Assembly (NCBI RefSeq): GCF_003334255.1
Contig: NZ_QOWU01000013.1
Length of the DNA stretch: 64,000 bases
Source of the DNA: Escherichia coli
GTDB lineage: Bacteria; Pseudomonadota; Gammaproteobacteria; Enterobacterales; Enterobacteriaceae
Strand: one strand, 5' to 3'
Shown: in pieces, positions 1 to 64,000 of the stretch
Position numbering within the stretch: position 1 is the first letter of the stretch
Layout: each line of letters begins with the position of its first letter
Made by a program: the position numbers and the translations under genes
The notes under the pieces: generated by a model
Told to the model about the DNA's origin: nothing
The model's input: the letters and a program-made list of their open reading frames with translations, nothing else
The model's database searches: none

Positions 1-109
<109 letters not shown>

Positions 110-139
110 TCAAATTTAAATGATCAGATCAGTATACCG

Positions 140-1462
140 TTATTCGCTGATACGGCGATAGACAGTTGGTGTGCTTTCCGGTGCTTTATCGGCAAGTTTA
201 ATTGCCGCTTTCACCGCTTTCGCCGCTTCCTGCCAGTTGTTTTCGTCTTTCGCGTGGATAACCGCCAGCGGACGCTGACCGTCTACCTGGTCGCCCAGAC
301 GCGCCATATCAGTAAAGCCGACGCTGTAATCGATGGTGTCAGATGCCTGACGGCGTCCGCCGCCCATTGCAACCACTGCCATCCCCAGCGCGCGGGTATC
401 CATTTCACTGACAAAACCTTCGGTATCAGCATAGACTGCTTTCGTCAGCATCGCTGTCGGCAGATACTTCGCGTAGTTCTCAACGAAGTCGGTCGGGCCT
501 TTTTGTGCCGCTACCATACGACCAAAGACTTCTGCCGCTTTACCGTTGTCCAGCACCGCCTGCAATTTCGCGCGCGCTTCGGCGTCATCTTTCGCCAGTT
601 TGCCGGAGATCAGCATCTCCACGCACAGCGCCATCGTGACATCAAACAGACGCGGGTTACGATATTCACCCGTCAGGAACTGCACCGCTTCACGAACTTC
701 AACCGCGTTACCTGCACTGGAGGCCAGTACCTGATTCATGTCGGTGAGCAGCGCGGTGGTGCGCACGCCAGCGCCGTTAGCCACGCCAACAATCGCTTCG
801 GCAAGGGCTTCAGAGAGTTCGTAGGTCGGCATAAACGCGCCGCTACCCACTTTCACGTCCATCACCAGCGCGTCCAGACCTTCCGCAAGTTTCTTCGCCA
901 GAATAGAGGCGGTGATCAGCGGGATGGAGTCCACGGTTGCGGTAATATCACGGGTCGCGTAGAAACGTTTATCAGCCGGAGCCAGTGAACTGGTCTGACC
1001 GATAATCGCCACGCCGACGTCTTTAATAATTTCGCGGAAACGGTTGTCATCCGGGAAAATGTCGAAGCCAGGGATGGATTCCAGTTTGTCGAGCGTACCG
1101 CCAGTATGACCGAGGCCGCGACCAGAGATCATCGGAATATAGCCGCCGCAGGCTGCGACCATCGGCCCCAACATCAGCGAAGTCACATCGCCGACGCCAC
1201 CGGTGGAGTGTTTATCAACAATCGGGCCATTCAGATGCAGGCTTTTCCAGTCGAGAACGGTTCCTGAATCTCGCATCGCCATGGTCAGCGAGACACGCTC
1301 AGGCATTGTCATATCGTGGAAGAAAATGGTCATCGCGAGGGCGGCAATCTGCCCTTCGGAGATAGTGTTGTCGCGAATACCGTTGATAAAGAAACGAATT
1401 TCTTCATCGCTCAGCGCATGACCATCACGTTTTTTACGAATAATTTCTTGTGCGAGAAACAA
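140..1462 (-). CDS. deoA: Thymidine phosphorylase
   Basis: 440-aa ORF; start [29 protein letters not shown] and length match E. coli DeoA as recalled; operon context deoC-deoA-deoB. Confidence 0.95.
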
Positions 1463-1499
1463 GGTAACCTCCCGAGGAAAAGAGTATGAGGCGGCTTTT

Positions 1500-1574
1500 G
1501 CCGGATGCGTCTACGCCTTATCCGGCCTACGGGTAGATACGTCTCGTAGGCCTGATAAGCGCAGCGCATCAGGC
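1500..1574. repeat. REP (repetitive extragenic palindrome) pair between deoA and deoC
   Basis: gccggatgcgtctacgccttatccggcctac followed by inverted gtaggcctgataagcgcagcgcatcaggc; canonical E. coli REP sequences. Confidence 0.6.
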
Positions 1575-1588
1575 GTAAAGCATCTTAC

Positions 1589-2368
1589 TTAGTAGCTGCT
1601 GGCGCTCTTACCGTCGCCGTGACCCAGCGCTTTCAGCAGGCTTGCCAGCAGGCTGGAAGCGCCAAAGCGGTAGTGACGCGCATCTGCCCAGTCAGCACCG
1701 AACAGTTCATCTGCAATGGCGAGATATTTCTGCGCATCTTCCGCAGTACGCACGCCGCCCGCCGGTTTGAAACCAACGGTTTTTTCTACGCCCATATCAC
1801 GGATCACTTCCATCATGATGCGCGCGCTTTCCGGCGTCGCGTTCACAGCCACTTTACCGGTAGAGGTTTTGATGAAGTCCGCACCCGCTTTGATGGAGAT
1901 TTCAGACGCTTTACGGATCAGCGCTTCGTCTTTCAGTTCGCCGGTTTCGATGATCACTTTCAGCAGTACATTCGCTGCCGCGCAAGCCTCTTTACAGGCT
2001 TTCACCAGGTCAAAACCAACCTGCTCGTTACCCGCCATCAGCGCGCGGTACGGGAACACAACGTCAACTTCATCAGCACCGTAGGCGATTGCCGCACGGG
2101 TTTCTGCCAGCGCGATGTCGATGTCGTCGTTACCGTGTGGGAAGTTGGTTACCGTAGCGATACGGATTTCCGGGGTGCCCTGCTCTTTCAGAGTTTTGCG
2201 AGCAATCGGGATAAAGCGAGGATAGATACAGATAGCGGCGGTATTGCCGACCGGAGTTTTGGCCTGATGACACAGGGCGATCACTTTCTCGTCGGTGTCG
2301 TCGTCATTCAGGGTGGTCAGGTCCATCAATTTCAGTGCACGCAGGCTGCTTGCTTTCAGATCAGTCAT
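1589..2368 (-). CDS. deoC: Deoxyribose-phosphate aldolase
   Basis: ORF track 1589..2392; start trimmed to the internal ATG at 2368 ([20 protein letters not shown]), giving 259 aa; AGGAGAA ribosome-binding site upstream. Confidence 0.95.
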
Positions 2369-2412
2369 TTCATTCTCCTGGCTTGTCGCCAATAAAATTC
2401 ACCTTGCGAGTT

Positions 2413-2428
2413 TGTTAGTATTCTAACA
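2413..2428 (-). promoter_or_regulatory. DeoR operator O2 (overlaps deo P2 promoter)
   Basis: tgttagtattctaaca, a 16-bp palindrome close to the DeoR operator consensus TGTTAGAA-TTCTAACA; 45 bp upstream of the deoC start. Confidence 0.7.
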
Positions 2429-2442
2429 TCTACTCCGCAACA

Positions 2443-2464
2443 CACTTCGATACACATCACAATT
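2443..2464 (-). promoter_or_regulatory. CRP site (CytR/CRP-regulated deo P2 region)
   Basis: Minus strand reads AATTGTGATGTGTATCGAAGTG; TGTGA-N6-TCGAA resembles the CRP consensus TGTGA-N6-TCACA; position fits deo P2. Confidence 0.55.
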
Positions 2465-2625
2465 AAGGAAATCTACTTACAAGTTTGCATCACTGTAATG
2501 CGATCTGGTTCAAATAATTCACTTTCAAATGAATGCGTCAGTGGTGGCAAACGCATCAGGATCAAAGTGAACATCACGAAACTTCTTACAATGGCGCATC
2601 ACCTTCGGCATAAAAGGAAAAGAAG

Positions 2626-4176
2626 ATGCCCACTTCTCATGAAAATGCACTGCAACAACGTTGCCAGCAAATTGTCACCAGCCCAGTGCTTAGCCCGGAG
2701 CAGAAGCGCCATTTTCTGGCACTGGAAGCAGAAAACAATCTGCCTTACCCACAGCTTCCTGCCGAAGCCCGCCGCGCGCTGGATGAAGGTGTAATCTGCG
2801 ATATGTTTGAAGGTCATGCGCCGTACAAACCGCGCTATGTCTTACCCGATTACGCCCGTTTTCTGGCGAACGGTTCCGAATGGCTGGAGCTGGAAGGCGC
2901 GAAAGATCTTGATGACGCACTCTCTCTGCTGACCATTCTTTACCACCACGTACCGTCGGTCACATCGATGCCGGTCTACCTGGGGCAACTGGATGCGTTG
3001 TTGCAACCGTATGTTAGAATTCTAACACAAGACGAGATCGATGTTCGAATAAAACGTTTCTGGCGTTACCTCGACAGAACCCTGCCAGACGCCTTTATGC
3101 ACGCCAATATCGGCCCGTCTGATTCGCCCATTACCCGCGCGATCTTACGTGCAGATGCAGAGTTGAAGCAGGTTTCACCGAACCTGACCTTTATCTACGA
3201 TCCTGAAATCACCCCTGATGACCTGCTGCTGGAAGTGGCGAAGAACATCTGTGAATGTAGCAAACCGCACATCGCCAACGGTCCGGTGCATGATAAAATT
3301 TTCACAAAAGGGGGCTACGGGATTGTGAGCTGTTACAACTCACTGCCGCTGGCGGGTGGTGGCAGCACGCTGGTACGCCTTAACCTGAAAGCCATTGCCG
3401 AGCGCAGCGAATCGCTGGATGACTTCTTTACGCGCACTCTACCGCACTACTGCCAGCAGCAGATCGCCATCATCGATGCGCGGTGTGAATTCCTCTATCA
3501 ACAATCACACTTCTTTGAGAATAGCTTCCTGGTGAAAGAAGGGCTGATTAACCCTGAACGTTTTGTGCCAATGTTTGGCATGTATGGGCTGGCGGAAGCG
3601 GTTAACTTGCTGTGTGAAAAAGAAGGGATTGCCGCGCGCTACGGTAAAGAAGCCGCCGCAAATGAAGTAGGTTATCGCATCAGCGCGCAACTGGCGGAGT
3701 TTGTCGCCAATACCCCCGTGAAATATGGCTGGCAAAAACGCGCCATGTTACACGCACAGTCGGGGATCAGTTCCGATATCGGCACCACGCCGGGCGCGCG
3801 TTTGCCGTATGGCGATGAGCCAGATCCGATCACCCATCTGCAAACTGTCGCCCCGCATCATGCTTATTATTATTCCGGCATCAGCGACATTCTGACGCTC
3901 GACGAAACCATCAAACGTAACCCGCAGGCACTGGTACAGCTTTGCCTCGGTGCCTTTAAAGCCGGAATGCGTGAATTTACCGCCAATGTCAGCGGTAACG
4001 ATCTGGTTCGCGTTACCGGTTATATGGTGCGTTTGTCGGATTTAGAAAAATATCGCGCCGAAGGTTCACGCACCAACACCACCTGGCTGGGCGAAGAAGC
4101 CGCACGCAACACTCGTATTCTGGAACGCCAGCCGCGCGTGATAAGCCATGAACAGCAGATGCGCTTTAGTCAGTAA
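2626..4176 (+). CDS. yjjI: Glycyl-radical enzyme family protein, function unknown
   Basis: 516-aa ORF with a C-terminal glycyl-radical-like motif ([12 protein letters not shown]); AAGGAAAAG ribosome-binding site before the ATG; followed by the activase gene yjjW. Confidence 0.85.
3012..3027 (-). promoter_or_regulatory. DeoR operator O1 (deo P1 promoter), inside the yjjI coding sequence
   Basis: Perfect 16-bp palindrome tgttagaattctaaca exactly 599 bp from O2, the canonical O1-O2 spacing. Confidence 0.7.
3291..3306 (-). promoter_or_regulatory. Candidate DeoR upstream operator OE
   Basis: tgataaaattttcaca, a degenerate operator-like palindrome (about 12/16 match) 279 bp beyond O1, fitting the reported roughly 278-bp OE position. 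Confidence 0.4.
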
Positions 4177-5011
4177 GATTATCCCCTTCTCCTGCGTTGA
4201 CGGGCCAGGCAGTCGTCTGGCTCTGTTTTTGCAGGGCTGCAATCTGCGCTGCAAAAACTGTCACAATCCGTGGACGATGGGACGTTGCAATGACTGTGGG
4301 GAGTGCGTGCCACAGTGTCCGCATCAGGCGTTGCAGATTGTTGACGGCAAAGTGGTGTGGAACGCTGTGGTTTGCGAGCAGTGTGATACCTGCCTGAAGA
4401 GGTGTCCGCAACATGCCACGCCCATGGCGCAATCCATGAGCGTGGACGAAGTGCTTAGCCATGTCCGCAAAGCAGTGCTGTTTATCGAAGGGATAACGGT
4501 GAGTGGCGGTGAAGCCACGACCCAGCTGCCGTTTGTGGTGGCGCTGTTTACTGCTATCAAAAACGATCCGCAACTGCGCCATCTCACCTGTCTGGTGGAC
4601 AGTAACGGCATGTTGAGCGAAACCGGCTGGGAAAAATTGCTCCCGGTGTGCGACGGCGCAATGCTCGATCTCAAAGCGTGGGGGAGCGAATGTCATCAAC
4701 AACTCACCGGACGCGATAATCAGCAGATTAAGCGCAGCATCTATTTGCTGGCAGAGCGCGGCAAGCTGGCGGAACTGCGTTTGCTGGTGATCCCTGGCCA
4801 GGTGGATTATTTGCAACACATCGAAGAACTGGCGGCGTTTATCAAGGGACTCGGCGATGTTCCGGTACGCCTGAACGCGTTTCATGCCCACGGCGTGTAT
4901 GGCGAGGCGCAAAGCTGGGCGAGCGCCACGCCGGAAGACGTTGAGCCGTTGGCTGATGCGTTAAAGGTGCGCGGGGTGAGCCGGTTGATATTTCCGGCGC
5001 TCTATTTGTGA
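4148..5011 (+). CDS. yjjW: Glycyl-radical enzyme activating protein (radical SAM, with extra ferredoxin-like Cys clusters)
   Basis: 287 aa; radical SAM motif CNLRCKNC near the N-terminus plus [12 protein letters not shown] and [12 protein letters not shown] clusters; start overlaps the yjjI 3' end by 29 nt. Confidence 0.85.
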
Positions 5012-5012
5012 C

Positions 5013-5436
5013 ATGCCGGATACGGCCTACGGTTCGGCACAGACTTGTAGGCCTGATAAGACGCGTCAAGCGTCGCATCAGGCATTGTGCGCCAACTGCC
5101 GGATGCGGCGCGAACGCCTTATCCGGCCTACGGTTCGGCACAAACCTGTAGGCATGATAAGACGCGACAAGCGTCGCATCAGGCATTATGCGCCGACTGC
5201 CGGATGCGGCGTGAACGCCTTATCCGGCCTACGGTTCGGCACAGACTTGTAGGCATGATAAGACGCGACAAGCGTCGCATCAGGCATTGTGCGCCAACTG
5301 CCGGATGCGGCGTGAACGCCTTATCCGGCCTACGGTTCGGCACAAACCTGTAGGCATGATAAGACGCGTTAAGCGTCGCATCAGGCATTGTGCGCCAACT
5401 GCCGGATGCGGCGTGAACGCCTTATCCGGCCTACGG
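5013..5436. repeat. BIME/REP tandem array, about 101-bp unit x 4 plus a partial unit
   Basis: gccggatgcggcg recurs at 5098, 5199, 5300 and 5401 (period 101 bp); each unit holds two inverted REP copies; ORFs predicted here on both strands are repeat artefacts. Confidence 0.8.
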
Positions 5437-6210
5437 CACGTTAAACAACGTATACGTGTTATTAAGCAACGCTTGCGCAATCTCATCCGCCGGTTCCCGG
5501 CGCAACTCGCAAAGCACGGCAAACACACGGGCAGCCTGCTCCGGGCGGTTAGGCTGCCCCTGAAAACCGTTGAGCGGCATATCCGGCGCGTCGGTTTCCA
5601 GCAATAACGATGCCAGCGGTAATTTTGCGATGACATCGCGGGTTTTACTGGCGCGTGGATAGGTGATAGTACCGCCTACGCCAATTTTGTAGCCCAGCTG
5701 TACAAACCGTTCGGCCTGTTGCAGGCTGCCGGAAAAACCGTGAACCACGCCAGTGCGCGGTAAATCGTGGCGTTTAAGATGCATCGCCAGTTTGTCGTGC
5801 GTGCGCCGTGAATGCAGGATCACCGGCAGATCGTAGCGTTTCGCCAGTTTCAGTTGTTCGTCGAGTAACCACTGCTGCCTCTCAAATTGCGGATCGTCGC
5901 CAAAGAGATCCAGACCGATCTCCCCCACCGCCACCACCTTCGCCGGACGCCTTTCCAGCGCCTGCTGTAGCTGCTCAAGAGACACATCGCTATGTTTTTC
6001 CAACATACCAGGATGCAAGCCCAATGCGGCATACAGCGGTTGATAATTTTCCGCTAATGCCAACACACGGGCAAAATTTTCCGCCTCTGTTGCCGGAACA
6101 ATGATCTTGCCTACGCCCGCTTGTGCCGCGCGTTGCAGGCTGGCCTCTTCATCGCCACTAAACGGCGGGAAATCAAAATGGCAGTGGGTGTCGATAAAAC
6201 GGCAAATCAA
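5431..6210 (-). CDS. yjjV: TatD-family metal-dependent DNase
   Basis: 259 aa; N-terminus MICRFIDTHCHFDFPPF carries the TatD-type HxH metal-binding motif; K-12 synteny. Confidence 0.85.
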   Translation of the reverse strand: MICRFIDTHCHFDFPPFSGDEEASLQRAAQAGVGKIIVPATEAENFARVLALAENYQPLYAALGLHPGMLEKHSDVSLEQLQQALERRPAKVVAVGEIGLDLFGDDPQFERQQWLLDEQLKLAKRYDLPVILHSRRTHDKLAMHLKRHDLPRTGVVHGFSGSLQQAERFVQLGYKIGVGGTITYPRASKTRDVIAKLPLASLLLETDAPDMPLNGFQGQPNRPEQAARVFAVLCELRREPADEIAQALLNNTYTLFNVP

Positions 6211-7280
6211 GCCAGATCCTCATTGTTAAATGTCGGGTCGTTCGCCTGCGGAGCGTCGCTCACTTCGGCAACCAGCGTATCGTTGGCGACTGGCGCAGGC
6301 GGAATGACAATCGATTCCGGCGTCACCACTGGCACCAGATGGCGGGTAAGCGGCGCTTTTTCAGTTAATAGCTTGCCAACCGTGGCGAGGAAATAACGAC
6401 CGCATAAACGCCCAAGTTTATAGTCTTCACGCAGCGCCGGAATCCGACTGCCAAGCGCGATACTATGTAATGGCTTCGGCGGATAAATTTCGAATATCCG
6501 CAGCTTGCCCGGTGGTTTCTCAATAAATTGCTGAATGTCACGATAGCTGGTTTCATGATGCTGCACCAGATTGACCAGCGGCTGCAGGCTACTGTCACCC
6601 AGCCAGCGTTCCATGCGTTTGAACCACTGCGGCGTGTAGTACATTTGTGACGGCACAGTGCGAATGACGACCAACGTTTTAGCGCCCTGCCTTGCCGCCT
6701 CTTTAACCGGAATCGCATCACTGATCCCGCCATCCAGGTAGTTAATGCCTTCCAGCGACACTCCGCTACGATAAAAGCCAGGTATCGCACTGGAGGCGCG
6801 AATCACATCCAGCCAGTTTTGTTTGGTTGGTAAAAAGTAATTCGGCGCGTAGTCATCCTGACGACAGGCGCACATATAAAACGATTTGCCGCTGTCAAAC
6901 AACCGCGCGGCGGTATCCATTTGCAACGGCATCTGGCTTGCAGTGGCCTCCACCAGCCAGTCGAGATCGATAAGATTTCCTCCACGGACAAAGCGCAATG
7001 GATCGAAAAATTCGCGTTTTGTGGTATAGCGCATGATGACTTTGCGCGCGTAACCGGGCTGATTGCAGATAAACGCCGAGAGGTTCTGCGCCCCGGCAGA
7101 TGTGCCGAGATAAAGATCGAAAGGATTAAACTGCGCGCGCATAAACTCATCCAGCACGCCAGCCGTGAAAATTCCACGCTGTCCGCCGCCTTCGCACACC
7201 AGAGCTATTCGTCCAGGCTGGAACGGCCTTAGCGACAACGGCGCAATATTACCAAGCGTTACAGGTATTCGCTGCCCCAC
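6207..7280 (-). CDS. yjjU: Patatin-like phospholipase family protein
   Basis: ORF track 6207..7316; start set to the GTG at 7280 (MGQRIPVTL..., 357 aa) after an AGGAAGG ribosome-binding site; GGGQRG and GTSAG patatin motifs present. Confidence 0.8.
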   Translation of the reverse strand: MGQRIPVTLGNIAPLSLRPFQPGRIALVCEGGGQRGIFTAGVLDEFMRAQFNPFDLYLGTSAGAQNLSAFICNQPGYARKVIMRYTTKREFFDPLRFVRGGNLIDLDWLVEATASQMPLQMDTAARLFDSGKSFYMCACRQDDYAPNYFLPTKQNWLDVIRASSAIPGFYRSGVSLEGINYLDGGISDAIPVKEAARQGAKTLVVIRTVPSQMYYTPQWFKRMERWLGDSSLQPLVNLVQHHETSYRDIQQFIEKPPGKLRIFEIYPPKPLHSIALGSRIPALREDYKLGRLCGRYFLATVGKLLTEKAPLTRHLVPVVTPESIVIPPAPVANDTLVAEVSDAPQANDPTFNNEDLA

Positions 7281-7340
7281 CTCTGCCTTCCTGTTTTTGT
7301 TGTGAAAGAATGACAAAGTAACGCAATTTATTATTCGCTA

Positions 7341-7370
7341 AAACCGCAAAAGCCAGTCCGCTGGACTGGC
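7341..7370 (-). terminator. Rho-independent terminator downstream of ytjA
   Basis: 8-bp stem gccagtcc/ggactggc (7352..7370); on the minus-strand transcript it is followed by a U-rich tract (UUUUGCGGUUUU). Confidence 0.55.
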
Positions 7371-7401
7371 TTTGGATAAAATTTTCTTAATGGTCTGAAA
7401 T

Positions 7402-7563
7402 CTAGGGTCGTTTTCGGCCCATGAACAAACTCACCAGGAACAGAATAATCCCGACGACAAAGACAATTTTAGCTGCGCCTGCAGCGGTACCGGCCAGACC
7501 ACCAAACCCAAGTGCGGCGGCGATTAACGCGATAACCAGAAATATGATGCCCCAACGAAACAT
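7402..7563 (-). CDS. ytjA: Small DUF1328-type membrane protein
   Basis: 53 aa from the ATG at 7563 ([20 protein letters not shown]...) with AAGGAG ribosome-binding site; the longer ORF-track start lacks one. Confidence 0.8.
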
Positions 7564-7689
7564 AAGCGTCTCCTTTACCATAGTTAATGTCACCGCTTGA
7601 TATGAGCGTGAAAATCACTCAATGCGATATTTTTAGTGTGGTGCACATCGCGCCTCCCGACAAAGTTCGGGAGGACGAATTACGACGAA

Positions 7690-8295
7690 TTACTTAGTTT
7701 TCAGATCATTTTTAACGCTTTTCACACCATCTACCGCTTTGGCGATACTTTCAGCACGGTCACTTTGTGCCTGAGAATCGACGGTACCGGAGAGCTGAAC
7801 CACGCCGTCGGTGGTTTCAACTTTCACATGACGGGAAGGGACGATATCGTCCGCCAGCAGTTTGGCTTTGATTTCACTGGTGGTGGCGGTGTCACCCGCG
7901 TAGCCCTTCACCGAGCCTTCTTTAGCGTCGCGAACGTGCAGTTTGTCGCTGACAGAGGTCACCCCTTCAACGCCTTTCGCCACTTTCACTGCCTCTTCGG
8001 CCTGGGCCTGGCTTTCAACGAAACCGCTCAGGGTCACGACTTTTTGATCGGTTTTTACAGAGATATCGGTGCTCTTGATGTTGTCATGATCCACCAGGGC
8101 CGCCTTCACTTTCGCGGTGATGGCGCTGTCATCCATGAAATTACCGACTTTATTCATAGAGCTATCGACTTTTTGCCCTGCGCTTTCATTGGTAGTCTGC
8201 GCGTTGTTTTCCGCGTAGGCAGAGCCGGTCGCGACGGCAGAGGTCAACATTACAGCCAGCAGAGTTTTCGAAATCTTCAGTCTTGTCATAGTCAT
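7690..8295 (-). CDS. osmY: Periplasmic osmotically inducible protein OsmY (two BON domains)
   Basis: 201 aa from the ATG at 8295 ([28 protein letters not shown] signal peptide); sequence recognised as OsmY. Confidence 0.9.
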
Positions 8296-8687
8296 CGATT
8301 TATTCCTGTATGTTTGCTCGTAATTTGAGCCTGGCAACACGAGGTTGCATTGCTGAATAGGGAGAGACTTCACCCTCTACAGAAGTCAATGGTCGCCATC
8401 ACAAAAGCGATGAGTGATGAATAACGACCATTACAGCCTCTGAATCAGTTATTAATATCGGTAGAATGACAATCGACGGCTTTAGATACTGATATCTACG
8501 CATTGAACGGTATTTAACGCCGTCAGAAATGTCATCACTTTGTTAAATATAGATCACAATTTTGAAACCGCTCGGGATATCAGCGAAAACATAAGCAAAA
8601 GTGAATGTTTTAAGAACATTCCGTAAGCGGCTAATAAGGAAGGGAAATTGACAGGGCGCAGCGGCTACCGCGCCCTGGAGGCAAGAA
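8296..8687 (-). promoter_or_regulatory. osmY promoter/leader region
   Basis: 390-bp non-coding interval between the prfC 3' end and osmY; osmY is known to be stationary-phase/osmotically regulated; individual sites not resolved here. Confidence 0.4.
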
Positions 8688-10277
8688 TTAATGCTCGCGG
8701 GTCTGGTGGAACTGAACGTCCGGATAACGTTCCTGTGCCAGGCGCAGGTTGACCATGCTGGTAGCGATGTAAGCGAGGTTATCGCCGCCATCAAGCGCCA
8801 GTTGGCTTTCGTTCTTACGCTTGAACTCTTCGAATTTCTTCGCGTCTGCACATTCTACCCAGCGGGCAGTGGCAACGTTGACTGACTCATACACTGCTTC
8901 AACGTTGTATTCGCTCTTCAGGCGCGCTACCACCACATCAAACTGCAGCACACCAACTGCACCAACGATCAGATCGTTGTTGGAGATTGGACGGAACACC
9001 TGCACCGCGCCCTCTTCGGAAAGCTGTACCAGCCCTTTGAGCAGCTGTTTTTGCTTCAGCGGATCTTTCAGGCGGATACGACGGAACAGTTCTGGTGCGA
9101 AGTTCGGAATACCGGTGAACTTCATCATCTCACCCTGGGTAAAGGTGTCGCCGATCTGAATGGTGCCGTGGTTGTGCAGGCCGAGGATATCGCCCGGATA
9201 CGCTTCTTCAACGTGCGAACGGTCACCCGCCATAAAGGTCAGCGCGTCGGAGATCACCACATCTTTCGCAGTGCGCACCTGGCGCAGTTTCATGCCTTTT
9301 TCATATTTACCGGACACCACACGCATAAACGCCACGCGGTCGCGGTGTTTCGGGTCCATGTTGGCCTGAATTTTAAATACGAAGCCGGTAAATTTATCTT
9401 CGCTCGCTTCTACGGTACGGGTATCAGTCTGACGCGGCATCGGCGCAGGTGCCCACTCCACCAGGCCATCCAACATATGATCGACGCCGAAGTTACCCAG
9501 CGCAGTACCGAAGAATACCGGAGTGATTTCGCCCGCAAGGAACAGCTCTTTGTCGAACTCGTTAGACGCGCCTTTCACCAGTTCCAGTTCGTCACGCAGC
9601 TGCTGTGCCAGATCTTCACCAACCGCAGCATCGAGATCCGGGTTATTCAGCCCTTTAACAATGCGGACTTCCTGAATGGTGTGGCCTTTACCGCTCTGAT
9701 AGAGATAGGTTTCGTCTTTATAAAGGTGGTAAACGCCTTTAAACAGCTTGCCGCAGCCAATCGGCCAGGTGATCGGCGCACAGCCGATTTTCAGCTCGTT
9801 CTCAACTTCATCGAGCAGCTCCATCGGGTCGCGGATATCACGGTCAAGTTTGTTCATAAAGGTGAGGATCGGCGTGTCGCGCAGACGGGTAACTTCCATC
9901 AGCTTACGGGTACGATCTTCAACACCTTTTGCGGCGTCGATAACCATCAGGCAGCAGTCCACCGCCGTCAGGGTACGATAGGTATCTTCCGAGAAGTCTT
10001 CGTGCCCCGGGGTGTCGAGCAGGTTAACCAGGCAATCGTGATACGGAAACTGCATCACAGACGTAGTAATGGAGATCCCACGCTGCTTTTCCATCTCCAT
10101 CCAGTCCGACTTAGCGTGCTGGTTGGAACCACGGCCTTTTACTGTACCGGCGGTCTGAATGGCCTGTCCGAACAGCAGCACCTTCTCGGTGATGGTAGTC
10201 TTACCGGCGTCCGGGTGAGAAATAATGGCAAAAGTGCGGCGCTTCGCCACCTCTTGCAAATAAGGAGACAACGTCAT
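8688..10277 (-). CDS. prfC: Peptide chain release factor 3 (GTPase)
   Basis: 529 aa from the ATG at 10277 ([29 protein letters not shown]1 motif). Confidence 0.95.
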
Positions 10278-10367
10278 AATTCTTTCTTCTTGAGTAAGCG
10301 GCATCGCGCCGCGCTTGTTGAAAACGAAAAATTGCGGCTATTTTACCCATCAACGGGGGGGAGGCAA

Positions 10368-11045
10368 TCAGTGTTTACACAGGAGCTGCTCCAGTTCGTG
10401 CAACGAAGAAACGGTCCAGGTGGGCGCGATGCCTTCTGGTTGCTCGCGATGGTGTGCATTCAGCCAGCAGGTCGCAAGCCCGGCGTTGATGCCACCGAGA
10501 ATATCGGACTCGGCAGTGTCGCCAACCATCAGCACGCGTGAACGGTCAGGATTGCCCGCCTGTTCCAGCGCATAATCGAAAATTTTCTTATTCGGTTTGG
10601 CAACGCCAACTTCTTCGGAAATCACCAGCAAATCGAAGTAATCACGCAGGCCCGTGCGTTCCAGACGTACCTGTTGCAAGGCACTAAAGCCGTTGGTGAT
10701 GATGCCGATTTTGGCGTTGCCACGAATGGCGTTAAGCAGAGAAACCGCGCCCGGCAGCGGCGTGCAGATTTCCGCCATCGCATTAATAAAGGCTTCGTTG
10801 AGTTTACCTGGCTCGACGTTCAGCCGTTCGGCCCAGCTCTCAAACCGCCCGTGCTGAAGCTGTAATGAAGTGATCGCGCCGTTTTGATAATCCACCCACA
10901 GTGGCTTGTTAACGGCCTGATAGTCCTGAAAATCTTCAGCGGTAAAGGTGACGCTGTAATCAAGAAACATCCGCTGCAGGCCGGTGAATGAGTCAAAGGT
11001 AAACAGCGTTTCATCGGCATCAAAGAAAATCCAGTCCCACTTCAT
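10368..11045 (-). CDS. yjjG: HAD-family pyrimidine 5'-nucleotidase
   Basis: 225 aa; N-terminal [11 protein letters not shown] motif I (DxD); K-12 synteny next to rimI. Confidence 0.9.
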
Positions 11046-11059
11046 TATTCCACCTTGTA

Positions 11060-11506
11060 TTACATACTGATTGGCAACGCCATGATGATGGCGTCTTCGC
11101 GACCGTCCGTGGTGGGGTAGTAATTGCGGCGAATCGTCGCCTCGTTAAAGCCTAAACTTTCGTACAGGGCAATGGCGGCAGCGTTTGAAGCACGGACTTC
11201 CAGCCATAGTGTCGCCACGCCGCGTTTTTCCAGTTCGTCGATCAGATGTTCCAGCAGCGCCCTTCCCAATCCCTGACGCTGATAGTCAGGATCGACCGCA
11301 ATATTGAACAATGTAGCTTCATCCAGCACCACTTGCGTAATCGCAAACGCCGCCATTTTGCCGTTTTGCGTTAACTGAAAGTTGAGATAACGCTCGCCCT
11401 GGTTGCTGGCAAACGTTTTTTCACTCCACGGAAAGGCGTGGGCGCGTTGTTCAATGTGGTAAGCCGCCGGTAAATCAGTCGTTTCGAGGGAAGAAATCGT
11501 GTTCAT
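11060..11506 (-). CDS. rimI: Ribosomal protein S18 alanine N-acetyltransferase
   Basis: 148 aa GNAT acetyltransferase with [10 protein letters not shown] acetyl-CoA motif; overlaps the holD 3' end. Confidence 0.9.
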
Positions 11507-11888
11507 ATGTGCAAATTTGTTGCCATAACGCGGCGCGTGCCGTTGGGTTTGCCCGTAAATCGGTGAGCGCCGGTGATGCCACCTGAGCGCCTTCCAGTGA
11601 TAGCGGTTCGTCAGTACCCAACCGCCAACTGTTGCAGTGACTGCCTTGCGGCAGCATCGCGATTTTTTCTGGCGTCAGTTGCAGCACCTGGTCGGGGCTG
11701 ACGGTTAATGCGCGCAGAACATCGCTCACTAAAGGATCAGTCAGGGCGGGAAGATCGTTTGCCACCATCACCAGACGGACGTGTGCCGGGATCGCAATGG
11801 CAATCTCCCCCTGCAACGCGCCAGGGCGACGCAGCGACCACTGGGTAATGCCCAGTTGCTGTAACTGCCAGTCTCGTCGGGATGTCAT
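11475..11888 (-). CDS. holD: DNA polymerase III psi subunit
   Basis: 137 aa (MTSRRDWQLQQLGITQWSLRRPGALQGEIAIAIP...); classic holD-rimI overlap. Confidence 0.9.
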   Translation of the reverse strand: MTSRRDWQLQQLGITQWSLRRPGALQGEIAIAIPAHVRLVMVANDLPALTDPLVSDVLRALTVSPDQVLQLTPEKIAMLPQGSHCNSWRLGTDEPLSLEGAQVASPALTDLRANPTARAALWQQICTYEHDFFPRND

Positions 11889-11990
11889 AGCGAATCGCTC
11901 CTGTTGTCAGGGGCGCAAATATAGCAAATTCGTCGATACCGCGCCAACATATGGCTATAATCGCCGCCAGTATCAATTGAGGAGCATTCC

Positions 11991-13022
11991 ATGTCTGCAT
12001 TTACCCCGGCAAGTGAAGTCTTGCTGCGTCACAGTGATGATTTCGAACAAAGCCGTATTCTGTTTGCCGGAGACTTACAGGATGACCTGCCCGCGCGTTT
12101 AGATACCGCGGCCAGCCGTGCTCATACCCAGCAATTCCACCACTGGCAGGTATTAAGCCGCCAGATGGGGGATAACGCCCGTTTCAGTCTGGTCGCCACG
12201 GCGGATGACGTCGCAGATTGCGATACGCTGATTTACTACTGGCCGAAGAACAAACCGGAAGCCCAGTTCCAGTTGATGAATTTACTTTCTCTGCTGCCAG
12301 TGGGGACAGATATTTTTGTCGTTGGCGAGAACCGCAGCGGCGTGCGCAGCGCCGAGCAGATGCTGGCAGATTATGCGCCGTTGAATAAAGTCGACAGCGC
12401 TCGTCGCTGTGGCCTCTATTTTGGTCGTCTGGAAAAACAGCCGGTATTTGATGCGGAGAAATTCTGGGGCGAATACAGCGTCGATGGCCTGACGGTCAAA
12501 ACGCTGCCTGGCGTGTTTAGCCGCGACGGTCTGGATGTCGGTAGCCAGTTGCTGCTCTCGACGTTAACTCCGCACACGAAAGGTAAAGTGCTGGATGTCG
12601 GCTGTGGCGCGGGCGTGCTTTCAGTTGCCTTTGCGCGCCATTCGCCGAAAATTCGTCTCACCTTGTGCGATGTCTCTGCCCCGGCGGTAGAAGCCAGCCG
12701 CGCAACACTTGCGGCCAACGGTGTTGAAGGTGAAGTCTTTGCCAGCAACGTCTTTTCCGAGGTGAAAGGTCGTTTTGATATGATCATCTCCAACCCGCCG
12801 TTCCACGATGGGATGCAAACCAGCCTGGATGCGGCGCAAACGCTGATTCGCGGTGCGGTGCGTCATCTTAATAGCGGCGGCGAGCTGCGAATTGTAGCGA
12901 ACGCCTTCCTGCCTTATCCGGACGTGCTGGATGAGACATTTGGCTTCCACGAAGTGATCGCGCAAACAGGGCGCTTCAAGGTGTATCGCGCCATTATGAC
13001 CCGCCAGGCGAAGAAAGGTTAA
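11991..13022 (+). CDS. rsmC: 16S rRNA m2G1207 methyltransferase
   Basis: 343 aa; SAM-binding [12 protein letters not shown] and catalytic IISNPPFH motifs. Confidence 0.9.
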
Positions 13023-13040
13023 TTATCTCGCCGAATACCG

Positions 13041-13133
<93 letters not shown>

Positions 13134-13220
13134 ATCTGCCCCCGCATGCATACCAAACCTGCACGCTAGTTTCCTGATGGACATTTTTCCAGCAATTACA
13201 CCTCTGTCGATAATTAACTA

Positions 13221-13248
13221 TTGACGAAAAGCTGAAAACCACTAGAAT
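13221..13248 (+). promoter_or_regulatory. Sigma-70 promoter for the leucine tRNA gene
   Basis: -35 TTGACG (13221-26), 16-bp spacer, -10 TAGAAT (13243-48), GC-rich GCGCC discriminator, AT-rich upstream; about 40 bp before the tRNA. Confidence 0.6.
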
Positions 13249-13289
13249 GCGCCTCCGTGGTAGCAATTCTTTTTAAGAATTGATGGTAT

Positions 13290-13376
13290 GCGAAGGTGGC
13301 GGAATTGGTAGACGCGCTAGCTTCAGGTGTTAGTGTCCTTACGGACGTGGGGGTTCAAGTCCCCCCCCTCGCACCA
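13290..13376 (+). tRNA. leuV: tRNA-Leu (anticodon CAG), single copy
   Basis: 87-nt sequence GCGAAGGTGGCGGAATTGGTAGACGCGCTAGCTTCAGGTG...CCTCGCACCA with CAG anticodon, long variable arm and encoded CCA. Confidence 0.95.
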
Positions 13377-13414
13377 ATTATCTTTACTTCCTTTCTTGTT
13401 TCTTCCTTGATTTT

Positions 13415-13651
13415 TCATCCCTGATTCAAATTCATTATCATCAGCATGATGCCAGCAATAAGTGCCAGGCACGATGGTAGCAAAATGTAATGCCGCAACT
13501 GTTTGTGATACAGCATCATCGGCGTCAATACTAATCCCATCAGAATGACAATCCGCCACTGATCTGACGATAAATCCGCATACATCAGCCCTGCAATCAG
13601 CAATCCCGGCAGCAACACTCCCCAGCCACTGCCCAGCGTACGTTGCAACAT
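13415..13651 (-). CDS. yjjZ: Small membrane protein
   Basis: 78 aa from the ATG at 13651 (MLQRTLGSGWGVLLPGLLIAGLMY...); ORF track gives a longer 115-aa frame; divergent from fhuF. Confidence 0.7.
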   Translation of the reverse strand: MLQRTLGSGWGVLLPGLLIAGLMYADLSSDQWRIVILMGLVLTPMMLYHKQLRHYILLPSCLALIAGIMLMIMNLNQG

Positions 13652-13668
13652 GATTTCATCTCTTTCAT

Positions 13669-13776
13669 TGATAATGATAACCAATATCATATGATAATTT
13701 TTATCATTTGCAAGCCAGATAAATCCCTTGCTATCGGGTAAACCTATCGCTAGGATTAGCAATCATTATCATTTAG
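13669..13776. promoter_or_regulatory. Fur boxes in the fhuF promoter region
   Basis: tgataatgataaccaatatcat, atgataatttttatcatt and gcaatcattatcatttag resemble the Fur consensus GATAATGATAATCATTATC; directly upstream of fhuF. Confidence 0.55.
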
Positions 13777-13791
13777 ATTACTATCCCGATT

Positions 13792-14580
13792 ATGGCCTAT
13801 CGTTCCGCACCGCTCTATGAAGATGTCATCTGGCGAACGCATCTCCAGCCGCAGGATCCCACGCTTGCGCAAGCCGTGCGGGCGACGATCGCAAAACATC
13901 GTGAACATTTGCTGGAGTTTATCCGCCTGGATGAACCTGCCCCACTTAACGCCATGACGCTGGCGCAATGGTCATCACCGAATGTGCTAAGTTCTCTGCT
14001 GGCGGTCTATTCCGATCATATCTATCGCAACCAACCGATGATGATCCGCGAGAACAAACCGCTGATCTCACTATGGGCACAATGGTATATCGGCCTGATG
14101 GTGCCACCATTAATGCTGGCGCTACTGACGCAGGAAAAGGCATTAGATGTGTCGCCGGAACATTTCCATGCTGAGTTTCACGAAACCGGACGCGTCGCCT
14201 GTTTCTGGGTCGATGTGTGTGAAGATAAAAACGCAACACCACATTCGCCGCAGCATCGAATGGAAACGTTAATCAGCCAGGCGCTGGTTCCGGTTGTGCA
14301 AGCACTAGAAGCGACCGGAGAGATCAACGGCAAACTTATCTGGAGTAATACCGGTTATTTGATCAACTGGTATCTCACTGAGATGAAGCAACTGCTCGGC
14401 GAGGCTACTGTTGAATCGCTGCGCCATGCCCTCTTTTTTGAGAAAACGCTCACGAACGGTGAAGATAATCCACTCTGGCGTACCGTGGTACTGCGCGACG
14501 GCCTGCTGGTGCGCCGCACTTGCTGCCAGCGTTATCGCTTACCGGATGTGCAGCAATGTGGCGATTGTACGCTGAAATGA
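13792..14580 (+). CDS. fhuF: Ferric-siderophore reductase (2Fe-2S)
   Basis: 262 aa; C-terminal cysteine cluster CCQRYRLPDVQQCGDC; preceded by Fur boxes. Confidence 0.9.
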   Translation: MAYRSAPLYEDVIWRTHLQPQDPTLAQAVRATIAKHREHLLEFIRLDEPAPLNAMTLAQWSSPNVLSSLLAVYSDHIYRNQPMMIRENKPLISLWAQWYIGLMVPPLMLALLTQEKALDVSPEHFHAEFHETGRVACFWVDVCEDKNATPHSPQHRMETLISQALVPVVQALEATGEINGKLIWSNTGYLINWYLTEMKQLLGEATVESLRHALFFEKTLTNGEDNPLWRTVVLRDGLLVRRTCCQRYRLPDVQQCGDCTLK

Positions 14581-14617
14581 AAGCACTGCCGGGGAAGTAA
14601 ACCCGGCATCATGCGGA

Positions 14618-15295
14618 TTAATAGGGATGCAACACATTACTTGTTTCGCAATGCCGCATACATAACAGAATATCTGCGGCCTCCAACAACCCTGCGTCAG
14701 AACTGACGCCCAGTTTCGACATCACATTAAATTTATGTGCACGGATCGTTTTGATATTGCGTTTAAGCTGCTCGGCAATTTGTGTCATTGAGTAGCCACG
14801 CGACATAAAGCGCAATATTTCTCTCTCCGTCGGGCTTAACGTCCGGCTTTGGTTAATGTACCACTGATTGTTCAGTCGGTCGGTCGCCTGACGTACACCA
14901 TTTAATGACAAAAAGAGTTCCTGATGAAAAATCTCCAGCGTTGACGCTTTACTTAATACACCGTCCAGCGGTGATGGCGACAATGAACCAATCAGCCGAG
15001 CTTCAATATCATCATCCGCAATAACTAAACGCCGGGTACGCGGAAACTTAATCGCCAGTTCAGTCAGGCAAGATAATCCCTCTCTGCGCTCACTTCTCAT
15101 GGCAGAAAAAGAAAAAATGACCGCCGCAAACGAGATCCGCGACATGGCATCCTGAAATGACTCCTGACTGGTATAGGTATGGAGCTTATAAGGGTTACCC
15201 GCAAACTTTCTGAATAAACTCTCAATACCGATACTACTCATGACGCATTTTTCTATGAGTGCGACATTTCTCTTCTTAATTCGGCTGTGTTCCAT
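14618..15295 (-). CDS. bglJ: LuxR-family transcriptional activator
   Basis: 225 aa with C-terminal LuxR-type HTH ([20 protein letters not shown]); overlaps the yjjQ 3' end. Confidence 0.9.
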
Positions 15296-15978
15296 TCTGC
15301 GGCATCTCCATAAACAGAAGGCAAGTTAAGTTCTCTTGCACCCTGCGCGCTATTTATCCATGCATACATTTCAGCGTTGCTGTGAATTGCCAGTCGACGC
15401 ATCGCACTGTTTTTTTGGGCGCTGATAGTTTTATTACTTTTCTTAAGCAATGAAGCTATCTGGTTGATGCCCCATCCTTTACCTAATAGCCGCAGTACCT
15501 TGCGCTCTGAAAGAGTGAGAATGACGGAGCGATAGCTAAAATCATGAGTTTCAGTCATTGCCGGGGAGGTCAGCATGGCGCTGATACGCTCTGCGTGCGT
15601 ATTGCCGGAACGTACGGTCTTGACCAGATTCTCAATGGGTTCAACATCAGACAATAACGTCGCCGTAGGGCACATGAGCAGTTCTACTGCCTGGGAATAC
15701 CAGGAGCGTGACACCATGAAAACCCAGTGAATTTCCCGATATTGTGAGATTAAAGAATAATAATGTTCACAAACAGAACGTGGATCTTCACTTTCACCGG
15801 CTAAATCAGCAATGACTAATCCGGAACGACGTAATTGTAATAAGGTAAGGTCCTCCGCAGAGGCGCTGGATATTATTTCATATTCAGGGAAGTGAGTCCT
15901 CATGACCTCTTTTAACCCTGCTTGCATAACAGGTATTTTACTGATAACAATTCCATTTTTGCAGCATCCTGGCAACAT
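15253..15978 (-). CDS. yjjQ: LuxR-family transcriptional regulator
   Basis: 241 aa with C-terminal LuxR HTH ([20 protein letters not shown]); first gene of the yjjQ-bglJ operon. Confidence 0.9.
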
Positions 15979-16596
15979 ATTTCCTCCACATCCACTGTCT
16001 AAAAATTATGATGGTTTATTCAGGATATTCATTCCTTAAATGTTTCCAGCAAATTAATAGATTAAGCGAATAAATTATCCTTAGCATTCACTTTCATATC
16101 AGCATACTCCTGCTGCACAACAACTCCACTGCATGTGTCAGAAGGTTAGCATCAAATGATAACCTGGTGAAATAGCCTGGAGACATTTAAAATATCTACA
16201 TTAAGTTGTTAGGAATACTTAATGAAAAACAGAAATCACATTCATTTAATTTATAATTAAATGATATCCCTTCCCGCAGAATGCAAAATCACACAACCAA
16301 TATTTATTCAATGAAATCTGATGGTTTTAGCTTGTTAACATTAAAAAACGTGCCCGGTTATCTATTATCCTGATTCGTAAAGGCCAAACAATAAATTCAT
16401 TATGATGATAATATTCATGTGATAGTTTGTTTGCGGCGAGAGATAATTCGCTTTTTATCACCGAGCTTCTCCCGATAACCAGGATTAATCAGCGCAATTT
16501 TGATCTTAACCTACCGCAAAACAACCGTGCTTCATGATACAAATGGATTCTCATTATCTGAACAATACGCAGCACGTCTATGACAAAGGGCGAGTT
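15979..16596. promoter_or_regulatory. AT-rich divergent control region (yjjQ-bglJ / yjjP), probable H-NS-silenced
   Basis: About 600 bp, strongly AT-rich with long A/T tracts; yjjQ-bglJ is known to be H-NS-repressed and LeuO-activated. Confidence 0.5.
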
Positions 16597-17367
16597 ATGC
16601 AAACTGAGCAACAGCGAGCCGTAACACGGCTTTGTATCCAGTGTGGATTATTTCTTTTGCAACATGGTGCGGAAAGCGCGTTGGTTGATGAGCTTTCCTC
16701 ACGACTGGGTCGGGCACTGGGAATGGACAGCGTCGAAAGTTCTATCTCTTCGAACGCCATAGTGCTGACAACTATTAAAGATGGGCAATGCCTGACATCG
16801 ACACGTAAAAATCACGATCGCGGCATTAATATGCATGTGGTGACTGAAGTCCAGCACATTGTGATTCTTGCGGAGCATCATCTGCTGGATTACAAAGGCG
16901 TAGAGAAACGATTTAGCCAAATTCAGCCATTACGTTACCCAAGATGGCTGGTAGCCTTAATGGTTGGCCTTTCTTGCGCCTGTTTCTGTAAACTCAATAA
17001 CGGTGGCTGGGATGGTGCCGTCATCACCTTCTTTGCCAGTACGACCGCGATGTATATCCGCCAGCTGCTGGCACAACGTCATCTTCATCCACAGATCAAC
17101 TTTTGCCTTACCGCTTTCGCCGCCACCACCATTTCCGGATTGCTTTTGCAACTCCCCACTTTCAGCAATACCCCCACCATTGCGATGGCCGCCAGCGTTC
17201 TGCTGCTAGTGCCGGGCTTTCCGTTGATTAATGCCGTCGCCGATATGTTTAAAGGCCACATCAATACCGGACTGGCACGCTGGGCGATCGCCAGTCTGCT
17301 GACACTGGCTACCTGCGTCGGCGTAGTGATGGCACTGACGATTTGGGGGCTACGCGGATGGGTGTGA
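16597..17367 (+). CDS. yjjP: Inner membrane protein, ThrE-type exporter family
   Basis: ORF track 16534..17367; start set to the ATG at 16597 ([21 protein letters not shown], 256 aa). Confidence 0.85.
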
Positions 17368-17831
17368 TCGAATTTCTGTTAGCGTTGGCGCAGGATATGA
17401 TCCTCGCCGCCATTCCTGCGGTCGGCTTTGCGATGGTGTTCAACGTTCCCGTGCGGGCGTTACGCTGGTGTGCGCTGCTTGGCTCGATAGGTCATGGTTC
17501 CCGAATGATCTTGATGACCAGCGGGTTGAATATTGAGTGGTCAACCTTTATGGCTTCTATGCTGGTCGGTACCATTGGTATTCAATGGTCGCGCTGGTAT
17601 CTGGCGCATCCGAAAGTGTTTACCGTGGCGGCCGTTATCCCTATGTTCCCGGGCATATCGGCTTATACCGCAATGATTTCGGCGGTAAAAATCAGCCAGT
17701 TAGGTTACAGCGAACCGTTGATGATTACCCTGTTAACCAACTTTCTTACAGCTTCATCGATTGTTGGTGCGTTATCCATCGGTCTTTCCATTCCTGGATT
17801 ATGGTTGTACCGCAAGCGCCCTCGCGTATAA
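17358..17831 (+). CDS. yjjB: Inner membrane protein (partner of YjjP)
   Basis: 157 aa from the ATG at 17358 ([28 protein letters not shown]); overlaps the yjjP 3' end. Confidence 0.85.
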
Positions 17832-17937
17832 AATTGCCTCGCTTAAGCACACGGATGAGAGACAGCCTCCTCTCCTCCGTGTGTTACTATAAAAGTTATC
17901 TCCCTTCTCGTTCATCGTTCCATATTTGAGAAACAGT

Positions 17938-18477
17938 ATGTCTTCCAGAGTTTTGACCCCGGACGTCGTTGGTATTGACGCCCTGGTACACGATCACCAA
18001 ACCGTTCTGGCAAAAGCTGAAGGCGGTGTGGTTGCCGTATTTGCTAACAATGCCCCGGCGTTTTATGCCGTCACGCCTGCACGCCTGGCTGAACTGCTGG
18101 CGCTGGAAGAAAAGCTGGCGCGTCCGGGAAGCGATGTCGCTCTGGACGATCAACTCTATCAGGAACCGCAAGCCGCTCCCGTTGCTGTACCCATGGGGAA
18201 ATTCGCCATGTATCCGGACTGGCAACCCGATGCCGATTTTATCCGCCTGGCGGCGCTATGGGGCGTGGCGCTAAGAGAGCCGGTGACCACCGAAGAACTG
18301 GCCTCATTCATTGCCTACTGGCAGGCGGAAGGTAAAGTCTTTCACCATGTGCAGTGGCAACAAAAACTGGCGCGCAGCCTGCAAATCGGTCGTGCCAGCA
18401 ACGGCGGACTGCCGAAACGAGATGTGAATACGGTCAGCGAACCTGACAGCCAAATTCCACCAGGATTCAGAGGGTAA
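17938..18477 (+). CDS. dnaT: Primosomal protein DnaT
   Basis: 179 aa from the ATG at 17938 ([30 protein letters not shown]). Confidence 0.9.
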
Positions 18478-18479
18478 CG

Positions 18480-19217
18480 ATGAAAAACGTTGGCGACCTG
18501 ATGCAACGCCTGCAAAAAATGATGCCTGCCCATATCAAACCCGCATTCAAAACGGGTGAAGAACTACTGGCCTGGCAAAAAGAACAAGGAGCGATCCGCT
18601 CCGCCGCTCTCGAACGTGAAAATCGGGCGATGAAAATGCAGCGCACCTTTAACCGCTCCGGTATTCGTCCACTGCATCAGAACTGTTCCTTTGAGAACTA
18701 TCGCGTTGAGTGTGAAGGGCAGATGAATGCGTTAAGCAAAGCGCGCCAGTATGTCGAAGAGTTTGACGGCAACATCGCCAGCTTCATCTTTTCTGGTAAG
18801 CCAGGAACCGGCAAAAACCATCTGGCGGCGGCAATCTGCAACGAGCTGCTGCTACGCGGTAAATCCGTATTGATCATCACCGTGGCCGATATTATGTCGG
18901 CGATGAAAGATACCTTCAGGAATAGCGGTACCAGCGAAGAACAACTGCTTAACGATCTGAGCAACGTTGATCTGCTGGTGATCGATGAGATCGGCGTGCA
19001 GACCGAATCGAAATACGAAAAAGTGATCATCAACCAGATCGTCGATCGCCGCTCTTCTTCCAAACGCCCAACCGGGATGCTGACCAACAGTAATATGGAA
19101 GAGATGACCAAGTTGCTGGGCGAACGCGTGATGGACCGTATGCGCCTGGGTAACAGTTTGTGGGTGATCTTCAACTGGGATAGCTACCGTAGCCGGGTAA
19201 CAGGTAAAGAGTATTAA
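18480..19217 (+). CDS. dnaC: Helicase loader DnaC (AAA+ ATPase)
   Basis: 245 aa; Walker A GKPGTGKNHLAAAI; starts 3 nt after the dnaT stop. Confidence 0.95.
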   Translation: MKNVGDLMQRLQKMMPAHIKPAFKTGEELLAWQKEQGAIRSAALERENRAMKMQRTFNRSGIRPLHQNCSFENYRVECEGQMNALSKARQYVEEFDGNIASFIFSGKPGTGKNHLAAAICNELLLRGKSVLIITVADIMSAMKDTFRNSGTSEEQLLNDLSNVDLLVIDEIGVQTESKYEKVIINQIVDRRSSSKRPTGMLTNSNMEEMTKLLGERVMDRMRLGNSLWVIFNWDSYRSRVTGKEY

Positions 19218-19262
19218 TCCCCGTTTCTGGCGGTATACTGCGACACAATTCCACCTTGAGTA

Positions 19263-19760
19263 ATGATGATGAAAACTGTTAAACATCTTCTGTGCTGTGC
19301 CATTGCCGCCAGCGCATTAATTTCCACCGGGGTGCATGCTGCGTCCTGGAAAGATGCGCTCTCCAGCGCCGCCAGCGAACTTGGCAACCAAAACAGCACG
19401 ACACAGGAAGGCGGTTGGTCGCTCGCGTCATTAACTAACTTGCTTAGCAGCGGAAACCAGGCCTTAAGCGCAGATAACATGAACAATGCCGCAGGCATTC
19501 TGCAATACTGCGCGAAGCAAAAGCTGGCGTCGGTAACCGATGCCGAAAACATCAAGAACCAGGTGCTGGAAAAGCTGGGCCTGAACAGTGAAGAGCAAAA
19601 AGAAGACACCAACTATCTGGACGGCATTCAGGGTTTGCTGAAAACCAAAGATGGTCAGCAACTCAATCTGGATAACATCGGAACAACTCCGCTGGCAGAA
19701 AAGGTGAAAACCAAAGCCTGCGATCTGGTGTTAAAACAGGGGCTGAACTTCATTTCCTGA
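19263..19760 (+). CDS. yjjA: Periplasmic DUF2501-type protein
   Basis: About 164 aa with signal peptide (MMKTVKHLLCCAIAASALISTGVHA); start could be 19263 or 19266. Confidence 0.8.
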   Translation: MMMKTVKHLLCCAIAASALISTGVHAASWKDALSSAASELGNQNSTTQEGGWSLASLTNLLSSGNQALSADNMNNAAGILQYCAKQKLASVTDAENIKNQVLEKLGLNSEEQKEDTNYLDGIQGLLKTKDGQQLNLDNIGTTPLAEKVKTKACDLVLKQGLNFIS

Positions 19761-20013
19761 ACCGCGAAACGCCGCGTTTTAGCTGTTACCCGGCTGACGC
19801 GGCTCTCTCCTGCCCTTTTCCCTGCTCCTGGACGGTTTTACCCCTGTTACACGGGAAGTGACCGTAATCAAAAAAGTCTGTTTATAAACTAATTCCTAAC
19901 AACATCGCATTTTTTTGACACTAGAATTGCAGCAATATGGCGACGCCATTACATTGTGCTTCTCAAAAAGCTTAAACGTTGGCTAAACGGCCCGGTTTAG
20001 TGAGGATCGCCCG

Positions 20014-22305
20014 TTGTCAGAACTACTCTCTTTCGCCCTTTTTCTCGCCTCTGTGCTGATTTACGCATGGAAAGCGGGACGTAACACCTGGTGGTTTGCA
20101 GCCACGTTAACGGTGCTGGGGCTATTTGTCGTTTTAAATATCACCCTGTTTGCCAGCGACTATTTTACTGGCGATGGTATTAACGACGCGGTTCTCTATA
20201 CCTTAACCAACAGCCTGACCGGTGCTGGCGTCAGCAAATACATTTTGCCGGGTATCGGCATTGTGCTGGGGCTGACAGCGGTGTTCGGTGCGCTGGGCTG
20301 GATCCTGCGCCGTCGTCGCCATCATCCGCACCATTTTGGTTACAGCCTGCTGGCGCTCTTACTGGCGCTGGGTTCGGTGGACGCCAGCCCGGCATTTCGT
20401 CAGATAACGGAACTGGTGAAATCCCAGTCACGCGACGGCGACCCGGACTTTGCGGCTTATTATAAAGAGCCGTCGAAAACTATCCCTGACCCGAAACTCA
20501 ACCTGGTTTATATCTACGGCGAAAGTCTCGAGCGGACCTATTTTGATAACGAGGCTTTCCCGGATCTCACGCCTGAACTGGGCGCGTTGAAAAATGAAGG
20601 CCTGGATTTCAGCCACACGCAGCAGCTGCCGGGAACAGATTACACGATTGCGGGCATGGTGGCTTCTCAGTGCGGCATACCGCTGTTTGCCCCCTTTGAA
20701 GGCAACGCCTCCGCCTCTGTCTCCAGCTTCTTCCCGCAGAACATCTGTCTGGGAGATATCCTGAAAAACTCGGGTTATCAGAACTATTTCGTGCAGGGCG
20801 CGAATCTGCGTTTTGCCGGTAAAGATGTGTTCCTGAAGTCGCATGGCTTCGACCACTTATACGGCTCAGAAGAGCTGAAAAGCGTGGTAGCCGACCCGCA
20901 CTATCGCAACGACTGGGGATTCTACGACGATACCGTTCTCGATGAAGCGTGGAAAAAGTTTGAAGAGCTTTCCCGCTCAGGTCAGCGATTCTCACTGTTT
21001 ACCCTGACAGTCGATACCCATCACCCGGATGGTTTTATCTCTCGTACCTGTAACCGCAAAAAATATGATTTTGACGGTAAACCGAATCAGTCATTCAGCG
21101 CGGTAAGTTGCAGCCAGGAGAACATCGCGACGTTTATCAACAAAATCAAAGCGTCACCGTGGTTTAAAGATACCGTCATCGTCGTCTCTTCTGACCATTT
21201 AGCGATGAACAACACGGCGTGGAAATACCTCAATAAGCAGGATCGCAATAACCTGTTTTTTGTCATTCGTGGCGACAAGCCGCAGCAAGAGACGCTGGCA
21301 GTGAAGCGTAACACGATGGATAACGGCGCGACGGTGCTGGACATTCTCGGTGGCGATAACTATCTCGGACTTGGTCGTAGCAGTTTATCCGGGCAGTCGA
21401 TGTCGGAAATCTTCCTCAATATCAAAGAGAAAACATTGGCGTGGAAGCCAGATATCATCCGCCTGTGGAAATTCCCTAAAGAGATGAAAGAGTTCACCAT
21501 CGACCAGCAGAAAAACATGATTGCCTTCTCGGGTAGCCATTTCCGTTTGCCGCTGCTGTTGCGGGTTTCAGACAAACGCGTGGAACCGCTGCCGGAAAGC
21601 GAATACTCAGCACCGCTGCGTTTCCAGCTGGCCGATTTCGCTCCACGCGACAATTTCGTCTGGGTTGACCGTTGCTACAAGATGGCACAACTCTGGGCTC
21701 CGGAACTGGCACTTTCCACCGACTGGTGTGTCTCGCAAGGGCAGCTTGGCGGTCAGCAAATTGTTCAGCATGTTGACAAAACAACATGGCAGGGCAAAAC
21801 GGCATTTAAAGATACGGTCATCGACATGGCGCGTTACAAAGGCAATGTCGATACGCTGAAGATTGTTGATAACGATATTCGCTACAAAGCCGACAGTTTC
21901 ATCTTTAACGTCGCCGGTGCGCCAGAAGAGGTGAAACAGTTTAGCGGGATTTCCCGTCCGGAGTCGTGGGGCCGCTGGTCCAACGCGCAGCTGGGCGATG
22001 AAGTAAAAATCGAGTACAAGCATCCGCTGCCGAAGAAATTTGACCTGGTGATTACCGCCAAAGCATACGGCAATAACGCCAGCCGTCCTATTCCGGTACG
22101 CGTAGGCAATGAAGAACAAACTCTTGTGCTGGGCAATGAAGTGACCACCACCACACTGCATTTCGATAACCCAACCGATGCCGACACACTGGTAATTGTG
22201 CCGCCGGAACCTGTCTCAACCAACGAAGGGAATATCCTCGGACACTCGCCGCGTAAGCTCGGGATCGGCATGGTGGAAATTAAAGTGGTAGAACGTGAAG
22301 GGTAA
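20014..22305 (+). CDS. opgB: Phosphoglycerol transferase I (OPG biosynthesis)
   Basis: 763 aa; TTG start codon at 20014 preceded by a GAGGA ribosome-binding site; N-terminal membrane segments plus sulfatase-like domain. Confidence 0.9.
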
Positions 22306-22380
22306 TTCCTGACTGATGTGTAGGTCGCATAGGGTGCGACCTACACGCCTTCTACGGCTTACAACACATTATTAAGAAAC

Positions 22381-22416
22381 AAAAAAAACAGCGCCCAACA
22401 CTTCCCCGGACGCTGC
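22381..22416 (-). terminator. Rho-independent terminator downstream of lgoD
   Basis: Minus-strand transcript reads CAGCGUCC-loop-GGGCGCUG followed by UUUUUUUU (plus-strand A8 run at 22381-22388). Confidence 0.6.
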
Positions 22417-22442
22417 ATGGCAACTTTAATAATCTCGCCTTA

Positions 22443-23465
22443 TCAGAAAGTAATTACGCCTTTAATTAACTCACGATTGTTAATCACATCGCGCTCGTAG
22501 GTTTCTGCCAGCGTGGCGAACGGATAGCGATGGGTTAACATCATGTCAGCAGTGATTTTTCCTTCCGCCATCAGTCGACCGACTTTAGCAAAATCTTCCG
22601 GCGTGGCGTTGCGGCTGCCCATCATCGTCGTTTCTTTTTTATGGAATTCCGGATCGGAGAACTGCAACTCACCTTTAAACAGGCCGACAAATACCACCGT
22701 GCCGCCGTGACGAATCAAATTCACGGTGTTATTCATCGCATGTTGATTACCTGTCGCGTCGATCACTTTCTGCGCCAGCGAACCACCAAACTGCGCCCGT
22801 AGCTGCGCGTCAAAATCTTCGGCTGACGGGTCCAGTAAAGGTAATTCCAGACGCGTTGCCACATGTTCACGGCGCGCCGGACTGGTATCCGCCACCACCA
22901 CCTGTGCGCCATCGGCTTTAGCGATTGCCGCCGCGCCCAGACCGATTGGCCCCGCCCCGACCACCAGCACCTGCTCGCCGGGAGCAATGGCTGCGCGACG
23001 CACCGCATGAGCGCTAATAGCGAAAGGTTCAATCAATGCTGCCGCCTGCGGGTCAATACCGTCTGCGGGCAAAATGTTCGCCACCGGCACGCTCAAATAC
23101 TCACTAAAACCGCCATCCTGATGCACGCCAATGACTGAAATTTTTTCACAGCAATTGGTACGCCCGCTTTTACACGCCGGGCATTGCTGACAGGCAACAT
23201 AAGGGATCACAGCAACTTGCTGACCATTTTTAAGATCAGCAATATTTTTACCCAGCCCAACAATCTCCCCACATATTTCATGGCCTAAAACACGTGGATA
23301 ACTAAAAAATGGTTGATTTCCACCCCAGGCATGAATATCGGTACCGCAAATCCCGACAGACTTAATTTTTATTAATGCTTCATTGTCACCCGGAATAGGT
23401 ATCTCGCGTTGTTTCCAGACTAATTCTTTCGGCTGCTGGCAAATTAAAACATTCATCGTAGACAT
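22443..23465 (-). CDS. lgoD: L-galactonate 5-dehydrogenase (Zn-dependent alcohol dehydrogenase family)
   Basis: 340 aa from the ATG at 23465 (MSTMNVLICQQPKELVWKQ); GHEICGEIV zinc motif and GAGPIGLG Rossmann motif. Confidence 0.9.
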   Translation of the reverse strand: MSTMNVLICQQPKELVWKQREIPIPGDNEALIKIKSVGICGTDIHAWGGNQPFFSYPRVLGHEICGEIVGLGKNIADLKNGQQVAVIPYVACQQCPACKSGRTNCCEKISVIGVHQDGGFSEYLSVPVANILPADGIDPQAAALIEPFAISAHAVRRAAIAPGEQVLVVGAGPIGLGAAAIAKADGAQVVVADTSPARREHVATRLELPLLDPSAEDFDAQLRAQFGGSLAQKVIDATGNQHAMNNTVNLIRHGGTVVFVGLFKGELQFSDPEFHKKETTMMGSRNATPEDFAKVGRLMAEGKITADMMLTHRYPFATLAETYERDVINNRELIKGVITF

Positions 23466-23603
23466 GATTCGGCTCTCCACTTTTTGTTGCCTTAGATATC
23501 AATGAAAATGAAAAATGGCAGCGGAACGGAAAATCTTTTTTGTGAAAACACACGCATAAAAATGTTTTAAATCGGGTTTTAATGGACTCACAAGGAGGAA
23601 AAT

Positions 23604-24518
23604 ATGAGTCGTTCACAAAATTTACGCCACAATGTGATTAACCAGGTCATTGATGATATGGCGCGGGGTCATATCCCTTCCCCACTTCCATCGCAAAGTG
23701 CGCTGGCGGAAATGTACAACATCAGCCGCACCACAGTGCGTCATATTCTCAGCCACTTACGCGAATGCGGCGTCTTGACGCAGGTTGGAAACGACTATGT
23801 TATTGCGCGTAAACCTGACCATGATGACGGTTTCGCCTGTACTACCGCTTCAATGAGTGAACAAAACAAAGTGTTTGAGCAGGCTTTTTTCACGATGATA
23901 AACCAGCGCCAGTTACGCCCAGGGGAAACGTTTTCTGAACTGCAACTGGCTCGGGCCGCGGGTGTCAGCCCGGTTGTAGTAAGAGAATATCTTTTAAAAT
24001 TCGGCCGTTATAATCTTATTCACAGCGAAAAGCGCGGCCAGTGGAGCATGAAGCAATTCGATCAATCCTACGCCGAGCAGCTGTTTGAGCTACGCGAAAT
24101 GCTCGAAACACATTCACTTCAGCACTTTCTCAACCTGCCTGATCATGATCCCCGCTGGCTGCAGGCGAAAACCATGCTCGAACGTCATCGGCTACTGCGT
24201 GACAACATCGGCAATAGCTTTCGCATGTTCTCGCAACTTGACAGAGATTTTCACTCCTTACTGCTTTCAGCTGCCGACAATATCTTTTTTGATCAATCGC
24301 TTGAGATCATCTCAGTCATCTTTCATTTTCACTATCAATGGGACGAAAGCGATCTTAAACAGCGCAATATCATTGCCGTCGATGAGCATATGACCATTCT
24401 CAGCGCTCTGATTTGCCGCAGTGACCTTGATGCCACCCTTGCGCTCCGTAACCATTTGAATTCAGCTAAACAATCAATGATTCGATCCATTAATGAGAAC
24501 ACGCGTTATGCTCATTAA
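23604..24518 (+). CDS. lgoR: GntR/FadR-family transcriptional regulator
   Basis: 304 aa; N-terminal GntR-type HTH (SQSALAEMYNISRTTVRHIL). Confidence 0.9.
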   Translation: MSRSQNLRHNVINQVIDDMARGHIPSPLPSQSALAEMYNISRTTVRHILSHLRECGVLTQVGNDYVIARKPDHDDGFACTTASMSEQNKVFEQAFFTMINQRQLRPGETFSELQLARAAGVSPVVVREYLLKFGRYNLIHSEKRGQWSMKQFDQSYAEQLFELREMLETHSLQHFLNLPDHDPRWLQAKTMLERHRLLRDNIGNSFRMFSQLDRDFHSLLLSAADNIFFDQSLEIISVIFHFHYQWDESDLKQRNIIAVDEHMTILSALICRSDLDATLALRNHLNSAKQSMIRSINENTRYAH

Positions 24519-24732
24519 GTACGGATTAAAAACAGCAAACTATTAGCGGGTGCACGGTTTTATCAAAAGATAAATACCGGGAAATTCCCGCTTACCTATG
24601 CTCACAATCAGTCGACTAAAAATGTTTTTGTGAGCGGTAGTAAAGTCCTAAAACTTTAACCTGCCGTTAATGTCAACCTTGCGTAATGCACAATTACGTA
24701 AACAATTAAAATTATAAATACAGGAGTCCGGC

Positions 24733-26094
24733 GTGGAAAAAGAAAATATCACCATCGATCCGCGTTCTTCATTTACTCCATCTTCGTCGGCAGATATTCC
24801 CGTGCCACCAGATGGATTAGTTCAACGCAGTACCCGAATTAAACGCATTCAAACCACCGCCATGTTGTTATTATTTTTTGCGGCGGTAATCAATTATCTC
24901 GACCGCAGTTCGCTGTCGGTAGCAAATTTAACGATTCGTGAAGAATTGGGATTAAGTGCCACCGAAATCGGCGCTTTGCTCTCCGTGTTTTCACTCGCTT
25001 ACGGGATTGCGCAACTTCCTTGCGGCCCACTATTGGATCGTAAAGGCCCACGCCTGATGCTGGGACTGGGGATGTTCTTCTGGTCACTGTTCCAGGCAAT
25101 GTCTGGCATGGTGCACAACTTTACGCAGTTCGTGTTGGTGCGTATCGGTATGGGGATTGGTGAAGCGCCGATGAACCCATGCGGTGTAAAAGTCATTAAC
25201 GACTGGTTCAACATCAAAGAGCGCGGACGCCCGATGGGCTTCTTCAACGCAGCTTCTACCATTGGCGTTGCCGTAAGCCCACCGATTCTGGCGGCGATGA
25301 TGCTGGTGATGGGCTGGCGCGGGATGTTTATTACCATTGGTGTACTGGGGATTTTTCTCGCCATCGGCTGGTATATGCTCTATCGCAACCGCGAGCACGT
25401 AGAACTGACTGCCGTTGAGCAAGCTTATCTCAATGCAGGTAGCGTCAATGCCCGCCGAGATCCGCTCAGTTTTGCCGAATGGCGCAGCCTGTTCCGTAAC
25501 CGTACAATGTGGGGAATGATGCTCGGATTCAGTGGCATCAACTACACTGCGTGGCTGTATCTGGCCTGGCTTCCTGGTTACCTGCAAACAGCCTATAACC
25601 TGGATTTAAAAAGCACAGGGTTGATGGCGGCTATCCCTTTCCTGTTTGGGGCTGCCGGGATGCTGGTCAACGGTTACGTTACCGACTGGCTGGTCAAAGG
25701 GGGAATGGCTCCGATTAAAAGCCGTAAGATCTGCATTATTGCCGGGATGTTCTGTTCTGCCGCCTTTACGCTGATAGTACCACAAGCGACAACATCCATG
25801 ACGGCGGTTCTGCTGATTGGCATGGCACTGTTCTGTATTCACTTTGCCGGAACATCCTGCTGGGGCTTGATCCACGTCGCAGTTGCTTCTCGCATGACTG
25901 CGTCGGTGGGCAGTATCCAGAACTTTGCCAGCTTCATCTGCGCCTCTTTTGCGCCGATCATTACTGGTTTTATTGTTGATACCACCCACTCATTCCGTCT
26001 GGCACTAATCATCTGCGGTTGCGTCACCGCAGCGGGGGCACTGGCGTACATCTTCCTGGTTCGTCAGCCGATCAACGACCCACGTAAAGATTAA
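24733..26094 (+). CDS. lgoT: MFS transporter (L-galactonate:H+ symporter)
   Basis: 453 aa; GTG start with CAGGAG ribosome-binding site; multiple transmembrane segments. Confidence 0.9.
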   Translation: MEKENITIDPRSSFTPSSSADIPVPPDGLVQRSTRIKRIQTTAMLLLFFAAVINYLDRSSLSVANLTIREELGLSATEIGALLSVFSLAYGIAQLPCGPLLDRKGPRLMLGLGMFFWSLFQAMSGMVHNFTQFVLVRIGMGIGEAPMNPCGVKVINDWFNIKERGRPMGFFNAASTIGVAVSPPILAAMMLVMGWRGMFITIGVLGIFLAIGWYMLYRNREHVELTAVEQAYLNAGSVNARRDPLSFAEWRSLFRNRTMWGMMLGFSGINYTAWLYLAWLPGYLQTAYNLDLKSTGLMAAIPFLFGAAGMLVNGYVTDWLVKGGMAPIKSRKICIIAGMFCSAAFTLIVPQATTSMTAVLLIGMALFCIHFAGTSCWGLIHVAVASRMTASVGSIQNFASFICASFAPIITGFIVDTTHSFRLALIICGCVTAAGALAYIFLVRQPINDPRKD

Positions 26095-26103
26095 TCTCCT
26101 TAT

Positions 26104-26137
26104 GCCCGATAACATTTTGCTTATCGGGCATTTTCAT
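26104..26137 (+). terminator. Rho-independent terminator after lgoT
   Basis: gcccgataa-cattttgc-ttatcgggc hairpin (9-bp stem) followed by ATTTTCAT. Confidence 0.6.
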
Positions 26138-26142
26138 GGCGA

Positions 26143-27798
26143 TTAAAATGTTTCCCAGTTCTCCTCGCTATCTGCCACGGCCATTTTACGCGGCGCAGCT
26201 GGCGTCACGGTTTTTACCACAGCCGATGTTTCACGCTGCTGTTGCTGAATCCGGAACACTGCCACTGCTTCGGTCAGGCGACTGGCCTGCTCTTCCAGCG
26301 CGGCGGCGGCAGCGGCAGACTCTTCCACCAGCGCGGCGTTCTGTTGAGTTACCCGGTCCATCTCAGCAACCGCTAAGCCAACCTGATCGATACCACGGCT
26401 CTGCTCATCAGAAGCAGAAGCAATTTCGCCCATAATGTCCGTCACGCGGGTCACGGCGCTGACAATCTCCGCCATTGTTTCCCCGGCGCTTTCGACCAGC
26501 GTAGAGCCAACATCCACTTTCCCCACCGAGTCTTCAATCAGGCTTTTAATTTCACGAGCCGCCTGGGCGCTGCGCTGGGCCAGATTACGCACTTCTCCCG
26601 CGACCACCGCAAAACCGCGCCCTTGCTCACCCGCACGCGCAGCCTCAACCGCCGCGTTCAAAGCCAGAATATTGGTCTGGAAGGCAATGCCGTCAATTAC
26701 GCTGATAATATCGGCGATTTTCTGCGAACTGGTGGAGATATCGCGCATAGTCTGCACCACGTTATCTACCACTTTACCGCCGCGTTGCGCCGTTTCAGAA
26801 GCACTTAACGCCAGATGGCTGGCCTGGCGCGCATTTTCGGCGTTCTGCTTCACCGTTGCGGTCAGTTGCTCCATGCTGGCTGCCGTCTCTTCCAGCGAAG
26901 CGGCCTGTTGCTCGGTGCGCGAAGAGAGATCGTTATTGCCGGTGGCGATTTCGCTGGCACCGCTATAGATGGCATTGGCCCCGTTGCGCACATCACCGAC
27001 GGTACGCATCAGCTCTCCCTGCATATGGCGCAAACTCTCTGCCAGTTGCCCCATCTCATTAGAGCCATCCACCTCAATCGGTTTCACCAGATCGCCGCCT
27101 GCAATATGACGAATGCTGTCAATCAGGCGATTCATTGGCGCTACCAGCGAGGCTTTAATACCGAACCAGACGGCGAAGATGACCGCCAGTACGACGATCA
27201 TCACGCCCACCAGAATCCACATCGCCTGGCTGTAGGAGGCATTGTTATCGCTGACGGCGATATCATGGAGCCGATCGTTTTGCTCCATGTAAGCCACATA
27301 CTGCTTCTCGAAACCGTCCTGATATCCCTGGGTCGGCTGATCAAAGAACTCGTTGATTTTGCCTGCACCTAACAGTTGGATCAGCTCCGCCAGCGCATTG
27401 TGATAAATATCGTAATTACGTTTGATCTCTGCCGCTGCGGCGGTGCTCTGACGCGGGTCACGCGGCAACGCTTCGTAATCCGCCCAGTTTTTTTCCGCCT
27501 GTTTCAGCGAAATACTGGCACTCTCCATCAGCTCAGCAACGGTTGAACCGCTACCAATATTATTCTGATCCATCATGTAGCGGATACCCGCGCGGTTGAG
27601 GGTGTTACGCGTCTGCAACAACGCGACCCAGCTGCCATTCAGCGTGGATTGCTGCTGGCGAATGGTTTGTAAAACAGTGAAATTTTCTTTGTCATTCTTT
27701 AAGGCATTAAAGAACAGACCGCCTGATGTCAGTTGTAAAAGGCCAAAAACGGCCAAAACCAGCAGTAAGCTGGTCACAATTTTGATACGTTTTAACAT
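26143..27798 (-). CDS. tsr: Methyl-accepting chemotaxis protein I (serine receptor)
   Basis: 551 aa; N-terminal TM-periplasmic-TM-HAMP organisation, C-terminal MCP signalling domain ending in the NWETF pentapeptide. Confidence 0.95.
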
Positions 27799-27828
27799 GG
27801 TTTCTCTTTCCTGTGGACCGATGCAAGA

Positions 27829-27855
27829 TTTTCGGCCTGGAAAGGAAAAACTTTA
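27829..27855 (-). promoter_or_regulatory. Sigma-28 (FliA) promoter of tsr
   Basis: Minus strand reads TAAAGTTT-N11-GCCGAAAA against the sigma-28 consensus TAAAGTTT-N11-GCCGATAA; about 30 bp upstream of the tsr start. Confidence 0.6.
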
Positions 27856-28011
27856 TGAATATCCCGCGGAGATTACGCCGAGTGAATTTTATTCACACTC
27901 TGAATTTAAAAAGCCATTATTTACATAAATTATTCACAATATAAATATGTGATATGAATCACATATTTATCGTCACTTAAACGACGCCTTTGCCGCTCAA
28001 CCGCAAAACTG

Positions 28012-28040
28012 ACCGCTTACATCCCTAAAATAACCACTCA
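28012..28040 (+). promoter_or_regulatory. BtsR (YehT) binding site in the btsT promoter
   Basis: Direct repeat ACCGCTTA-N13-ACCACTCA, matching the reported ACC(G/A)CT(C/T)A-N13 direct-repeat motif upstream of yjiY/btsT. Confidence 0.6.
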
Positions 28041-28175
28041 GTTATTTACCTTACTTTACGCGCGCGTAACTCTGGCAACATCACTACAGGATAGCGGTCA
28101 ATTTACCTCCTCAAACGCAACGCAAACCTAGAACGGCTTCGGCCAACTATTAATCAATACATGCCAGGTTTTACT

Positions 28176-30326
28176 ATGGATACTAAAAAGATATTCAAGC
28201 ACATACCCTGGGTGATTCTCGGAATCATCGGTGCATTCTGCCTCGCGGTAGTTGCATTACGTCGGGGGGAGCACATCAGCGCCCTGTGGATCGTGGTCGC
28301 CTCTGTATCGGTGTATCTGGTGGCGTATCGCTACTACAGTCTGTACATCGCCCAGAAGGTGATGAAACTCGACCCCACGCGCGCGACGCCTGCGGTTATT
28401 AACAACGACGGTCTGAACTACGTTCCGACCAACCGTTACGTGTTGTTTGGTCACCACTTCGCCGCTATCGCCGGTGCTGGTCCGCTGGTGGGTCCGGTTC
28501 TCGCCGCGCAGATGGGCTACCTGCCTGGCACGCTGTGGCTGCTGGCGGGGGTCGTGCTGGCCGGTGCGGTTCAGGACTTTATGGTGCTGTTTATCTCCTC
28601 TCGCCGTAATGGCGCATCTCTTGGTGAGATGATCAAAGAAGAGATGGGACCAGTACCGGGGACTATCGCGCTGTTTGGCTGTTTCTTAATCATGATCATC
28701 ATCCTCGCCGTCCTGGCGCTGATTGTGGTTAAAGCCCTGGCCGAAAGTCCGTGGGGTGTCTTCACCGTTTGCTCAACCGTACCGATTGCGCTGTTTATGG
28801 GTATCTACATGCGCTTTATTCGTCCGGGGCGTGTGGGTGAAGTCTCTGTCATTGGTATCGTGCTGCTGGTTGCCTCTATCTACTTCGGTGGCGTGATTGC
28901 TCACGATCCGTACTGGGGTCCGGCACTGACCTTTAAAGACACCACCATTACCTTCGCGCTGATTGGCTATGCGTTTGTTTCCGCACTGCTGCCAGTGTGG
29001 CTGATCCTCGCACCGCGCGACTATCTGGCAACCTTCCTGAAAATCGGCGTTATCGTCGGCCTGGCGCTGGGTATCGTGGTGCTGAACCCGGAACTGAAAA
29101 TGCCTGCCATGACCCAGTACATTGACGGTACTGGCCCGCTGTGGAAAGGCGCTCTGTTCCCGTTCCTGTTCATCACCATCGCCTGTGGTGCGGTATCTGG
29201 CTTCCACGCGCTGATCTCTTCCGGTACGACGCCAAAACTGCTGGCTAATGAAACCGACGCGCGTTTCATCGGCTACGGCGCAATGCTGATGGAGTCCTTC
29301 GTGGCGATTATGGCGCTGGTTGCTGCGTCCATCATCGAACCGGGTCTTTACTTCGCGATGAACACCCCGCCTGCTGGCCTTGGCATCACCATGCCTAACC
29401 TGCATGAAATGGGTGGCGAGAACGCGCCGATCATCATGGCGCAGCTGAAAGACGTTACCGCACACGCGGCAGCGACCGTCAGCTCCTGGGGCTTCGTGAT
29501 TTCGCCAGGGCAGATCCTGCAAACCGCGAAAGACATTGGTGAGCCTTCTGTCCTGAACCGTGCAGGTGGCGCGCCGACGCTGGCGGTAGGTATCGCGCAC
29601 GTGTTCCACAAAGTGCTGCCGATGGCTGACATGGGCTTCTGGTATCACTTCGGTATTCTGTTCGAAGCCCTGTTCATCCTGACCGCGCTGGATGCGGGTA
29701 CCCGTTCTGGCCGCTTTATGCTGCAAGACCTGCTGGGTAACTTTATCCCGTTCCTGAAAAAAACCGACTCTCTGGTTGCCGGTATCATTGGTACTGCGGG
29801 CTGTGTGGGTCTGTGGGGCTACCTGCTGTATCAGGGCGTGGTCGATCCGCTGGGCGGCGTTAAGAGCCTGTGGCCGCTGTTCGGTATCTCCAACCAGATG
29901 CTGGCAGCCGTAGCGCTGGTACTGGGCACCGTTGTGCTGATTAAGATGAAGCGCACCCAATACATCTGGGTAACTGTTGTTCCGGCTGTATGGCTGCTTA
30001 TCTGCACCACCTGGGCGCTGGGCCTGAAACTGTTCAGCACCAACCCGCAGATGGAAGGCTTCTTCTACATGGCAAGCCAGTACAAAGAGAAGATTGCTAA
30101 CGGTACTGACCTGACGGCGCAGCAGATTGCCAATATGAACCACATCGTTGTGAACAACTACACCAACGCAGGTCTGAGTATTCTGTTCCTGATTGTGGTG
30201 TACAGCATCATCTTCTACGGTTTCAAAACCTGGCTTGCGGTGCGTAACAGCGACAAACGTACTGACAAAGAAACACCGTACGTTCCAATCCCGGAAGGCG
30301 GCGTGAAGATCTCTTCGCACCACTAA
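28176..30326 (+). CDS. btsT: Pyruvate/H+ symporter (CstA family)
   Basis: 716 aa from the ATG at 28176 (MDTKKIFKHIPWVILGIIGAF); polytopic membrane protein. Confidence 0.9.
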   Translation: MDTKKIFKHIPWVILGIIGAFCLAVVALRRGEHISALWIVVASVSVYLVAYRYYSLYIAQKVMKLDPTRATPAVINNDGLNYVPTNRYVLFGHHFAAIAGAGPLVGPVLAAQMGYLPGTLWLLAGVVLAGAVQDFMVLFISSRRNGASLGEMIKEEMGPVPGTIALFGCFLIMIIILAVLALIVVKALAESPWGVFTVCSTVPIALFMGIYMRFIRPGRVGEVSVIGIVLLVASIYFGGVIAHDPYWGPALTFKDTTITFALIGYAFVSALLPVWLILAPRDYLATFLKIGVIVGLALGIVVLNPELKMPAMTQYIDGTGPLWKGALFPFLFITIACGAVSGFHALISSGTTPKLLANETDARFIGYGAMLMESFVAIMALVAASIIEPGLYFAMNTPPAGLGITMPNLHEMGGENAPIIMAQLKDVTAHAAATVSSWGFVISPGQILQTAKDIGEPSVLNRAGGAPTLAVGIAHVFHKVLPMADMGFWYHFGILFEALFILTALDAGTRSGRFMLQDLLGNFIPFLKKTDSLVAGIIGTAGCVGLWGYLLYQGVVDPLGGVKSLWPLFGISNQMLAAVALVLGTVVLIKMKRTQYIWVTVVPAVWLLICTTWALGLKLFSTNPQMEGFFYMASQYKEKIANGTDLTAQQIANMNHIVVNNYTNAGLSILFLIVVYSIIFYGFKTWLAVRNSDKRTDKETPYVPIPEGGVKISSHH

Positions 30327-30334
30327 CCGTGTTT

Positions 30335-30362
30335 AGCCCCGCTTCGGCGGGGCTTTGTTCTT
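30335..30362 (+). terminator. Hairpin/terminator between btsT and yjiX
   Basis: agccccgc-ttcg-gcggggct hairpin followed by TTGTTCTT. Confidence 0.5.
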
Positions 30363-30375
30363 ATCAGAGTGAACT

Positions 30376-30579
30376 ATGTTTGGTAACTTAGGACAGGCAA
30401 AAAAATATCTCGGCCAGGCGGCGAAGATGTTGATTGGCATTCCAGACTACGACAACTACGTCGAGCATATGAAGACCAACCATCCCGACAAGCCGTACAT
30501 GAGCTATGAAGAATTCTTCCGCGAACGCCAGAACGCGCGCTACGGCGGCGATGGTAAAGGCGGTATGCGCTGTTGTTAA
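30376..30579 (+). CDS. yjiX: Small DUF466-family protein associated with btsT
   Basis: 67 aa ([33 protein letters not shown]...). Confidence 0.85.
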
Positions 30580-30589
30580 TGGAGAGAGC

Positions 30590-31546
30590 ATGAACCCGAT
30601 TGCAGTTACCCTACTCACCGGTTTTTTAGGCGCAGGAAAAACCACCCTGCTGCGCCATATTCTTAACGAACAGCACGGCTACAAGATTGCCGTGATTGAA
30701 AACGAATTCGGCGAAGTCTCTGTTGATGATCAACTGATTGGCGACCGCGCCACGCAGATCAAAACGCTGACCAACGGCTGCATCTGCTGTTCGCGCTCCA
30801 ACGAGCTGGAGGACGCGCTACTCGACCTGCTGGACAATCTCGACAAGGGCAATATTCAGTTCGACCGTCTGGTCATTGAATGCACCGGTATGGCCGATCC
30901 CGGCCCGATTATTCAGACCTTTTTCTCCCATGAGATTTTATGCCAGCGCTACCTGCTGGATGGCGTGATTGCGCTGGTGGATGCGGTACATGCCGATGAG
31001 CAGATGAACCAGTTCACCATCGCCCAGTCCCAGGTGGGCTACGCTGACCGTATTCTGCTGACTAAAACCGACGTCGCAGGCGAAGTAGAGAAACTGCGTG
31101 AACGCCTGGCGCGCATCAACGCCCGCGCACCGGTCTACACCGTCACCCACGGTGACATCGACCTGGGCCTGTTGTTCAACACCAACGGTTTTATGCTGGA
31201 AGAAAACGTCGTCAGCACCAAACCGCGTTTCCACTTTATCGCGGATAAACAAAACGATATTTCGTCGATTGTGGTGGAACTGGATTACCCGGTAGATATC
31301 AGCGAAGTTTCCCGCGTGATGGAAAACCTGCTGCTGGAATCGGCAGATAAACTGCTGCGTTACAAAGGGATGCTGTGGATTGACGGCGAACCTAACCGCC
31401 TGCTGTTCCAGGGCGTCCAGCGCCTCTACAGCGCCGACTGGGACAGGCCATGGGGCGATGAAAAACCGCATAGCACCATGGTGTTTATCGGGATTCAGCT
31501 GCCGGAGGATAAGATTCGGGCGGCGTTTGCTGGGTTGAGGAAGTAA
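30590..31546 (+). CDS. yjiA: CobW/P47K-family GTPase
   Basis: 318 aa from the ATG at 30590 (MNPIAVTLLTGFLGAGKTTLL, P-loop) with CICC metal motif; ORF track extends upstream in the same frame. Confidence 0.9.
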   Translation: MNPIAVTLLTGFLGAGKTTLLRHILNEQHGYKIAVIENEFGEVSVDDQLIGDRATQIKTLTNGCICCSRSNELEDALLDLLDNLDKGNIQFDRLVIECTGMADPGPIIQTFFSHEILCQRYLLDGVIALVDAVHADEQMNQFTIAQSQVGYADRILLTKTDVAGEVEKLRERLARINARAPVYTVTHGDIDLGLLFNTNGFMLEENVVSTKPRFHFIADKQNDISSIVVELDYPVDISEVSRVMENLLLESADKLLRYKGMLWIDGEPNRLLFQGVQRLYSADWDRPWGDEKPHSTMVFIGIQLPEDKIRAAFAGLRK

Positions 31547-31564
31547 TTTTGGATGATGGATGAT

Positions 31565-31597
31565 GGCCGCCATGTGGCGGCCTGAATTATTTTTTGT
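31565..31597 (+). terminator. Hairpin/terminator after yjiA (convergent with brnA)
   Basis: ggccgcc-atgt-ggcggcc hairpin followed by TGAATTATTTTTTG. Confidence 0.5.
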
Positions 31598-31889
31598 TCT
31601 GATCGCGCAGCATCGCTTCACGTAAAATTGCGTTCAGGCGAGTTTGATAGCCTTTACCAGGTCGCTTCAGCCATTCCATCACATCAGCATCAATACGCAC
31701 CGAAGCCTGGGTTTTCAATGGCCGATAAAACTTACCGCGTTCTGCGTTAGACCATTGCTCATCGCTGGAAGGTGGGATATCGCTGTAATCAATCTCTTCG
31801 TCGGATTTATTCGCCAGCGCCTTCAATTCGGCCTCATGCTGCACATCGAGTGTAGAGGAGGTCCCTCGTTTATGTTTAACCATGCTCAT
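31587..31889 (-). CDS. BrnA-like antitoxin (type II TA)
   Basis: About 100 aa from the ATG at 31889 (MSMVKHKRGTSSTLDVQHEAELKALANKSDEEIDYSDIPP...), GGAG ribosome-binding site 5 nt upstream; overlaps the toxin 3' end by 14 nt. Family assigned by resemblance, not alignment. Confidence 0.65.
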   Translation of the reverse strand: MSMVKHKRGTSSTLDVQHEAELKALANKSDEEIDYSDIPPSSDEQWSNAERGKFYRPLKTQASVRIDADVMEWLKRPGKGYQTRLNAILREAMLRDQNKK

Positions 31890-32163
31890 AGCGACTCCTC
31901 TCTTTACGATCTGCTTTTCGTGCACTGATGATTCGAATAATTTCATTTCCGCTTTCGAAACGGATGGTATGCGCAACCAGAATAACCACGATACCGTGAA
32001 CCACGCCGATAGTCTGCCAGCGATACTCACCGTTTTCTATGCGATCTTGCTGTGACAAATGTTGTGGATCATCAAACACCAACACCGCATCTTCAAAGCG
32101 GATGCCATGTTTCACCCGATTACTTTTGGCCTTGTTTGCATCCCATTCAAACTCCATTGGCAT
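31876..32163 (-). CDS. BrnT-like toxin (DUF497 ribonuclease family, type II TA)
   Basis: About 95 aa from the ATG at 32163 (MPMEFEWDANKAKSNRVKHGIRFEDAVLVFDDP...); toxin-first order with overlapping antitoxin, as in BrnT/BrnA modules. Confidence 0.65.
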   Translation of the reverse strand: MPMEFEWDANKAKSNRVKHGIRFEDAVLVFDDPQHLSQQDRIENGEYRWQTIGVVHGIVVILVAHTIRFESGNEIIRIISARKADRKERSRYEHG

Positions 32164-32178
32164 AGTTGCCATCCCTAA

Positions 32179-32190
32179 TTGTATATACAA
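32179..32190. promoter_or_regulatory. Perfect 12-bp palindrome upstream of brnT (candidate autoregulatory operator)
   Basis: ttgtatatacaa, 16 nt upstream of the brnT start codon within an AT-rich region. Confidence 0.35.
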
Positions 32191-32359
32191 AAATGTATCT
32201 ACAATTATTCTGCAATTATAGCGTTGATGTTGGAAATAGCATCACGTTTTGGATAATCAACCATGAAATTGACAATGAGTAAGTTGGACTTGATTCATCC
32301 AATAGAATTTCTCGCCTGACATGGCACACTAAACACCTCGCTGTCGTTAAGGGATTACC

Positions 32360-33526
32360 GTGAAAAACTATAAAGTTATTACCCCGCTTTTTCCTACCTA
32401 TGCACAGGTTAAAGCTATGATGAAAGCCGTCTCAGGCTATTCCCTGAAAGCGGTACGCAATATGATTACCGCCATTCACGAGCAAACCGGTACGCCGCAA
32501 AAACCCGTTGACTGGTCGGAACCCGACCTGTGGATCAGCGAGCGCTTAACGGGTGAAGATGCCGACATCGCCCGTCGTATTTGGGATACCGATAATCACA
32601 TCTTGAACCCGCGCCACAGCTACGGCTGCTACTTATTCCTCAACTATCCCCAGTTTGATCTGATGGAAAGCACACCAGATGATACCTGGCAGCCCACCTC
32701 GCACGGGCAAAAATTCCTGCAAGATGACGAAAAAACGCTGCGTTCACTGGACGATCAGGAAGGCATTCTGCAACTTCTTGAACTATTAGCTGGCCGCGAA
32801 ATGTCGCGCCGCGCCGATTTATTGCCGGAATGGCAGGCCTTTTTGCATCAGCATTCGAAATTCGCGTCTGCAAGTTCAGTGAAAAGCACGCTCTACTCCC
32901 GTCTCTATAACCTTATCGACCGTGACATGGTTAACCGTGAAGGCATGAGCTATCGCATCACCGATACCGGGCGCGCCTGACTTGGAAAAGCGTTACCTGC
33001 ACGAAAAAGCGATCCGCGTAAAGAGCTGTTGGAAGCGGTAAAACGCTATAACGAACAGCAAAAAGAGCTGCTGCGCGAACAAATCAGCACGATGAACCCG
33101 TACAAATTTGAACAACTGGTCGGTCAATTACTGGAAGCAATGGGCTACGAGCAGGTCGAAGTGACCAAAGCCTCTGGCGATAAAGGCGTGGACGTGATTG
33201 GTCAGGTGCAGGTCGGCATCACCACCATTACAGAAGTGGTGCAGGTCAAAAGAATGCAGAACACTATCACTCGCCCGTATATCGACCAGTTGCGCGGGGC
33301 GTTGCCTTACCACAAAGCCATTCGCGGTACGCTCATCACCACCGGGAAATTTGCGGCGAAATGTGCAGAAGCGGCGCTCTTTCCGGGTGCCGCGCCCATT
33401 ACGCTTATCGACGGCGATCGTTTACTGGAACTGTTAATCGAAAATAACGTCGGCATTCGCCGCAGCAATGCAGTGGAATTGCTGGATGTAGATTTGCAGT
33501 TGTTTGATGAGCTGGAGATGGATTAA
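32360..33526 (+). pseudogene. Mrr-family restriction endonuclease gene interrupted by an in-frame TGA
   Basis: One reading frame from the GTG at 32360 to 33526, broken only by TGA at 32978-32980; the C-terminal part (...GDKGVDVIGQVQ...VQVKRMQNTITRPYIDQL...TTGKF...) is a typical Mrr catalytic domain, and translation across the stop reads as a continuous linker. Confidence 0.65.
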
Positions 33527-33589
33527 AGGGCGAAATCCGCCGCCTCAACCATTACAATAGCGACCCAATTTATCTGAACAGAGTTCATC

Positions 33590-35198
<1,609 letters not shown>

Positions 35199-35209
<11 letters not shown>

Positions 35210-36590
35210 TGGCTTCAAGTTACCTCTAGGATGGAATTGTAAAAAACTGGTTGATTGTACAAAGGAGGGAAATATCTCTTATGGTATTGTTCAACCAGGT
35301 CAGCATCAAGAAGATGGCATTGGTATTATTCGTGTAAATAATATACAAAATGGAAATATTTACATAGACGATGTTCTGAAGGTTTCTCATGAAATAGAAA
35401 GTAAATTTGCCAAAACTAGGTTAGAAGGAGGAGAAGTACTTTTAACACTAGTGGGTTCCACTGGAATTAGCGCCATTACAACTAAAGCACTACAGGGATG
35501 GAATGTTGCTCGTGCCGTAGCCGTAATTAAGCCATGCGATGAAATAAGTGCAGAGTGGATACATATTTGCCTCCAATCACCTTTTACAAAATATTTTTTG
35601 GATTCCAGAGCTAATACTACTGTTCAGAAAACTCTCAATCTCAAAGACGTGAAAGAAATTCCATTACCAATTCCTCCACATGAGGAAAGAGTAAGTCTTG
35701 AGAAAATTTACTTCAATTTTGAGAATAGAATAAACTTAAATATAAAAATTAATAAAATCCTAGAAGAAATGTCACAAAACCTGTTCAAATCCTGGTTTGT
35801 AGATTTTGATCCGGTGGTTGATAACGCTCTGGATGCAGGAAACCCAATTCCGGAAGCCCTGCAATCTCGCGCCGAATTGCGTCAAAAAGTACGTAATAGT
35901 GCAGATTTTAAACCGCTTCCGGCGGAAATCCGCTCGCTTTTCCCAAGTGAATTTGAAGAAACGGAGTTGGGTTGGATGCCAAAGGGATGGCAAATTAAAT
36001 CATTAGATCATATTGCTAATTTCCAGAATGGTTTGGCTTTACAAAAATTTAGGCCGAAGAATATGGAGGATGATTATTTACCTGTATTAAAAATAGCAGA
36101 TCTCCGAGCAGGACAAATAACTAATGACGAACGAGCAAGAACTGATATTTCTGATAGTTGTAAGGTGTATGACGGCGATATGATTTTCTCATGGTCGGGG
36201 ACTTTGATGATCGATATTTGGACTGGTGGGAATGCTGCATTAAATCAGCATTTATATAAGGTCACATCAAAAAAATACCCACAATCTTTTTATTTTATGT
36301 GGACAATACAGCATCTTTCAAGATTTCAACATATTGCAGAGGCAAAAGCGGTAACAATGGGGCACATCAAAAAAGGAGATTTAAGTAACTCTTTCTGTCT
36401 AATTCCTACTTCATCGTTGATTACTAAATATGATAATATCGTTGGAGGATATTTAGCGAAGATTAAAAATCAAAGATTGTTAAATAACCAAATGACCGCC
36501 CTACGCGACACCCTGCTCCCGAAACTCATCTCCGGCGAGCTATCCCTGGACGATATTCCGGATCTCAACACCGATACAGAAGCTGCATAA
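35199..36590 (+). CDS. hsdS: Type I restriction-modification specificity subunit HsdS
   Basis: 463 aa; ATG overlaps the hsdM stop by 11 nt (GGAGGGG ribosome-binding site); two AT-rich variable regions separated by GC-richer conserved central and C-terminal segments. Confidence 0.85.
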
Positions 36591-36684
36591 CGCATTTTGC
36601 CCCTGTAAAATCAGGGGCTTTCTGGTAAGGTTTTCTACTGATACGGGAATGCTTACCAGAAATTAGCCAGGGTTGGAGCGCGAT

Positions 36685-39600
36685 ATGAGTCTCTCTTTCA
36701 GTGAAGCAAAATTAGAACAAGCGATCATTGAACTGTTACAGGATCAGGGATATCAACACCTGATCGGCGATAATGTCCCACGTTCGACTCTCGATCAGGT
36801 CATTATCGAAGACGATCTCCGTCATTATTTAGCGGCACGCTACCAGCCTGATGGCATTACTGAAGAAGAGATTCAGCGACTGATCAAACAGTTCACCACG
36901 CTTCCGGCCTCCGATCTTTATGAAAGCAACAAAACATTTTGTCGCTGGCTGGCAAATGGTTTTCTGTTCAAACGCGACGATCGGCAAAAAAAAGATCTCT
37001 ATATTGAATTGCTCGACACCCGGCATCTACCTGCCGCACTGCGCCAGATATTTGACGCTGAAGATGTCCCGTTGCAACAGGCGGCGGAACTCCCGCCCTC
37101 CTATATTAATCCGCCGCTTAACCGGATTAAGATTGTTAACCAGCTTAAAATCTCCGGTAAAGATAATCAGACTCGTATTCCTGACGGCATTCTCTATATC
37201 AACGGTCTGCCACTGGTCGTCTTTGAATTTAAAAGCGCGGTGCGCGAGCAGGAAGCCAATATAGGCGATGCCTGGAAGCAGCTCTGCAAACGCTATCGCC
37301 GGGATATTCCGCAACTGTTTATCTACAACGCGCTCTGCATTATTAGCGATGGTGTAAATAACCGGATGGGCAACCTGTTTGCGCCCTATGAATACTTTTA
37401 CTCATGGCGCAAAGTCACCGGTAATGAAAACCGTGAACAGGACGGAATTCCATCATTGCACTCAATGATTCAGGGACTGTTTCATCCGGTACGTCTGTTG
37501 GATGTGATTAAAAACTTTATCTGCTTCCCGGATAAAGCCAAGCACGAAGTAAAAATTTGCTGCCGATATCCGCAGTACTATGCCGCCCGCAAACTCTATT
37601 ACAGCATCAAGCAAGCGCGTAAACCTTTCGGTAGCGGTAAAGGCGGTACCTACTTTGGCGCAACGGGCTGCGGAAAAAGCTACACCATGCAATTTTTAAC
37701 CCGCCTGTTAATGAAAAGCGTGGAGTTTGCCAGCCCGACCATTGTTTTGATCACCGACCGTACCGATCTGGACGATCAGCTTTCTGCGCAAATGTGCAAC
37801 GCCAAAAATTACATTGGCGATGACACCATCGTTCCCGTTACCAGCCGTGAAGATTTGCGTAATCAACTGGCGGGACGCAATAGTGGCGGTGTATTCCTGA
37901 CAACGATCCATAAATTCACCGAAGACACCGAACTCCTTTCTGAACGCAGCAATATCATTTGCATCTCGGACGAAGCACATCGCAGTCAGGTTAACCTCGA
38001 CCAGAAAGTCATCGTCGATAAAGAAAGCGGAAAAGTGCGCAAAACTTATGGCTTTGCGAAATACCTGCACGATTCACTGCCAAACGCCACCTATGTTGGC
38101 TTTACCGGAACTCCGATTGACGCAACACTCGATGTCTTCGGTGAGGTGATCGACAGTTACACCATGACCGAATCCGTTCAGGATGAAATCACTGTACGCA
38201 TCGTGTACGAAGGCCGTGCGGCTAAAGTGATCCTGGACTCCAGCAAACTGGAAGAAGTCGAAAAGTATTACGAAGAGTGCGCAAACGCAGGCACCAATGA
38301 GTGGCAAATCGACGAAAGCAAAAAAGCCACCGCAACCATGAATGCGGTACTGGGTGATGAAGATCGGTTAAAAGCCCTCGCGGAAGATTTTGCCAAACAT
38401 TATGAAAAACGCGTAGCCGAAGGTTCCACCGTAAAAGGCAAAGCCATGTTTGTTTGTGCCAGCCGTGAAATTGCCTGGGATTTCTACCGCCAGCTTAAAG
38501 TTATTCGCCCTGCCTGGTTTGAAGTGAAGCAAGCCCCCGATGGCGTCGTCCTGACGGAACAGGAGCAGAAAGAGTTACCGCCTTCTGAAATGGTGAAGAT
38601 GGTCATGACGCGCGGTAAAGATGACGACGAGGCGCTTTATGATTTACTGGGCACAAAAGAATATCGCAAAGAGCTGGATAAGCAGTTCAAAAACGCTAAA
38701 TCGAATTTCAAAATTGCCATTGTTGTTGATATGTGGCTGACCGGTTTTGATGTTCCTGAACTGGATACCATCTATATTGATAAGCCCTTACAAAAACATA
38801 ACCTTATCCAGACTATTTCTCGCGTTAACCGTAAACTGGAAGGCAAAAGCAAAGGGTTAGTAGTGGACTACATCGGCATTAAGAGTCAGATGAACCAGGC
38901 ACTGGCAATGTATTCCCGCATTGATGCCACCAACTTTGAAGATATTCAGCAATCGGTAATAGAAGTTAAAAACCATCTCGATTTGTTGGGGCAAGTATTT
39001 TATGAATTCGACAGTCGGGATTATTTTAGTGGTGAGCCACAAGCGCAATTATCCTGCCTCAACCGCGCGGCGGAATTTGTTCTGCGCACTCAGAAAGTTG
39101 AACGTCGTTTTATGGGACTGGTTAAACGCATGAAAGCCGCCTACGACGTCTGCTGCGGCAGTGAAGCACTATCACAGACAGAACGTGATCATATTCACTA
39201 TTATCTTGCTGTTCGTTCAATTGTTTTCAAACTGACGAAAGGTGACGCACCGGATGTCACCCAGATGAATGCACGCGTTCGTGAAATGATTGCAGAAGCG
39301 CTAAAAGCTGATGGCGTAGAAGAAATTTATTTTCTTGGCGATAAAAAAGCGGAATCCATCGATATTTTTGACGAAGATTATCTGGCGCGAATTAACAAGA
39401 TCAAACTTCCGGCAACGAAGATCCAGTTATTACAAAAATTACTGGAAAAAGCGATCAGCGACTTCAAGAAAGTGAACCAGTTGCAAGGGATTAACTTCAC
39501 CCGCCGCTTCCAGGCGATTATAGATCGTTATAATGAGCGGCGAGAAGATGATGTACTCAACGGTGAAGAATTCGATACATTCAGTCAGGAAATGACCGAT

Positions 39601-39948
39601 ATTATCTATGATATTAAAACCGAAATGGGCACATGGGCCGATTTAGGTATTGATATTGAAGAAAAAGCGTTTTTCGACATTCTTGCTCATATGCGCGATA
39701 AATATCAGTTCACCTATGACGATGAAAAAATGCTGTCACTGGCAAAAGAGATGAAAAGCGTGGTTGACAACACATCGAAATATCCTGACTGGAGTAAACG
39801 CGATGATATTAAAGCGAAACTGAAAGTTGAACTTATTCTGCTTCTACACAAGCATAAGTTCCCGCCAGTAGCAAATGATGATGTTTATATGGGTGTGCTG
39901 GCACAGGCAGAGAATTTTAAAGAACATCATATGAGTGCTTTAAATTAA
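36685..39948 (+). CDS. hsdR: Type I restriction endonuclease subunit HsdR (helicase-nuclease)
   Basis: About 1087 aa from the ATG at 36685 (GGAG ribosome-binding site; ORF track starts at TTG 36673); Walker A GATGCGKS and DEAH box ISDEAHRSQ. Confidence 0.9.
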   Translation: MSLSFSEAKLEQAIIELLQDQGYQHLIGDNVPRSTLDQVIIEDDLRHYLAARYQPDGITEEEIQRLIKQFTTLPASDLYESNKTFCRWLANGFLFKRDDRQKKDLYIELLDTRHLPAALRQIFDAEDVPLQQAAELPPSYINPPLNRIKIVNQLKISGKDNQTRIPDGILYINGLPLVVFEFKSAVREQEANIGDAWKQLCKRYRRDIPQLFIYNALCIISDGVNNRMGNLFAPYEYFYSWRKVTGNENREQDGIPSLHSMIQGLFHPVRLLDVIKNFICFPDKAKHEVKICCRYPQYYAARKLYYSIKQARKPFGSGKGGTYFGATGCGKSYTMQFLTRLLMKSVEFASPTIVLITDRTDLDDQLSAQMCNAKNYIGDDTIVPVTSREDLRNQLAGRNSGGVFLTTIHKFTEDTELLSERSNIICISDEAHRSQVNLDQKVIVDKESGKVRKTYGFAKYLHDSLPNATYVGFTGTPIDATLDVFGEVIDSYTMTESVQDEITVRIVYEGRAAKVILDSSKLEEVEKYYEECANAGTNEWQIDESKKATATMNAVLGDEDRLKALAEDFAKHYEKRVAEGSTVKGKAMFVCASREIAWDFYRQLKVIRPAWFEVKQAPDGVVLTEQEQKELPPSEMVKMVMTRGKDDDEALYDLLGTKEYRKELDKQFKNAKSNFKIAIVVDMWLTGFDVPELDTIYIDKPLQKHNLIQTISRVNRKLEGKSKGLVVDYIGIKSQMNQALAMYSRIDATNFEDIQQSVIEVKNHLDLLGQVFYEFDSRDYFSGEPQAQLSCLNRAAEFVLRTQKVERRFMGLVKRMKAAYDVCCGSEALSQTERDHIHYYLAVRSIVFKLTKGDAPDVTQMNARVREMIAEALKADGVEEIYFLGDKKAESIDIFDEDYLARINKIKLPATKIQLLQKLLEKAISDFKKVNQLQGINFTRRFQAIIDRYNERREDDVLNGEEFDTFSQEMTDIIYDIKTEMGTWADLGIDIEEKAFFDILAHMRDKYQFTYDDEKMLSLAKEMKSVVDNTSKYPDWSKRDDIKAKLKVELILLLHKHKFPPVANDDVYMGVLAQAENFKEHHMSALN

Positions 39949-40070
39949 TTATGAAGGCCGGATACACTTTGTTATCCGGCCATTCTGAATTAACGTTAAT
40001 TTCTCTTCCAGATCTTTCCAGTAACGCTTTTATTATTTTCTATTTTTAGCTGGACTTCCCCCCATATTTA

Positions 40071-40086
40071 CTGATGATATATCCAG
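40071..40086 (+). promoter_or_regulatory. LexA box upstream of symE
   Basis: CTGATGATATATCCAG, i.e. CTG-N10-CAG with an AT-rich centre, close to the LexA consensus CTGT-N8-ACAG; about 80 bp upstream of symE. Confidence 0.55.
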
Positions 40087-40109
40087 GTATTTAGCGCGGT
40101 GCGGATGTG

Positions 40110-40190
40110 CGCCAACACACCCGCACCGCTCATCACAATCACTATTTATGGAGAATAGTAATCATGACTGACACGCATTCTATTGCACAA
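40110..40190 (-). ncRNA. symR: Candidate SymR antisense sRNA (coordinates approximate)
   Basis: Placed by established knowledge that a roughly 77-nt antisense RNA overlaps the symE 5' UTR and start; an inverted repeat gcggtgcgg...ccgcaccgc (40095-40129) lies at the predicted 3' end. Not independently detectable from sequence alone. Confidence 0.3.
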
Positions 40191-40502
40191 CCGTTCGAAC
40201 CAGAAGTCTCTCCTGCAAATAACCGTCAATTAACCGTGAGCTATGCGAGCCGCTACCCGGATTACAGCCGTATTCCCGCCATCACCCTGAAAGGTCAGTG
40301 GCTGGAAGCCGCCGGTTTTGCCACCGGCACTGTGGTAGATGTCAAAGTGATGGAAGGCTGTATTGTCCTCACCGCCCAACCACCCGCCGCCGAAGAGGGC
40401 GAACTGATGCAGTCGCTGCGCCAGGTGTGCAAACTGTCGGCGCGTAAACAAAGGCAGGTGCAGGATTTTATTGGGGTGATTAGTAGCAAAACGCCACGCT
40501 AA
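40164..40502 (+). CDS. symE: SOS-induced toxin-like protein SymE
   Basis: 112 aa from the ATG at 40164 ([52 protein letters not shown]...); LexA box upstream. Confidence 0.85.
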
Positions 40503-40543
40503 GTTTCTCTCCCCTTCCCCATACGGGAAGGGAAATTGCCCCC

Positions 40544-40708
40544 TCACTCCACATCCTCCCTGCGTAACCCGATATCCCTCAACCGCTCATCACTCATCTG
40601 CTGTAACACCCGCCGGGCCTGCATTTGCCGCCGCCAACGCCTCACCGCCTGCCAGAGTTGCACGAAGCCGATAAACGGCGCGTTGGCTTTGTTTTCGTGA
40701 AATTCCAT
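40544..40708 (-). CDS. yjiS: Small DUF1127-family protein
   Basis: 54-aa ORF absent from the ORF track (below its length cutoff): MEFHENKANAPFIGFVQLWQAVRRWRRQMQARRVLQQMSDERLRDIGLRREDVE, with GAGGAGG ribosome-binding site 6 nt upstream; divergent from yjiR. Confidence 0.75.
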   Translation of the reverse strand: MEFHENKANAPFIGFVQLWQAVRRWRRQMQARRVLQQMSDERLRDIGLRREDVE

Positions 40709-40884
40709 CTGCTGCCTCCTCATCTTTCAGAGGCTTCATCATCCGCCTTCTGGCAGTTCACAATACAGATGCAAATATTAGTTTTATTTAACATACAGAC
40801 AGGTTAAAACAGCATCTGCATCCGGTTTTTTAGCCTCATCTGTACCGGTTTTTCTCTCTGTATGGTCCAAATAAGGAATACAGC

Positions 40885-42297
40885 ATGACGCGTTATCAAC
40901 ATCTGGCAACTCTGCTTGCCGAGCGGATTGAGCAAGGGCTGTATCGTCACGGGGAGAAATTGCCGTCGGTGCGCAGCTTAAGTCAGGAGCACGGCGTCAG
41001 CATCAGCACCGTGCAGCAGGCGTATCAGACGCTGGAGACGATGAAGCTCATCACTCCGCAGCCGCGTTCGGGGTATTTTGTCGCACAACGTAAAGCCCAG
41101 CCGCCAGTGCCGCCGATGACGCGTCCGGTGCAGCGCCCGGTGGAAATTACCCAGTGGGATCAGGTGCTGGATATGCTGGAGGCGCATAGCGACAGTTCCA
41201 TTGTTCCGTTAAGCAAAAGCACGCCGGATGTCGAAACGCCCAGCCTGAAACCGCTCTGGCGGGAGCTAAGCCGGGTGGTGCAGCATAATCTGCAAACCGT
41301 TCTCGGTTATGACTTGTTAGCCGGTCAGCGAGTGTTGCGGGAGCAGATTGCCCGCCTGATGCTCGACAGTGGCTCGGTGGTCACCGCCGATGACATCATC
41401 ATCACCAGCGGCTGCCATAACTCGATGTCGCTGGCGTTAATGGCGGTGTGTAAACCGGGCGATATTGTCGCGGTCGAATCCCCCTGTTATTACGGTTCGA
41501 TGCAGATGCTGCGTGGCATGGGCGTGAAAGTGATTGAAATCCCAACCGATCCAGAAACAGGCATCAGCGTTGAAGCGCTGGAACTGGCGCTGGAACAGTG
41601 GCCGATTAAAGGCATCATTCTGGTGCCAAACTGTAATAATCCGCTGGGATTTATTATGCCGGACGCGCGCAAACGGGCCGTTCTCTCTCTCGCTCAGCGT
41701 CATGATATTGTGATTTTTGAAGATGATGTCTACGGCGAACTGGCAACGGAGTATCCGCGCCCGCGGACCATTCATTCCTGGGATATCGACGGGCGAGTGC
41801 TGTTGTGCAGCTCGTTCAGTAAAAGCATTGCACCTGGCCTGCGCGTGGGTTGGGTCGCACCGGGGCGTTATCACGATAAACTGATGCATATGAAATACGC
41901 CATCAGCAGCTTTAATGTGCCGTCCACGCAAATGGCGGCGGCAACGTTTGTGCTGGAAGGTCACTATCATCGCCATATCCGGCGGATGCGGCAGACTTAT
42001 CAGCGCAATCTGGCACTTTATACCTGCTGGATACGGGAATATTTTCCCTGCGAAATCTGTATTACGCGCCCGAAAGGCGGATTTTTACTGTGGATAGAAT
42101 TGCCTGAACAGGTCGATATGGTCTGCGTCGCGCGGCAGCTGTGCCGCATGAAAATCCAGGTGGCGGCAGGCTCGATTTTCTCGGCTTCCGGCAAATACCG
42201 TAATTGTCTGCGCATCAACTGCGCTTTGCCGCTCAGCGAAACCTATCGCGAAGCACTGAAGCAAATTGGCGAAGCCGTGTATCGGGCAATGGAATGA
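40885..42297 (+). CDS. yjiR: MocR/GntR-family regulator with aminotransferase-like (PLP) domain
   Basis: 470 aa; N-terminal GntR HTH (LPSVRSLSQEHGVSISTVQQAYQTLE) followed by a large aminotransferase-like domain; AAGGAA ribosome-binding site. Confidence 0.9.
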   Translation: MTRYQHLATLLAERIEQGLYRHGEKLPSVRSLSQEHGVSISTVQQAYQTLETMKLITPQPRSGYFVAQRKAQPPVPPMTRPVQRPVEITQWDQVLDMLEAHSDSSIVPLSKSTPDVETPSLKPLWRELSRVVQHNLQTVLGYDLLAGQRVLREQIARLMLDSGSVVTADDIIITSGCHNSMSLALMAVCKPGDIVAVESPCYYGSMQMLRGMGVKVIEIPTDPETGISVEALELALEQWPIKGIILVPNCNNPLGFIMPDARKRAVLSLAQRHDIVIFEDDVYGELATEYPRPRTIHSWDIDGRVLLCSSFSKSIAPGLRVGWVAPGRYHDKLMHMKYAISSFNVPSTQMAAATFVLEGHYHRHIRRMRQTYQRNLALYTCWIREYFPCEICITRPKGGFLLWIELPEQVDMVCVARQLCRMKIQVAAGSIFSASGKYRNCLRINCALPLSETYREALKQIGEAVYRAME

Positions 42298-42414
42298 ATT
42301 CGAAATAGTGGCGAGCCCCCTGATTTCCTCTCACGAATAGCGTGTGACTCGTTTTATCTTTGCAGGGTCATCTCCACGTTCCAGCATGGCTTAGGCAAAA
42401 TGCGCTTTGTTCAT

Positions 42415-42512
42415 GCCGGATGCCATGTGAACGCCTTACCAAGTCTACAAAATCTTTAAAGTTCAATATAGTGAATGGGTTATGTAGACCTGATAAGCGT
42501 AGCACATCAGGC
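42415..42512. repeat. REP-like palindromic elements downstream of yjiR
   Basis: gccggatgccatgtgaacgccttaccaagtctac and inverted tgtagacctgataagcgtagcacatcaggc. Confidence 0.5.
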
Positions 42513-42539
42513 TGCTTTGCGTTTGTCATCAGTCTCTGA

Positions 42540-43484
42540 TTAGTACTCGATCCATGGATCGCGCTTGCTTTCAGGCAAGGGTTGCTCTAATGCCTGCATT
42601 TGCTCTGCCGAAAGTCCGGTAATCTTTTGTATCCATTCAGGATCTGCCCCATTCTGCAACAACAATCGGAGGAGGTGCTGTTCCCCTTCTTCTTTCCCTT
42701 TTTCCATCCCCAACAGCCATCCATCATTATAAATTCGCTCTGCAATCGTCATTATTCGCTCCCTGTGTTGTGGCATTCGACGGGTAAGTTCGCTGATAAA
42801 CTTCTTAAAACGCGCTTCATCGCCAGTCAGTAAAATGTAATTTAACAGCGCGGTTATCTGGCTGTCATTAGCACACTCTGTAACCAGTAATAGTACCAGT
42901 TGATCGATAAGCCCCATCAGATCGCGCTGGCGAATATGCTTTTGGATCAACTCCAACAGGGCGACTCTGCGATGCTGCACAATCTCGTCGTCTGGCACGA
43001 CAGTGACATCCACCAGCGGGAACGCTGCGGTATAAAGCTTCCGTGCGGTGGTCGGGTCAGCAAATTCGTCCAGCCAGCACAGGGACCAGGGATAAGGACT
43101 ACGGCTACCGTGATAAAACAGCATCGGGATGACCAGCGGTAGCGGCCGGCGTTTATCATGCTCGATATGGCGCTGCATCACCGCCATGGAATATCGCATC
43201 AGGCGAAAGGCCATATGGATATCCTCGCGGCTCTGATGTTCAATCACCACATAAATATAGCCATCGCCTTCGCGGGTCTTTACCGACCACAGAATATCGG
43301 AATGTAGCGCCCGCAATTTTTCATCGACAAAGCTGGCGGATTCCAGTTTTAAGCTGTCGAGATCGCACAGTTCACGTAAATCTTTGGGTAAGTGGATCTC
43401 CATAAAATCCCGCGCGGTGTCAGGGTGCGTGAGAAAGGATTTAAATAATGCGTCATGCGGCGTGCTGGTTGTGAAGTTTGTCAT
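42540..43484 (-). CDS. rpnD: Rpn-family recombination-promoting nuclease (transposase_31-like), intact
   Basis: 314 aa ([36 protein letters not shown]...) typical of Rpn/YhgA-like proteins; corresponds to the locus recalled as split into yjiP/yjiQ in K-12. Confidence 0.8.
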
Positions 43485-43950
43485 GGCGATCCGTCACCTG
43501 TAGATAAGATGGCCCGACTGTAGCGACTAACAAAACCATTCTCACCCGGCAATTTCCCATTCCCCGAGGTGCTTTCCAGGCTATTTTTGTTCCTCTGCAA
43601 ACGATACATTTTTCCGGAAACAGGCTCGCGTTTTACATTTCCTGTACCCGGCAGATATTCCCCTTTCCACCGCACTCTTTTGATTAACCGCAAATTTTAA
43701 TTACACTTAAGGTGTATATTTTCTATGCAACCCATCAATTCAAGAGGTGTAATGTGCTGATGACTATTTGTAATCGTTATACATTCTGACCTGGAGTCAG
43801 AAGGTATTTCTCTGTCTGTGTGTTCACAGGCAGTGTGGTTGATTACATGAAATTCAGTACATTTGTCCTTCTCGCCTGCCTTTCGTCATTACCGACGGTA
43901 TTGAATTTCGTTTTCCCCATTGGGGTTCTCCGGACAAGGAGTTGTTTGTT

Positions 43951-64000: not shown

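Follow-up and report, generated by a model that had tools for sequence, protein, structure and literature searches.

Here we present an analysis of the control region of the deoCABD operon within a 64-kb stretch of Escherichia coli DNA (the window), in which regulatory and protein-coding information overlap. We conclude with high confidence that the three DeoR sites in this region are those that genuinely control the deo operon in E. coli K-12, that two of them (O1 and OE) lie inside the genuine coding sequence of the divergent gene yjjI, and that its synonymous sites have been frozen there by the regulatory reading of the DNA. This layout, including promoters P1 and P2 and DeoR looping, is already known; the new part is that yjjI codons are frozen by the sites across many genera. 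Sequence, spacing, coding status, the dual constraint across genera and the absence of this constraint where deoC is not the neighbour are established by the analysis, and DeoR binding, looping and P1 activity are taken from the literature. Two-thirds of the deo control region is yjjI coding sequence, which is less widely appreciated: the classical deo descriptions that we could reach present it as a regulatory sequence upstream of the operon and make no mention of its encoding residues 1-227 of YjjI.

Operators and promoters of the deo control region

The deo control region is a founding example of repression through DNA looping, and its operators (O1, O2 and OE) and promoters (P1 and P2) were reportedly defined by Dandanell, Valentin-Hansen, Hammer and co-workers between 1982 and 1989. 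The distance between P1 and P2 is 599 bp, and DeoR represses both via looping (PMC3334521). These tandem promoters carry O1 and O2 at a separation of about 600 bp, and OE is located roughly 300 bp upstream of them; electron microscopy revealed loops between all deo sites, and DeoR looping between O1 and O2 has been measured in vivo (PMC8053113). According to the literature, multimeric DeoR bridges pairs of sites, loops out the intervening DNA and blocks both -10 elements. O2 overlaps the -10 element of P2 in the deoC–yjjI intergenic region, O1 overlaps that of P1, 599 bp upstream, and the auxiliary operator OE is another 279 bp away from deoC.

The sequence of the window is that of E. coli K-12, as is the annotation of deoC and yjjI, and all three operators lie upstream of deoC (ATG at 2368; Table 1). 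An initial annotation of this DNA had proposed O2, a perfectly palindromic O1 and an OE-like site at what it called canonical deo spacing. Direct reading of the sequence confirmed each of these strings and its coordinates, as well as the start-to-start distances of 599 bp (O2 to O1) and 279 bp (O1 to OE), and the arrangement matches that reported for O2, O1 and OE (PMC3334521, PMC8053113). The elements do not differ from those of the E. coli deoCABD control region, with the same organism, palindromes and two spacings.

Table 1 Features of the deoC–yjjI–yjjW region (positions in the window)
Feature	Position	Strand	Description
deoC CDS	1589..2368	-	First gene of deoCABD, transcribed from P1 and P2; open reading frame, RefSeq annotation and tblastn
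DeoR operator O2	2413..2428	strand-neutral	TGTTAGTATTCTAACA in plus-strand reading; minus-strand reading TGTTAGAATACTAACA includes the extended -10 of P2 (TGnTAGAAT; hexamer 2425-2420)
CRP-1 site of deoP2	2446..2461	-	TGTGAtgtgtaTCGAA, centre 2453.5; block CTTCGA..CATCACA invariant across genera
CRP-2 site of deoP2	2499..2514	-	TTTGAaccagaTCGCA, centre 2506.5; partly conserved
Predicted yjjI promoter	2552..2592	+	FNR-type site 2552-2565; -10 TACAAT 2587-2592
yjjI CDS	2626..4176	+	516 aa, YjjI-family glycyl radical enzyme; open reading frame and RefSeq annotation
DeoR operator O1	3012..3027	strand-neutral	TGTTAGAATTCTAACA, perfect 16-bp palindrome; its minus strand carries TGTTAGAAT, the extended -10 of P1 (hexamer 3024-3019)
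P1 upstream part (-35 region and UP-like A/T tract), about -26 to -55	3037..3066	-	Synonymous constraint
DeoR operator OE	3291..3306	strand-neutral	TGATAAAATTTTCACA, imperfect palindrome
yjjW	4148..5011	+	YjjW-family activase; TIGR04041, 396 bits; annotation

The operator type is a 16-bp palindrome (TGTTAGAA/TTCTAACA), from which O1 departs at no position, O2 at one and OE at four. At three or fewer mismatches to the O1 palindrome, two sites were found in the 64-kb window against an expectation of 0.19, and two sites arose in 2 of 100 shuffles; O1 plus O2 therefore exceed chance by sequence alone. Relaxing the threshold to four mismatches yielded exactly three sites, which are the three operators, with an average of about 2.0 in mononucleotide shuffles. 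The match of OE to O1 (identity at 12 of 16 positions) is not significant in itself, and the assignment of OE therefore rests on its position, on the literature and on its conservation across genera.

On the deo-sense strand, O1 and O2 both display TGTTAGAAT (TGn followed by TAGAAT), so that each operator overlaps the -10 region of its promoter, P1 or P2. We infer that transcription would start near 2413 for P2 and near 3012 for P1. Setting P2 +1 to 2413 puts the CRP sites at -40.5 and -93.5, their positions in the deoP2 literature. A simple sigma-70 scan called neither P1 nor P2, its sole match being weak and on the plus strand (3272-3299); both would escape such a scan as extended -10 promoters with a poor -35, and they are thus not independently predicted. 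Minus-strand initiation near 3012 rests on the older literature as others cite it. The SMRT-Cappable-seq and Kim 2012 supplements hold no entry for deoC, yjjI or the coordinates of the locus, and the operator sequences were not found in the loopometer supplement.

The yjjI reading frame is coding across O1 and OE

The yjjI ATG is just 258 bp from deoC, which places P1 with its upstream region, as well as O1 and OE, inside yjjI (codons 129-147 and 222-227). The initial annotation had placed O1, OE and hence P1 within the yjjI frame, and had raised the alternative that the true start lies downstream of 2626. Were the annotated start wrong, with the gene beginning past the operators, P1, O1 and OE would be intergenic; complete promoters inside coding sequences are generally rare, which is the sole point in favour of such a start. 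Family models, homologues and alignment all contradict it. TIGR04040 matches YjjI with 787 bits (cut-off 498), residues 11-504 covering positions 1-497 of the 497-position model, and the Pfam PF11230 match spans residues 22-504. Conservation is strong over the first 230 residues: about 110 columns within residues 13-226 are invariant among homologues down to 65% identity, and alignments with full-length homologues of 35-57% identity begin at query residues 7-22. An AAGGA Shine-Dalgarno sequence precedes the ATG at 2626, both being conserved across genera (22-genus alignment), and the variation around the operators is codon-position-specific. We thus regard a downstream start as having a negligible probability. 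On this evidence, the yjjI coding sequence is genuine from about residue 10 onward, and the placement of O1, OE and P1 within it stands.

Synonymous sites are frozen at O1 and OE

In the overlap, each base serves twice, as code for the YjjI protein and as deo regulatory DNA, and selection for the regulatory reading has frozen synonymous positions and fixed codons that are rare elsewhere. O1 extends from the third position of yjjI codon 129 to the end of codon 134 (Y V R I L T), and OE from the third position of codon 222 to the end of codon 227 (H D K I F T). Normalised synonymous entropy was computed for the 511 six-codon windows of yjjI in two sets, one of 72 loci (Enterobacteriaceae, Hafnia and Edwardsiella with yjjI facing deoC or with an unknown flank) and one of 21 genera, for which the gene means are 0.66 and 0.64, respectively. 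Entropy at the O1 window (codons 129-134) is 0.036 in the 72 loci and 0.018 in the 21 genera, where it ranks first of 511. The OE window (codons 222-227) has the gene minimum of 0.026 in the 72 loci and ranks second of 511 in the 21 genera. In both sets, the two most synonymously constrained windows of the gene are therefore O1 and OE. A ranking of 16-nt windows along the 1548-nt coding sequence in 21 single-genus sequences placed 3291-3306 second and 3012-3027 third among the most conserved. Of the 72 loci, 61 carry the OE string unchanged, and O2, in the intergenic region, is kept across genera as TGT[T/G]A.TATT.TAACA. Synonymous constraint was also detected at 4144-4173, where yjjW, the downstream member of the same predicted operon, overlaps the final 29 nt of yjjI.

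The constraint extends to codon and amino-acid choice. The rare codons AGA131 and CTA133 are fixed within O1, and four of the seven AGA, CTA, ATA and CGA codons of yjjI are located inside codons 131-142. Residue 131 is Gly (GGA) in Hafnia and Edwardsiella, whereas Enterobacteriaceae have either Arg (AGA) or Lys (AAA) there, the AGA (Arg) codon being the one that completes the O1 palindrome; regulatory selection has apparently altered the amino acid of YjjI at this position.

The divergent yjjI–deoC pair is present in 76 of 80 species-level loci (tblastn), and two further loci end short of the deoC side. This adjacency is kept, together with the embedded sites, across Enterobacteriaceae, Hafnia and Edwardsiella. 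In Proteus, Providencia and Moellerella, yjjI has no deoC neighbour, O1 and OE are missing, and other codons and residues occupy their places. Purifying selection thus acts on the operators at the DNA level wherever yjjI adjoins the deo operon. A general link of yjjI-yjjW to nucleoside genes, prompted by deo in Enterobacteriaceae and by a NupC-type transporter in Moellerella, was considered and rejected, as Providencia, Proteus and three distant homologues give no support; distant yjjI-yjjW pairs are flanked by unrelated genes, indicating no general functional link of this kind.

A conserved block in the probable upstream part of P1

A further constrained block covers the upstream part of P1 (3037-3066), where six-codon windows score 0.18-0.24 and the rare codons CGA141 and ATA142 occur. 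It includes 3050-3065, the most conserved 16-nt window of the yjjI coding sequence (0.985; 21 genera), and within this a palindromic core, AAACGTTT, at 3052-3059. The block probably has a promoter role, although it may instead be the site of an unrecognised factor. To our knowledge, no operator has been described at 3050-3065; the core may be similar to the central bases of operators of the RbsR, PurR and Cra type.

This block bears on whether the synonymous conservation at 3010-3066 and 3289-3309 could be due to yjjI mRNA structure or to another factor instead of DeoR and P1, the candidates being a hairpin formed by the O1 palindrome in the mRNA and a protein of the LacI-family type acting at the AAACGTTT core. 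The top rank of 3050-3065 within the coding sequence fits such a cause. By contrast, the two windows with the strongest constraint match the 16-bp operators of the literature base for base, both sites are missing in lineages without a deoC neighbour, and a position at about -26 to -55 in P1 is sufficient to explain 3037-3066. An Rfam search of 2000-4300 found no family, and the palindrome arms are invariant across genera, with no compensatory substitutions seen in them. We consider a cause other than DeoR and P1 improbable.

Possible coupling of yjjI to DeoR

The region between O2 and yjjI also contains the predicted yjjI promoter. An FNR consensus scan of the whole window returned 386 matches, far too permissive, and was replaced by a cross-genus alignment of the intergenic region (22 genera), in which only the right half of the FNR-type site, GGATCAAA (2559-2566), is invariant. 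The predicted start of yjjI is near 2599, in class II (-41.5) geometry. Expression of yjjI is FNR-activated, and FNR ChIP gives a peak 93 bp ahead of its ATG (PMC3688515). From this geometry, P1 transcripts would be antisense to approximately the first 129 codons of yjjI as well as to its 5' UTR and promoter; P1 and the predicted yjjI promoter would converge from a distance of about 413 bp, with the latter enclosed by the O1–O2 loop. Start sites and any effect on yjjI are inferred.

Coupling of yjjI expression to DeoR is plausible with this layout, as the initial annotation had also suggested. In addition to controlling deo, and not in place of it, the arrangement might regulate yjjI-yjjW by two routes. 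DeoR at O1 (about +413) and OE (about +692), or the O1–O2 loop, could hinder yjjI as a roadblock or through topology; once DeoR is released, convergent transcription from P1 could interfere with the yjjI promoter and give an antisense RNA covering the 5' UTR and 129 codons. Expression of yjjI would then follow deoxyribose-5-phosphate as well as FNR. Besides the facing promoters and the enclosing loop, the conserved adjacency and embedded sites are consistent with this. The CRP-2 site of deoP2 would be at about -92.5 from the predicted yjjI start, which is compatible with class I activation, so that CRP/CytR could be shared. There are also precedents in the elongation blocks imposed by PurR at an operator inside the coding sequence of purB and by LacI at lacO2. 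However, the role of the sites in deo repression fully explains their conservation, P1 is the weaker deo promoter, yjjI expression is anaerobic and FNR-driven with no indication that the two signals overlap, and the neighbours of distant yjjI-yjjW pairs are unrelated. Moreover, among the papers mentioning yjjI, none was found that links it to DeoR or CytR control. Such added regulation of yjjI-yjjW is therefore possible, although we lean against it.

The fuller proposal is that the overlap is not passive: DeoR at O1 and OE, the O1–O2 loop and convergent P1 would make YjjI-YjjW depend on deoxyribose-5-phosphate and nucleosides as well as on FNR, while the sites would have shaped YjjI itself (Gly131 to Arg/Lys). 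We judge this combination unlikely. If true, it would document a promoter–operator module evolving inside the coding sequence of a neighbour and constraining it, and would offer a physiological lead to the function of the orphan YjjI.

Comparison with other embedded operators

Other distal looping operators, lacO2 in lacZ and galOI in galE, likewise lie within an open reading frame and combine coding and binding information. These sit in the first gene of their own operon, on the sense strand, whereas in deo both operators and a complete promoter reside in the divergent neighbour and the regulated transcript would be antisense to the host gene. The PurR operator inside the purB coding region reportedly acts as a transcriptional roadblock (He and Zalkin, 1992); there, a repressor inside a coding sequence lowers expression of that gene, and DeoR at O1 and OE could do likewise to yjjI, the roadblock being demonstrated for purB and hypothetical for yjjI. 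The pR and pL promoters of coliphage 186 are placed face to face a few hundred base pairs apart and yield overlapping antisense transcripts, similar to P1 and the predicted yjjI promoter (~413 bp). Unlike in the phage, interference at P1 and yjjI is hypothetical and the yjjI start is predicted.

The understanding of DeoR itself is unchanged by these findings. What the locus illustrates is that a regulatory sequence may dictate which codons, and even which amino acids, a gene retains through long periods of evolution. The layout also provides a simple lead to the conditions that may regulate an uncharacterised glycyl radical enzyme. Codon optimisation or deletion of yjjI calls for caution, as standard yjjI knock-outs take out P1, O1 and OE. 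A 945-bp 'deoP1P2' expression cassette has been described (PMC5351984) and, if it abuts the deoC ATG, would end at 3313, just beyond OE; the commercially sold cassette contains about 229 yjjI codons plus the yjjI promoter.

The deo control region within yjjI

Over 2300-3400 the DNA matches E. coli K-12 MG1655 at 100% identity, and this segment occurs in 5424 of the 5426 complete E. coli genomes. Direct reading matched all three strings that the initial annotation had assigned to the DeoR operators O1, O2 and OE, which lie, start to start, 599 bp (O2-O1) and 279 bp (O1-OE) apart. This is the spacing of the deo operon control region, in which 599 bp separate deoP1 from deoP2 and DeoR locks both promoters by looping (PMC3334521). 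DeoR binds at each of the tandem promoters, at O1 and O2 some 600 bp from each other, and OE lies a further ~300 bp upstream; electron microscopy has revealed loops connecting all the sites, and endogenous DeoR has been measured to loop O1 to O2 in vivo (PMC8053113). Allowing up to three mismatches to the palindrome, only O1 and O2 occur in the whole 64 kb (0.19 expected); up to four mismatches return exactly O1, O2 and OE in the window, where shuffles average ~2. Chance thus does not account for the sequences of O1 and O2; the case for OE depends on other support.

Coordinates of genes and regulatory sites at the deo-yjjI locus
Feature	Position	Strand	Sequence or form	Basis or remark
deoA				Also annotated in matching RefSeq stretch
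deoC	1589-2368	minus		RefSeq annotation of matching stretch
O2	2413-2428		TGTTAGTATTCTAACA	Direct sequence reading
CRP-1 (CRP-like)	2461-2446	minus	TGTGA-N6-TCGAA	Centre -40.5 if P2 +1 = 2413
CRP-2 (CRP-like)	2514-2499	minus	TTTGA-N6-TCGCA	Centre -93.5 if P2 +1 = 2413
yjjI	2626-4176	plus		RefSeq annotation, 'YjjI family glycine radical enzyme'
O1	3012-3027		TGTTAGAATTCTAACA, perfect palindrome	Direct sequence reading
OE	3291-3306		TGATAAAATTTTCACA	Direct sequence reading
yjjW	4148-5011	plus		RefSeq annotation

In yjjI, O1 starts at the third base of codon 129 and ends with codon 134 (Y-V-R-I-L-T), and OE starts at the third base of codon 222 and ends with codon 227 (H-D-K-I-F-T). The initial annotation had offered, as an alternative to this overlap, a true yjjI start downstream of 3306. 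YjjI (516 aa) scores 787 bits against TIGR04040 (cut-off 498), residues 11-504 aligning to model positions 1-497 of 497, and matches PF11230 over residues 22-504. Aligned with 12 homologues, the least similar at 65% identity, YjjI has about 110 invariant columns between residues 13 and 226, and a search without filters through 1.8 billion representatives returned full-length relatives (35-57% identity) that align from YjjI residues 7-22. An AAGGA before ATG 2626 is kept across genera. The gene is thus genuinely coding across O1 and OE, and the downstream start is ruled out.

On the minus (deo-sense) strand, O1 and O2 both open with TGTTAGAAT (TGn followed by TAGAAT), an extended -10, the positions of which would place the start of P1 near 3012 and that of P2 near 2413. 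With P2 +1 at 2413, the two CRP-like sites coincide with the CRP positions of deoP2 (-40.5 and -93.5), which supports the assignment. A simple -35/-10 scan called neither P1 nor P2, as is to be expected of an extended -10 with a weak -35. Expression vectors use a 945-bp K-12 fragment under the name 'deoP1P2 promoter' (PMC5351984), whose far end would be 3313, just beyond OE, if the fragment abuts the deoC ATG.

Conservation of the operators as DNA

In the codon alignment, the O1 and OE strings are nearly invariant; the third positions of flanking codons vary freely. Normalised synonymous-codon entropy was calculated per six-codon window of yjjI (511 windows, gene mean 0.66), and the lowest values belong to codons 222-227 and 223-228 (0.026) and 129-134 (0.036). 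When each genus is represented once (21 sequences), O1 takes first place and OE second among the 511 windows. Ranked by nucleotide conservation in these 21 representatives, the 16-mers of the coding sequence have 3291-3306 in second and 3012-3027 in third place. The codons held at the operators are ones that E. coli usually avoids, AGA131 and CTA133 each being one of just two of its kind in yjjI. Residue 131 is GGA (Gly) in Hafnia and Edwardsiella, giving TGTTGGAATTCTAACA, and AGA or AAA (Arg or Lys) in Enterobacteriaceae. Because AGA yields the perfect palindrome, the operator seems to be the cause of the amino-acid change at this residue.

Scanning one genome per species gave 80 yjjI loci, in 76 of which a divergent deoC adjoins yjjI; at two more of the 80 loci (L010, L065) the fetched DNA ends before the deoC side. 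The two ATGs are 247-273 bp apart in Enterobacteriaceae; in Hafnia and Edwardsiella (loci L074, L075; L078, L079) the spacer is ~200 bp longer, at 458-474 bp. Both of these genera retain O1-like and OE-like sites inside yjjI; the O2-like site of Hafnia is weak (TGTTACTATTTGAACA), and the intergenic region of Edwardsiella holds none within four mismatches. In the control lineages Proteus, Providencia and Moellerella, yjjI lacks both O1 and OE and differs at the homologous positions in codons and residues alike. None of the three has deoC beside yjjI: radA-serB-smp precede it in Proteus, pagP lies upstream in Providencia and a NupC-type transporter gene in Moellerella.

The O1-OE spacing is fixed at 279 bp because the intervening DNA is in-frame coding. 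The O1-O2 spacing ranges over 589-612 bp among genera (loci L002-L079): 598 or 599 in Escherichia, 599 in Salmonella, 596 in Kluyvera, 600, 601 or 612 in Citrobacter and 591 or 603 in Enterobacter. The DeoR loop therefore apparently has no single required helical phase.

The predicted yjjI promoter and its relation to deo

The intergenic alignment contains an invariant GGATCAAA at 2559-2566, the right and only conserved half of an FNR-type site in the 2552-2592 region, and 21 bp downstream of it a -10 (TACAAT or TACACT) at 2587-2592. FNR activates yjjI, with a ChIP peak 93 bp ahead of the ATG (PMC3688515). These data fit a predicted yjjI start near 2599 with an FNR site centred at -41.5. P2 and this predicted promoter stand back to back, ~186 bp apart; since CRP-2 would lie at ~-92.5 from the yjjI start, CRP/CytR might serve both. 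P1 faces the predicted promoter convergently from ~413 bp, a geometry in which P1 transcripts would run antisense to the promoter, the 5' UTR and the first 129 codons of yjjI. The predicted promoter falls inside the O1-O2 loop, with O1 at ~+413 and OE at ~+692 of its transcript.

According to the literature, DeoR covers the -10 elements of P1 and P2, and looping among O1, O2 and OE raises its affinity; selection against synonymous change in yjjI keeps the embedded sites, as the cross-genus comparison shows. In our judgement, yjjI is less likely than not to be measurably affected, whether through a roadblock, loop topology, convergent interference or antisense RNA; we found nothing on such an effect in the literature mentioning yjjI.

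The deo control region is already known as the type example of its own family, and the overlap of its operators with yjjI is evident in any annotated genome. In the literature searched, we did not find the cross-genus dual constraint stated (rare codons, Gly-to-Arg/Lys, sites absent without an adjacent deoC). The nearest analogues are the auxiliary operators that lie in the coding sequence of lacZ (lacO2) and galE (galOI), the roadblock that PurR forms in purB, and interference between convergent promoters; here, by contrast, a complete promoter and two operators lie in a divergent neighbour. The locus is a neat illustration and a practical caveat, not a discovery: yjjI deletions take out P1, O1 and OE, and the deoP1P2 cassette includes ~229 yjjI codons.

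Other constrained stretches and neighbouring features

Six-codon windows in codons 138-147 (3037-3066, including the rare CGA141 and ATA142) have entropies of 0.18-0.24. Within them, 3050-3065 (TAAAACGTTTCTGGCG) exceeds every other 16-mer of the yjjI coding sequence in conservation, with 0.985 column identity across 21 genera. Its palindromic core, AAACGTTT, could mark the site of an undescribed factor; the core may resemble the centre of LacI-family operators (RbsR, PurR, Cra). The 16-mer is located at ~-38 to -53, and the whole stretch at ~-26 to -55, relative to P1, and we prefer to read 3037-3066 as probably the -35 region and UP-like tract of that promoter.

The last nine yjjI codons are under synonymous constraint because the yjjW start overlaps them, 29 nt ahead of the yjjI stop in another frame (4148-4176); an overlap of 4-29 nt is kept in distant pairs (loci L082-L088). 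A weaker block at codons 296-301 (3511-3528, TTCTTTGAGAATAGCTTC) has values of 0.24-0.34 against the gene mean. We know of no regulatory element there, and the reduced variation may reflect only two-fold codons with strong bias.

In Moellerella wisconsensis, the gene immediately before yjjI-yjjW, in the same orientation, encodes a NupC-type nucleoside transporter (2647-3921 of locus L084), so that yjjI is associated with nucleoside genes a second time. This does not hold in general, since Providencia, Proteus and three distant homologues have unrelated genes beside yjjI. The deoC-deoA spacer (1463-1588) carries REP/BIME-like palindromic units (gccggatgcg...ccttatccggcctac, gtaggcctgataagcgcagcgcatcaggc), which are ordinary in E. 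coli intergenic regions.

What the first reader, a model, noticed from the sequence alone, without database searches (positions are those of the whole stretch)
2626..5011. Uncharacterised glycyl-radical enzyme / activase pair (yjjI-yjjW)
yjjI ends with a glycyl-radical-type motif (VRVTGY), and yjjW has the radical SAM CX3CX2C motif (CNLRCKNC) plus two further ferredoxin-like cysteine clusters; the two genes overlap by 29 nt, suggesting translational coupling. The substrate of this predicted radical enzyme is, to my knowledge, unknown. The pair sits beside the nucleoside-catabolic deo operon and is followed by a BIME array.
Basis: partly seen in the sequence, partly recalled or inferred. Interest (0 to 1): 0.45.

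Follow-up and report, generated by a model that had tools for sequence, protein, structure and literature searches.

The report
Orphan E. coli glycyl-radical enzyme pair yjjI-yjjW
This is the already-annotated but still function-less E. coli gene pair yjjI-yjjW, a stripped-down oxygen-sensitive radical enzyme and its activating partner, and comparison with many other microbes points to a role in breaking down nucleosides without oxygen.

Summary
The window is E. coli K-12. yjjI (2626-4176) and yjjW (4148-5011) overlap by 29 nt, carry the stated motifs and are followed by a 101-bp-period REP/BIME array.

The pair is already curated (TIGR04040/TIGR04041, PF11230), so it is not a discovery. I found no published function.

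New here is the genomic context. Among 38 YjjI lineages with usable flanks, 11 carry nucleoside-catabolic enzymes and 18 carry these or a BMP-type ABC transporter. In several gut-metagenome contigs yjjI-yjjW sits inside a nucleoside uptake and catabolism operon. In E. coli the deo P1 operator lies inside the yjjI coding sequence.

YjjI has only one invariant Cys, no Cys pair and no Cys-x-Glu. My best reading is a redox-neutral radical step on the ribosyl or pentose-phosphate part of nucleosides. The pathway assignment is moderately supported; the chemistry is inferred.

The parts
2626..4176 (+). yjjI: 516-aa minimal glycyl radical enzyme (YjjI family)
3328..3339 (+). Cys-loop codons S235-C236-Y237-N238, with the putative thiyl-radical Cys236 at 3331-3333
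   Evidence: C236 is the only invariant Cys. It sits at the tip of the beta-hairpin E231-234/E238-241 in the model. The profile alignment puts S235-C236 on PFL C418-C419.
4009..4023 (+). Glycyl-radical motif R462-V-T-G465-Y466 (G465 codon at 4018-4020)
   Evidence: R462 and G465 are conserved across the family. The motif aligns with PFL R731-V-S-G734-Y. It is the hairpin tip between E460-462 and E467-469.
4148..5011 (+). yjjW: radical-SAM glycyl-radical activating enzyme
   Evidence: TIGR04041 396 bits; Radical_SAM plus Fer4 dicluster; E 2e-19 to PflA structures; always adjacent to YjjI homologues.
4238..4261 (+). Radical-SAM cluster motif C31-X3-C35-X2-C38 of YjjW
   Evidence: Sequence; aligned with the PflA CX3CX2C.
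4286..4405 (+). Two ferredoxin-like CX2CX2CX3C motifs of YjjW (C47/50/53/57 and C76/79/82/86), probably binding auxiliary 4Fe-4S clusters
   Evidence: Sequence; Pfam Fer4_9/Fer4_7 at residues 46-90.
4148..4176 (+). 29-nt overlap of the yjjI 3' end with the yjjW 5' end (probable translational coupling)
   Evidence: The same 29-nt overlap appears in Citrobacter, Salmonella, Hafnia, Proteus, Providencia and Xenophilus loci. Distant homologues overlap by 4-14 nt or abut.
2369..2625 (.). Divergent deoC-yjjI control region: DeoR operator O2-like palindrome 2413-2428; tandem CRP sites 2446-2461 and 2499-2514
   Evidence: CRP ChIP-seq site TGTGATGTATATCGAA between yjjI and deoC (PMC4287617). FNR ChIP peak upstream of yjjI, assigned to the directly activated class (PMC3688515).
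3012..3027 (.). Perfect DeoR-operator palindrome TGTTAGAATTCTAACA (deo P1/O1) embedded in yjjI codons 129-135
   Evidence: Exactly 599 bp from the 2413 copy; chance expectation 0.19 per window. The two deo promoters are 599 bp apart (PMC3334521). The palindrome is conserved at +386 of yjjI in every genus where yjjI is divergent from deoC and absent where it is not.
5015..5436 (.). REP/BIME array downstream of yjjW: five in-register copies at 101-bp spacing (four full units plus a partial one), alternating REP orientations

Best explanation
yjjI-yjjW encode a genuine two-component glycyl radical system that is expressed anaerobically. YjjW uses its CX3CX2C [4Fe-4S] cluster and S-adenosylmethionine to abstract a hydrogen from Gly465 of YjjI. 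The glycyl radical is relayed to Cys236 on the neighbouring finger loop, and the thiyl radical abstracts a hydrogen from the substrate. These steps are inferred from family membership, not shown for this protein. Conserved gene neighbourhoods place the pair in anaerobic nucleoside utilisation. YjjI has a single invariant Cys. It lacks the PFL Cys pair, the Cys-x-Glu of the eliminases and the second Cys of NrdD, but it keeps the Arg that binds the substrate carboxylate in PFL. The most likely reaction is therefore a redox-neutral radical elimination or rearrangement on an anionic ribosyl-derived substrate. Candidates are ribose-5-phosphate, ribose-1-phosphate, a deoxyribose phosphate, or the sugar of an imported nucleoside. 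The chemistry would be RNR-like loss of a hydroxyl or phosphate next to the radical, without the reduction step. Confidence by tier: that it is a GRE-activase pair, about 0.9; that it works in nucleoside catabolism, about 0.6; the specific chemistry, about 0.15-0.2.
Against: No substrate, product or phenotype is known, so the pathway assignment rests only on gene neighbourhood. About half of the lineages show no nucleoside genes nearby; these include Proteus, Providencia, an archaeal context and the P0005 clade. Lineages were defined by crude single linkage at 65% identity. Genes were called as longest ORFs. The background rate is assumed, not measured. BMP-family transporters are not exclusively nucleoside-specific: NCBIfam's best, sub-threshold hits call some of them 'putative B6' transporters. 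In E. coli the deo adjacency is divergent, not co-directional. Transcription from deo P1 would be antisense to yjjI, which could mean antagonism rather than cooperation. The proposed chemistry is inference from which residues are absent. I could not inspect the model's coordinates to confirm that C236 and G465 are in contact or to define a pocket.
Confidence: 0.55

Rival explanations
1. YjjI is a real glycyl radical enzyme, but its substrate has nothing to do with nucleosides. It might be a small organic acid, or something linked to nitrate/nitrite respiration as proposed from co-expression. On this reading the nucleoside neighbours reflect shared anaerobic gut lifestyle or chance.
For: yjjI co-clusters in expression with narGHJI and shares FNR-type motifs in E. 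coli and Salmonella (PMC3228777). About half of the lineages have no nucleoside genes nearby. The Arg aligned with the carboxylate-binding R435 of PFL would also suit an organic acid.
Against: No nar, nir or nrf gene, and no other recurrent pathway, appears in any of the 51 lineages examined. The only recurrent neighbour families besides the activase are nucleoside enzymes, BMP transporters and regulators. Co-expression with nar genes is explained by common FNR control. Insertion of yjjI-yjjW between the genes of one transporter operon in contigs of 39-50% GC is hard to ascribe to chance.
Confidence: 0.25
2. YjjI is a cryptic second anaerobic ribonucleotide (or ribonucleoside / ribose-phosphate) reductase. 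It would carry out full RNR chemistry, including reduction, to make a 2-deoxy sugar that DeoC can then cleave.
Against: The NrdD active-site Cys175 (in F-N-C-M-L) falls in a gap of the YjjI family, and no second Cys is invariant. YjjI has no C-terminal four-Cys zinc site and no ATP cone (sequence). The activase is of the PflA/ferredoxin-insert type, not NrdG. Identity to NrdD is only 13-19%. E. coli already has nrdDG.
Confidence: 0.1
3. YjjI acts on the released nucleobase rather than on the sugar, for example in anaerobic breakdown of uracil, thymine or a purine.
For: Neighbours are rich in base-releasing enzymes: Udp, Pdp/DeoA, DeoD, RihC, Cdd and Add. From general knowledge, E. coli has no known oxygen-independent route for complete pyrimidine ring degradation.
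Against: No other base-catabolic genes (dihydropyrimidinase, ureidopropionase, xanthine dehydrogenase) recur nearby. The recurrent partners that act after base release are all sugar enzymes: RbsK, DeoB and DeoC. Conserved Arg, Lys, Asp, Asn and Tyr residues fit a sugar phosphate at least as well.
Confidence: 0.08
4. The pair is an evolutionary relic with no current function in E. coli.
For: No phenotype has been reported in the literature searched.
Against: dN/dS is 0.05-0.14. The pair is retained in 5423/5426 genomes. Catalytic residues are intact. Expression is regulated and anaerobic.
Confidence: 0.02

Closest known systems
[quoted passage not shown]
   Different: YjjI is 516 aa against 605-743 aa. 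It has no ATP cone and no C-terminal zinc-binding Cys cluster. The NrdD second active-site Cys175 is a gap in YjjI. hhalign does not put C236 exactly on NrdD C384; it is offset by 7 residues around a 19-residue loop-length difference. The activase is a PflA-like enzyme with a two-cluster ferredoxin insert, not NrdG. Identity is 13-19%.
Pyruvate formate-lyase PflB with PflA
   Different: The first Cys of the PFL pair is Ser in YjjI, so the PFL acyl-enzyme mechanism is not available. YjjI lacks about 240 residues of peripheral helices. YjjW carries auxiliary Fe-S motifs that PflA lacks.
GRE eliminases/dehydratases: E. coli PflD and YbiW, glycerol and propanediol dehydratases, CutC, HypD, IslA
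   Different: Those enzymes have a Glu two residues after the catalytic Cys (the Cys-x-Glu motif; this is from my own knowledge, not checked here). YjjI has Asn238 there, in a conserved S-C-Y-N motif. YjjI gets no Pfam PFL-like or Gly_radical hit at threshold and is about 250-300 residues shorter.

Membership tests
Glycyl radical enzyme superfamily | Ten-stranded alpha/beta barrel shared with RNRs | tested here: met
Glycyl radical enzyme superfamily | Conserved C-terminal R-V-x-G-[FWY] glycine loop | tested here: met
   R462-V-T-G465-Y466. R462 is invariant and G465 is invariant or more than 90% conserved. The motif aligns with PFL R731-G734. It deviates from the PROSITE-style pattern as I recall it (Leu and Thr at two positions); this deviation was not checked against PROSITE.
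Glycyl radical enzyme superfamily | Conserved catalytic Cys at the tip of the opposing finger loop | tested here: met
   C236 is the only invariant Cys. It is the hairpin tip in the model and aligns with PFL C419.
Glycyl radical enzyme superfamily | Dedicated radical-SAM activating enzyme encoded alongside | tested here: met
   YjjW scores 396 bits on TIGR04041 and has CX3CX2C. An activase is adjacent in 106 of 120 loci with a YjjI gene; most of the rest are truncated contigs or ORF-calling gaps.
Glycyl radical enzyme superfamily | Observable glycyl radical (EPR doublet) and oxygen-dependent chain cleavage at the Gly | not testable with these tools
   Needs anaerobic biochemistry.
YjjI family (TIGR04040 / PF11230) | Score above the curated cut-off over the full length | tested here: met
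   787 bits against a cutoff of 498, residues 11-504; PF11230 E 3e-220.
Class III ribonucleotide reductase (NrdD) | Second active-site Cys that delivers reducing equivalents (E. coli C175 / T4 C79; roles recalled from the literature) | tested here: not met
   NrdD F-N-C175-M-L aligns to a two-residue gap in YjjI. No other Cys is invariant; C58 is 81% conserved.
Class III ribonucleotide reductase (NrdD) | C-terminal four-Cys zinc site and, in many members, an N-terminal ATP cone | tested here: not met
   There is no Cys after residue 334 of YjjI, and its N-terminus is a short helical segment.
Pyruvate formate-lyase | Adjacent Cys-Cys pair on the Cys loop | tested here: not met
   S235-C236 is aligned to C418-C419. 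The Ser is conserved across the family.
GRE eliminases (diol dehydratases, CutC, HypD, IslA) | Cys-x-Glu general base on the Cys loop (feature recalled from the literature) | tested here: not met
   C236-Y237-N238; the Asn is more than 90% conserved.
Nucleoside catabolic regulon/operon (functional membership) | Conserved co-localisation and co-orientation with nucleoside uptake and catabolic genes across unrelated genomes | tested here: inconclusive
   Met in 11-18 of 38 lineages, including embedded operon forms, and absent in the rest. No expression or biochemical link has been tested.

The most novel reading that the evidence does not exclude
YjjI defines a previously unrecognised, oxygen-sensitive radical step in anaerobic nucleoside catabolism, conserved from E. 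coli to gut anaerobes. It would be a minimal RNR-like enzyme that carries out the first half of ribonucleotide-reductase chemistry, the radical elimination at the ribose, on a catabolic ribosyl or pentose-phosphate substrate and without reduction. That would open a new fermentative route for the sugar of nucleosides. One possibility is a 2-deoxy-3-keto pentose phosphate that can be split into a C2 and a C3 unit.
Probability: 0.2. Interest if true: 0.8.

Novelty: already known. Interest (0 to 1): 0.5.

Why it matters
YjjI appears to be one of the few remaining glycyl radical enzymes of E. coli K-12 without an assigned substrate; no function turned up in the literature searched here. It is also the most reduced GRE scaffold in the comparison set: 516 aa against 605-897 aa for the solved GRE/NrdD chains listed. 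It falls outside the Pfam PFL-like/Gly_radical definitions.

The neighbourhood evidence narrows 'substrate unknown' to a short list that can be bought and tested: nucleosides, ribose and deoxyribose and their phosphates, and bases. It also gives a defined genetic test, anaerobic growth and metabolomics of delta-yjjI on nucleosides.

If the link holds, textbook nucleoside catabolism (the deo, udp, cdd and rih genes) has a missing anaerobic branch that is widespread in gut bacteria. YjjI would also be a useful evolutionary intermediate between ribonucleotide reductases and the catabolic glycyl radical enzymes.

Tried and rejected
- Single-sequence phmmer of YjjI against PDB gave only noise. A family profile was needed.
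- The search for related loci with the 20-sequence alignment failed for lack of a conserved stretch.
- The one genome-contig scan returned only close relatives at 63% identity or more. It was useful for synteny within Enterobacterales but not for distant context.
- FNR site search: TTGAT-N4-ATCAA matches in the window are not above chance (50 found against 37 expected). The best intergenic candidate (2447-2460) is in fact the deoP2 CRP site seen by ChIP-seq. I do not claim an FNR site. The only weak candidate near the reported ChIP peak is 2500-2513, with 3 mismatches.
- The promoter/terminator scan found nothing above shuffled expectation.
- hhalign against a single NrdD sequence gives only 73% probability and does not register C236 on C384. 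I rely on the PFL alignment and the fold for the Cys assignment.
- Several recurrent unnamed neighbour clusters were annotated without useful result: M20 deacylase, LysR regulator, RlmH, MCP and several with no family.
- The large 'ABC_ATPase' neighbour cluster is a single-linkage mixture of BMP-type ATPases and MsbA-like exporters, so it was not counted as evidence.
- The nitrogen-metabolism proposal from co-expression was considered and rejected as the primary reading, because no nitrogen-respiration gene recurs near yjjI in any lineage.
- GrcA-like spare-part function was rejected because YjjI has a complete barrel.
Full report
**Identity of the region**

The window is Escherichia coli K-12. 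Bases 2400-5400 are 100% identical to MG1655 and are found at 80% coverage or more in 5423 of 5426 complete E. coli genomes. ORF listing and the RefSeq annotation agree on the layout:
- deoA 140-1462 (-)
- deoC 1589-2368 (-)
- yjjI 2626-4176 (+, 516 aa)
- yjjW 4148-5011 (+, 287 aa)
- a repeat array
- yjjV 5431-6210 (-)

The two genes overlap by 29 nt (4148-4176). YjjI contains L-V-R-V-T-G-Y, with G465 at nt 4018-4020. YjjW contains C31-X3-C35-X2-C38 and two CX2CX2CX3C motifs (C47-C57 and C76-C86). Downstream, five in-register copies at 101-bp spacing of alternating REP sequences run from 5015 to 5436.

**Is it a glycyl radical enzyme and activase?**

YjjI scores 787 bits on NCBIfam TIGR04040, 'YjjI family glycine radical enzyme' (cutoff 498), and E 3e-220 on Pfam PF11230. 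YjjW scores 396 bits on TIGR04041, 'YjjW family glycine radical enzyme activase' (cutoff 250). Its next-best hits are the activases of hydroxyproline dehydratase, sulfopropanediol dehydratase, PFL and CutC. YjjW matches solved PflA at E 2e-19.

A search of 1.84 billion cluster representatives found only 541 relatives, so this is a small family. An AlphaFold2 model built on 48 of them has mean pLDDT 93.9 and pTM 0.92.

Between 437 and 456 of the 516 residues align. At 516 aa, YjjI is shorter than every GRE/NrdD chain listed (605-897 aa). It is essentially the bare barrel.

**Catalytic residues**

In 20 full-length relatives at 29-57% identity the invariant positions include C236, R462 and G465. 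In a 94-sequence set C236 is the only Cys column above 81%. In the model, C236 and G465 each sit at the tip of a beta-hairpin, as the Cys and Gly loops of GREs do.

A profile of the family searched against PDB sequences hits PFL at E 7e-4 to 8e-4 and a Prevotella NrdD at 2e-3. The printed alignment, numbered along chain 1h16_A, pairs:
- YjjI S235-C236 with PFL C418-C419
- R251 with R435
- R462/G465 with R731/G734

The catalytic roles of those PFL residues are established knowledge (Becker and Kabsch structures), not something tested here.

hhalign against E. coli NrdD aligns 408 columns at 73% probability. It matches the strand after the Cys loop (V-R-L-N-L with I-S-L-N-L). It leaves NrdD C384 seven residues out of register, because the NrdD loop is 19 residues longer. 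It also places NrdD F-N-C175-M-L opposite a gap in YjjI.

YjjI nonetheless has none of the subclass signatures:
- no Cys-Cys pair (PFL)
- no Cys-x-Glu (eliminases; feature recalled from the literature), because it has a conserved S-C-Y-N instead
- no second reducing Cys, zinc site or ATP cone (NrdD)

**Is it functional and expressed?**

dN/dS against Citrobacter, Salmonella and Phytobacter is 0.05-0.06 for yjjI and 0.08-0.14 for yjjW. FNR ChIP places a peak upstream of yjjI and classes it as directly activated (PMC3688515). Both genes are listed as FNR-activated in another transcriptome study (PMC2634741). In Yersinia intermedia, yjjI and yjjW rise 4.3- and 2.1-fold anaerobically (PMC3792023). 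I could not identify a convincing FNR site. The best match in the intergenic region is the deoP2 CRP site.

**Is a function published?**

Full-text searches for yjjI, yjjW, DUF3029, HI0521 and the family accessions, and for glycyl radical enzymes together with nucleoside or pentose terms, found no assigned function. The only proposal is a co-expression-based guess at nitrogen metabolism (PMC3228777). NCBIfam release 20 (June 2026) still types both models as hypothetical equivalogs. Subscription-only literature is not covered, so a recent paper could have been missed.

**Genomic context**

The activase is the universal partner: 106 of 120 loci, with the exceptions being mostly truncated contigs or ORF-calling gaps.

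Within Enterobacteriaceae and Hafnia, yjjI is always divergent from deoC-deoA. In Proteus, Providencia, Xenophilus and Aliivibrio it is not. In Gilliamella it follows cpdB, cdd, a pyrimidine-nucleoside phosphorylase and ushA on the same strand.

Look-ups of distant representatives gave three further cases:
- L092: rihC-like hydrolase, ADP-ribosylglycohydrolase-family gene, ribokinase-like kinase, deoD-type phosphorylase, sulfatase-family gene, yjjI, yjjW, MFS, BMP-family ABC transporter, all on one strand with gaps of -14 to 183 nt
- L094: nucleoside hydrolase, kinase, activase, yjjI
- L090: hydrolase and BMP permeases convergent downstream

I then scanned metagenome contigs with a degenerate DNA pattern for [IV]-R-[IV]-T-G-Y-L-V-[KR]-[KR]-x-[DE]. 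This pattern excludes the enterobacterial version of the motif. Of 120 returned stretches, 118 encode YjjI homologues.

I called longest ORFs within 7 kb, clustered them by all-against-all BLASTP, and grouped loci into lineages by 65% or more YjjI identity. The recurrent neighbour families, named with NCBIfam, were:
- BMP-family substrate-binding protein: 19 loci, 9 lineages, typically immediately upstream
- BMP permeases: 26 loci, 9 lineages
- RihC-type ribonucleoside hydrolase: 10 loci, 7 lineages
- ribokinase above its curated cutoff: 8 loci, 6 lineages
- uridine/purine nucleoside phosphorylase: 8 loci, 3 lineages
- DeoC: 7 loci, 3 lineages
- DeoB: 6 loci
- a LacI-type regulator
- nucleotidases, Cdd and Add

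Of 38 lineages with at least three neighbour ORFs, 11 have a nucleoside-catabolic enzyme and 18 have that or a BMP transporter component. With an assumed background of 8% per neighbourhood the binomial p is about 1e-4. The background is my estimate, not a measurement.

The most telling arrangements are L123, L101 and L141. These are contigs of 39-50% GC, so they come from different organisms. Their order is (nucleotidase, udp) BMP-binding protein, yjjI, yjjW, ABC ATPase, two permeases, (PNP) deoC, cdd or add, deoB, with intergenic gaps of -20 to 100 nt except one 265-nt gap caused by a truncated activase ORF call. Here the radical pair is embedded inside a nucleoside uptake and catabolism operon.

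About half of the lineages show no such link. These include an archaeal context with eIF1A and NMD3 genes and a clade next to a LuxR-type regulator.

**Mechanistic reading**

Inferred from family membership, not shown for this protein: YjjW reductively cleaves SAM at its CX3CX2C cluster, with the two ferredoxin-like clusters probably relaying electrons. The 5'-deoxyadenosyl radical generates the G465 radical. G465 oxidises C236, and the thiyl radical abstracts a substrate hydrogen.

Inferred from context: the substrate belongs to nucleoside catabolism.

Inferred from residue pattern: only one Cys is conserved, so a disulfide- or thiosulfuranyl-based reduction as in NrdD is unlikely, and a redox-neutral elimination or rearrangement is favoured. 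R251 aligns with the carboxylate-binding R435 of PFL. Several other invariant Arg, Lys, His, Asp, Asn and Tyr residues (R70, Y71, Y76, H159, N186, K213, N218, E305, H376, Q378, D384, R392) fit an anionic polyol such as a pentose phosphate.

The sugar-side enzymes are the common denominator of the neighbourhoods. RbsK, DeoB and DeoC act downstream of both the hydrolase and the phosphorylase routes. I therefore favour a ribose- or deoxyribose-phosphate or the ribosyl group of an imported nucleoside, undergoing RNR-like loss of a vicinal hydroxyl (or phosphate) without reduction. One chemically sensible outcome is a 2-deoxy-3-keto pentose phosphate that could be split into acetaldehyde plus a C3 acid phosphate. 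This is speculation, offered only to make the hypothesis testable.

**Relation to the deo operon in E. coli**

The 16-bp palindrome TGTTAGAATTCTAACA occurs perfectly at 3012-3027, inside yjjI codons 129-135, and with one mismatch at 2413-2428. The two copies are exactly 599 bp apart, against 0.19 matches expected by chance. The two DeoR-controlled deo promoters are reported to be 599 bp apart (PMC3334521). From my own knowledge these are operators O1 and O2, and the TAGAAT inside the palindrome is the P1 -10 element.

The intragenic copy is conserved at +386 of yjjI in every genus where yjjI faces deoC, from Escherichia to Hafnia at 79% protein identity. It is absent where yjjI lies elsewhere. 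It falls in a segment of YjjI that is variable across the family. CRP ChIP-seq also reports one site between the genes and one inside yjjI (PMC4287617; sites located).

So the deo control region and the 5' third of yjjI are physically interwoven, and P1 transcripts would be antisense to the yjjI start. Whether this couples or opposes their expression is unknown.

**Verdict**

The finding is real and correctly interpreted, but it is an already curated gene pair, so its novelty class is 'already known'. Its interest lies in the open question of substrate. What this analysis adds:
- a structure-based placement as a minimal GRE closest to NrdD
- an active-site signature (S-C-Y-N, single Cys) that excludes the known subclasses
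- a reproducible association with nucleoside catabolism that turns 'unknown' into a short, testable list

Noticed in passing
window 3012-3027 and 2413-2428 (possible third site at about 3291-3306): DeoR-operator palindromes lie exactly 599 bp apart, and the perfect copy is inside the yjjI coding sequence (codons 129-135). It is conserved at the same codon position in every genus with the deoC-yjjI arrangement and absent in Proteus and Providencia. deo P1 transcripts would be antisense to the first ~390 nt of yjjI.
   Followed up: partly
window 2446-2461, 2499-2514 and 2949-2964: Tandem CRP-type sites 53 bp apart sit in the deoC-yjjI intergenic region, and a third CRP-like site lies inside yjjI. 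They match published CRP ChIP-seq sites. The first is also the best FNR-consensus match, so FNR and CRP may compete here.
   Followed up: partly
window 5015-5436: The REP/BIME array has five in-register copies at 101-bp spacing (four full units plus a partial one), with alternating GCCGGATGCGGCG-type and GCCTGATGCGACGC-type elements. It fills the whole convergent gap between yjjW and yjjV.
   Followed up: yes
window 4202-4233: A terminator-like hairpin plus T-run (GGGCCAGGCAGTCGTCTGGCTC TGTTTTTGCA) lies just after the yjjI stop, inside the first 30 codons of yjjW. The count of such sites in the region is not above shuffled expectation.
   Followed up: no
L092 3806-5338; L176 4111-5433: A sulfatase/phosphoesterase-family gene (alkaline-phosphatase superfamily) lies next to yjjI on the same strand in two unrelated metagenomic lineages: immediately upstream in L092 and downstream in L176. 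This hints that the physiological substrate might carry a sulfate or phosphate ester.
   Followed up: partly
L087-L089: A 42%-identical YjjI homologue with its activase sits in a clearly archaeal neighbourhood (eIF-1A, NMD3, RIO1, eIF-2 beta, TusA/sulfur-transport genes), so the family is not confined to bacteria.
   Followed up: no
window 6207-6210 and 5431-7316: In the raw ORF listing, yjjU (patatin-like phospholipase) and yjjV (TatD-family metal-dependent hydrolase) overlap by 4 nt and form a convergent pair with yjjI-yjjW. This yjjV-yjjU-osmY-prfC block travels with yjjI-yjjW throughout Enterobacteriaceae.
   Followed up: partly
YjjI residue 58 (window 2797-2799): A second Cys (C58, in the motif I-C-D-x-x-E-G-x-A-P-Y) is present in about 81% of family members but replaced by His, Asp or Tyr in others. 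It is not essential for the family but could be a lineage-specific redox or metal ligand.
   Followed up: no

Follow-up and report, generated by a model that had tools for sequence, protein, structure and literature searches.

What REP/BIME arrays do is an old and unsettled question, the candidates being protection of mRNA 3' ends, termination, stalling of translation, and recruitment of gyrase. The subject here is a run of 101-bp repeats lying between the 3' ends of yjjW and yjjV in a 64,000-nucleotide stretch of an Escherichia coli genome (contig NZ_QOWU01000013.1 of assembly GCF_003334255.1; the whole stretch is called the window below).

Anatomy and identity of the array

Tandem Repeats Finder (TRF) reports a single array at 5023-5436 (period 101, 4.1 copies, 95% matches, 0% indels, score 751), and a second repeat search recovered the 101-nt register. 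The whole element covers 5014-5436 and consists of a truncated Y REP followed by four 101-bp units. A first-pass annotation had described at least four head-to-tail units with few substitutions at 5013-5436, and both statements hold: the span agrees when the deleted left Y REP is included, and any two of the four full units are unlike at only 3-7 of their 101 positions. A 202-bp higher-order period, hinted at by the repeat search, was rejected, there being no clean two-unit duplication (units 1 and 3 differ at 3 positions, and units 2 and 4, 2 and 3, and 3 and 4 at 4 each). The position between yjjW and yjjV, also given by the first-pass annotation, is one on which the open reading frames and the annotation agree, the names of the flanking genes having been assigned by BLAST against 5,426 complete E. 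coli genomes. The array sits between the stop codons of the convergent yjjW (+) and yjjV (-), a location of the kind that BIME-2 elements occupy. The features are as follows.

4148-5011, + strand: yjjW (glycyl-radical enzyme activase), 287-aa ORF and annotation; its 3' end abuts the array
5014-5436, no strand: whole BIME-2 array (REP352a-h), from TRF, identity to MG1655, and a 2024 preprint
5014-5030, + strand: left-edge Y REP with an 18-nt internal deletion (TGCCGGATA^CGGCCTAC), 2 nt past the yjjW stop; read from the sequence
5047-5084, - strand: Z2 REP 1, inverted; 35/37 to published Z2
5097-5131, + strand: Y REP 1; 33/35 to published Y
5148-5185, - strand: Z2 REP 2, inverted; 34/37 to Z2; hairpin -15.2 (+) and -14.7 (-) kcal/mol
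5198-5232, + strand: Y REP 2; 34/35 to Y; hairpin -21.3 (+) and -20.9 (-) kcal/mol
5249-5286, - strand: Z2 REP 3, inverted; 34/37 to Z2
5299-5333, + strand: Y REP 3; 34/35 to Y
5350-5387, - strand: Z2 REP 4, inverted; 33/37 to Z2
5400-5434, + strand: Y REP 4; 34/35 to Y; its CTAC tail gives the TAG stop of yjjV (5431-5433, - strand)
5050-5128, 5151-5229, 5252-5330, and 5353-5431, - strand: two-hairpin units matching Rfam RF02564 (naRNA4) by covariance model
5431-6210, - strand: yjjV (metal-dependent hydrolase), 259-aa ORF and annotation; its 3' end overlaps the last REP

On the + strand, the unit runs in the order Y REP, 16-nt linker, inverted Z2 REP, 12-nt linker. The Y-type REP reads TGCCGGATGCGGCGTGAACGCCTTATCCGGCCTAC, the tail-to-tail linker of 16 nt GGTTCGGCACA(G/A)AC(T/C)T, the inverted Z2-type REP GTAGGC(A/C)TGATAAGACGCG..AAGCGTCGCATCAGGCA, and the head-to-head linker of 12 nt TT(G/A)TGCGCC(A/G)AC. 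The earlier description of two inverted REPs per unit is correct, each unit having one forward Y and one inverted Z2, and the array comprises eight complete REPs (four forward Y, four inverted Z2) and a ninth that is internally deleted. Compared with reference Y and Z2 sequences taken from a published methods section, the forward copies agree at 33-34 of 35 positions and the inverted copies at 33-35 of 37, and the Y copies fit the published consensus GCCGGATGCGGCGTGAACGCCTTATCCGGCCTAC. All have the defining form of a REP (an imperfect palindrome of 30-40 nt with a GTAG/CTAC foot and a mismatch or bulge in the stem); across 27 distinct units the GTAG at columns 1-4 is invariant and the CTAC nearly invariant. 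Only the first Z2 REP (5047-5057) keeps ATCAGGCCTAC, the natural target of bridge-RNA-guided IS621, and the other three Z2 copies read ATCATGCCTAC.

Two classes of composite element have to be considered. According to Ton-Hoang 2012 (PMC3333891), BIME-2 combines z2 with y REPs over short linkers and is repeated several times in tandem, the copies at one locus being well conserved and their number there dependent on the strain, and BIME-1 consists of z1 and y with a long L linker, often with an IHF site. Every feature that can be read at the sequence level is that of BIME-2 (Y/Z2 alternation, short linkers of 16 and 12 nt, tandem copies, strain-variable number), and the inverted Y/Z2 arrangement, the extragenic position at gene 3' ends, and the tandem form are those of the family described by Gilson, Bachellier, and Hofnung. 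Nothing essential differs from the canonical element; the left-most Y REP has its 18-nt internal deletion, and three of the four Z2 copies carry an A-G mismatch (GGCATG) where canonical Z2 has GGCCTG. BIME-1, although likewise an arrangement of inverted REP pairs at gene 3' ends, is a single-copy combination of Z1 and Y around an IHF-binding L linker; it is excluded here by inverted REPs with the extra inner stem of Z2 (38 versus 30 nt), the short linkers, the tandem copies, and the lack of an IHF consensus, WATCARNNNNTTR being absent from 5012-5436. The first-pass statement that such arrays are targets of gyrase, IHF, and REP-associated transposases can therefore be kept only in part: the literature ties BIME-2 to gyrase and to TnpA-REP, but IHF belongs with the L linker of BIME-1.

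With Y and inverted Z2 REPs alternating over short linkers between the convergent 3' ends of yjjW and yjjV, the array is very probably a canonical BIME-2, the one listed in EcoCyc as REP352. The array corresponds, in reverse complement, to the region around 4,614,260-4,614,680 of E. coli K-12 MG1655 and agrees with it at every base. A 2024 preprint, citing EcoCyc, names it REP352a-h, notes a 2-nt overlap with yjjV, and counts REP352 as one of eight large K-12 REP clusters (with REP31, 32, 161, 245, 299, 321, and 325). The array is thus the already catalogued REP352 of E. coli K-12, with nothing new for K-12. Across 4700-5750, the sole mismatch to MG1655 is at position 5521, inside yjjV (A here, G in MG1655), and NZ_CP033092.2, labelled as the E. 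coli type strain, is 100% identical to the window over the same interval.

The regularity of the array, which the first-pass annotation had called unusual, is not so. REP325 in the same genome (K-12, yjdM-yjdN) is likewise made of Y + Z2 units and has a period of 100 rather than 101 bp, 5.8 copies, and 96% rather than 95% matches, and published work treats such regularity at one locus as normal. REP325 differs in lying between co-directional rather than convergent genes, in having 5.8 units versus 4.1, and in the sequence of both linkers. REPIN-RAYT systems, in which a domesticated Y1 transposase moves REP doublets, offer a further comparison: their doublet of inverted REPs is also about 100 bp long with a GTAG tag and a stem mismatch (needed by TnpA-REP in vitro), but REPINs are usually dispersed doublets, whereas the array has tandem copies at one locus with locus-specific linkers. 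A RAREFAN analysis in the 2024 preprint did not class REP352 as RAYT-associated.

Copy number and age of the site

The strain survey used two 400-bp flanks only as the query; these matched 5,424 of the 5,426 genomes, and both flanks joined in one place in 5,390. Units were counted in 60 genomes spread evenly down the ranking of the 5,424, and the frequencies are rough because the sample is rank-spaced and RefSeq is biased towards clones.

0 units, insert of about 38-39 nt: 5 of the 60 genomes
1 unit, insert of 121-122 nt: 10 genomes
2 units, insert of 222 nt: 11 genomes
3 units, insert of 323 nt: 5 genomes
4 units, insert of 423-425 nt: 9 genomes
5 units, insert of 524-525 nt: 19 genomes

The first-pass annotation had stated that the size of such arrays differs between strains, with a comparison of unit number among E. 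coli genomes as the check, and the range of 0-5 units in the 60 sampled genomes bears this out. The classes were confirmed base by base in ten alleles. Every sampled K-12 derivative has 4 units, while O157:H7 has 2, HS has 1, and ZH193 has 5. The truncated left Y REP is present in every examined allele with at least one unit; an allele with 0 units carries one complete Y REP there instead, and such alleles recur on different flank backgrounds. In the 60th sampled genome, IAI39, the array is interrupted by IS1397. This IS3-family element (NC_011750.1, locus 3401-4952) lies in the loop of the first full Y REP, between ...GCGGCGTGAA and TAAACGCC..., and IS1397 has been reported to target REP loops.

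The sites that vary (the tail-to-tail and head-to-head linkers, in two forms each, and the Z2 loop, in several) are distributed as a mosaic among unit positions across strains, as expected from unequal exchange or slippage between units. The 50-mer spanning the tail-to-tail junction occurs 1-6 times per genome (median 2), a count that approximates the unit number of one array and so indicates that the unit was amplified in place rather than repeatedly imported. The frequency of 0- and 1-unit alleles (15 of the 60 sampled genomes) argues that array length is weakly constrained at most and shows that a long array can be dispensed with.

Beyond E. coli, a YjjW scan of species-representative genomes yielded 51 loci, and the convergent order of yjjW and yjjV is kept in all of them. 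The gap is 0-21 nt long and free of REPs in Kosakonia, Enterobacter, Phytobacter, Superficieibacter, and Yokenella; it holds a gene for a 425-aa membrane protein in Kluyvera, Pseudocitrobacter, and their relatives; and it contains one or two REPs in most Citrobacter species and in Salmonella arizonae. The sequence TGCCGGATG, 1-3 nt past the yjjW stop, is common to Escherichia, Citrobacter, and Salmonella arizonae, from which it follows that REP occupancy of the site is old; the comparison shows that a REP was already at this site before Escherichia, Citrobacter, and Salmonella diverged. The membrane protein gene, found in Kluyvera cryocrescens (locus L039, 3359-4636, - strand) and at about 15 other loci whose gap is about 1430 nt, encodes a multi-pass protein and overlaps the yjjW stop by a few bases. 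One contig labelled Chryseobacterium sp. 18061 (L052) carries yjjW and yjjV of the Enterobacteriaceae type (71% and 75% identity to the E. coli proteins) and is probably contamination or a mislabelled assembly.

Within Escherichia, E. albertii has a single copy of the 101-bp unit, strain E1V33 has 2.1 copies, E. whittamii has 3.9, and Escherichia sp. MOD1-EC7003 (locus L016, 3230-4352) has 10.9, with 11 Y and 11 Z2 REPs extending over 1,124 nt; this last array is far longer than any sampled E. coli allele. Two Citrobacter species have the yjjW-yjjV gap filled by a BIME array with an 84-bp period (5.1 copies in C. portucalensis, L028, 2542-3013; 5.7 in C. youngae ATCC 29220, L032, 3362-3848). 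These arrays resemble the one in the window in occupying the orthologous gap with 5.1-5.7 tandem units at 93-96% matches, but differ in period (84 versus 101), in linkers, and in composition, with a Z1-like REP forward and a Y-like REP inverted. Since the unit is different, the Citrobacter expansion looks independent, which suggests that some sites are predisposed to array growth. In Citrobacter koseri (L033, about 3344-3513) there is an odd amplification of a partial REP, in which a 38-bp unit comprising the REP's 3' half and a linker stands in 3.1 tandem copies.

Gene ends, folding, and candidate functions

At both of its ends the array is close to a stop codon. The truncated Y REP lies within 3 nt of the yjjW stop. 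At the other end, yjjV has two C-terminal forms, each occurring in more than one Escherichia species. In the first (E. albertii, O157:H7, and 5-unit alleles), a protein of 260 aa ends in ...NV(R/S)G at a stop codon of its own, beyond which come a spacer and a truncated REP. In the second, which includes K-12, the protein has 259 aa and ends in ...NV(P/L/S) (...NVP in the K-12 type), and a complete Y REP fused to the gene donates, with its CTAC(G/A)G tail, the final codon and the TAG (window 5431-5436). Because the REP tail supplies the stop, the hairpin begins 0 nt past it. Papers citing Liang et al. 2015 credit that study with the finding that REPs at most 15 nt from a stop codon stall ribosomes and lower translation, and REP352 is counted among the REPs within this limit in the 2024 preprint.

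On either strand, the local hairpins have energies of about -21 (Y) and -15 (Z2) kcal/mol, and 95.5% of cells are paired in the two hairpins across the 27 distinct units, with internal bubbles present. The relatedness and inverted order of Y and Z2 make the entire array (5005-5445) a quasi-palindrome, and its minimum-energy fold is one giant hairpin on each strand (-242 and -240 kcal/mol, z-scores -12.5 and -12.0); each strand thus folds 12 standard deviations better than shuffled sequences, which excludes chance. Variation among the 27 distinct units, drawn from 12 alleles, is found mostly in linkers, loops, and bubbles (variable columns: 16 of 37 among the unpaired versus 9 of 48 among the paired; Fisher p = 0.017), the stems being more conserved. 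In a covariation test of the two hairpins over these units, no pair had changed on both sides and shuffles equalled the observed value, the stems being too invariant. Neither a sigma-70-like promoter nor a U-tract terminator was found in the yjjW-yjjV gap. In the 2024 mobilome preprint, REP352 was enriched, as were the seven other large REP clusters, in DNA that resists exonuclease, a result for which its authors saw no cause in the sequence; a possible explanation is that long inverted-repeat arrays snap back intramolecularly after alkaline lysis.

The likeliest role of the array would be that of a bidirectional 3'-end hairpin block combined with a gyrase site, amplified in place. Read-through transcripts of yjjW and of yjjV would finish in stacked hairpins, which would keep out 3'-to-5' exonucleases and curb transcription into the opposing gene, and the duplex array would serve as a site of gyrase binding and cleavage where converging transcription piles up positive supercoils. 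Growth and shrinkage would take place at the locus by replication slippage or unequal recombination between units, possibly aided by the REP-associated transposase TnpA-REP, and the exact number of units would be under little constraint. The functional steps draw on work with other REP elements. A 2026 preprint describes REP325 as a partly Rho-dependent terminator and mRNA stabilizer, reports that REPs between convergent genes accompany higher expression of both genes, and finds that REPs do not uniformly prolong mRNA half-lives genome-wide; in its supplements, the one mention of yjjW is in a differential-expression table that does not bear on the array. BIME-2 elements hold more than their share of gyrase cleavage sites, which lie chiefly in y REPs and do not depend on transcription, and BIME-2 sites are mostly located at the borders of supercoiling regions. 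The supplement of Sutormin et al. 2019 has no yjjV or yjjW entry, and the lone coordinate match (4614667) belongs to another strain's numbering.

The array could also be purely selfish or neutral repeat DNA, settled in a harmless spot between two 3' ends and drifting in length by slippage, and this is a substantial possibility, if short of probable. The wide copy-number polymorphism, the 0-unit alleles repeated on different flanks, the IS1397 insertion tolerated in IAI39, the mosaic shuffling of variant sites among units, and the distant genera that do with a gap of 0-21 nt all speak for this reading, which is plausible and agrees with the mechanism of array growth proposed above. Against it, REPs persist at the site across three genera, large arrays arose there at least twice, the stems are more conserved than the loops and linkers, and effects on expression have been shown experimentally for other REPs.

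Rather unlikely, though worth weighing, is that the array is maintained chiefly as a topological device at the DNA level, a strong, transcription-independent gyrase site and supercoil barrier between the converging units. The gyrase cleavage signal at BIME-2 rises rather than falls when transcription is blocked, 70-77% of BIME-2 sites are placed by the literature between supercoiling regions, the convergent-gene position fits, and in two Citrobacter species another kind of BIME array grew independently in this gap. However, cleavage sites are found on only a subset of BIME-2 elements, and healthy isolates carry anything from 0 to 5 copies.

A bolder view, improbable as it stands, takes the gap for a recurrently expanding REP site whose unit number is a heritable dial on two converging operons. 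It is left open because growth to large arrays took place separately in Escherichia (101-bp unit, up to 10.9 copies) and in Citrobacter (84-bp unit), and because the K-12-type last REP replaced the end of yjjV and supplies its stop. If it were true, yjjV would be under REP-dependent control by ribosome stalling (Liang et al. 2015), and the series of 0-to-5-unit alleles would reflect selection on expression level rather than drift. The copy-number series, the stop codon donated by a REP, and the parallel arrays of Citrobacter are useful as details without being surprising. Together with the two yjjV ends, the allelic series at one convergent gene pair (0-5 units in E. coli, about 11 in a sister species) offers a dose-graded test bed for the functions proposed for REP arrays.

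The weakest rival, given a re-examination in 2026, is a cluster of naRNA4-like genes, in which yjjV read-through would be processed into four RNAs, each with two hairpins and about 79 nt long, that bind HU, bridge DNA cruciforms, and condense the nucleoid; it is very doubtful, and the function of naRNA4 is itself disputed. On the - strand, which is the sense strand of yjjV, the four units score 75.4-80.4 bits against RF02564, above the gathering score of 59.5 (the + strand, at 53-58 bits, is below it), and HU binding and DNA condensation by the naRNA4 of REP325 were reported by Qian et al. 2015, both hairpins (Y and Z2) being required. The array matches because RF02564 was built on the Y-Z2 units of REP325; in effect the model describes one Y-Z2 unit of BIME-2, and a match therefore restates the repeat family. 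REP325 is also above the gathering score, but at 95-111 bits versus the 75-80 of the array, whose linker differs. The 2026 preprint, co-authored by Adhya, an author of the 2015 study, found REP325 deletion and overexpression to be without effect on nucleoid volume and saw no REP-REP contacts in Hi-C, and strains without any unit at the yjjW-yjjV site are common.

Spurious reading frames and other elements of the window

The array is overlapped by ORFs on both strands, nine in all and 30-118 aa long. The first-pass annotation had called them spurious, and the curated K-12 record and the PGAP-annotated genomes examined agree, with no CDS annotated for any of them. That they encode real small proteins (e.g., the 88-aa ORF at 5087-5353, + strand, or the 69-aa ORF at 5179-5388, - strand) is next to inconceivable, although all nine have start codons: a period of 101, not being divisible by 3, puts every unit in another frame, the ORFs overlap each other on both strands, their length shifts with each copy-number allele until they are gone in the 0-unit allele, and no promoter-like site was found. 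Coding was rejected on frame, polymorphism, and annotation.

A REP search of the 64-kb window found the yjjW-yjjV array to be its only multi-unit array, REPs elsewhere occurring as pairs or singletons. The four other sites (about 1498-1579, 13038-13135, 42484-42516, and 59078-59109) comprise one Y + Z1 pair, one Y + Z2 pair, and two lone Z1-like REPs, none of which is above the naRNA4 gathering score. The Y + Z2 pair is a single BIME-2-like unit and adjoins a tRNA at 13290-13373. The window also contains an Rfam match to the SymR antitoxin RNA at 40093-40169 (- strand), which scores 95.3 bits against a gathering score of 61.

Follow-up and report, generated by a model that had tools for sequence, protein, structure and literature searches.

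The window, by which we mean the whole 64-kb stretch of Escherichia coli DNA that was analysed, contains exactly one tRNA gene. ARAGORN places this gene at 13290..13376 on the + strand, gives it a length of 87 nt and reads its anticodon, cag, at position 35; it is a tRNA-Leu(CAG). The Rfam model RF00005 also finds it: the match covers 13290..13373 and the full model (positions 1-71), and its score of 48.5 bits exceeds the gathering score of 29. ARAGORN and RF00005 together describe a cloverleaf with a long variable arm. There are no differences over the 87 nt between this gene and leuQ or leuV of K-12 MG1655, and the run of eight C residues in the T arm is intact.

The gene lies between rsmC and yjjZ and is convergent with the latter, which identifies the interval as the site of the leuQPV operon. 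A first-pass annotation had reported one 87-nt tRNA-Leu(CAG) gene here; ARAGORN and the list of open reading frames bear out its coordinates, its neighbours and the gene order. The operon is defined by three tandem genes with spacers of 28 and 34 nt, but the window holds one gene and no spacer. The parts of the locus are these:

11991..13022, + strand: rsmC (16S rRNA m2G1207 methyltransferase), an open reading frame of 343 aa, the upstream flank (annotation transfer from LR-33 and N18-04097)
13221..13248, + strand: predicted sigma-70 promoter of the leu tRNA operon (the ‘leuV’/leuQ promoter of K-12), from a scan; identical to K-12 upstream of leuQ
13249..13253, + strand: GCGCC, a GC-rich discriminator that separates the -10 hexamer from the transcription start (direct reading of the sequence)
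13254..13289, + strand: 5' leader, about 34 nt from the inferred start; the native leuQ leader, identical to that of K-12
13290..13376, + strand: tRNA-Leu(CAG), 87 nt, CCA encoded, 8-C run in the T arm (ARAGORN, Rfam, alignment)
13377..13414, + strand: 3' trailer, C/T-rich and without a hairpin terminator; the native leuV trailer, identical to K-12 downstream of leuV
13415..13651, - strand: yjjZ (DUF1435 protein), the convergent downstream flank (list of open reading frames; annotation transfer from N18-04097 and LR-33)

The names of the two flanking genes were transferred from LR-33 and N18-04097 because the flanks of these genomes are identical, or nearly so, to those of the window.

What promoter serves this gene? 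The candidate, TTGACG-16-TAGAAT, matches the consensus at 10 of 12 positions and ranks first among the promoter-like sites of a 1-kb region, in which the consensus scan found seven such sites against 1.8 expected from shuffles. The same hexamers and the GCGCC discriminator had been picked out at the first pass; the scan and the reading of the sequence agree with that choice, and K-12 has the same sequence upstream of leuQ. Indeed, the 135 bp 5' of the tRNA, the aligned part that includes this native promoter, are identical in the window and in K-12. GC-rich discriminators of stable-RNA promoters have a role in stringent and growth-rate control. The leuV promoter is cited as a FIS-activated stable-RNA promoter with an activity comparable to that of rrnB P1 (PMC3035224).

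At the other end of the gene, a scan of the surrounding 1 kb found no intrinsic-terminator-like site on the + strand downstream of the tRNA. This agrees with published work, in which leuQPV has no recognizable Rho-independent terminator and is predicted to be Rho-dependent (PMC2190699). The zone of Rho-dependent termination presumably reaches into the convergent yjjZ. The - strand of the same 1 kb has two terminator-like sites. One of them (13134..13115) falls inside a REP-like palindromic pair at 13030..13140, between the rsmC stop codon and the leu promoter.

Comparison with the K-12 array

In K-12 MG1655 (NC_000913.3) the interval between rsmC and yjjZ is occupied by leuQ, leuP and leuV, three 87-nt tRNA-Leu(CAG) genes at 4606079..4606401. 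The first-pass annotation had given three copies for K-12, and its stated alternative, that K-12 might itself have a single copy, fails on this record. The K-12 array is 323 bp long, of which 62 bp are unique spacer. Its inter-tRNA spacer sequences, AAAACCACGTTGATATTGCTCGCACTGG and AACGAGGCGATATCAAAAAAAGTAAGATGACTGT, differ in length (28 versus 34 nt) and are unrelated in sequence; neither is kept in the window.

How does the window differ from this array? In a five-way alignment it equals MG1655 minus exactly 236 bp, and the remainder is identical over the aligned 320 bp. The missing 236 bp are 115 + 121 bp, that is, two tRNA copies together with the 28-nt and the 34-nt spacer. The deletion thus spans whole repeat periods, leaving one intact 87-nt gene with untouched flanks, preceded by the leuQ leader and followed by the leuV trailer.

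The three genes of the array are not all alike. leuQ equals leuV over all 87 bp, and these two are the only fully identical pair. In MG1655, DH10B and E2863 leuP has T at position 48, and the leuP of E2863 also has an extra SNP at position 26. The surviving copy of the window has C48 and is therefore of the leuQ/leuV type, not of the leuP type; a per-copy comparison found C48 in all 11 other single-copy loci examined. Set against leuQ-leuP-leuV of K-12 (tRNA-Leu1, b4370-b4368), the window shares the locus, promoter, leader, tRNA sequence and trailer, but has one gene and lacks both spacers and the leuP variant (T48).

Copy number among E. coli genomes

How common is the single-copy state? Three short queries, each specific to one junction, were run against 5,426 complete E. 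coli genomes. The single-copy query is a 167-nt leader-tRNA-trailer sequence, contiguous only if one copy is present, and was scored at a coverage of at least 80%. A 1.2-kb query was unreliable for copy number, as the flanking pieces of multi-copy genomes were sometimes joined. The single-copy junction was present in 425 of the 5,426 genomes (7.8%), the leuQ-leuP junction in 4,980 and the leuP-leuV junction in 4,985. On the assumption that each genome is either single-copy or has at least one of the two junctions, inclusion-exclusion gives at least three copies at the locus in about 4,960 genomes (91%), two in about 40 (0.7%) and one in 425 (7.8%). The matching places number 21,101 in total, which is off the prediction from this copy-number distribution by no more than 1.4%.

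All 60 of the single-copy matches listed are single-piece, with one annotated tRNA-Leu. For 59 of these 60 the record has two matching places, the leuQPV locus and presumably leuT; the remaining record, 655 kb long, has a single one. At two places per record, these single-copy genomes have no compensating tRNA-Leu(CAG) copy elsewhere. Three clonal series (the AVS wastewater set, Ec-050 and 2020S05-013) agree on a single copy. The first-pass annotation had treated the single gene as notable. The state itself is real, but it is shared by about 8% of complete genomes and is less notable than had been implied. We conclude that single-copy leuQPV is an ordinary, common and recurrent copy-number polymorphism, of a kind already known and to be found in public genomes.

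Do the single-copy alleles share one origin? We compared the window with 13 other loci (14 in total) over 2.5 kb of flank, the array itself being left out. Single-copy alleles were found on at least six flank haplotypes: K-12-like, PapRG-06-5, TUM9803/P276M, 2020S05-013-17, APEC E18005 and NissleGFP. Among the 14 loci they are interleaved with multi-copy alleles and do not form one clade. The public single-copy alleles of N18-04097, MC1061, ME8067, P276M and NissleGFP_pZE21 share the 167-nt junction and the gene neighbourhood with the window, but the flank haplotypes vary, with as many as about 80 differences over 2.5 kb, a sign of independent origins.

Conversely, near-identical flanks carry different copy numbers. 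APEC E18005, with one copy, and E2863, with three, have 7 differences in the flank. Within the K-12-like haplotype the window (one copy), LR-33 (two copies) and MG1655/DH10B (three copies) differ at 0 to 1 sites per 2.5 kb, the 2.5-kb flanks of LR-33 being identical to those of the window. Comparison with other genomes, which had been proposed at the first pass, thus returned both the 425 genomes that share the single-copy junction and a closest relative, LR-33, with two copies. Two-copy arrays of both kinds were seen, one with the 34-nt spacer (LR-33) and one with the 28-nt spacer (O157:H7 TR01); leuP T48 is kept in neither.

Copy number varies among laboratory stocks as well. The sequenced stock of MC1061 (NZ_CP195014.1) has one copy while its derivative DH10B (NC_010473.1) has three. 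Either the array collapsed in the MC1061 stock on a laboratory time-scale or the MC1061 assembly is wrong. ME8067 and OV2 have one copy each. MC1061 and OV2 come from one sequencing project, with adjacent accessions, and a shared pipeline artefact is conceivable for these two single copies. The single copy of OV2 (NZ_CP195020.1, 891..976) is 86 nt long, with a run of seven C in the T arm in place of eight. This C run is a published indel hotspot of leuP/Q/V/T (PMC8510543); the shorter run of OV2 may reflect either a true indel that inactivates the gene or an error in sequencing the homopolymer.

TOP10 was considered as a second MC1061 descendant for the comparison of copies, and was dropped in favour of DH10B because its match falls in a jumbled stretch. 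Positions 1..3209 of the TOP10 record (NZ_CP080620.1) hold tRNA-Lys, tRNA-Gly and tRNA-Val genes, two RtT sRNAs, two tRNA-Leu genes and RHS fragments in an arrangement unlike the K-12 locus, and look like a misassembled region.

Might the window itself come from a laboratory derivative of K-12? Over bases 1-13377 two positions separate the window from MG1655, and its match to MC1061 is almost perfect over bases 1-25000. Beyond about 24.4 kb, however, the window departs from MC1061 and K-12: the stretch from 24.4 to 31.5 kb is 99.5% identical to K-12, and in the hsd/mcr ‘immigration control’ region, at about 31.5-40 kb, the K-12 counterpart is absent. This divergence and the non-K-12 hsd/mcr region led us to reject a laboratory derivative, and the window appears, from its sequence, to belong to a natural K-12-like strain. 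The genome nearest to it overall in the collection is that of LR-33, which was isolated from human faeces; the two show 9 mismatches over 33 kb. Bases 28001-53000, the hsd/mcr region included, are about 100% identical to S88, ATCC 11775, G1/2, LR-33 and N18-04097. Such identity to phylogenetically scattered strains suggests horizontal exchange of this region.

In the annotations of LR-33 and N18-04097 the hsd/mcr region contains a brnT/brnA toxin-antitoxin pair and restriction genes. Elsewhere in the window, the yjjV-yjjW intergenic region holds, at 5023..5436, 4.1 tandem copies of a 101-bp unit, 95% alike, the units being REP/BIME-like palindromes; this tandem array is also present in MG1655, LR-33 and N18-04097.

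Origin of the single copy

By what route could three genes have become one? When direct repeats recombine unequally or slip, the characteristic product is a deletion of whole units in which a single hybrid repeat survives intact. We consider it very probable, from the sequences compared here, that leuQPV was cut from three genes to one by a two-unit deletion of 236 bp, with recombination or slippage between leuQ and leuV as the likeliest event. Unequal homologous recombination or replication slippage between these first and last copies would produce one normal tRNA gene behind the native leuQ promoter and leader and in front of the native leuV trailer. RecA-dependent recombination and RecA-independent slippage give the same product. 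Recombination between the copies had already been put forward at the first pass, and is now supported by the in-register deletion and by the occurrence of one-, two- and three-copy states on near-identical haplotypes.

A direct passage from three copies to one would be favoured over passages from three to two. Pairings that involve leuP are interrupted at position 48, and in E2863 at position 26 as well. For repeats of this size, recombination becomes steeply more efficient as the unbroken stretch of identity grows longer. Since leuQ and leuV offer a perfect 87 bp while the leuP pairings are interrupted, three-to-one events should outnumber three-to-two events, and we propose this as the reason for the roughly tenfold excess of single-copy over two-copy genomes. 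Against the deletion from three genes to one stands LR-33, the closest relative in the collection, which has two copies and not one. The operon lies head-on to replication and is highly expressed (PMC8510543); both properties may, by way of speculation, add to the instability of the array.

Unequal crossing-over or slippage is known to alter the copy number of tandem genes in bacterial tRNA and rRNA gene sets. A parallel is the flexible tRNA gene set of Pseudomonas fluorescens SBW25 (PMC10954465), where dosage likewise changes by repeat recombination and the state varies within the species. The change at the E. coli locus differs in two respects: it is a deletion, short and local, between repeats of 87 bp and involves no large segmental duplication, and it is a loss that is hard to revert once a single copy is reached.

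Has selection favoured the shorter array? The collapse might have arisen by recombination and then been kept at about 8% by an advantage of fewer tRNA-Leu(CAG) genes in niches where growth is slow or nutrients are scarce. An MG1655 strain that lacks the entire operon (ΔleuVPQ) has been built; in the study that includes it, strains without redundant tRNA genes generally paid a cost in rich media, and in poor media the loss was neutral or beneficial (PMC9981150). In evolved lines, indels in leuP/Q/V/T went with larger colony expansion (bioRxiv 10.1101/355404). The tenfold excess of one copy over two points the same way, but is explained equally well by the 87-bp identity of leuQ and leuV as against the interrupted leuP pairs; moreover, three copies are still the large majority. 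We regard selected reduction as possible, though unlikely. A bolder version makes recurrent collapse a one-way dosage switch: the head-on, very highly transcribed tandem array would supply a high rate of deletion, and selection would keep the product at about 8% because half the gene dosage for the tRNA that reads CUG pays off in slow-growth, nutrient-limited niches. This version we hold to be a little more doubtful still.

Might the strain truly have two or three copies, the 87-bp repeats having been collapsed and the two spacers dropped in assembly? Collapse of this kind would yield exactly the sequence of the window. LR-33, the nearest relative, combines identical flanks with two copies, and the TOP10 record is an example of a ‘complete’ assembly that is apparently wrong around tRNA repeats. 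On the other hand, a K-12 array of 323 bp with 62 bp of unique spacer would be spanned by any long read and by most paired short reads, and unresolved repeats tend to break contigs, not to delete unique sequence. The same junction, furthermore, occurs in 425 independently assembled complete genomes, concordant clonal series included. An artefact is improbable on these grounds.

That a single copy is ancestral in this lineage, the arrays of K-12 and most E. coli being expansions by duplication, is scarcely credible: tandem duplication could in principle build an array, with nothing specific in its favour, but about 91% of the genomes have both junctions, the three-copy arrays read (MG1655, DH10B and E2863) share two distinct spacers in the same order, these spacers are unrelated and hence the array is not from a recent simple duplication, the flanks of the window are identical to, or one SNP from, those of two- and three-copy genomes, and the single-copy alleles examined fall on six flank backgrounds across the 14 loci.

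Expression and gene dosage

If leuQ and leuV recombined or slipped as we suppose, what would the remaining gene contribute? Because its promoter, leader and trailer are native, the single gene should be expressed and matured normally. Transcripts of leuQPV are separated and 5'-matured by RNase P, for which RNase E is not needed, and PNPase and RNase II take off the 3' tails (PMC2190699). A single gene would give a monocistronic transcript, for which cleavage between tRNAs would be unneeded; the 5' end would be cut by RNase P, and the 3' end trimmed by exonucleases after Rho-dependent termination.

The dosage of tRNA-Leu(CAG) genes is expected, from the gene count, to fall from four to two, the gene in the window and leuT. 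CUG is the commonest codon of E. coli (bioRxiv 10.1101/355404), and the leuQPV unit is absent from a published table of essential tRNA transcription units (PMC11480407). We infer an effect of the collapse on tRNA level and growth. tRNA-Leu(CAG) gene dosage varies two-fold among E. coli strains, K-12 laboratory stocks included, and a difference of this size might matter for heterologous expression and for growth in rich medium.

The allele occurs in hundreds of public genomes and its mechanism is textbook repeat-mediated deletion, so that it has little weight as a discovery. The copy-number figures add a small data point to studies of what redundant tRNA genes cost and what they bring. For pipelines of annotation and strain comparison, one or two copies at the leuQPV site should not be flagged as an error. 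The locus may vary upwards too: some genomes have up to 10 places matching the tRNA-Leu(CAG) query, and eight places lie on plasmids, which implies that arrays of more than three copies, or mobile copies, exist.

Follow-up and report, generated by a model that had tools for sequence, protein, structure and literature searches.

The window, the whole 64-kb stretch of Escherichia coli DNA analysed here, carries two divergent transcription units separated by a spacer of 618 bp (15979-16596), which is the exact gap between the start of yjjQ and the RefSeq start of yjjP. To the left of this spacer, on the minus strand, lie yjjQ (15253..15978), the first gene of the yjjQ-bglJ operon, coding for a LuxR-type regulator of 241 aa, and bglJ (14618..15295), which overlaps the 3' end of yjjQ and codes for a further LuxR-type regulator, the partner of RcsB (PMC3950696). 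To the right, on the plus strand, are found yjjP (16597..17367), coding for a ThrE-family exporter subunit of 256 aa, and yjjB (17358..17831), which overlaps the 3' end of yjjP and codes for the second subunit; the pair is annotated as a putative succinate exporter of the ThrE family. Both regulator genes have a GC content of 45%, vs 51-52% for yjjP and yjjB, and 51-57% when dnaT is taken together with these two. The RefSeq annotation bears out the genes named in the original prediction, and the divergent gap of about 600 bp that it placed between them matches the annotated intergenic region exactly.

Sequence context of the spacer

The window runs antiparallel to the chromosome of E. coli K-12 MG1655, in which the four genes are named yjjQ (b4365), bglJ (b4366), yjjP (b4364) and yjjB (b4363) in RefSeq. 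The spacer is identical to MG1655 4,602,859-4,603,476 at 618/618 positions, and its 2.2-kb surroundings, with annotated bglJ, yjjQ, yjjP and yjjB, were found by megablast in 5,425 of 5,426 complete E. coli genomes. Neither in MG1655 nor in the best-matching genome, N18-04097, does the gap between yjjP and yjjQ contain any annotated feature. Matches to the spacer obtained from a plasmid collection were discarded, being chromosome fragments mislabelled as plasmids. Within an 8-kb stretch around the spacer, the sole base that differs from MG1655 is found at 13753, in the fhuF-yjjZ intergenic region (A at MG1655 4,605,702, and C on that strand here).

Other features of the window deserve a brief description. 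A single tRNA-Leu(CAG) gene (13290-13376) occupies the place of the three-gene leuQ-leuP-leuV array of MG1655, and the same lone copy is annotated in N18-04097 (NZ_CP047277.1); this could reflect either a real recombinational collapse or a collapse during assembly. At 5023-5436, in the GC-rich (60%) convergent intergenic region of yjjV and yjjW, staggered BLAST matches to MG1655, offset by about 101 bp, indicate what would be a tandem array of units of about 101 bp. The window is, moreover, a mosaic. Over positions 1-31546 it shows 99.8-100% identity to MG1655; over 31000-41000, where type I restriction-modification genes, a restriction endonuclease and yjiA are located, it shows 100% identity to strains of phylogroup B2 such as S88 and ATCC 11775, and beyond that stretch the matches to much of the K-12 hsd-mcr region are weak or absent. 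The mosaic looks like a replacement at the 'immigration control' region.

Composition, bending and variation of the spacer

The marked AT-richness claimed for this region in the original prediction was confirmed on computation, the GC content of the spacer being 34.5% vs 50.0% for the whole window, and not the average composition that would speak against the claim. Only 2.0% of the 618-bp windows have a GC content as low or lower. The AT content reaches 65.5% over 618 bp, and 71-74% in the core; thus, an AT content well above average over several hundred bp, as is characteristic of H-NS-silenced DNA, is found here. The AT-richest core (16181..16400, approximately 29% GC) is also the probable zone of H-NS nucleation; 200 bp inside it (16200-16399) have 29% GC, and the lowest 150 bp, centred at 16255, have 26%. 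The homologous 66 kb of MG1655 contain 53 intergenic regions, of which the spacer is the longest (618 bp, with a median of 121), and its GC content is the fifth-lowest when only regions of 100 bp or more are counted (median 42.2%). It is therefore AT-rich even by intergenic standards, though not the most extreme case. Low-GC patches also occur elsewhere in the window, at 35076-36700, 39262-40200 and 48645-51400, the last of which reaches 30% GC over 618 bp, below the value of the yjjQ-yjjP spacer.

Extended A/T tracts had also been claimed, and they are indeed present, since nine runs of A/T bases of at least 8 bp were counted (the longest, of 19 bp, at 16244-16262), a number matched by only 1.7% of the window tiles. 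Taking into account that composition-matched shuffles give 7.1 +/- 2.1 such runs, these tracts are a consequence of composition and not an extra feature. A similar result was obtained for the high-affinity nucleation motif of H-NS, a published tCGATAAATT-like 10-mer: at up to 2 mismatches, it has 3 matches in the spacer vs 1.4 +/- 1.2 in composition-matched shuffles, and 9.5% of the window tiles hold as many or more, so the spacer is not enriched in this motif beyond its composition. This 10-mer is not obligatory for binding by H-NS. As far as we know, there is no reliable LeuO sequence motif that could be used for scanning.

Predicted curvature, to which the original prediction had also pointed, does not single out the spacer. 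In a dinucleotide wedge model, whose absolute values are only indicative, the mean curvature is 9.6 deg per approximately 3 turns vs 8.9 +/- 1.1 in the window tiles, and this ordinary mean is reached or exceeded by 22% of the tiles and 59.5% of the shuffles. A single local peak of 26.6 deg appears at 16503 (>99th percentile of positions). The A-tracts are unphased, the AA/TT periodicity at 10-11 bp in the spacer being not significant, with 14% of the shuffles reaching the observed power. In sum, the spacer is distinguished by its AT-richness, with neither distinctive bending nor a distinctive nucleation motif.

Variation within the species was analysed as the proportion of variable sites per segment in eight E. 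coli genomes. This proportion is 2.2% across the 5' end of bglJ and the coding sequence of yjjQ (15200-15978), 3.5% in the yjjQ-proximal 200 bp of the spacer (15979-16180), 18.5% in its central 220 bp (16181-16400), 4.6% in its yjjP-proximal 200 bp (16401-16596), and 5.3% in the coding sequence of yjjP (16597-17367), in which third codon positions reach 13.6%. Accordingly, the centre of the spacer evolves at approximately the synonymous rate, and both ends are constrained. Two structural variants were examined, and neither is a simple IS insertion in the spacer: strain ET12567 carries an IS10-type element within the coding sequence of yjjQ (locus L005), and the cat isolate PS3Tanimalfeces2 carries an IS1 together with a deletion that takes away the spacer, yjjQ, and portions of bglJ and yjjP (locus L006). 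In E. coli CV601, yjjP contains an internal stop and is marked as a pseudogene (locus L001, 4398-5168).

For the comparison across the family, 74 loci were retrieved from species-representative Enterobacteriaceae genomes with a degenerate DNA pattern for the helix-turn-helix peptide of YjjQ. Among the informative species, those whose loci hold both gene starts, yjjQ and yjjP are divergent in 55/55. In 50 of these, the spacer has 387-836 bp (median 453) and 31-42% GC (median 36%), vs about 51% for the locus; its AT-richest 150 bp have a median of 24% GC (17-31%) and lie at a relative position of 0.36-0.54, while the final 100 bp before yjjP have 47% GC. Identity to E. coli falls fastest across 16225-16470. 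Thus, the sequence of the core drifts freely while its AT-richness and central position are kept, and the promoter-proximal flanks are conserved, a pattern that would fit a centre recognised by its composition and ends that carry promoters.

In the remaining 5 of the 55 loci, yjjQ and yjjP lie approximately 2.6-2.8 kb apart and two ORFs stand between them (L072, in which they occupy 1889-4503, L034, L066, L059 and L077). The hosts are Citrobacter amalonaticus, another Citrobacter, Intestinirhabdus alba and two Franconibacter species; one of the ORFs codes for a flavin monooxygenase of 394 aa, similar by eye to PobA (4-hydroxybenzoate hydroxylase), and the other for a product of about 291-299 aa. 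With regard to the flanking proteins, identity to E. coli outside Escherichia (L014-L087) is 46-74% for YjjQ and 40-69% for BglJ, and 76-92% for YjjP and YjjB.

Putative promoters, the marbox and the start of yjjP

Motif searches point to putative divergent promoters for both units inside the spacer. For yjjQ-bglJ, a promoter scan predicts a sigma-70 promoter, CTGATA-17-GATAAT, at 16074..16102 on the minus strand, which is also listed as the best yjjQ promoter match in an RpoD genomic SELEX report (PMC3946193). Its putative -10 element, GATAAT, is contained in the motif GGATAA-N3-ATTYR (16067..16080, minus strand), which is found 101-118 nt upstream of the yjjQ ATG in 16/23 loci of Escherichia, Citrobacter and Salmonella (0 expected), and in 0/35 loci of other genera. 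For yjjP, the putative core promoter is a conserved extended -10 element, TGaTACAAA, at 16535..16543 on the plus strand, and 50/52 Enterobacteriaceae loci carry the corresponding pattern TGnTAnAAn at a distance of 35-80 nt upstream of the yjjP ATG, while shuffles give an expectation of 0.6. An alternative yjjP promoter, ATGAAA-17-TTTAAT (16222..16250, plus strand), is predicted in the SELEX paper (PMC3946193), and was judged weaker than the extended -10 because it falls in the non-conserved core.

The start of yjjP, on which the length of the spacer depends, can be approached in the same way. An element resembling a Shine-Dalgarno sequence precedes the ATG at 16597 in 52/52 loci, while the in-frame upstream ATG at 16534, which would give a YjjP of 277 aa, has a counterpart in only 8/52; these counts support the 256-aa protein and, hence, the 618-bp spacer. 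Furthermore, the older 277-aa start at 16534 would fall within the putative yjjP promoter. The conserved extended -10 would thus pin the yjjP promoter and, together with the conserved Shine-Dalgarno element, supports the shorter start. The abstract of the 2008 study by Stratmann and co-workers reportedly gives the spacer 555 bp, and this value differs from 618 bp because yjjP then started at the ATG at 16534.

A marbox, GCATCAAATGATAAC, predicted as a MarA site with MEME in PMC5684230, is located at 16149..16163 on the plus strand. In that report, MarA ChIP-seq in ETEC H10407, a strain other than the source of the present sequence, gave a strong (+++) peak between yjjP and yjjQ, for which gcatcaaatgataac is the site predicted (PMC5684230); this 15-mer is present unchanged at 16149-16163. 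The putative yjjQ start is found approximately 70-100 bp downstream of this marbox, and the putative yjjP start approximately 390 bp away; the text consulted in PMC5684230 reports no effect of MarA on the transcription of yjjQ or yjjP. Repeats are scarce in the spacer, consisting only of two direct repeats, short and of two copies each, and two inverted repeats, likewise short; chance probably accounts for them. A 19-mer containing the marbox (16146-16164) has a 79% direct copy at 16251-16269, 105 bp away (ten helical turns), and the two arms of a 14-nt inverted repeat (16036-16049/16177-16190, 93% complementary) enclose the marbox together with the putative yjjQ promoter. In AT-rich DNA, either repeat may have arisen by chance.

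A shared control region and its known relatives

Taken together, these data favour, with a probability of roughly 0.93, the reading that the spacer is a shared control region of yjjQ-bglJ and yjjP-yjjB, silenced by H-NS and derepressed by LeuO. Identity, composition, layout, conservation and core-promoter motifs were computed in the present analysis; H-NS repression, LeuO activation, the in vitro binding of H-NS and RNA polymerase, and MarA occupancy come from the literature. A 2008 article by Stratmann, Madhusudan and Schnetz (J Bacteriol 190:926) names the divergent yjjP in its title as well, and reportedly describes repression by H-NS of both yjjQ-bglJ and yjjP, with LeuO counteracting that of yjjQ-bglJ. 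In that study, H-NS is reported to bind the middle of the spacer, in a position distal to both promoters, and the LeuO sites are reported to be central and distal to the yjjQ promoters, one of them overlapping the yjjP promoter.

Later reports, in the passages that deal with this locus, describe yjjQ-bglJ as H-NS-repressed and LeuO-activated (PMC5025477, PMC3950696, PMC4264507, PMC2646131), all of them citing Stratmann et al. 2008, and one refers to yjjQ-bglJ as an operon under repression by H-NS (PMC3950696). As stated in passages of PMC5025477, H-NS repression prevails in laboratory conditions, in which the locus is OFF, the double-positive loop of LeuO and BglJ is not operative, and native LeuO and native yjjQ-bglJ exert no measurable mutual feedback. 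In genomic SELEX the spacer binds the RpoD holoenzyme in vitro and is flagged as containing an H-NS site (PMC3946193), and an in vitro peak of the RpoS holoenzyme has been placed in the yjjQ-yjjP spacer (PMC5493296). It has also been described that IS insertions in the spacer are repeatedly selected in the mouse gut, with yjjP rising approximately 2-fold aerobically (PMC5094792), which fits, without proving it, a relief of silencing. The H-NS-silenced, LeuO-responsive nature proposed in the original prediction is supported by these reports and by the identity to the K-12 sequence.

Could the length of the spacer instead reflect a hidden gene, small protein or small RNA that has escaped annotation, and not regulation? 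Three ORFs of 40-45 aa fall wholly or partly inside it, and a terminator-like hairpin at 16435-16452 is followed by a T-run. One terminator-like site is, however, what shuffles lead one to expect (0.9 +/- 0.9), and an Rfam scan of the spacer at E<=1 gave zero matches. With regard to the ORFs, the reading frame of orf44 (16327-16461) is interrupted in every other Escherichia species and also in several E. coli, and orf40 (16489-16611), intact in 8/8 E. coli, is truncated in other Escherichia species. Most of the third (15902-16039) lies over yjjQ; this ORF is unbroken in E. coli and falls outside the cross-species alignment. Both ORFs that were followed across Escherichia thus fail to stay open, in agreement with the earlier claim that no confident ORF is present. 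The nearly synonymous rate of variation at the centre and the empty annotation of the gap in MG1655 and N18-04097 also argue against a hidden gene, an explanation which can be considered as largely refuted already and very improbable.

Scarcely more credible is the proposal that the AT-rich DNA is a recent horizontal remnant, for instance the scar of a mobile element that arrived with yjjQ-bglJ, subject only to generic xenogeneic silencing. The lower GC content of yjjQ and bglJ (45% vs 51-57% for yjjP, yjjB and dnaT) and the much faster divergence of their products (40-74% vs 76-92% identity for YjjP and YjjB) would agree with such an origin. Nevertheless, the divergent layout with a long AT-rich spacer in 55/55 informative species, belonging to many Enterobacteriaceae genera, indicates that the arrangement is old; moreover, the spacer has no IS ends or substantial repeats, and promoter motifs are conserved on both of its flanks.

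Returning to the shared control region, a mechanism can be proposed. The AT-rich centre, recognised by its composition, would recruit the nucleoid protein H-NS, with nucleation probably taking place in 16181-16400. H-NS would then oligomerise outward, or bridge DNA, over both promoter-proximal arms until reaching the two promoters, silencing yjjQ on the minus strand (near 16067-16102) and yjjP on the plus strand (near 16535-16543). LeuO, a regulator of the LysR type, would bind in the spacer and disturb the H-NS complex, leading to the derepression of yjjQ-bglJ, and BglJ, together with RcsB, would later activate leuO, bgl and other loci. MarA and IS insertions may constitute further, less understood routes into the locus.

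The region belongs to the well-studied LeuO / BglJ-RcsB / bgl circuit and, as a discovery, its value is small. The new part of this analysis is the comparative anatomy of the spacer: across approximately 50 species, the spacer keeps its length and its core keeps its AT-richness and central position without keeping its sequence, which offers a clean natural example of H-NS targets specified by composition and not by sequence. The most promising clues to the physiological signal that opens the locus are the MarA site and the IS insertions selected in the gut. A bolder proposal, which we regard as speculative and rather unlikely, is that a composition-encoded silencer has been selected family-wide, as a central segment of approximately 150-250 bp with about 75% AT whose sequence is free to drift, and that its opening signal arrives via the conserved marbox (MarA/SoxS/Rob) and not via LeuO. 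If this were true, opening through the marbox would connect antibiotic or oxidative stress either with the regulons of BglJ-RcsB and YjjQ or with export by YjjPB.

As regards known systems, the observation is real, but the spacer, its silencer H-NS and its anti-silencer LeuO had already been described in 2008. The yjjQ-bglJ/yjjP region of K-12 (Stratmann 2008) has the same sequence, flanking genes and divergent layout as the present spacer, although the host is not K-12 itself, its best match being the human isolate N18-04097. In the upstream silencers of the bgl operon and of leuO, too, the regulatory DNA is described as AT-rich, with H-NS as the silencer and LeuO as the factor that lifts silencing, and bgl, leuO and yjjQ-bglJ form one regulatory circuit, in which BglJ-RcsB also derepresses bgl and leuO (PMC5025477, PMC2646131). 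IS insertions in the regulatory region are reported to alter expression both in bgl (PMC5493358) and in the present spacer (PMC5094792), and the marbox-like 15-mer at 16149-16163 is a trait in common with the promoters of the MarA/SoxS/Rob regulon. In contrast, the silencing of bgl depends on CRP and makes use of an additional H-NS site that lies downstream, within the transcription unit, whereas the yjjQ-yjjP spacer differs from both bgl and leuO in that one central AT-rich core would serve two divergent units, and in that the silenced cargo consists of regulator genes themselves.

Follow-up and report, generated by a model that had tools for sequence, protein, structure and literature searches.

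The yjiA-yjiS interval of an Escherichia coli genome very probably carries a Type ID haplotype of the immigration control region

A 2025 review counts Type ID systems, Mrr and brnAT among the standard residents of the enterobacterial immigration control region, and describes Type ID as one of three Type I families found there. In a published survey, Type ID made up 12% of Enterobacteriaceae loci. A well-described example is EcoMII of the ST131 strain EC958, an hsdM-hsdS-hsdR operon with an adjacent 'Mrr' gene (PMC4659465). Its HsdR is 92% identical to that of StySBLI, the Type ID prototype (Forde 2015, PMC4659465), and its knockout abolishes AAC(N4)CTTT methylation (PMC4659465). For EcoR9I, the site is AGCA(N6)TGA.

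We analysed a 64,000-nucleotide stretch of E. coli DNA (the window), in which an initial annotation had singled out positions 31547-40543, between yjiA and yjiS. All of the features noted initially were found at their given positions. Homology to K-12 breaks off right at the stop codon of yjiA (31546), is back for symR/symE at 40032-40481 (93%) and resumes from 40539; the noted interval therefore coincides precisely with the variable cassette. The ORF listing and the sequence place in it brnA/brnT, an Mrr-like gene, hsdM-hsdS-hsdR and SymR/symE (Table 1), and the three hsd genes are co-directional and followed by symE, with the start positions given in the initial annotation. A GC-rich hairpin between yjiA and brnA is likely a bidirectional terminator that marks the left edge of the cassette. 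The interval is very probably a replaceable defence cassette, namely the immigration control region in its Type ID haplotype. Each part belongs to a known family, as had been proposed, but the arrangement is not the special variant it was taken for: gene for gene, it is a common, published haplotype of the region. The segment with the cassette differs from E. coli ATCC 11775 by 3 SNPs and 1 indel across 21.4 kb, and the RefSeq annotation of that strain makes identical gene calls, including 'restriction endonuclease, internal stop'.

Table 1. Features of the yjiA-yjiS interval and its right-hand anchor (positions counted from the first letter of the window)
Feature	Coordinates	Strand	Evidence
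Hairpin GGCCGCC-ATGT-GGCGGCC between convergent yjiA/brnA ends, GC-rich	31565-31582		terminator scan; fold -16.9 kcal/mol
brnA, antitoxin of type II pair, 100 aa	31587-31889	-	Pfam BrnA_antitoxin PF14384 E 3.1e-17; RefSeq 'BrnA antitoxin family protein'
brnT, predicted ribonuclease toxin, 95 aa	31876-32163	-	Pfam BrnT_toxin PF04365 E 8.2e-25; RefSeq 'BrnT family toxin'
Mrr-like restriction endonuclease pseudogene, 388 codons	32360-33526	+	Mrr_cat; one in-frame TGA
hsdM, Type ID m6A methyltransferase subunit, 539 aa	33590-35209	+	PADLOC MTase_I E 3e-194
hsdS, specificity subunit, 463 aa	35199-36590	+	PADLOC Specificity_I E 2e-168; 11-nt overlap with hsdM
Hairpin with T-rich tail after hsdS	36599-36618	+	terminator-like site; fold
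hsdR, Type ID restriction/translocase subunit, 1087 aa	36685-39948	+	TIGR00348, 465 bits
Hairpin GGCCGGATA-N8-TATCCGGCC directly 3' of hsdR stop	39956-39981	+	fold -21.1 kcal/mol
LexA-box-like CTG-N10-CAG upstream of symE, candidate	40071-40086	+	regex match
SymR antisense RNA antitoxin	40093-40169	-	Rfam RF01809, 95.3 bits vs gathering score 61
symE, toxin, 112 aa	40164-40502	+	NCBIfam NF010128, 218 bits; 91% identical to K-12 SymE
Hairpin CCCTTCCC-CATAC-GGGAAGGG in symE-yjiS gap	40512-40532		8-bp stem, 5-nt loop
yjiS (DUF1127), right-hand anchor	40544-40708	-	91% identical to K-12 YjiS; RefSeq annotation

HsdM has intact DPCCGSAG and NPPF motifs, and HsdR carries the Pfam domains HSDR_N, SWI2_SNF2, T1R_D3-like and T1RH-like_C, with its nuclease motif D..EFK, Walker A (GCGKS) and DEAH box intact. 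Both proteins are 99.3% identical to those of EC958 EcoMII; chained to the published 92% identity between EcoMII and StySBLI HsdR, this points, indirectly, to Type ID. Proteins from Salmonella, Klebsiella, Citrobacter and Enterobacter fall in the same 90%-identity clusters as HsdR and HsdM, and the hsd genes lie at the yjiA-yjiS locus, allelic with Type IA and IB, as Type ID genes do. Three other families were considered and rejected. For Type IA (EcoKI/EcoBI), HsdM is 24% identical to EcoKI HsdM (phmmer E 3e-18), and EcoKI HsdR gave no tblastn match in the window at E 1e-3. Type IB (EcoAI/EcoEI) was rejected by Pfam and gene order, the domain being T1RH-like_C and not EcoEI_R_C and the order M-S-R and not R-M-S. 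For Type IC (EcoR124I), both subunits gave distant matches only (HsdM E 1e-38; HsdR E 4e-24 over residues 144-511). The initial suggestion of a non-IA allelic family with M-S-R order was thus correct, and the family is Type ID.

The M-S-R order is also that of Type IC, and in phmmer HsdM is nearer to EcoR124II M than to EcoKI M, as would be expected of a system that is novel or lies outside Type ID, such as a relative of Type IC on the chromosome. This is extremely improbable, given the identities to EcoMII and StySBLI, the weak similarity to EcoR124 HsdR, confined to the motor region, and the absence of Type IC from the region across 9,040 surveyed complete Enterobacteriaceae genomes, in 8,424 of which the region was recognisable.

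HsdS shares 36-40% identity with three other HsdS alleles of Type ID and just 36% with EcoMII HsdS, and a different specificity from EcoMII is therefore expected. In the central region (approximately residues 190-255) and at the C-terminus it hardly differs from the three other alleles, whereas the recognition domains diverge; both target-recognition domains (TRDs) are unique to the window allele, in keeping with Type ID HsdS architecture. The full-length allele was found in 31 genomes, plus one IS1-interrupted copy, and ~860 genomes match the conserved HsdS parts only. The window protein falls in the UniRef100 cluster of Q9ZEK7_ECOLX, which we suspect, from the age of the accession and its family, to be EcoR9I HsdS. 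The EcoBI TRD reading TGCT is matched by TRD1 at 36% identity (E 5e-24), and the EcoBI TRD reading TGA by TRD2 at 24% identity (E 4e-11). Judged from sequence, the site of the window HsdS is probably AGCA(N6)TGA, as for EcoR9I. Type ID sites have their target adenines 6 bp apart; the EcoMII site AAC(N4)CTTT is compatible with this separation, and the central spacer of the window HsdS is equal in length to that of EcoMII. A literature search for methylome or restriction data on strains with the window hsdS allele found none. TRD similarity in itself predicts weakly: AAC is read by both EcoKI and EcoMII, whose HsdS proteins have no detectable similarity.

The encoded complex would act in two ways. 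HsdS with two HsdM subunits would methylate adenines in a bipartite site on host DNA, and the complex with two HsdR subunits would bind unmethylated sites on incoming DNA, translocate it with ATP and cut at a distance. The window hsdS allele would confer a specificity unlike that of the ST131 allele, probably for the EcoR9I site. The hairpin after hsdS would fit the usual two transcription units, with hsdM-hsdS and hsdR apart.

Comparison of the interval across E. coli genomes, proposed in the initial annotation, showed that the cassette type recurs widely. At least 80% of the interval is present in 789 of 5426 complete genomes and the Mrr-like gene in 880, which puts the cassette type in about 880 genomes, or about one in six, including the pandemic ST131 clone. 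A further pattern was a match to just a 47-bp piece of the brnT/Mrr-like spacer (~1100 genomes). In the sole genome of this kind that was sampled, yjiA-brnA-brnT lies beside an IS1 remnant, and the Mrr-like gene, hsdMSR, symE, yjiS, yjiR and rpn are deleted; with this one genome as the sample, an IS1-associated deletion has removed the restriction cassette entirely from more than 1000 genomes. IS1 was also found inside hsdS in one genome and near hsdM in another. Given these insertions and deletions, loss of the Type ID system is common, which would also agree with a lineage whose hsd genes, though intact, are silent or deficient in restriction, acting as a methylase only or left unexpressed. 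We consider this quite unlikely: none of the three hsd ORFs is truncated and their catalytic motifs are intact, the ORFs are 100% identical over at least 25 genomes from varied hosts and of varied sizes, and the sister ST131 allele, EcoMII, methylates >99% of its sites (PMC4659465).

The Mrr-family gene had been described as carrying a premature stop, and indeed both halves of the ORF lie in one frame, separated by a single TGA (32978-32980) in place of TGG (Trp207); intact orthologs from ST131 and others have TGG at codon 207. Mrr_cat, a PD-QxK nuclease domain, spans residues 243-359 (Pfam E 3.8e-29), and the catalytic residues D278, Q295 and K297 (D..QxK), invariant across 26 homologs, are unchanged downstream of the TGA. 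Along its entire length, an intact ortholog matches PADLOC PDC-S02 (E 7.7e-207). The protein has no match to Mrr_N, and Pfam finds nothing significant in its N-terminal ~240 aa. An AlphaFold model (mean pLDDT 83) matches the nuclease domains of MspJI, AspBHI and FokI as well as winged-helix proteins, and the N-terminal part is predicted to form two winged-helix-like domains. K-12 EcoKMrr shares Mrr_cat, the similarity being confined to the C-terminal 170 aa (30% identity), but its Mrr_N is absent from the window gene. When intact, the Mrr-like gene would add a second nuclease to the cassette, probably a modification-dependent (Type IV-like) one. In the window it is a pseudogene by a single TGG to TGA change that travels with the cassette; the stop is common to 34 genomes and linked to the window hsdS allele.

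The gene might nevertheless be alive, either because UGA-C readthrough restores Trp207 at a low level or because the nuclease half starts at TTG 33029. The lesion is a single codon change with C as the next base, where near-cognate tRNA-Trp would insert Trp207, and UGA-C is said, after Poole et al. in 1995, to be a weak stop context in E. coli. The catalytic D..QxK is unaltered, and the codon differences from the ST131 ortholog are 36 synonymous against 8 non-synonymous; this divergence mostly predates the stop and says little about selection since. Other lineages carry independent frameshift truncations of the gene (133, 46 and 3 member sequences), which points to ordinary recurrent decay, and RefSeq calls the window gene a pseudogene. 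Survival of the gene is accordingly highly unlikely.

PDC-S02 Mrr-like genes adjoin Type I operons of unrelated families or lie within them, and a literature search found no experimental test of this family. Conceivably, the family is an accessory effector of Type I systems and not a free-standing Type IV enzyme, the TGA being selected by hsdS methylation or being a leaky UGA-C, a reading that we hold to be just as improbable as survival of the gene. If true, methylation by the window HsdS (at about AGCA(N6)TGA) could make host DNA a substrate of the nuclease, so that selection would favour an inactive gene; or else just a trace of the enzyme may be left by leaky UGA-C readthrough. Either could account for the linkage of the TGA to hsdS.

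The type II toxin-antitoxin families Pfam PF04365/PF14384 were founded on the BrnT/BrnA pair of Brucella abortus. The window pair resembles it at the sequence level, with both Pfam domains and small overlapping genes, the toxin first. This agrees with the initial call of a toxin-first pair on the minus strand at 31587..32163; brnT is upstream of brnA, with a 14-nt overlap. For this pair, an NCBIfam search gave no match. The exact brnA sequence is on at least 1000 contigs. We propose that brnTA and symE/SymR would be independent toxin-antitoxin modules and regular residents of the region. Functional coupling of brnTA to the restriction genes, in which it might, for instance, back them up by abortive infection or stabilise the cassette, could be argued from its position next to them in every case of the Type ID haplotype. 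It also accords with the abundance of toxin-antitoxin pairs in defence islands, the pattern that the initial annotation had invoked, and the 2025 review names brnAT among the region's residents. Such coupling is unlikely, however, as brnTA is transcribed divergently from the restriction genes and is kept without the Mrr-like gene and hsdMSR in the sampled IS1-remnant genome, and therefore persists without restriction genes; ~1100 genomes share the short 47-bp match of that genome.

At the right edge, antisense SymR overlies the 5' end of symE, as in a SymE/SymR type I toxin-antitoxin pair. In K-12, symE is under SOS control, and a candidate LexA box lies upstream of the window symE. The gap between the ends of symE and yjiS is 41 bp and contains the short hairpin noted initially, with predicted fold energies of -15.5 kcal/mol (+ strand RNA) and -20.7 kcal/mol (- strand); no U-tract follows it on either strand, and it is missing from the terminator scan list. 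In K-12, this gap is occupied by ~7.6 kb of mcrBC-yjiV-yjiT. The initial annotation saw no McrB/McrC-like ORF between symE and yjiS, and tblastn with K-12 McrB and McrC as queries found no homolog in the whole 64-kb window. mcrBC was likewise absent from ATCC 11775 for a further 48 kb beyond the window on the yjiS side, where its presence nearby had been raised as a possibility. The mcrBC slot downstream of symE is empty.

The K-12 immigration control region shares the slot and its anchors with the window (yjiA 98%, yjiS 91%, yjiR 99.6% and symE 91% identical), but its content is mrr-hsdR-hsdM-hsdS(EcoKI, Type IA)-symE-mcrBC-yjiV-yjiT, with gene order and orientation opposite to those of the window. 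brnTA is present only in the window, and mcrBC, yjiV and yjiT only in K-12. With the Type ID prototypes StySBLI (Salmonella Blegdam), EcoR9I (E. coli ECOR9) and KpnAI, the window shares both family and locus. The EcoMII locus of EC958 has an identical gene order, yjiA / brnA-brnT / Mrr-like / hsdM-hsdS-hsdR / symE / yjiS, as does the ST131 strain 4433; in both strains the Mrr-like gene is intact, and the window BrnT and BrnA are 98.9% and 97% identical to their ST131 counterparts.

The initial annotation had singled out the yjiA-yjiS interval as a distinct variant of the E. coli immigration control region, and comparison with K-12 showed that this interval is exactly the variable cassette: homology to K-12 stops at the yjiA stop codon (31546), returns over symR/symE (40032-40481, 93%) and then resumes from 40539 onward. 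All of the elements it had named were recovered in place from the ORF list and the raw sequence, namely a toxin-first toxin-antitoxin pair on the minus strand, an Mrr-family gene broken by a premature stop, a Type I system in the order hsdM, hsdS, hsdR, and a short hairpin in the narrow gap between symE and yjiS. RefSeq annotates the same genes as BrnA, BrnT, 'restriction endonuclease (internal stop)', subunits M/S/R, symE and yjiS. The lack of mcrBC also held up, in that tblastn with the K-12 McrB and McrC proteins gave no match across the entire 64 kb; where K-12 carries mcrBC-yjiV-yjiT (~7.6 kb), the window has 57 bp.

Features of the yjiA-yjiS cassette (positions in the window)
Feature	Coordinates	Strand	Remarks
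brnA	31587-31889	-	ORF list and raw sequence
brnT	31876-32163	-	toxin gene, upstream of brnA; 14-nt overlap with brnA; ORF list and raw sequence
Mrr-family gene	32360-33526	+	two halves in one frame, split by a single in-frame TGA (32978-32980)
hsdM	33590-35209	+	ORF list and raw sequence
hsdS	35199-36590	+	11-nt overlap with hsdM
Hairpin with T-rich tail	36599-36618		after hsdS
hsdR	36685-39948	+	ORF list and raw sequence
Hairpin	39956-39981		after hsdR
SymR RNA	40093-40169	-	Rfam, 95 bits
symE	40164-40502	+	NCBIfam, 218 bits
Hairpin, 8-bp stem and 5-nt loop	40512-40532		in the 41-bp symE-yjiS gap; -15.5 or -20.7 kcal/mol by strand
yjiS	40544-40708	-	ORF list and raw sequence

No NCBIfam model matched BrnT, BrnA or either half of the Mrr-like gene, and these assignments were made with Pfam and PADLOC instead. 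The hairpins behind hsdS and hsdR would fit the usual two transcription units, and no U-tract follows the symE-yjiS hairpin on either strand. Further downstream, the window carries an intact gene for an Rpn (YhgA-like) recombination-promoting nuclease (314 aa, 42540-43484, minus strand), where K-12 has the pseudogene rpnD.

The region is nearly identical to that of the type strain E. coli ATCC 11775, from which it differs over 21.4 kb by three SNPs and one homopolymer indel (29509, 32995, 40058 and 42676), the indel adding one C to a C-run that precedes symE. Within the Mrr-like pseudogene, the SNP at 32995 is synonymous; the 61-mer around it had an exact match in none of the collection's complete genomes. 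S88, E110019 and ~30 further complete genomes are also near-identical to the region.

As the initial annotation had suspected, the Type I system lies outside type IA, since EcoKI HsdM was just 24% identical and EcoKI HsdR had no match. The gene order suggested Type IC, but this was rejected, as the phmmer matches to EcoR124 were distant and the sequence pointed to EcoMII. Assignment to Type IB was rejected because the C-terminus of HsdR belongs to Pfam T1RH-like_C and not to EcoEI_R_C. EcoMII, the hsdM-hsdS-hsdR operon of ST131 (Forde et al. 2015, PMC4659465), has HsdM and HsdR proteins that are each 99.3% identical to those of the window, whereas its HsdS is only 36% identical. Knockout of EcoMII removes m6A at AAC(N4)CTTT, and its HsdR is 92% identical to that of StySBLI, the Type ID prototype (PMC4659465). 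By this near-identity to EcoMII and the relation of EcoMII to StySBLI, the window system is, at the level of sequence, Type ID, a family occupying 12% of Enterobacteriaceae loci (2025 review).

Both DPCCGSAG and NPPF are kept in HsdM, as are the D..EFK nuclease motif, GCGKS and DEAH in HsdR. With these catalytic motifs retained, the system should act as a standard Type I enzyme, as judged from its own sequence and the sister allele: the M2S methylase would shield host DNA, and the R2M2S complex would translocate along unmodified DNA and then cut it. Strains with this allele, among them ATCC 11775, the type strain, and S88, a meningitis strain, would be expected to restrict DNA without one particular Type ID methylation pattern, which bears on transformation of, or conjugation into, strains of this type.

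When the yjiA-yjiS interval was compared across E. coli, the Mrr-like gene was found in 880 of 5426 complete genomes, and the conserved parts of the window hsdS were common to ~865. The window hsdS allele itself was full length in 31 genomes and interrupted by IS1 in one more. Partial sharers (hits H150-H161) matched one half of the gene only, at 97-99.9% identity: in some genomes the first ~57% (TRD1 and the centre, 98-99.9%), in others the last ~61% (the centre and TRD2, 97.6%). These half-gene matches are direct evidence that members of the Type ID family reassort their target-recognition domains, in the classical manner, via the conserved central region.

With regard to the recognition site, the window HsdS falls in the UniRef100 cluster of Q9ZEK7_ECOLX, 'HsdS protein', an old accession that we suspect to be the EcoR9I specificity subunit. 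EcoR9I recognises AGCA(N6)TGA. In keeping with an EcoR9I-type site, TRD1 resembled the TGCT-reading domain of EcoBI (36% identity, E 5e-24) and TRD2 its TGA-reading domain (24% identity, E 4e-11); the inter-domain spacer is equal in length to that of EcoMII. The methylation pattern of this allele is thus probably AGCA(N6)TGA, which we offer as a lead. We attempted to calibrate TRD similarity as a predictor of specificity on the AAC half-site common to EcoKI and EcoMII, and their HsdS proteins showed no detectable similarity despite this common half-site, which leaves the prediction from EcoBI no more than suggestive. Literature searches on the predicted motif, EcoR9I, Q9ZEK7 and strain MS7163 yielded nothing usable. 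Counting both strands, the window has 15 occurrences of AGCA(N6)TGA, where its length alone, uncorrected for base composition, would predict ~8.

The stop codon in the Mrr-like gene replaces a TGG (Trp207) of intact orthologs. The exact 61-mer with TGA was present in 34 genomes, among them all 32 with the window hsdS allele, a distribution that marks the TGA as a mutation that is linked to this cassette lineage and hitchhikes with it. Such linkage could suggest that loss of the nuclease is specific to the window hsdS allele, but this is weakened by the remaining two carriers, EC21Z-063 and B-1109, whose hsdS is different or recombinant (recombinant in EC21Z-063), and by independent frameshifts in other lineages. 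These truncate the protein near residues 217, 236 and 238 (46, 133 and 3 member sequences, respectively; examples are proteins P0143, P0153 and P0156), the latter two at an A5 run in ...NEQQKE..., giving at least three other independent lesions in public data. Inactivation of the Mrr-like gene is therefore recurrent.

Along its whole length, the intact protein matched PDC-S02, a PADLOC candidate (E 8e-207), and D278, Q295 and K297 of its Mrr_cat domain are invariant. Its AlphaFold model (mean pLDDT 83) has two confident N-terminal helical, winged-helix-like domains; a fold search with it returned solely generic PD-(D/E)xK nuclease and winged-helix matches, and a family profile search matched nothing among PDB sequences. 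We viewed the neighbourhoods of eight distant homologs (50-65% identity) from Halomonadaceae, Thiocystis, Serratia and metagenomes. Five adjoin or sit within Type I operons that belong to different families, with one homolog located between hsdR and hsdM; another comes after a BREX cluster, and two have no defence neighbours (Type I and BREX settings at loci L009, L011, L013/L014, L015, L018 and L019). In a Kushneria operon with a homolog, a TIR-domain gene lies between hsdS and hsdM. The Type I and BREX settings agree with the 'guilt-by-embedding' rationale on which the PADLOC phage defence candidates rest (bioRxiv 10.1101/2024.01.29.577857), and are not new.

A further ~1100 complete E. coli genomes matched just 47 bp (32300-32346) of the spacer between brnT and the Mrr-like gene. 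The one examined (NZ_CP026935.2, 8288-9759; locus L020) reads yjiA-brnA-brnT, then an IS1 remnant and mdtM, so that the Mrr-like gene, hsdMSR, symE, yjiS, yjiR and rpn are deleted in association with IS1. That brnTA outlasts the restriction cassette here argues for an independent module. In another Type ID haplotype (L004, NZ_CM129852.1, 17258-19261), a GmrSD-type gene fills the slot downstream of symE that is empty in the window, so that the content of this slot changes independently of which Type I family is present.

The interpretation in the initial annotation is thus supported, and the population data offer a clean example of TRDs being shuffled against HsdM and HsdR proteins that remain 99% constant and of a neighbouring Mrr-like nuclease decaying repeatedly and independently; the sampled genome exemplifies IS1-associated loss of restriction genes with brnTA spared. 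The arrangement is nevertheless already known, common and correctly annotated in RefSeq, and carries little weight as a discovery, being a textbook case of cassette-like variation at the immigration control region. Indeed, it is documented as a whole, because the cassettes of ST131 strains 4433 and EC958 match that of the window gene for gene, and EcoMII, with an adjoining 'Mrr' gene, has been published (PMC4659465).

Follow-up and report, generated by a model that had tools for sequence, protein, structure and literature searches.

The brnTA gene pair

The DNA analysed in this study, referred to as the window, is a stretch of 64,000 nucleotides from Escherichia coli (GCF_003334255.1, NZ_QOWU01000013.1). 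Its minus strand contains two small overlapping genes, brnT and brnA. The brnT gene extends from 31876 to 32163 (start codon ATG at 32163, end of the stop codon at 31876) and encodes a BrnT-family (DUF497) ribonuclease toxin of 95 amino acids, which begins with MPMEFEWDANKAKSNRVKHG (MPMEFEWDANKAKSNRVKHGIRFEDAVLVFDDP...). The brnA gene extends from 31587 to 31889 (start codon ATG at 31889, end of the stop codon at 31587) and encodes a BrnA-family antitoxin of 100 amino acids beginning with MSMVKHKRG. The 3' end of brnT and the 5' end of brnA share 14 nt (31876-31889, minus strand). The initial annotation had described two overlapping minus-strand ORFs for about 95 and about 100 amino acids in toxin-first order with an overlap of that length, and the sequence as well as the ORF list agree with this description. 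The same offset of -14 is common to most Enterobacterales loci, and the overlap suggests that translation of the two genes may be coupled.

A Shine-Dalgarno-like AGGGA is located at 32172-32176 on the minus strand, 8 nt before the ATG of brnT and between this ATG and the palindrome which is described below. A purine-rich GGGA/AGGA block is retained at this position across genera. The mechanical ORF list also contains longer versions of both genes, which start at upstream TTG and GTG codons. The ATG starts are favoured due to the RefSeq annotation and to the conservation of the N-termini in other genera. The in-frame ATG at 32170-32172 was considered as the start of brnT as well and was rejected, because other genera do not have it.

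Both proteins could be assigned to known families by profile searches. BrnT matches the full model of Pfam family PF04365 (BrnT_toxin; E=8.2e-25, 87.4 bits, positions 1-77 of 77) and BrnA that of PF14384 (BrnA_antitoxin; E=3.1e-17, positions 1-68 of 68). In PHROGs BrnT is described as 'ribonuclease toxin of AT system' (E=6e-23), and BrnA is assigned to an antitoxin family. The RefSeq/PGAP names, which are 'BrnT family toxin' for WP_001299718.1 and 'BrnA antitoxin family protein' for WP_000063159.1, are the same as the families that had been proposed from the DNA and are now supported by the HMM search. No match for BrnT or BrnA was obtained in NCBIfam, and neither protein is matched by the curated anti-phage defence models of PADLOC.

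For a comparison of the upstream regions 80 loci encoding BrnT relatives were fetched, one genome per species. In most of these loci a BrnA-type gene is found downstream of brnT, and this is also the case in Brucella, Shinella and Chelatococcus. The genes of the pair are small, adjacent, co-oriented and overlapping, and they are linked across taxa. Judged from the sequence, the pair belongs to the BrnT and BrnA families and is organised as a type II operon.

Conservation of the toxin and predicted domain structure of the antitoxin

According to a review, the RNase activity of Brucella BrnT requires Asp6, Glu7, Lys9, Arg41 and Glu78 (PMC5086665). In an alignment of 70 homologues four of these five residues have their equivalents in D8, K11, R48 and E88 of E. 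coli BrnT, which are conserved to 94-100%. The equivalent of Brucella Glu7 is Ala9, at a position which is occupied by different residues across the family (A, P, T, S, E or L) and is also Ala in the crystallised toxin of PDB entry 7VD7. The median dN/dS of 20 Enterobacterales copies is about 0.07 for brnT and likewise for brnA, with synonymous sites that are saturated (dS > 1.2). Such a ratio at saturated synonymous sites indicates that BrnT and BrnA are both maintained by strong purifying selection, and E. coli BrnT is likely to be an active toxin.

The antitoxin appears to consist of two parts. Residues 14-57 of BrnA, which correspond to 31719-31850 on the minus strand, align to the entire antitoxin fragment of the 7VD7 complex (chain B, E=5.6e-17), and we infer from this alignment that BrnA binds and neutralises BrnT directly via this segment. 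Codons 58-100 (31590-31718, minus strand) encode a predicted ribbon-helix-helix (RHH) DNA-binding domain. The N-terminal part, with the putative toxin-binding segment, evolves faster than the C-terminal part, with a dN/dS of 0.15 for codons 1-57 and 0.02 for codons 58-100. In an AlphaFold model of BrnA based on 38 homologues the mean pLDDT is 76, and residues 60-99 reach values of 84-88. These residues are modelled as an extended segment followed by two helices (68-75 and 81-99), a predicted layout which is that of an RHH monomer. A Foldseek search with the model found nothing. A profile search against the PDB gave a match to the RHH domain of NikR with E=0.36. An RHH fold of the C-terminal part is regarded as likely.

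Palindromic boxes upstream of brnT

The initial annotation had pointed to a single perfect 12-bp palindrome 16 nt upstream of the toxin start. The palindrome TTGTATATACAA is indeed found at 32179-32190, with the core TGTATATACA at 32180-32189. The gap to the ATG is one nucleotide shorter, i.e. 15 nt (32164-32178), and the palindrome is not the only box. An imperfect copy, TTGTAGATACAT on the minus strand, is located at 32193-32204 with the core TGTAGATACA at 32194-32203. In the following the two elements are called the proximal and the distal box; the distal box is situated 14 bp upstream of the proximal one, measured from centre to centre.

A perfect palindrome of 12 bp alone is not beyond chance in a sequence of 64 kb. 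The window contains 15 of them, compared to 15.9 +/- 3.8 in block shuffles. The significance of the palindrome upstream of brnT is therefore due to its position and its conservation across genera only. In the 80 loci the motif TGTA-N2-TACA occurs 50 times within about 100-110 nt around or upstream of the brnT starts, distributed over 47 loci from many genera. Elsewhere in these loci (431 kb) it occurs twice, from which 0.04 occurrences would be expected upstream of brnT, an enrichment that overstates independence and is not a clean probability because the 80 loci are related to each other. The flanks and the synonymous sites of these loci, however, are fully diverged. The exact motif is absent from 33 of the 80 loci, some of which contain variants such as TGTAGTAACA or TTCGTATACGAA.

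A set of 36 loci, consisting of 35 of the fetched Enterobacterales loci and the window, was anchored on the proximal box. In all 36 the core TGTATATACA is found 24 to 50 nt ahead of the start, with one mismatch at the most. Outside of the boxes the upstream regions of the Enterobacterales (Escherichia, Citrobacter, Enterobacter, Klebsiella, Raoultella, Kosakonia, Xenorhabdus, Photorhabdus, Erwinia and Pantoea) are largely unalignable. A second box is usually found exactly 14 bp upstream of the first, and its columns, which were not used for the anchoring, contain 1.0-1.8 bits in comparison to about 0.3 bits in the flanks.

The box also recurs in different phyla and on plasmids. On plasmids of Acinetobacter pittii and Klebsiella aerogenes the identical 12-mer TTGTATATACAA is found upstream of brnTA, and the coding DNA of the A. 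pittii pair is about 64% identical to that of the E. coli pair. A plasmid-encoded brnTA of Salmonella is preceded by TGTATATAC.

The centre of the box varies together with the β-strand of the antitoxin that is predicted to read the DNA. Boxes with the centre TA are found with the strand (Q/H)ASVRID, boxes with GT in seven of seven loci with QLTLRLD, and boxes with CA or CG with xITIRLD/PVTIRLD. In distant loci with near-consensus promoters, for example TTGACA-17-TACAAT and TTGACG-17-TACATT, the box overlaps the -10 element or the spacer. An operator box for BrnA, one of two, is most likely what the palindrome represents; conservation, enrichment and the co-variation of protein and DNA are best explained in this way. 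The comparative data thus strongly reinforce the initial annotation, which had taken the palindrome for a plausible autoregulatory operator. The proximal box is likely to be the strong site and the distal box the weaker site for BrnA. Neither a description of the BrnA operator nor a rule for the recognition of the central dinucleotide was found in our literature search.

Two observations were made on individual loci. In Xenorhabdus beddingii (locus L034, about 3001-3015) the match to brnT is interrupted by an in-frame stop at its fifth codon (LEFE*DLAKA), and the gene probably represents a toxin pseudogene, although it is still preceded by two perfect TGTATATACA boxes. In Shinella and Chelatococcus (loci L088 and L089), which are close relatives of the Brucella module, a different palindrome is found (TTCGTATACGAA, and TTCGTACACGAA or TTCGTGTACAAA). 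These palindromes are located 130 nt upstream of brnT beside a -35-like hexamer TTGACG, and the antitoxin β-strand reads AVTLRL. This looks like a shifted operator specificity inside the BrnTA family.

Candidate promoter and leader

A consensus scan of the minus strand revealed no full sigma-70 promoter upstream of brnT. A candidate -10 hexamer, TATAAT, is found at 32215-32220 (minus strand) with no recognisable -35, and it is kept as TATAAT, TATACT or TATTAT in Escherichia, Citrobacter, Klebsiella and Raoultella. If transcription started from this hexamer, the two boxes would be located downstream of the start site and upstream of the ribosome-binding site. A second promoter candidate, TTGTAG and TACAAT with a spacer of 15 nt, is located inside the boxes. 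It would lead to a nearly leaderless mRNA without the conserved AGGGA, which argues against this candidate. As no complete sigma-70 promoter could be identified, it is uncertain where the boxes are situated with respect to the start site; under either candidate a repressor bound to the boxes would block RNA polymerase.

Directly upstream of TATAAT, at 32221-32250 on the minus strand, the block AAAACGTGATGCTATTTCCAACATCAACGC, which contains a (C/T)GTGA motif, is kept in Escherichia, Citrobacter, Klebsiella and Raoultella, whereas members of the Enterobacter group have kept the boxes and do not have this block. A CRP site was considered at the conserved (C/T)GTGA...TTCCA block and rejected, as its centre would be near -30 from the TATAAT-based start. 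A match to the Rfam ribozyme drz-agam-1 at 32169-32244 (minus strand) remains below the threshold (21.5 bits, gathering score 37, E=0.17) and is taken as a chance match due to the AT-rich inverted repeat.

Distribution and genomic context

E. coli ATCC 11775 (NZ_CP033092.2) matches the window with 100% identity. The pair is encoded by 2003 of 5426 complete E. coli genomes (about 37%; at least 80% of a query of 861 nt). The 62-nt promoter/operator stretch is present in 2000 complete E. coli genomes, in 1901 of them with at least 99% identity. In the window the genes are arranged in the order lgo genes, tsr, btsT, yjiX, yjiA, brnA, brnT, Mrr-like pseudogene, hsdMSR and symE. The pair adjoins yjiA and marks one border of the variable restriction island, also known as the 'immigration control' region; brnAT is mentioned among the three toxin-antitoxin systems of this island in a review of restriction-modification (EcoSal Plus 2025, PMC12707154). 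The same place at the yjiA side is occupied by brnTA in several Citrobacter species, in an Enterobacteriaceae MAG and in Pluralibacter.

E. coli K-12 does not contain the pair, and mrr follows directly after yjiA. When 31547-31590 of the window is compared with K-12 (locus L002, 9865-9909), the similarity stops just past the stop codon of yjiA, with the exception of a short CGGCCTGA, which indicates that the variable island begins immediately after yjiA. The initial annotation, according to which K-12 has no equivalent module here, was right on this point, and the survey of complete genomes shows the presence and absence across E. coli that it had suggested to look for. In K-12 a different, REP-like hairpin follows yjiA.

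Between the convergent genes yjiA and brnA the window contains the GC-rich hairpin GGCCGCCATGTGGCGGCC (31565-31582), an inverted repeat with seven G-C pairs which was found by the terminator scan of the plus strand. It is a terminator for yjiA, and it is likely to serve the 3' end of brnTA as well. On the plus strand the hairpin is followed by a T-run (both within 31565-31598), which is the complement of the last lysine codons and the stop codon of brnA, AAAAAATAA, so that the end of brnA supplies the T-tract of the yjiA terminator.

An Mrr-like endonuclease gene is located beside brnT on the plus strand (32360-33526). It is split by an internal stop into two ORFs (32360-32980 and 33029-33526) and is annotated as a pseudogene in RefSeq. 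Each half matches PDC-S02, a candidate defence family of PADLOC (E=1e-99 and 3e-95, respectively), and in strain B1.H1.39 the gene is intact (1167 nt). It is followed on the plus strand by a type I restriction-modification system (hsdM 33590-35209, hsdS 35199-36590, hsdR 36685-39948) and by symE (40163-40501). As this gene order is unlike that of K-12, the strain has a different version of the immigration control region.

Reduced forms of the region were seen in further E. coli strains. In ESBLEC_HM52 (locus L091, 5081-6553) the interval between yjiA and mdtM contains only brnA, brnT, an IS1 pseudogene and a gene fragment; here brnTA is what remains after the loss of the restriction genes. Strain B1.H1.39 (locus L092, 1581-1999) has a truncated toxin gene and an intact antitoxin gene, and in a further strain (match H23) only the brnA part is found. 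Decay that affects the toxin first is consistent with an addictive module, but only two such cases were seen.

Alternative explanations

Instead of being sites for a protein, the two boxes might form a hairpin in the 5' leader, at the level of RNA (or DNA), which would control translation or mRNA stability. They make up an inverted repeat of 14 nt with 93% complementarity, and the leader, if transcribed, folds at -16.4 kcal/mol compared to -7.7 in shuffles (z = -3.9). However, two copies of a self-complementary box pair automatically, and many loci contain a single box that has no partner. Among 22 Enterobacterales sequences the covariation is not above that of shuffles, since the one two-sided pair change observed was reached in 480 of 500 shuffles. 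In the distal arm, substitutions disrupt pairs in 3 to 15 sequences and are not compensated in the proximal box, which is invariant. Due to the missing covariation and the automatic pairing the hairpin is regarded as a by-product, and a role of its own seems very improbable to us. We give equally little credit to the explanation that the palindrome is a chance AT-rich sequence or a part of the core promoter without any repressor function. It is true that palindromes occur in the window at the chance rate (15 versus 15.9 expected), that the internal TACAAT (32178-32183) resembles a -10 element and that the box overlaps the -10 in distant loci. A -10 element accounts for six bases, however, and not for an invariant symmetric box of 10-12 bp accompanied by a second box. 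Neither would it be expected from this explanation that the box persists where synonymous sites are saturated, that it is found again in different phyla and on plasmids, or that its centre co-varies with the antitoxin β-strand; besides, operator and promoter functions can coexist.

A further question is whether the pair is an inactive remnant with a dead toxin, in which the regulator alone has been retained and the strain has no functioning toxin-antitoxin system. Ala9 in place of the Brucella RNase residue Glu7, the adjoining Mrr-like pseudogene in the same strain and the decayed brnTA copies of some E. coli would fit such a scenario. On the other hand, the ORFs of brnT and brnA are both intact, and the dN/dS of 0.07 holds across genera. 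The toxin has retained D8, K11, R48 and E88, and the position of Glu7 is variable family-wide, including the 7VD7 toxin. The decayed copies have lost the toxin, which is expected if it is harmful when unopposed. The chances of a remnant are therefore considered to be very small.

Proposed function and its implications

We consider it highly probable that the locus is a chromosomal type II BrnT/BrnA operon beside yjiA, which a BrnA dimer would repress via two TGTA-N2-TACA boxes. From the knowledge about the family, free BrnT would be a small ribonuclease with a RelE-like fold that stops translation. The middle segment of BrnA (residues 14-57) would wrap the toxin and thereby neutralise it, and the C-terminal RHH dimer would bind DNA. 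The comparative data suggest that the BrnA dimer, probably as BrnT2BrnA2, occupies the two boxes. The boxes coincide with the promoter or immediately follow it, and they end shortly before the ribosome-binding site, so that the operon would be repressed by a bound complex. Stabilisation of the island, phage defence or a purely selfish persistence are possible roles of the pair.

The pair itself is already known, as it is annotated in RefSeq, is widespread, has a close homologue with a solved structure and is named in the review of the island. A literature search found no experiment on this brnTA pair of E. coli. What is gained over the known facts is a testable two-box operator model for the whole BrnTA family, in which the centre of the box co-varies with the antitoxin β-strand. 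The model predicts which BrnA proteins could cross-regulate plasmid and chromosomal copies. This bears on plasmid stability in Acinetobacter and Enterobacteriaceae as well as on the persistence of brnTA at the yjiA edge of the island after the loss of restriction genes.

A wider and rather doubtful idea is that TGTA-N2-TACA is the family-wide operator of BrnA, with the centre read by the RHH β-strand, and that chromosomal BrnA cross-represses or even neutralises an incoming plasmid brnTA and so has an anti-addiction function within the immigration control island. The box is identical and the predicted RHH domains are nearly identical between E. coli and the Acinetobacter and Klebsiella plasmids, so chromosomal BrnA could act on a plasmid-encoded brnTA.

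Comparison with known systems

The BrnT/BrnA pair of Brucella abortus was reportedly described by Heaton and coworkers in 2012, with the PDB entry 3U97. The E. coli pair belongs to the same Pfam families, shares the bicistronic organisation with the toxin gene first and encodes an antitoxin for which a C-terminal RHH domain is predicted. Four of the five RNase residues are common to both toxins, whereas the sequence similarity to 3U97 is distant (E=3.4e-4) and Glu7 is replaced by Ala in E. coli. The Brucella toxin is shorter (81 instead of 95 amino acids), and the genes overlap by 1 nt instead of 14 nt. The Brucella operon is likewise preceded by boxes of the type TGTA-N2-TAC(A/G), of which TGTACGTACA is exact and TGTATGTACG and TGTACATACG end in G. 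In contrast to E. coli, however, the centres of these boxes are CG, TG and CA instead of TA, and there are three of them at irregular spacing instead of two at a distance of 14 bp. Binding and repression of the Brucella brnTA promoter by the BrnTA complex is stated in reviews (including PMC5086665). It is for homologues, namely Brucella BrnT and AbkB of Acinetobacter, that reviews report a ribonuclease activity and a growth inhibition which the antitoxin relieves.

Much closer in sequence is the complex of PDB entry 7VD7, which was deposited as 'toxin' and 'antitoxin' and for which the literature search found no publication. Chain A is about 85% identical to E. coli BrnT over 94 residues. With 92 of 94 residues it is identical to a BrnT cluster of Salmonella enterica, its nearest sequence. 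The crystallised toxin comes from a species other than E. coli. Of the antitoxin the crystal contains the toxin-binding fragment only, and the structure is therefore silent on DNA binding. The other RHH antitoxins of the CopG/Arc/MetJ superfamily, such as ParD, PrpA and their relatives, are also among the closest known systems.

The SplTA/AbkBA systems of Acinetobacter plasmids (DUF497/COG3514) belong to the same families. The A. pittii toxin is identical to E. coli BrnT at 53 of 95 positions, and its genes are preceded by the same palindrome TTGTATATACAA, although the second box is less clear at the Acinetobacter plasmid locus. SplTA/AbkBA is plasmid-borne and has a role in plasmid maintenance, whereas the E. 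coli copy is encoded by the chromosome within a restriction island. According to a review, expression of AbkB/SplT in E. coli leads to inhibition of translation and to cleavage of lpp mRNA and tmRNA (PMC4963858).

Follow-up and report, generated by a model that had tools for sequence, protein, structure and literature searches.

The window analyzed here, a 64,000-nucleotide stretch of Escherichia coli DNA, covers the E. coli immigration control region (ICR), a hypervariable defense island in which type IA, IB, or ID systems are found together with Mrr, McrBC, or GmrSD genes (PMC12707154; PMC3874165). Genes follow the order lgoR–lgoT–tsr–btsT–yjiX–yjiA, brnA/brnT, an Mrr-like gene, hsdM, hsdS, hsdR, symE, yjiS, and yjiR; the equivalent slot in K-12 holds mrr–hsdRMS–symE–mcrBC. 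The features on which the analysis draws are listed by window position, with the evidence for each.

31587–32163, minus strand: brnT (31876–32163) and brnA (31587–31889), a toxin–antitoxin pair between yjiA and the pseudogene (annotation transferred from ATCC 11775; ORF list)
32360–33526, plus strand: gene of 388 codons read as an Mrr-family (PD-QxK) pseudogene, putative type IV restriction endonuclease (RefSeq; PADLOC PDC-S02; Pfam Mrr_cat)
32360–32980, plus strand: frame still translated, 206 codons plus TGA, covering the N-terminal helical domain and nearly all of the winged helix (translation; AlphaFold2 domain limits)
32765–32992, plus strand: coding region of a predicted winged helix-turn-helix, residues 136–211 (AlphaFold2 model)
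32978–32980, plus strand: premature opal stop at codon 207, TGG to TGA within CCTGG to CCTGA (base-by-base allele comparison)
32995, plus strand: substitution, A here and G in all five compared alleles (allele comparison)
33086–33436, plus strand: coding region of the Mrr_cat nuclease domain, residues 243–359, untranslated after the stop and otherwise intact (Pfam; D278, Q295, and K297 present)
33590–35209, plus strand: hsdM, intact, identical to WP_001029740.1 (MTase_I, E 3e-194)
35199–36590, plus strand: hsdS, intact, identical to WP_000535334.1 (RefSeq; profile match)
36685–39948, plus strand: hsdR, intact, identical to WP_000058888.1 (REase_I, 1718 bits, residues 1–1083)

The Mrr-like gene appears in the window as two open reading frames. 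A GTG at 32360 opens a frame of 206 codons that ends at the TGA at 32978–32980, and a second frame, running from a TTG at 33029 to a TAA at 33524–33526, is in the identical phase. Translated as one piece, 32360–33526 yields 388 codons and a terminal stop, with a single internal stop at codon 207; read across that stop, the junction is ...ITDTGRA*LGKALPARKSDPRKELL.... This translation confirms what the sequence-only reading had seen, two co-framed ORFs separated by one TGA. The substitution at 32995 falls downstream of the stop and, read in the old frame, leaves the amino acid unchanged (TTG to TTA).

RefSeq already treats the locus as a pseudogene. In the type strain ATCC 11775, positions 9161–10327 of the retrieved locus, which correspond exactly to window 32360–33526, are annotated as a “restriction endonuclease” pseudogene with an “internal stop,” and the same pseudogene and internal-stop annotation is present in E110019 and HL15. 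A literature search on this specific pseudogene returned nothing relevant.

Downstream of the pseudogene, hsdM, hsdS, and hsdR are intact ORFs, each identical to a nonpseudogene RefSeq protein and each matched over its full length by the corresponding profile. The sequence-only reading had called this type I system active, and the three intact genes suggest that it may be. Its HsdM is only distantly related to the M subunits of EcoKI (type IA) and EcoR124 (type IC). HsdS is a mosaic with two target-recognition domains (TRDs), the second of which is identical to that of a type I system at a second locus in O80:H26 EC-107. A search of the literature for an ATCC 11775 methylome gave nothing relevant.

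Several smaller features of the region were recorded. The brnT/brnA pair is divergent from the pseudogene and is absent at the K-12 position. A SymR antitoxin RNA (Rfam RF01809, 95 bits) at 40093–40169 on the minus strand overlaps the start of symE (40164–40502, plus strand), and the pair sits directly downstream of hsdR, as in K-12. Codon 445 of btsT (window 29509) is GGG (Gly) in the window and GAG (Glu) in ATCC 11775, and the C-run in the hsdR–symE spacer, at about 40057–40063, has seven bases in the window and six in ATCC 11775. In E110019, the equivalent of about 24700–27800 carries lgoT (frameshift) and tsr (internal stop) as annotated pseudogenes; both are intact in ATCC 11775 and are intact ORFs in the window.

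Intact alleles, the ancestral codon, and the encoded protein

The gene is present in 881 of 5,426 complete E. coli genomes, always on the chromosome and in one copy per genome. Identity to the window copy is at least 99% in 37 of these 881 copies and 95–99% in the other 844. Six copies without this TGA, including those of CREC-544, NC101, an ST131 strain, TUM10008, and 82.0311, are uninterrupted 1167-nt genes of 388 codons, and codon 207 is TGG (Trp) in all five non-TGA copies checked. Aligned to the window without gaps, the CREC-544, NC101, ST131, and TUM10008 copies show 95.8–97.4% nucleotide identity, and all four have TGG at 32978–32980, where ATCC 11775 and the window have TGA in the same ungapped comparison. 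Because intact alleles carry TGG where the window has TGA, the lesion is best described as a G-to-A transition at 32980 that converted Trp207 to an opal codon, leaving close intact relatives a single base away at this position. Of the two original codons suggested earlier, TGG and CGA, the four aligned alleles thus bear out TGG.

The window differs from the intact alleles overwhelmingly by synonymous substitutions. For the C-terminal half, the ratio of synonymous to nonsynonymous changes ranges from 10:0 to 20:0; for the N-terminal half, it ranges from 14:3 to 17:7. Where intact, the gene therefore evolves under purifying selection.

The region lost behind the stop is a recognizable nuclease. 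Pfam Mrr_cat (PF04471) matches residues 243–359 of the intact allele with an E-value of 3.8e-29 over model positions 2–115 of 115, all downstream of codon 207, and the PD-QxK signature residues D278, Q295, and K297 are kept in the downstream frame of the window. Pfam winged-helix models match residues 151–208 only weakly. When the intact NC101 allele (96.8% nucleotide identity to the window) was used as the PADLOC query, residues 1–386 aligned to positions 1–383 of the 390-position PDC-S02 profile (PDLC04796; E 2.5e-207), and the catalytic half also matched the PADLOC mREase_IV models for type IV methyl-directed restriction endonucleases. NCBIfam returned no family for the whole protein or for either half, and a sequence search of the PDB with the full protein returned no match.

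An AlphaFold2 model (mean pLDDT 83) places a confidently predicted helical domain at residues 1–135, a winged helix at 136–211, a long helix at 219–244, and the nuclease fold at 247–361; the linker at 212–218 is of low confidence. The model thus has the N-terminal winged-helix module fused to a nuclease that is typical of the Mrr family. Codon 207 lies within the final helix of the modeled winged-helix domain, from which the stop would remove only the last five residues. The helical domain (32360–32764) has pLDDT values above 90 and many invariant residues, for example W52, W58, and N83-P84-R85; residues 1–135 have no counterpart in Pfam, and the structural comparison gave no clear match.

The nearest well-known counterpart is EcoKMrr of K-12 (mrr, b4351). 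Both proteins have a C-terminal Mrr_cat PD-QxK domain (31% identity over 173 residues; VQVKR pairs with VQAKR in the alignment) and an N-terminal DNA-binding module of the winged-helix type, and both genes occupy the same chromosomal slot of the ICR, next to yjiA and to a type I hsd operon. The similarity is, however, confined to the catalytic domain (residues 216–383 against 137–304); with no detectable similarity elsewhere and lengths of 388 and 304 aa, we do not regard the two as orthologues. The window family also has an additional predicted helical domain of about 135 aa at its N terminus, its hsdM–S–R genes lie on one strand whereas K-12 has a divergent hsdR–M–S arrangement, and the window copy, unlike EcoKMrr, is stopped at codon 207.

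A closer match is the PADLOC family PDC-S02, to which the intact allele corresponds from end to end. PDC-S02 is a computational candidate for phage defense, and the window copy, with its frame interrupted, could not make the full-length protein. In the literature the family appears in survey mentions only, and no experimental test of the candidate was found. Dependence on modified DNA would be expected of the Mrr-like nuclease from its family membership. Its reader module would differ from those of the modification-dependent endonucleases MspJI and AspBHI, consisting in the model of a winged helix and a helical domain.

Spread of the TGA allele and recurrent lesions

The stop is widely shared. 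Among complete genomes, 34 contain an exact match to the 61-base stretch around the TGA; their sources are humans, pigs, poultry, cattle, water, and culture collections. The 206-aa product is found without any change on at least 1,000 public contigs. The best match of the region is ATCC 11775 (NZ_CP033092.2; 99.9% identity over 1501 bases). Over about 20 kb, ATCC 11775, HL15, and E110019 are 99.94–99.98% identical to the window, and for E110019 the identity is 99.97% over 32.6 kb. Among themselves, TGA carriers are at least 99.8% identical. The TGA found in these independent assemblies is thus best regarded as an inherited allele, belonging to one lineage or to one transferred block. Its carriers would make up a widespread E. 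coli lineage, including ATCC 11775 and S88, that has kept the type I system and is without the PDC-S02 candidate type IV defense.

Other lesions of the same gene occur in E. coli. An ST131-type allele (Logan ERR4036538; L013:3619–3621, equivalent to window 32978–32980) has TAG at codon 207 as its sole difference from the intact ST131 copy, and codon 207 was thus hit twice independently, as TGA in the window lineage and as TAG in the ST131-type allele. At least four further independent truncating lesions were found: frameshifts with products of 244 aa and 226 aa, a truncated form of 256 aa, and a fusion of 314 aa. Some of these could be assembly errors. Within the TGA lineage, B-1109 has a deletion that runs from just after the TGA into hsdR, an IS1 sits in the hsdS of C10, and in EC21Z-063 the match to the window hsdS covers just its first 57%. 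Repeated decay of this kind is the usual turnover of a defense island.

Nonsense alleles of Trp codons, among them the amber hotspots at Dcm sites in lacI, are classical. As in those alleles, a single transition in TGG creates the stop here, and codon 207 lies within a CCTGG Dcm site. The window change is nonetheless not the hotspot change: CCTGG to CCTGA alters the G opposite the outer C, a base that is unmethylated, and this rules out a Dcm-hotspot origin for the TGA. The ST131-type TAG allele (CCTGG to CCTAG), by contrast, is the change expected from deamination of 5-methylcytosine at the Dcm site.

Consequences of the stop and competing explanations

The intact protein would comprise, from N to C terminus, the helical domain, the winged helix, a flexible linker, the long helix, and the Mrr_cat PD-QxK nuclease. 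On the window allele, ribosomes would halt after residue 206 and release a fragment with both N-terminal domains and no nuclease. Nuclease activity would be lost, or reduced at most to what occasional readthrough of UGA provides. The frames of the allele thus point to loss of protein function, although the 206-aa fragment might retain an independent function in binding DNA.

Restart or recoding would offer a way around the stop, and neither finds a convincing signal. The in-frame candidates for reinitiation, TTG at 33029 and ATG at 33092 and 33140, have at best weak Shine–Dalgarno-like sequences, none of them convincing. No SECIS-like hairpin was found in the 60 nt after the TGA, which fold worse than shuffled controls (z = +1.24); that folding result, together with the Trp, Tyr, or His that relatives have at this position, rules out selenocysteine insertion or programmed recoding. 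With restart signals at best weak and no SECIS-like structure, the nuclease domain is most likely not made.

We consider it very probable that one 388-aa gene for an Mrr-family nuclease was turned into a pseudogene by the Trp207 nonsense mutation, most likely as a neutral or mildly beneficial loss of one dispensable defense gene that has spread with its lineage. The window copy would then be a pseudogene of the Mrr family rather than a working member. The significance of the finding beyond correct annotation is slight.

An adaptive reading, in which the stop is a dial-down of the nuclease rather than neutral decay, seems unlikely to us. Under it, the two hits at codon 207 and the other truncating lesions might mean that lineages repeatedly silence the nuclease after gaining an incompatible methyltransferase somewhere in the genome, and a trace of readthrough product, a free 206-aa winged-helix fragment, or polarity on hsdMSR could alter restriction. 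Polarity of the stop on hsdMSR is possible because the promoter and terminator scan found no plus-strand terminator and no consensus promoter in the interval between the pseudogene and hsdM.

A narrower adaptive explanation goes back to the sequence-only reading: the Mrr-like nuclease would have been lost because it turned on DNA carrying the methylation of the neighboring type I system, or that of its specific hsdS. Three observations lend it some color. Some foreign methyltransferases make K-12 Mrr genotoxic (PMC3152355), the gene has been cut short independently several times in E. coli, and the 31 complete genomes that have the window's full-length hsdS allele are all among the 34 TGA carriers. 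This last association is uninformative, because the TGA genomes examined share the whole near-identical block, at least 20–32 kb long. Tested against the TRDs separately, the explanation does poorly: 82.0311 has the same TRD1 (100% identity) and TUM10008 a TRD2 that is about 90–100% identical, with the Mrr-like gene and hsdM intact in both strains. Each methylated half-site context would thus coexist with an intact nuclease.

The wider distribution argues in the same direction. Four of the five intact copies are, as read from annotation, immediately followed by hsdM and hsdS genes that are intact and of the same kind; distant homologues occur within or beside type I operons, so that coexistence is the conserved state; and CREC-544 has lost most of hsdM–hsdR while its Mrr-like gene is intact. 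The published antagonism, moreover, set K-12 Mrr against a type III Mod, and it was Mod that was lost, not Mrr (PMC3152355). Self-toxicity as the cause of the loss is accordingly not supported, and we judge it quite improbable.

The stop may also have attenuated the gene instead of killing it, with misreading by tRNA-Trp giving a low level of wild-type enzyme, or with the N-terminal fragment and a reinitiated nuclease fragment forming a split enzyme. UGA followed by C is the leakiest stop context in E. coli, and UGA is usually misread by tRNA-Trp, which would insert the ancestral Trp. The window has exactly this TGA-C context and this ancestral residue, and a trace of exactly wild-type full-length protein is plausible. 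Downstream of the TGA, the next 546 nt are free of stops and frameshifts and the catalytic residues are intact; that this domain has gathered no further disabling mutations would suit a recent event as well as residual constraint. The allele is young, its carriers being so nearly identical, and this explains the missing lesions; in B-1109 the remnant has been deleted further, as expected of a dispensable pseudogene. Since the stop also has no recoding structure or credible restart signal, and no relative is naturally split or stopped at position 207, we hold an attenuated allele to be very unlikely. The natural TGG/TGA pair would provide a convenient isogenic contrast for what the Mrr-like candidate restricts.

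Against the preferred single-gene reading stands the proposal of two true adjoining genes, one for a DNA-binding protein and one for a stand-alone Mrr_cat nuclease. Some automatic annotation does split the pieces, as in STEC_EH250, where a 206-aa “hypothetical protein” is followed by a 165-aa “restriction endonuclease family protein.” The family speaks against such a division. We surveyed the best 120 database matches, which include sequences from Citrobacter, Salmonella, Mixta, Kluyvera, Lelliottia, Yokenella, Enterobacter, Serratia, Buttiauxella, Halomonadaceae, and Thiocystis; with nearly identical E. coli fragments set aside, these are single proteins with Mrr_cat. In a 54-sequence family alignment that spans Enterobacterales, Halomonadaceae, and Thiocystis and reaches down to about 51% identity, all members are fused and measure 383–408 aa, and D274, D278, Q295, and K297 are invariant (54 of 54). 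Residue 207 is Trp in 37 of the 54, Tyr in 16, and His in 1.

Homologues that end naturally at position 207, with the catalytic domain encoded separately, were sought among these aligned relatives and none was found; short forms occur only as truncations in E. coli, near-identical in sequence and produced by frameshifts or stops. A natural split gene is ruled out on this alignment, and with the two pieces in frame and parted by one codon a single base from Trp, two genes can be regarded as exceedingly improbable. The earlier view of a single gene with a point nonsense mutation is upheld by the uninterrupted intact alleles and by the fused homologues throughout the family, and both ORFs belong merged under one pseudogene label, as in RefSeq. 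That the stop arose through faulty sequencing or assembly of the window, with TGG as the true codon, was left standing by the sequence-only reading as a general possibility, and nothing more speaks for it. The chance is vanishingly small: the identical TGA is present in 34 complete genomes, independent of one another and drawn from different laboratories and hosts, and the exact shortened product is on at least 1,000 contigs. Such an error is now excluded.

Distant homologues of the gene are likewise found in defense islands. The Modicisalibacter copy has BREX genes as neighbors (pglY, pglZ, brxD, and a helicase), the Thiocystis homologue lies between hsdR and hsdM, and the Serratia fonticola homologue is convergent with hsdMSR.
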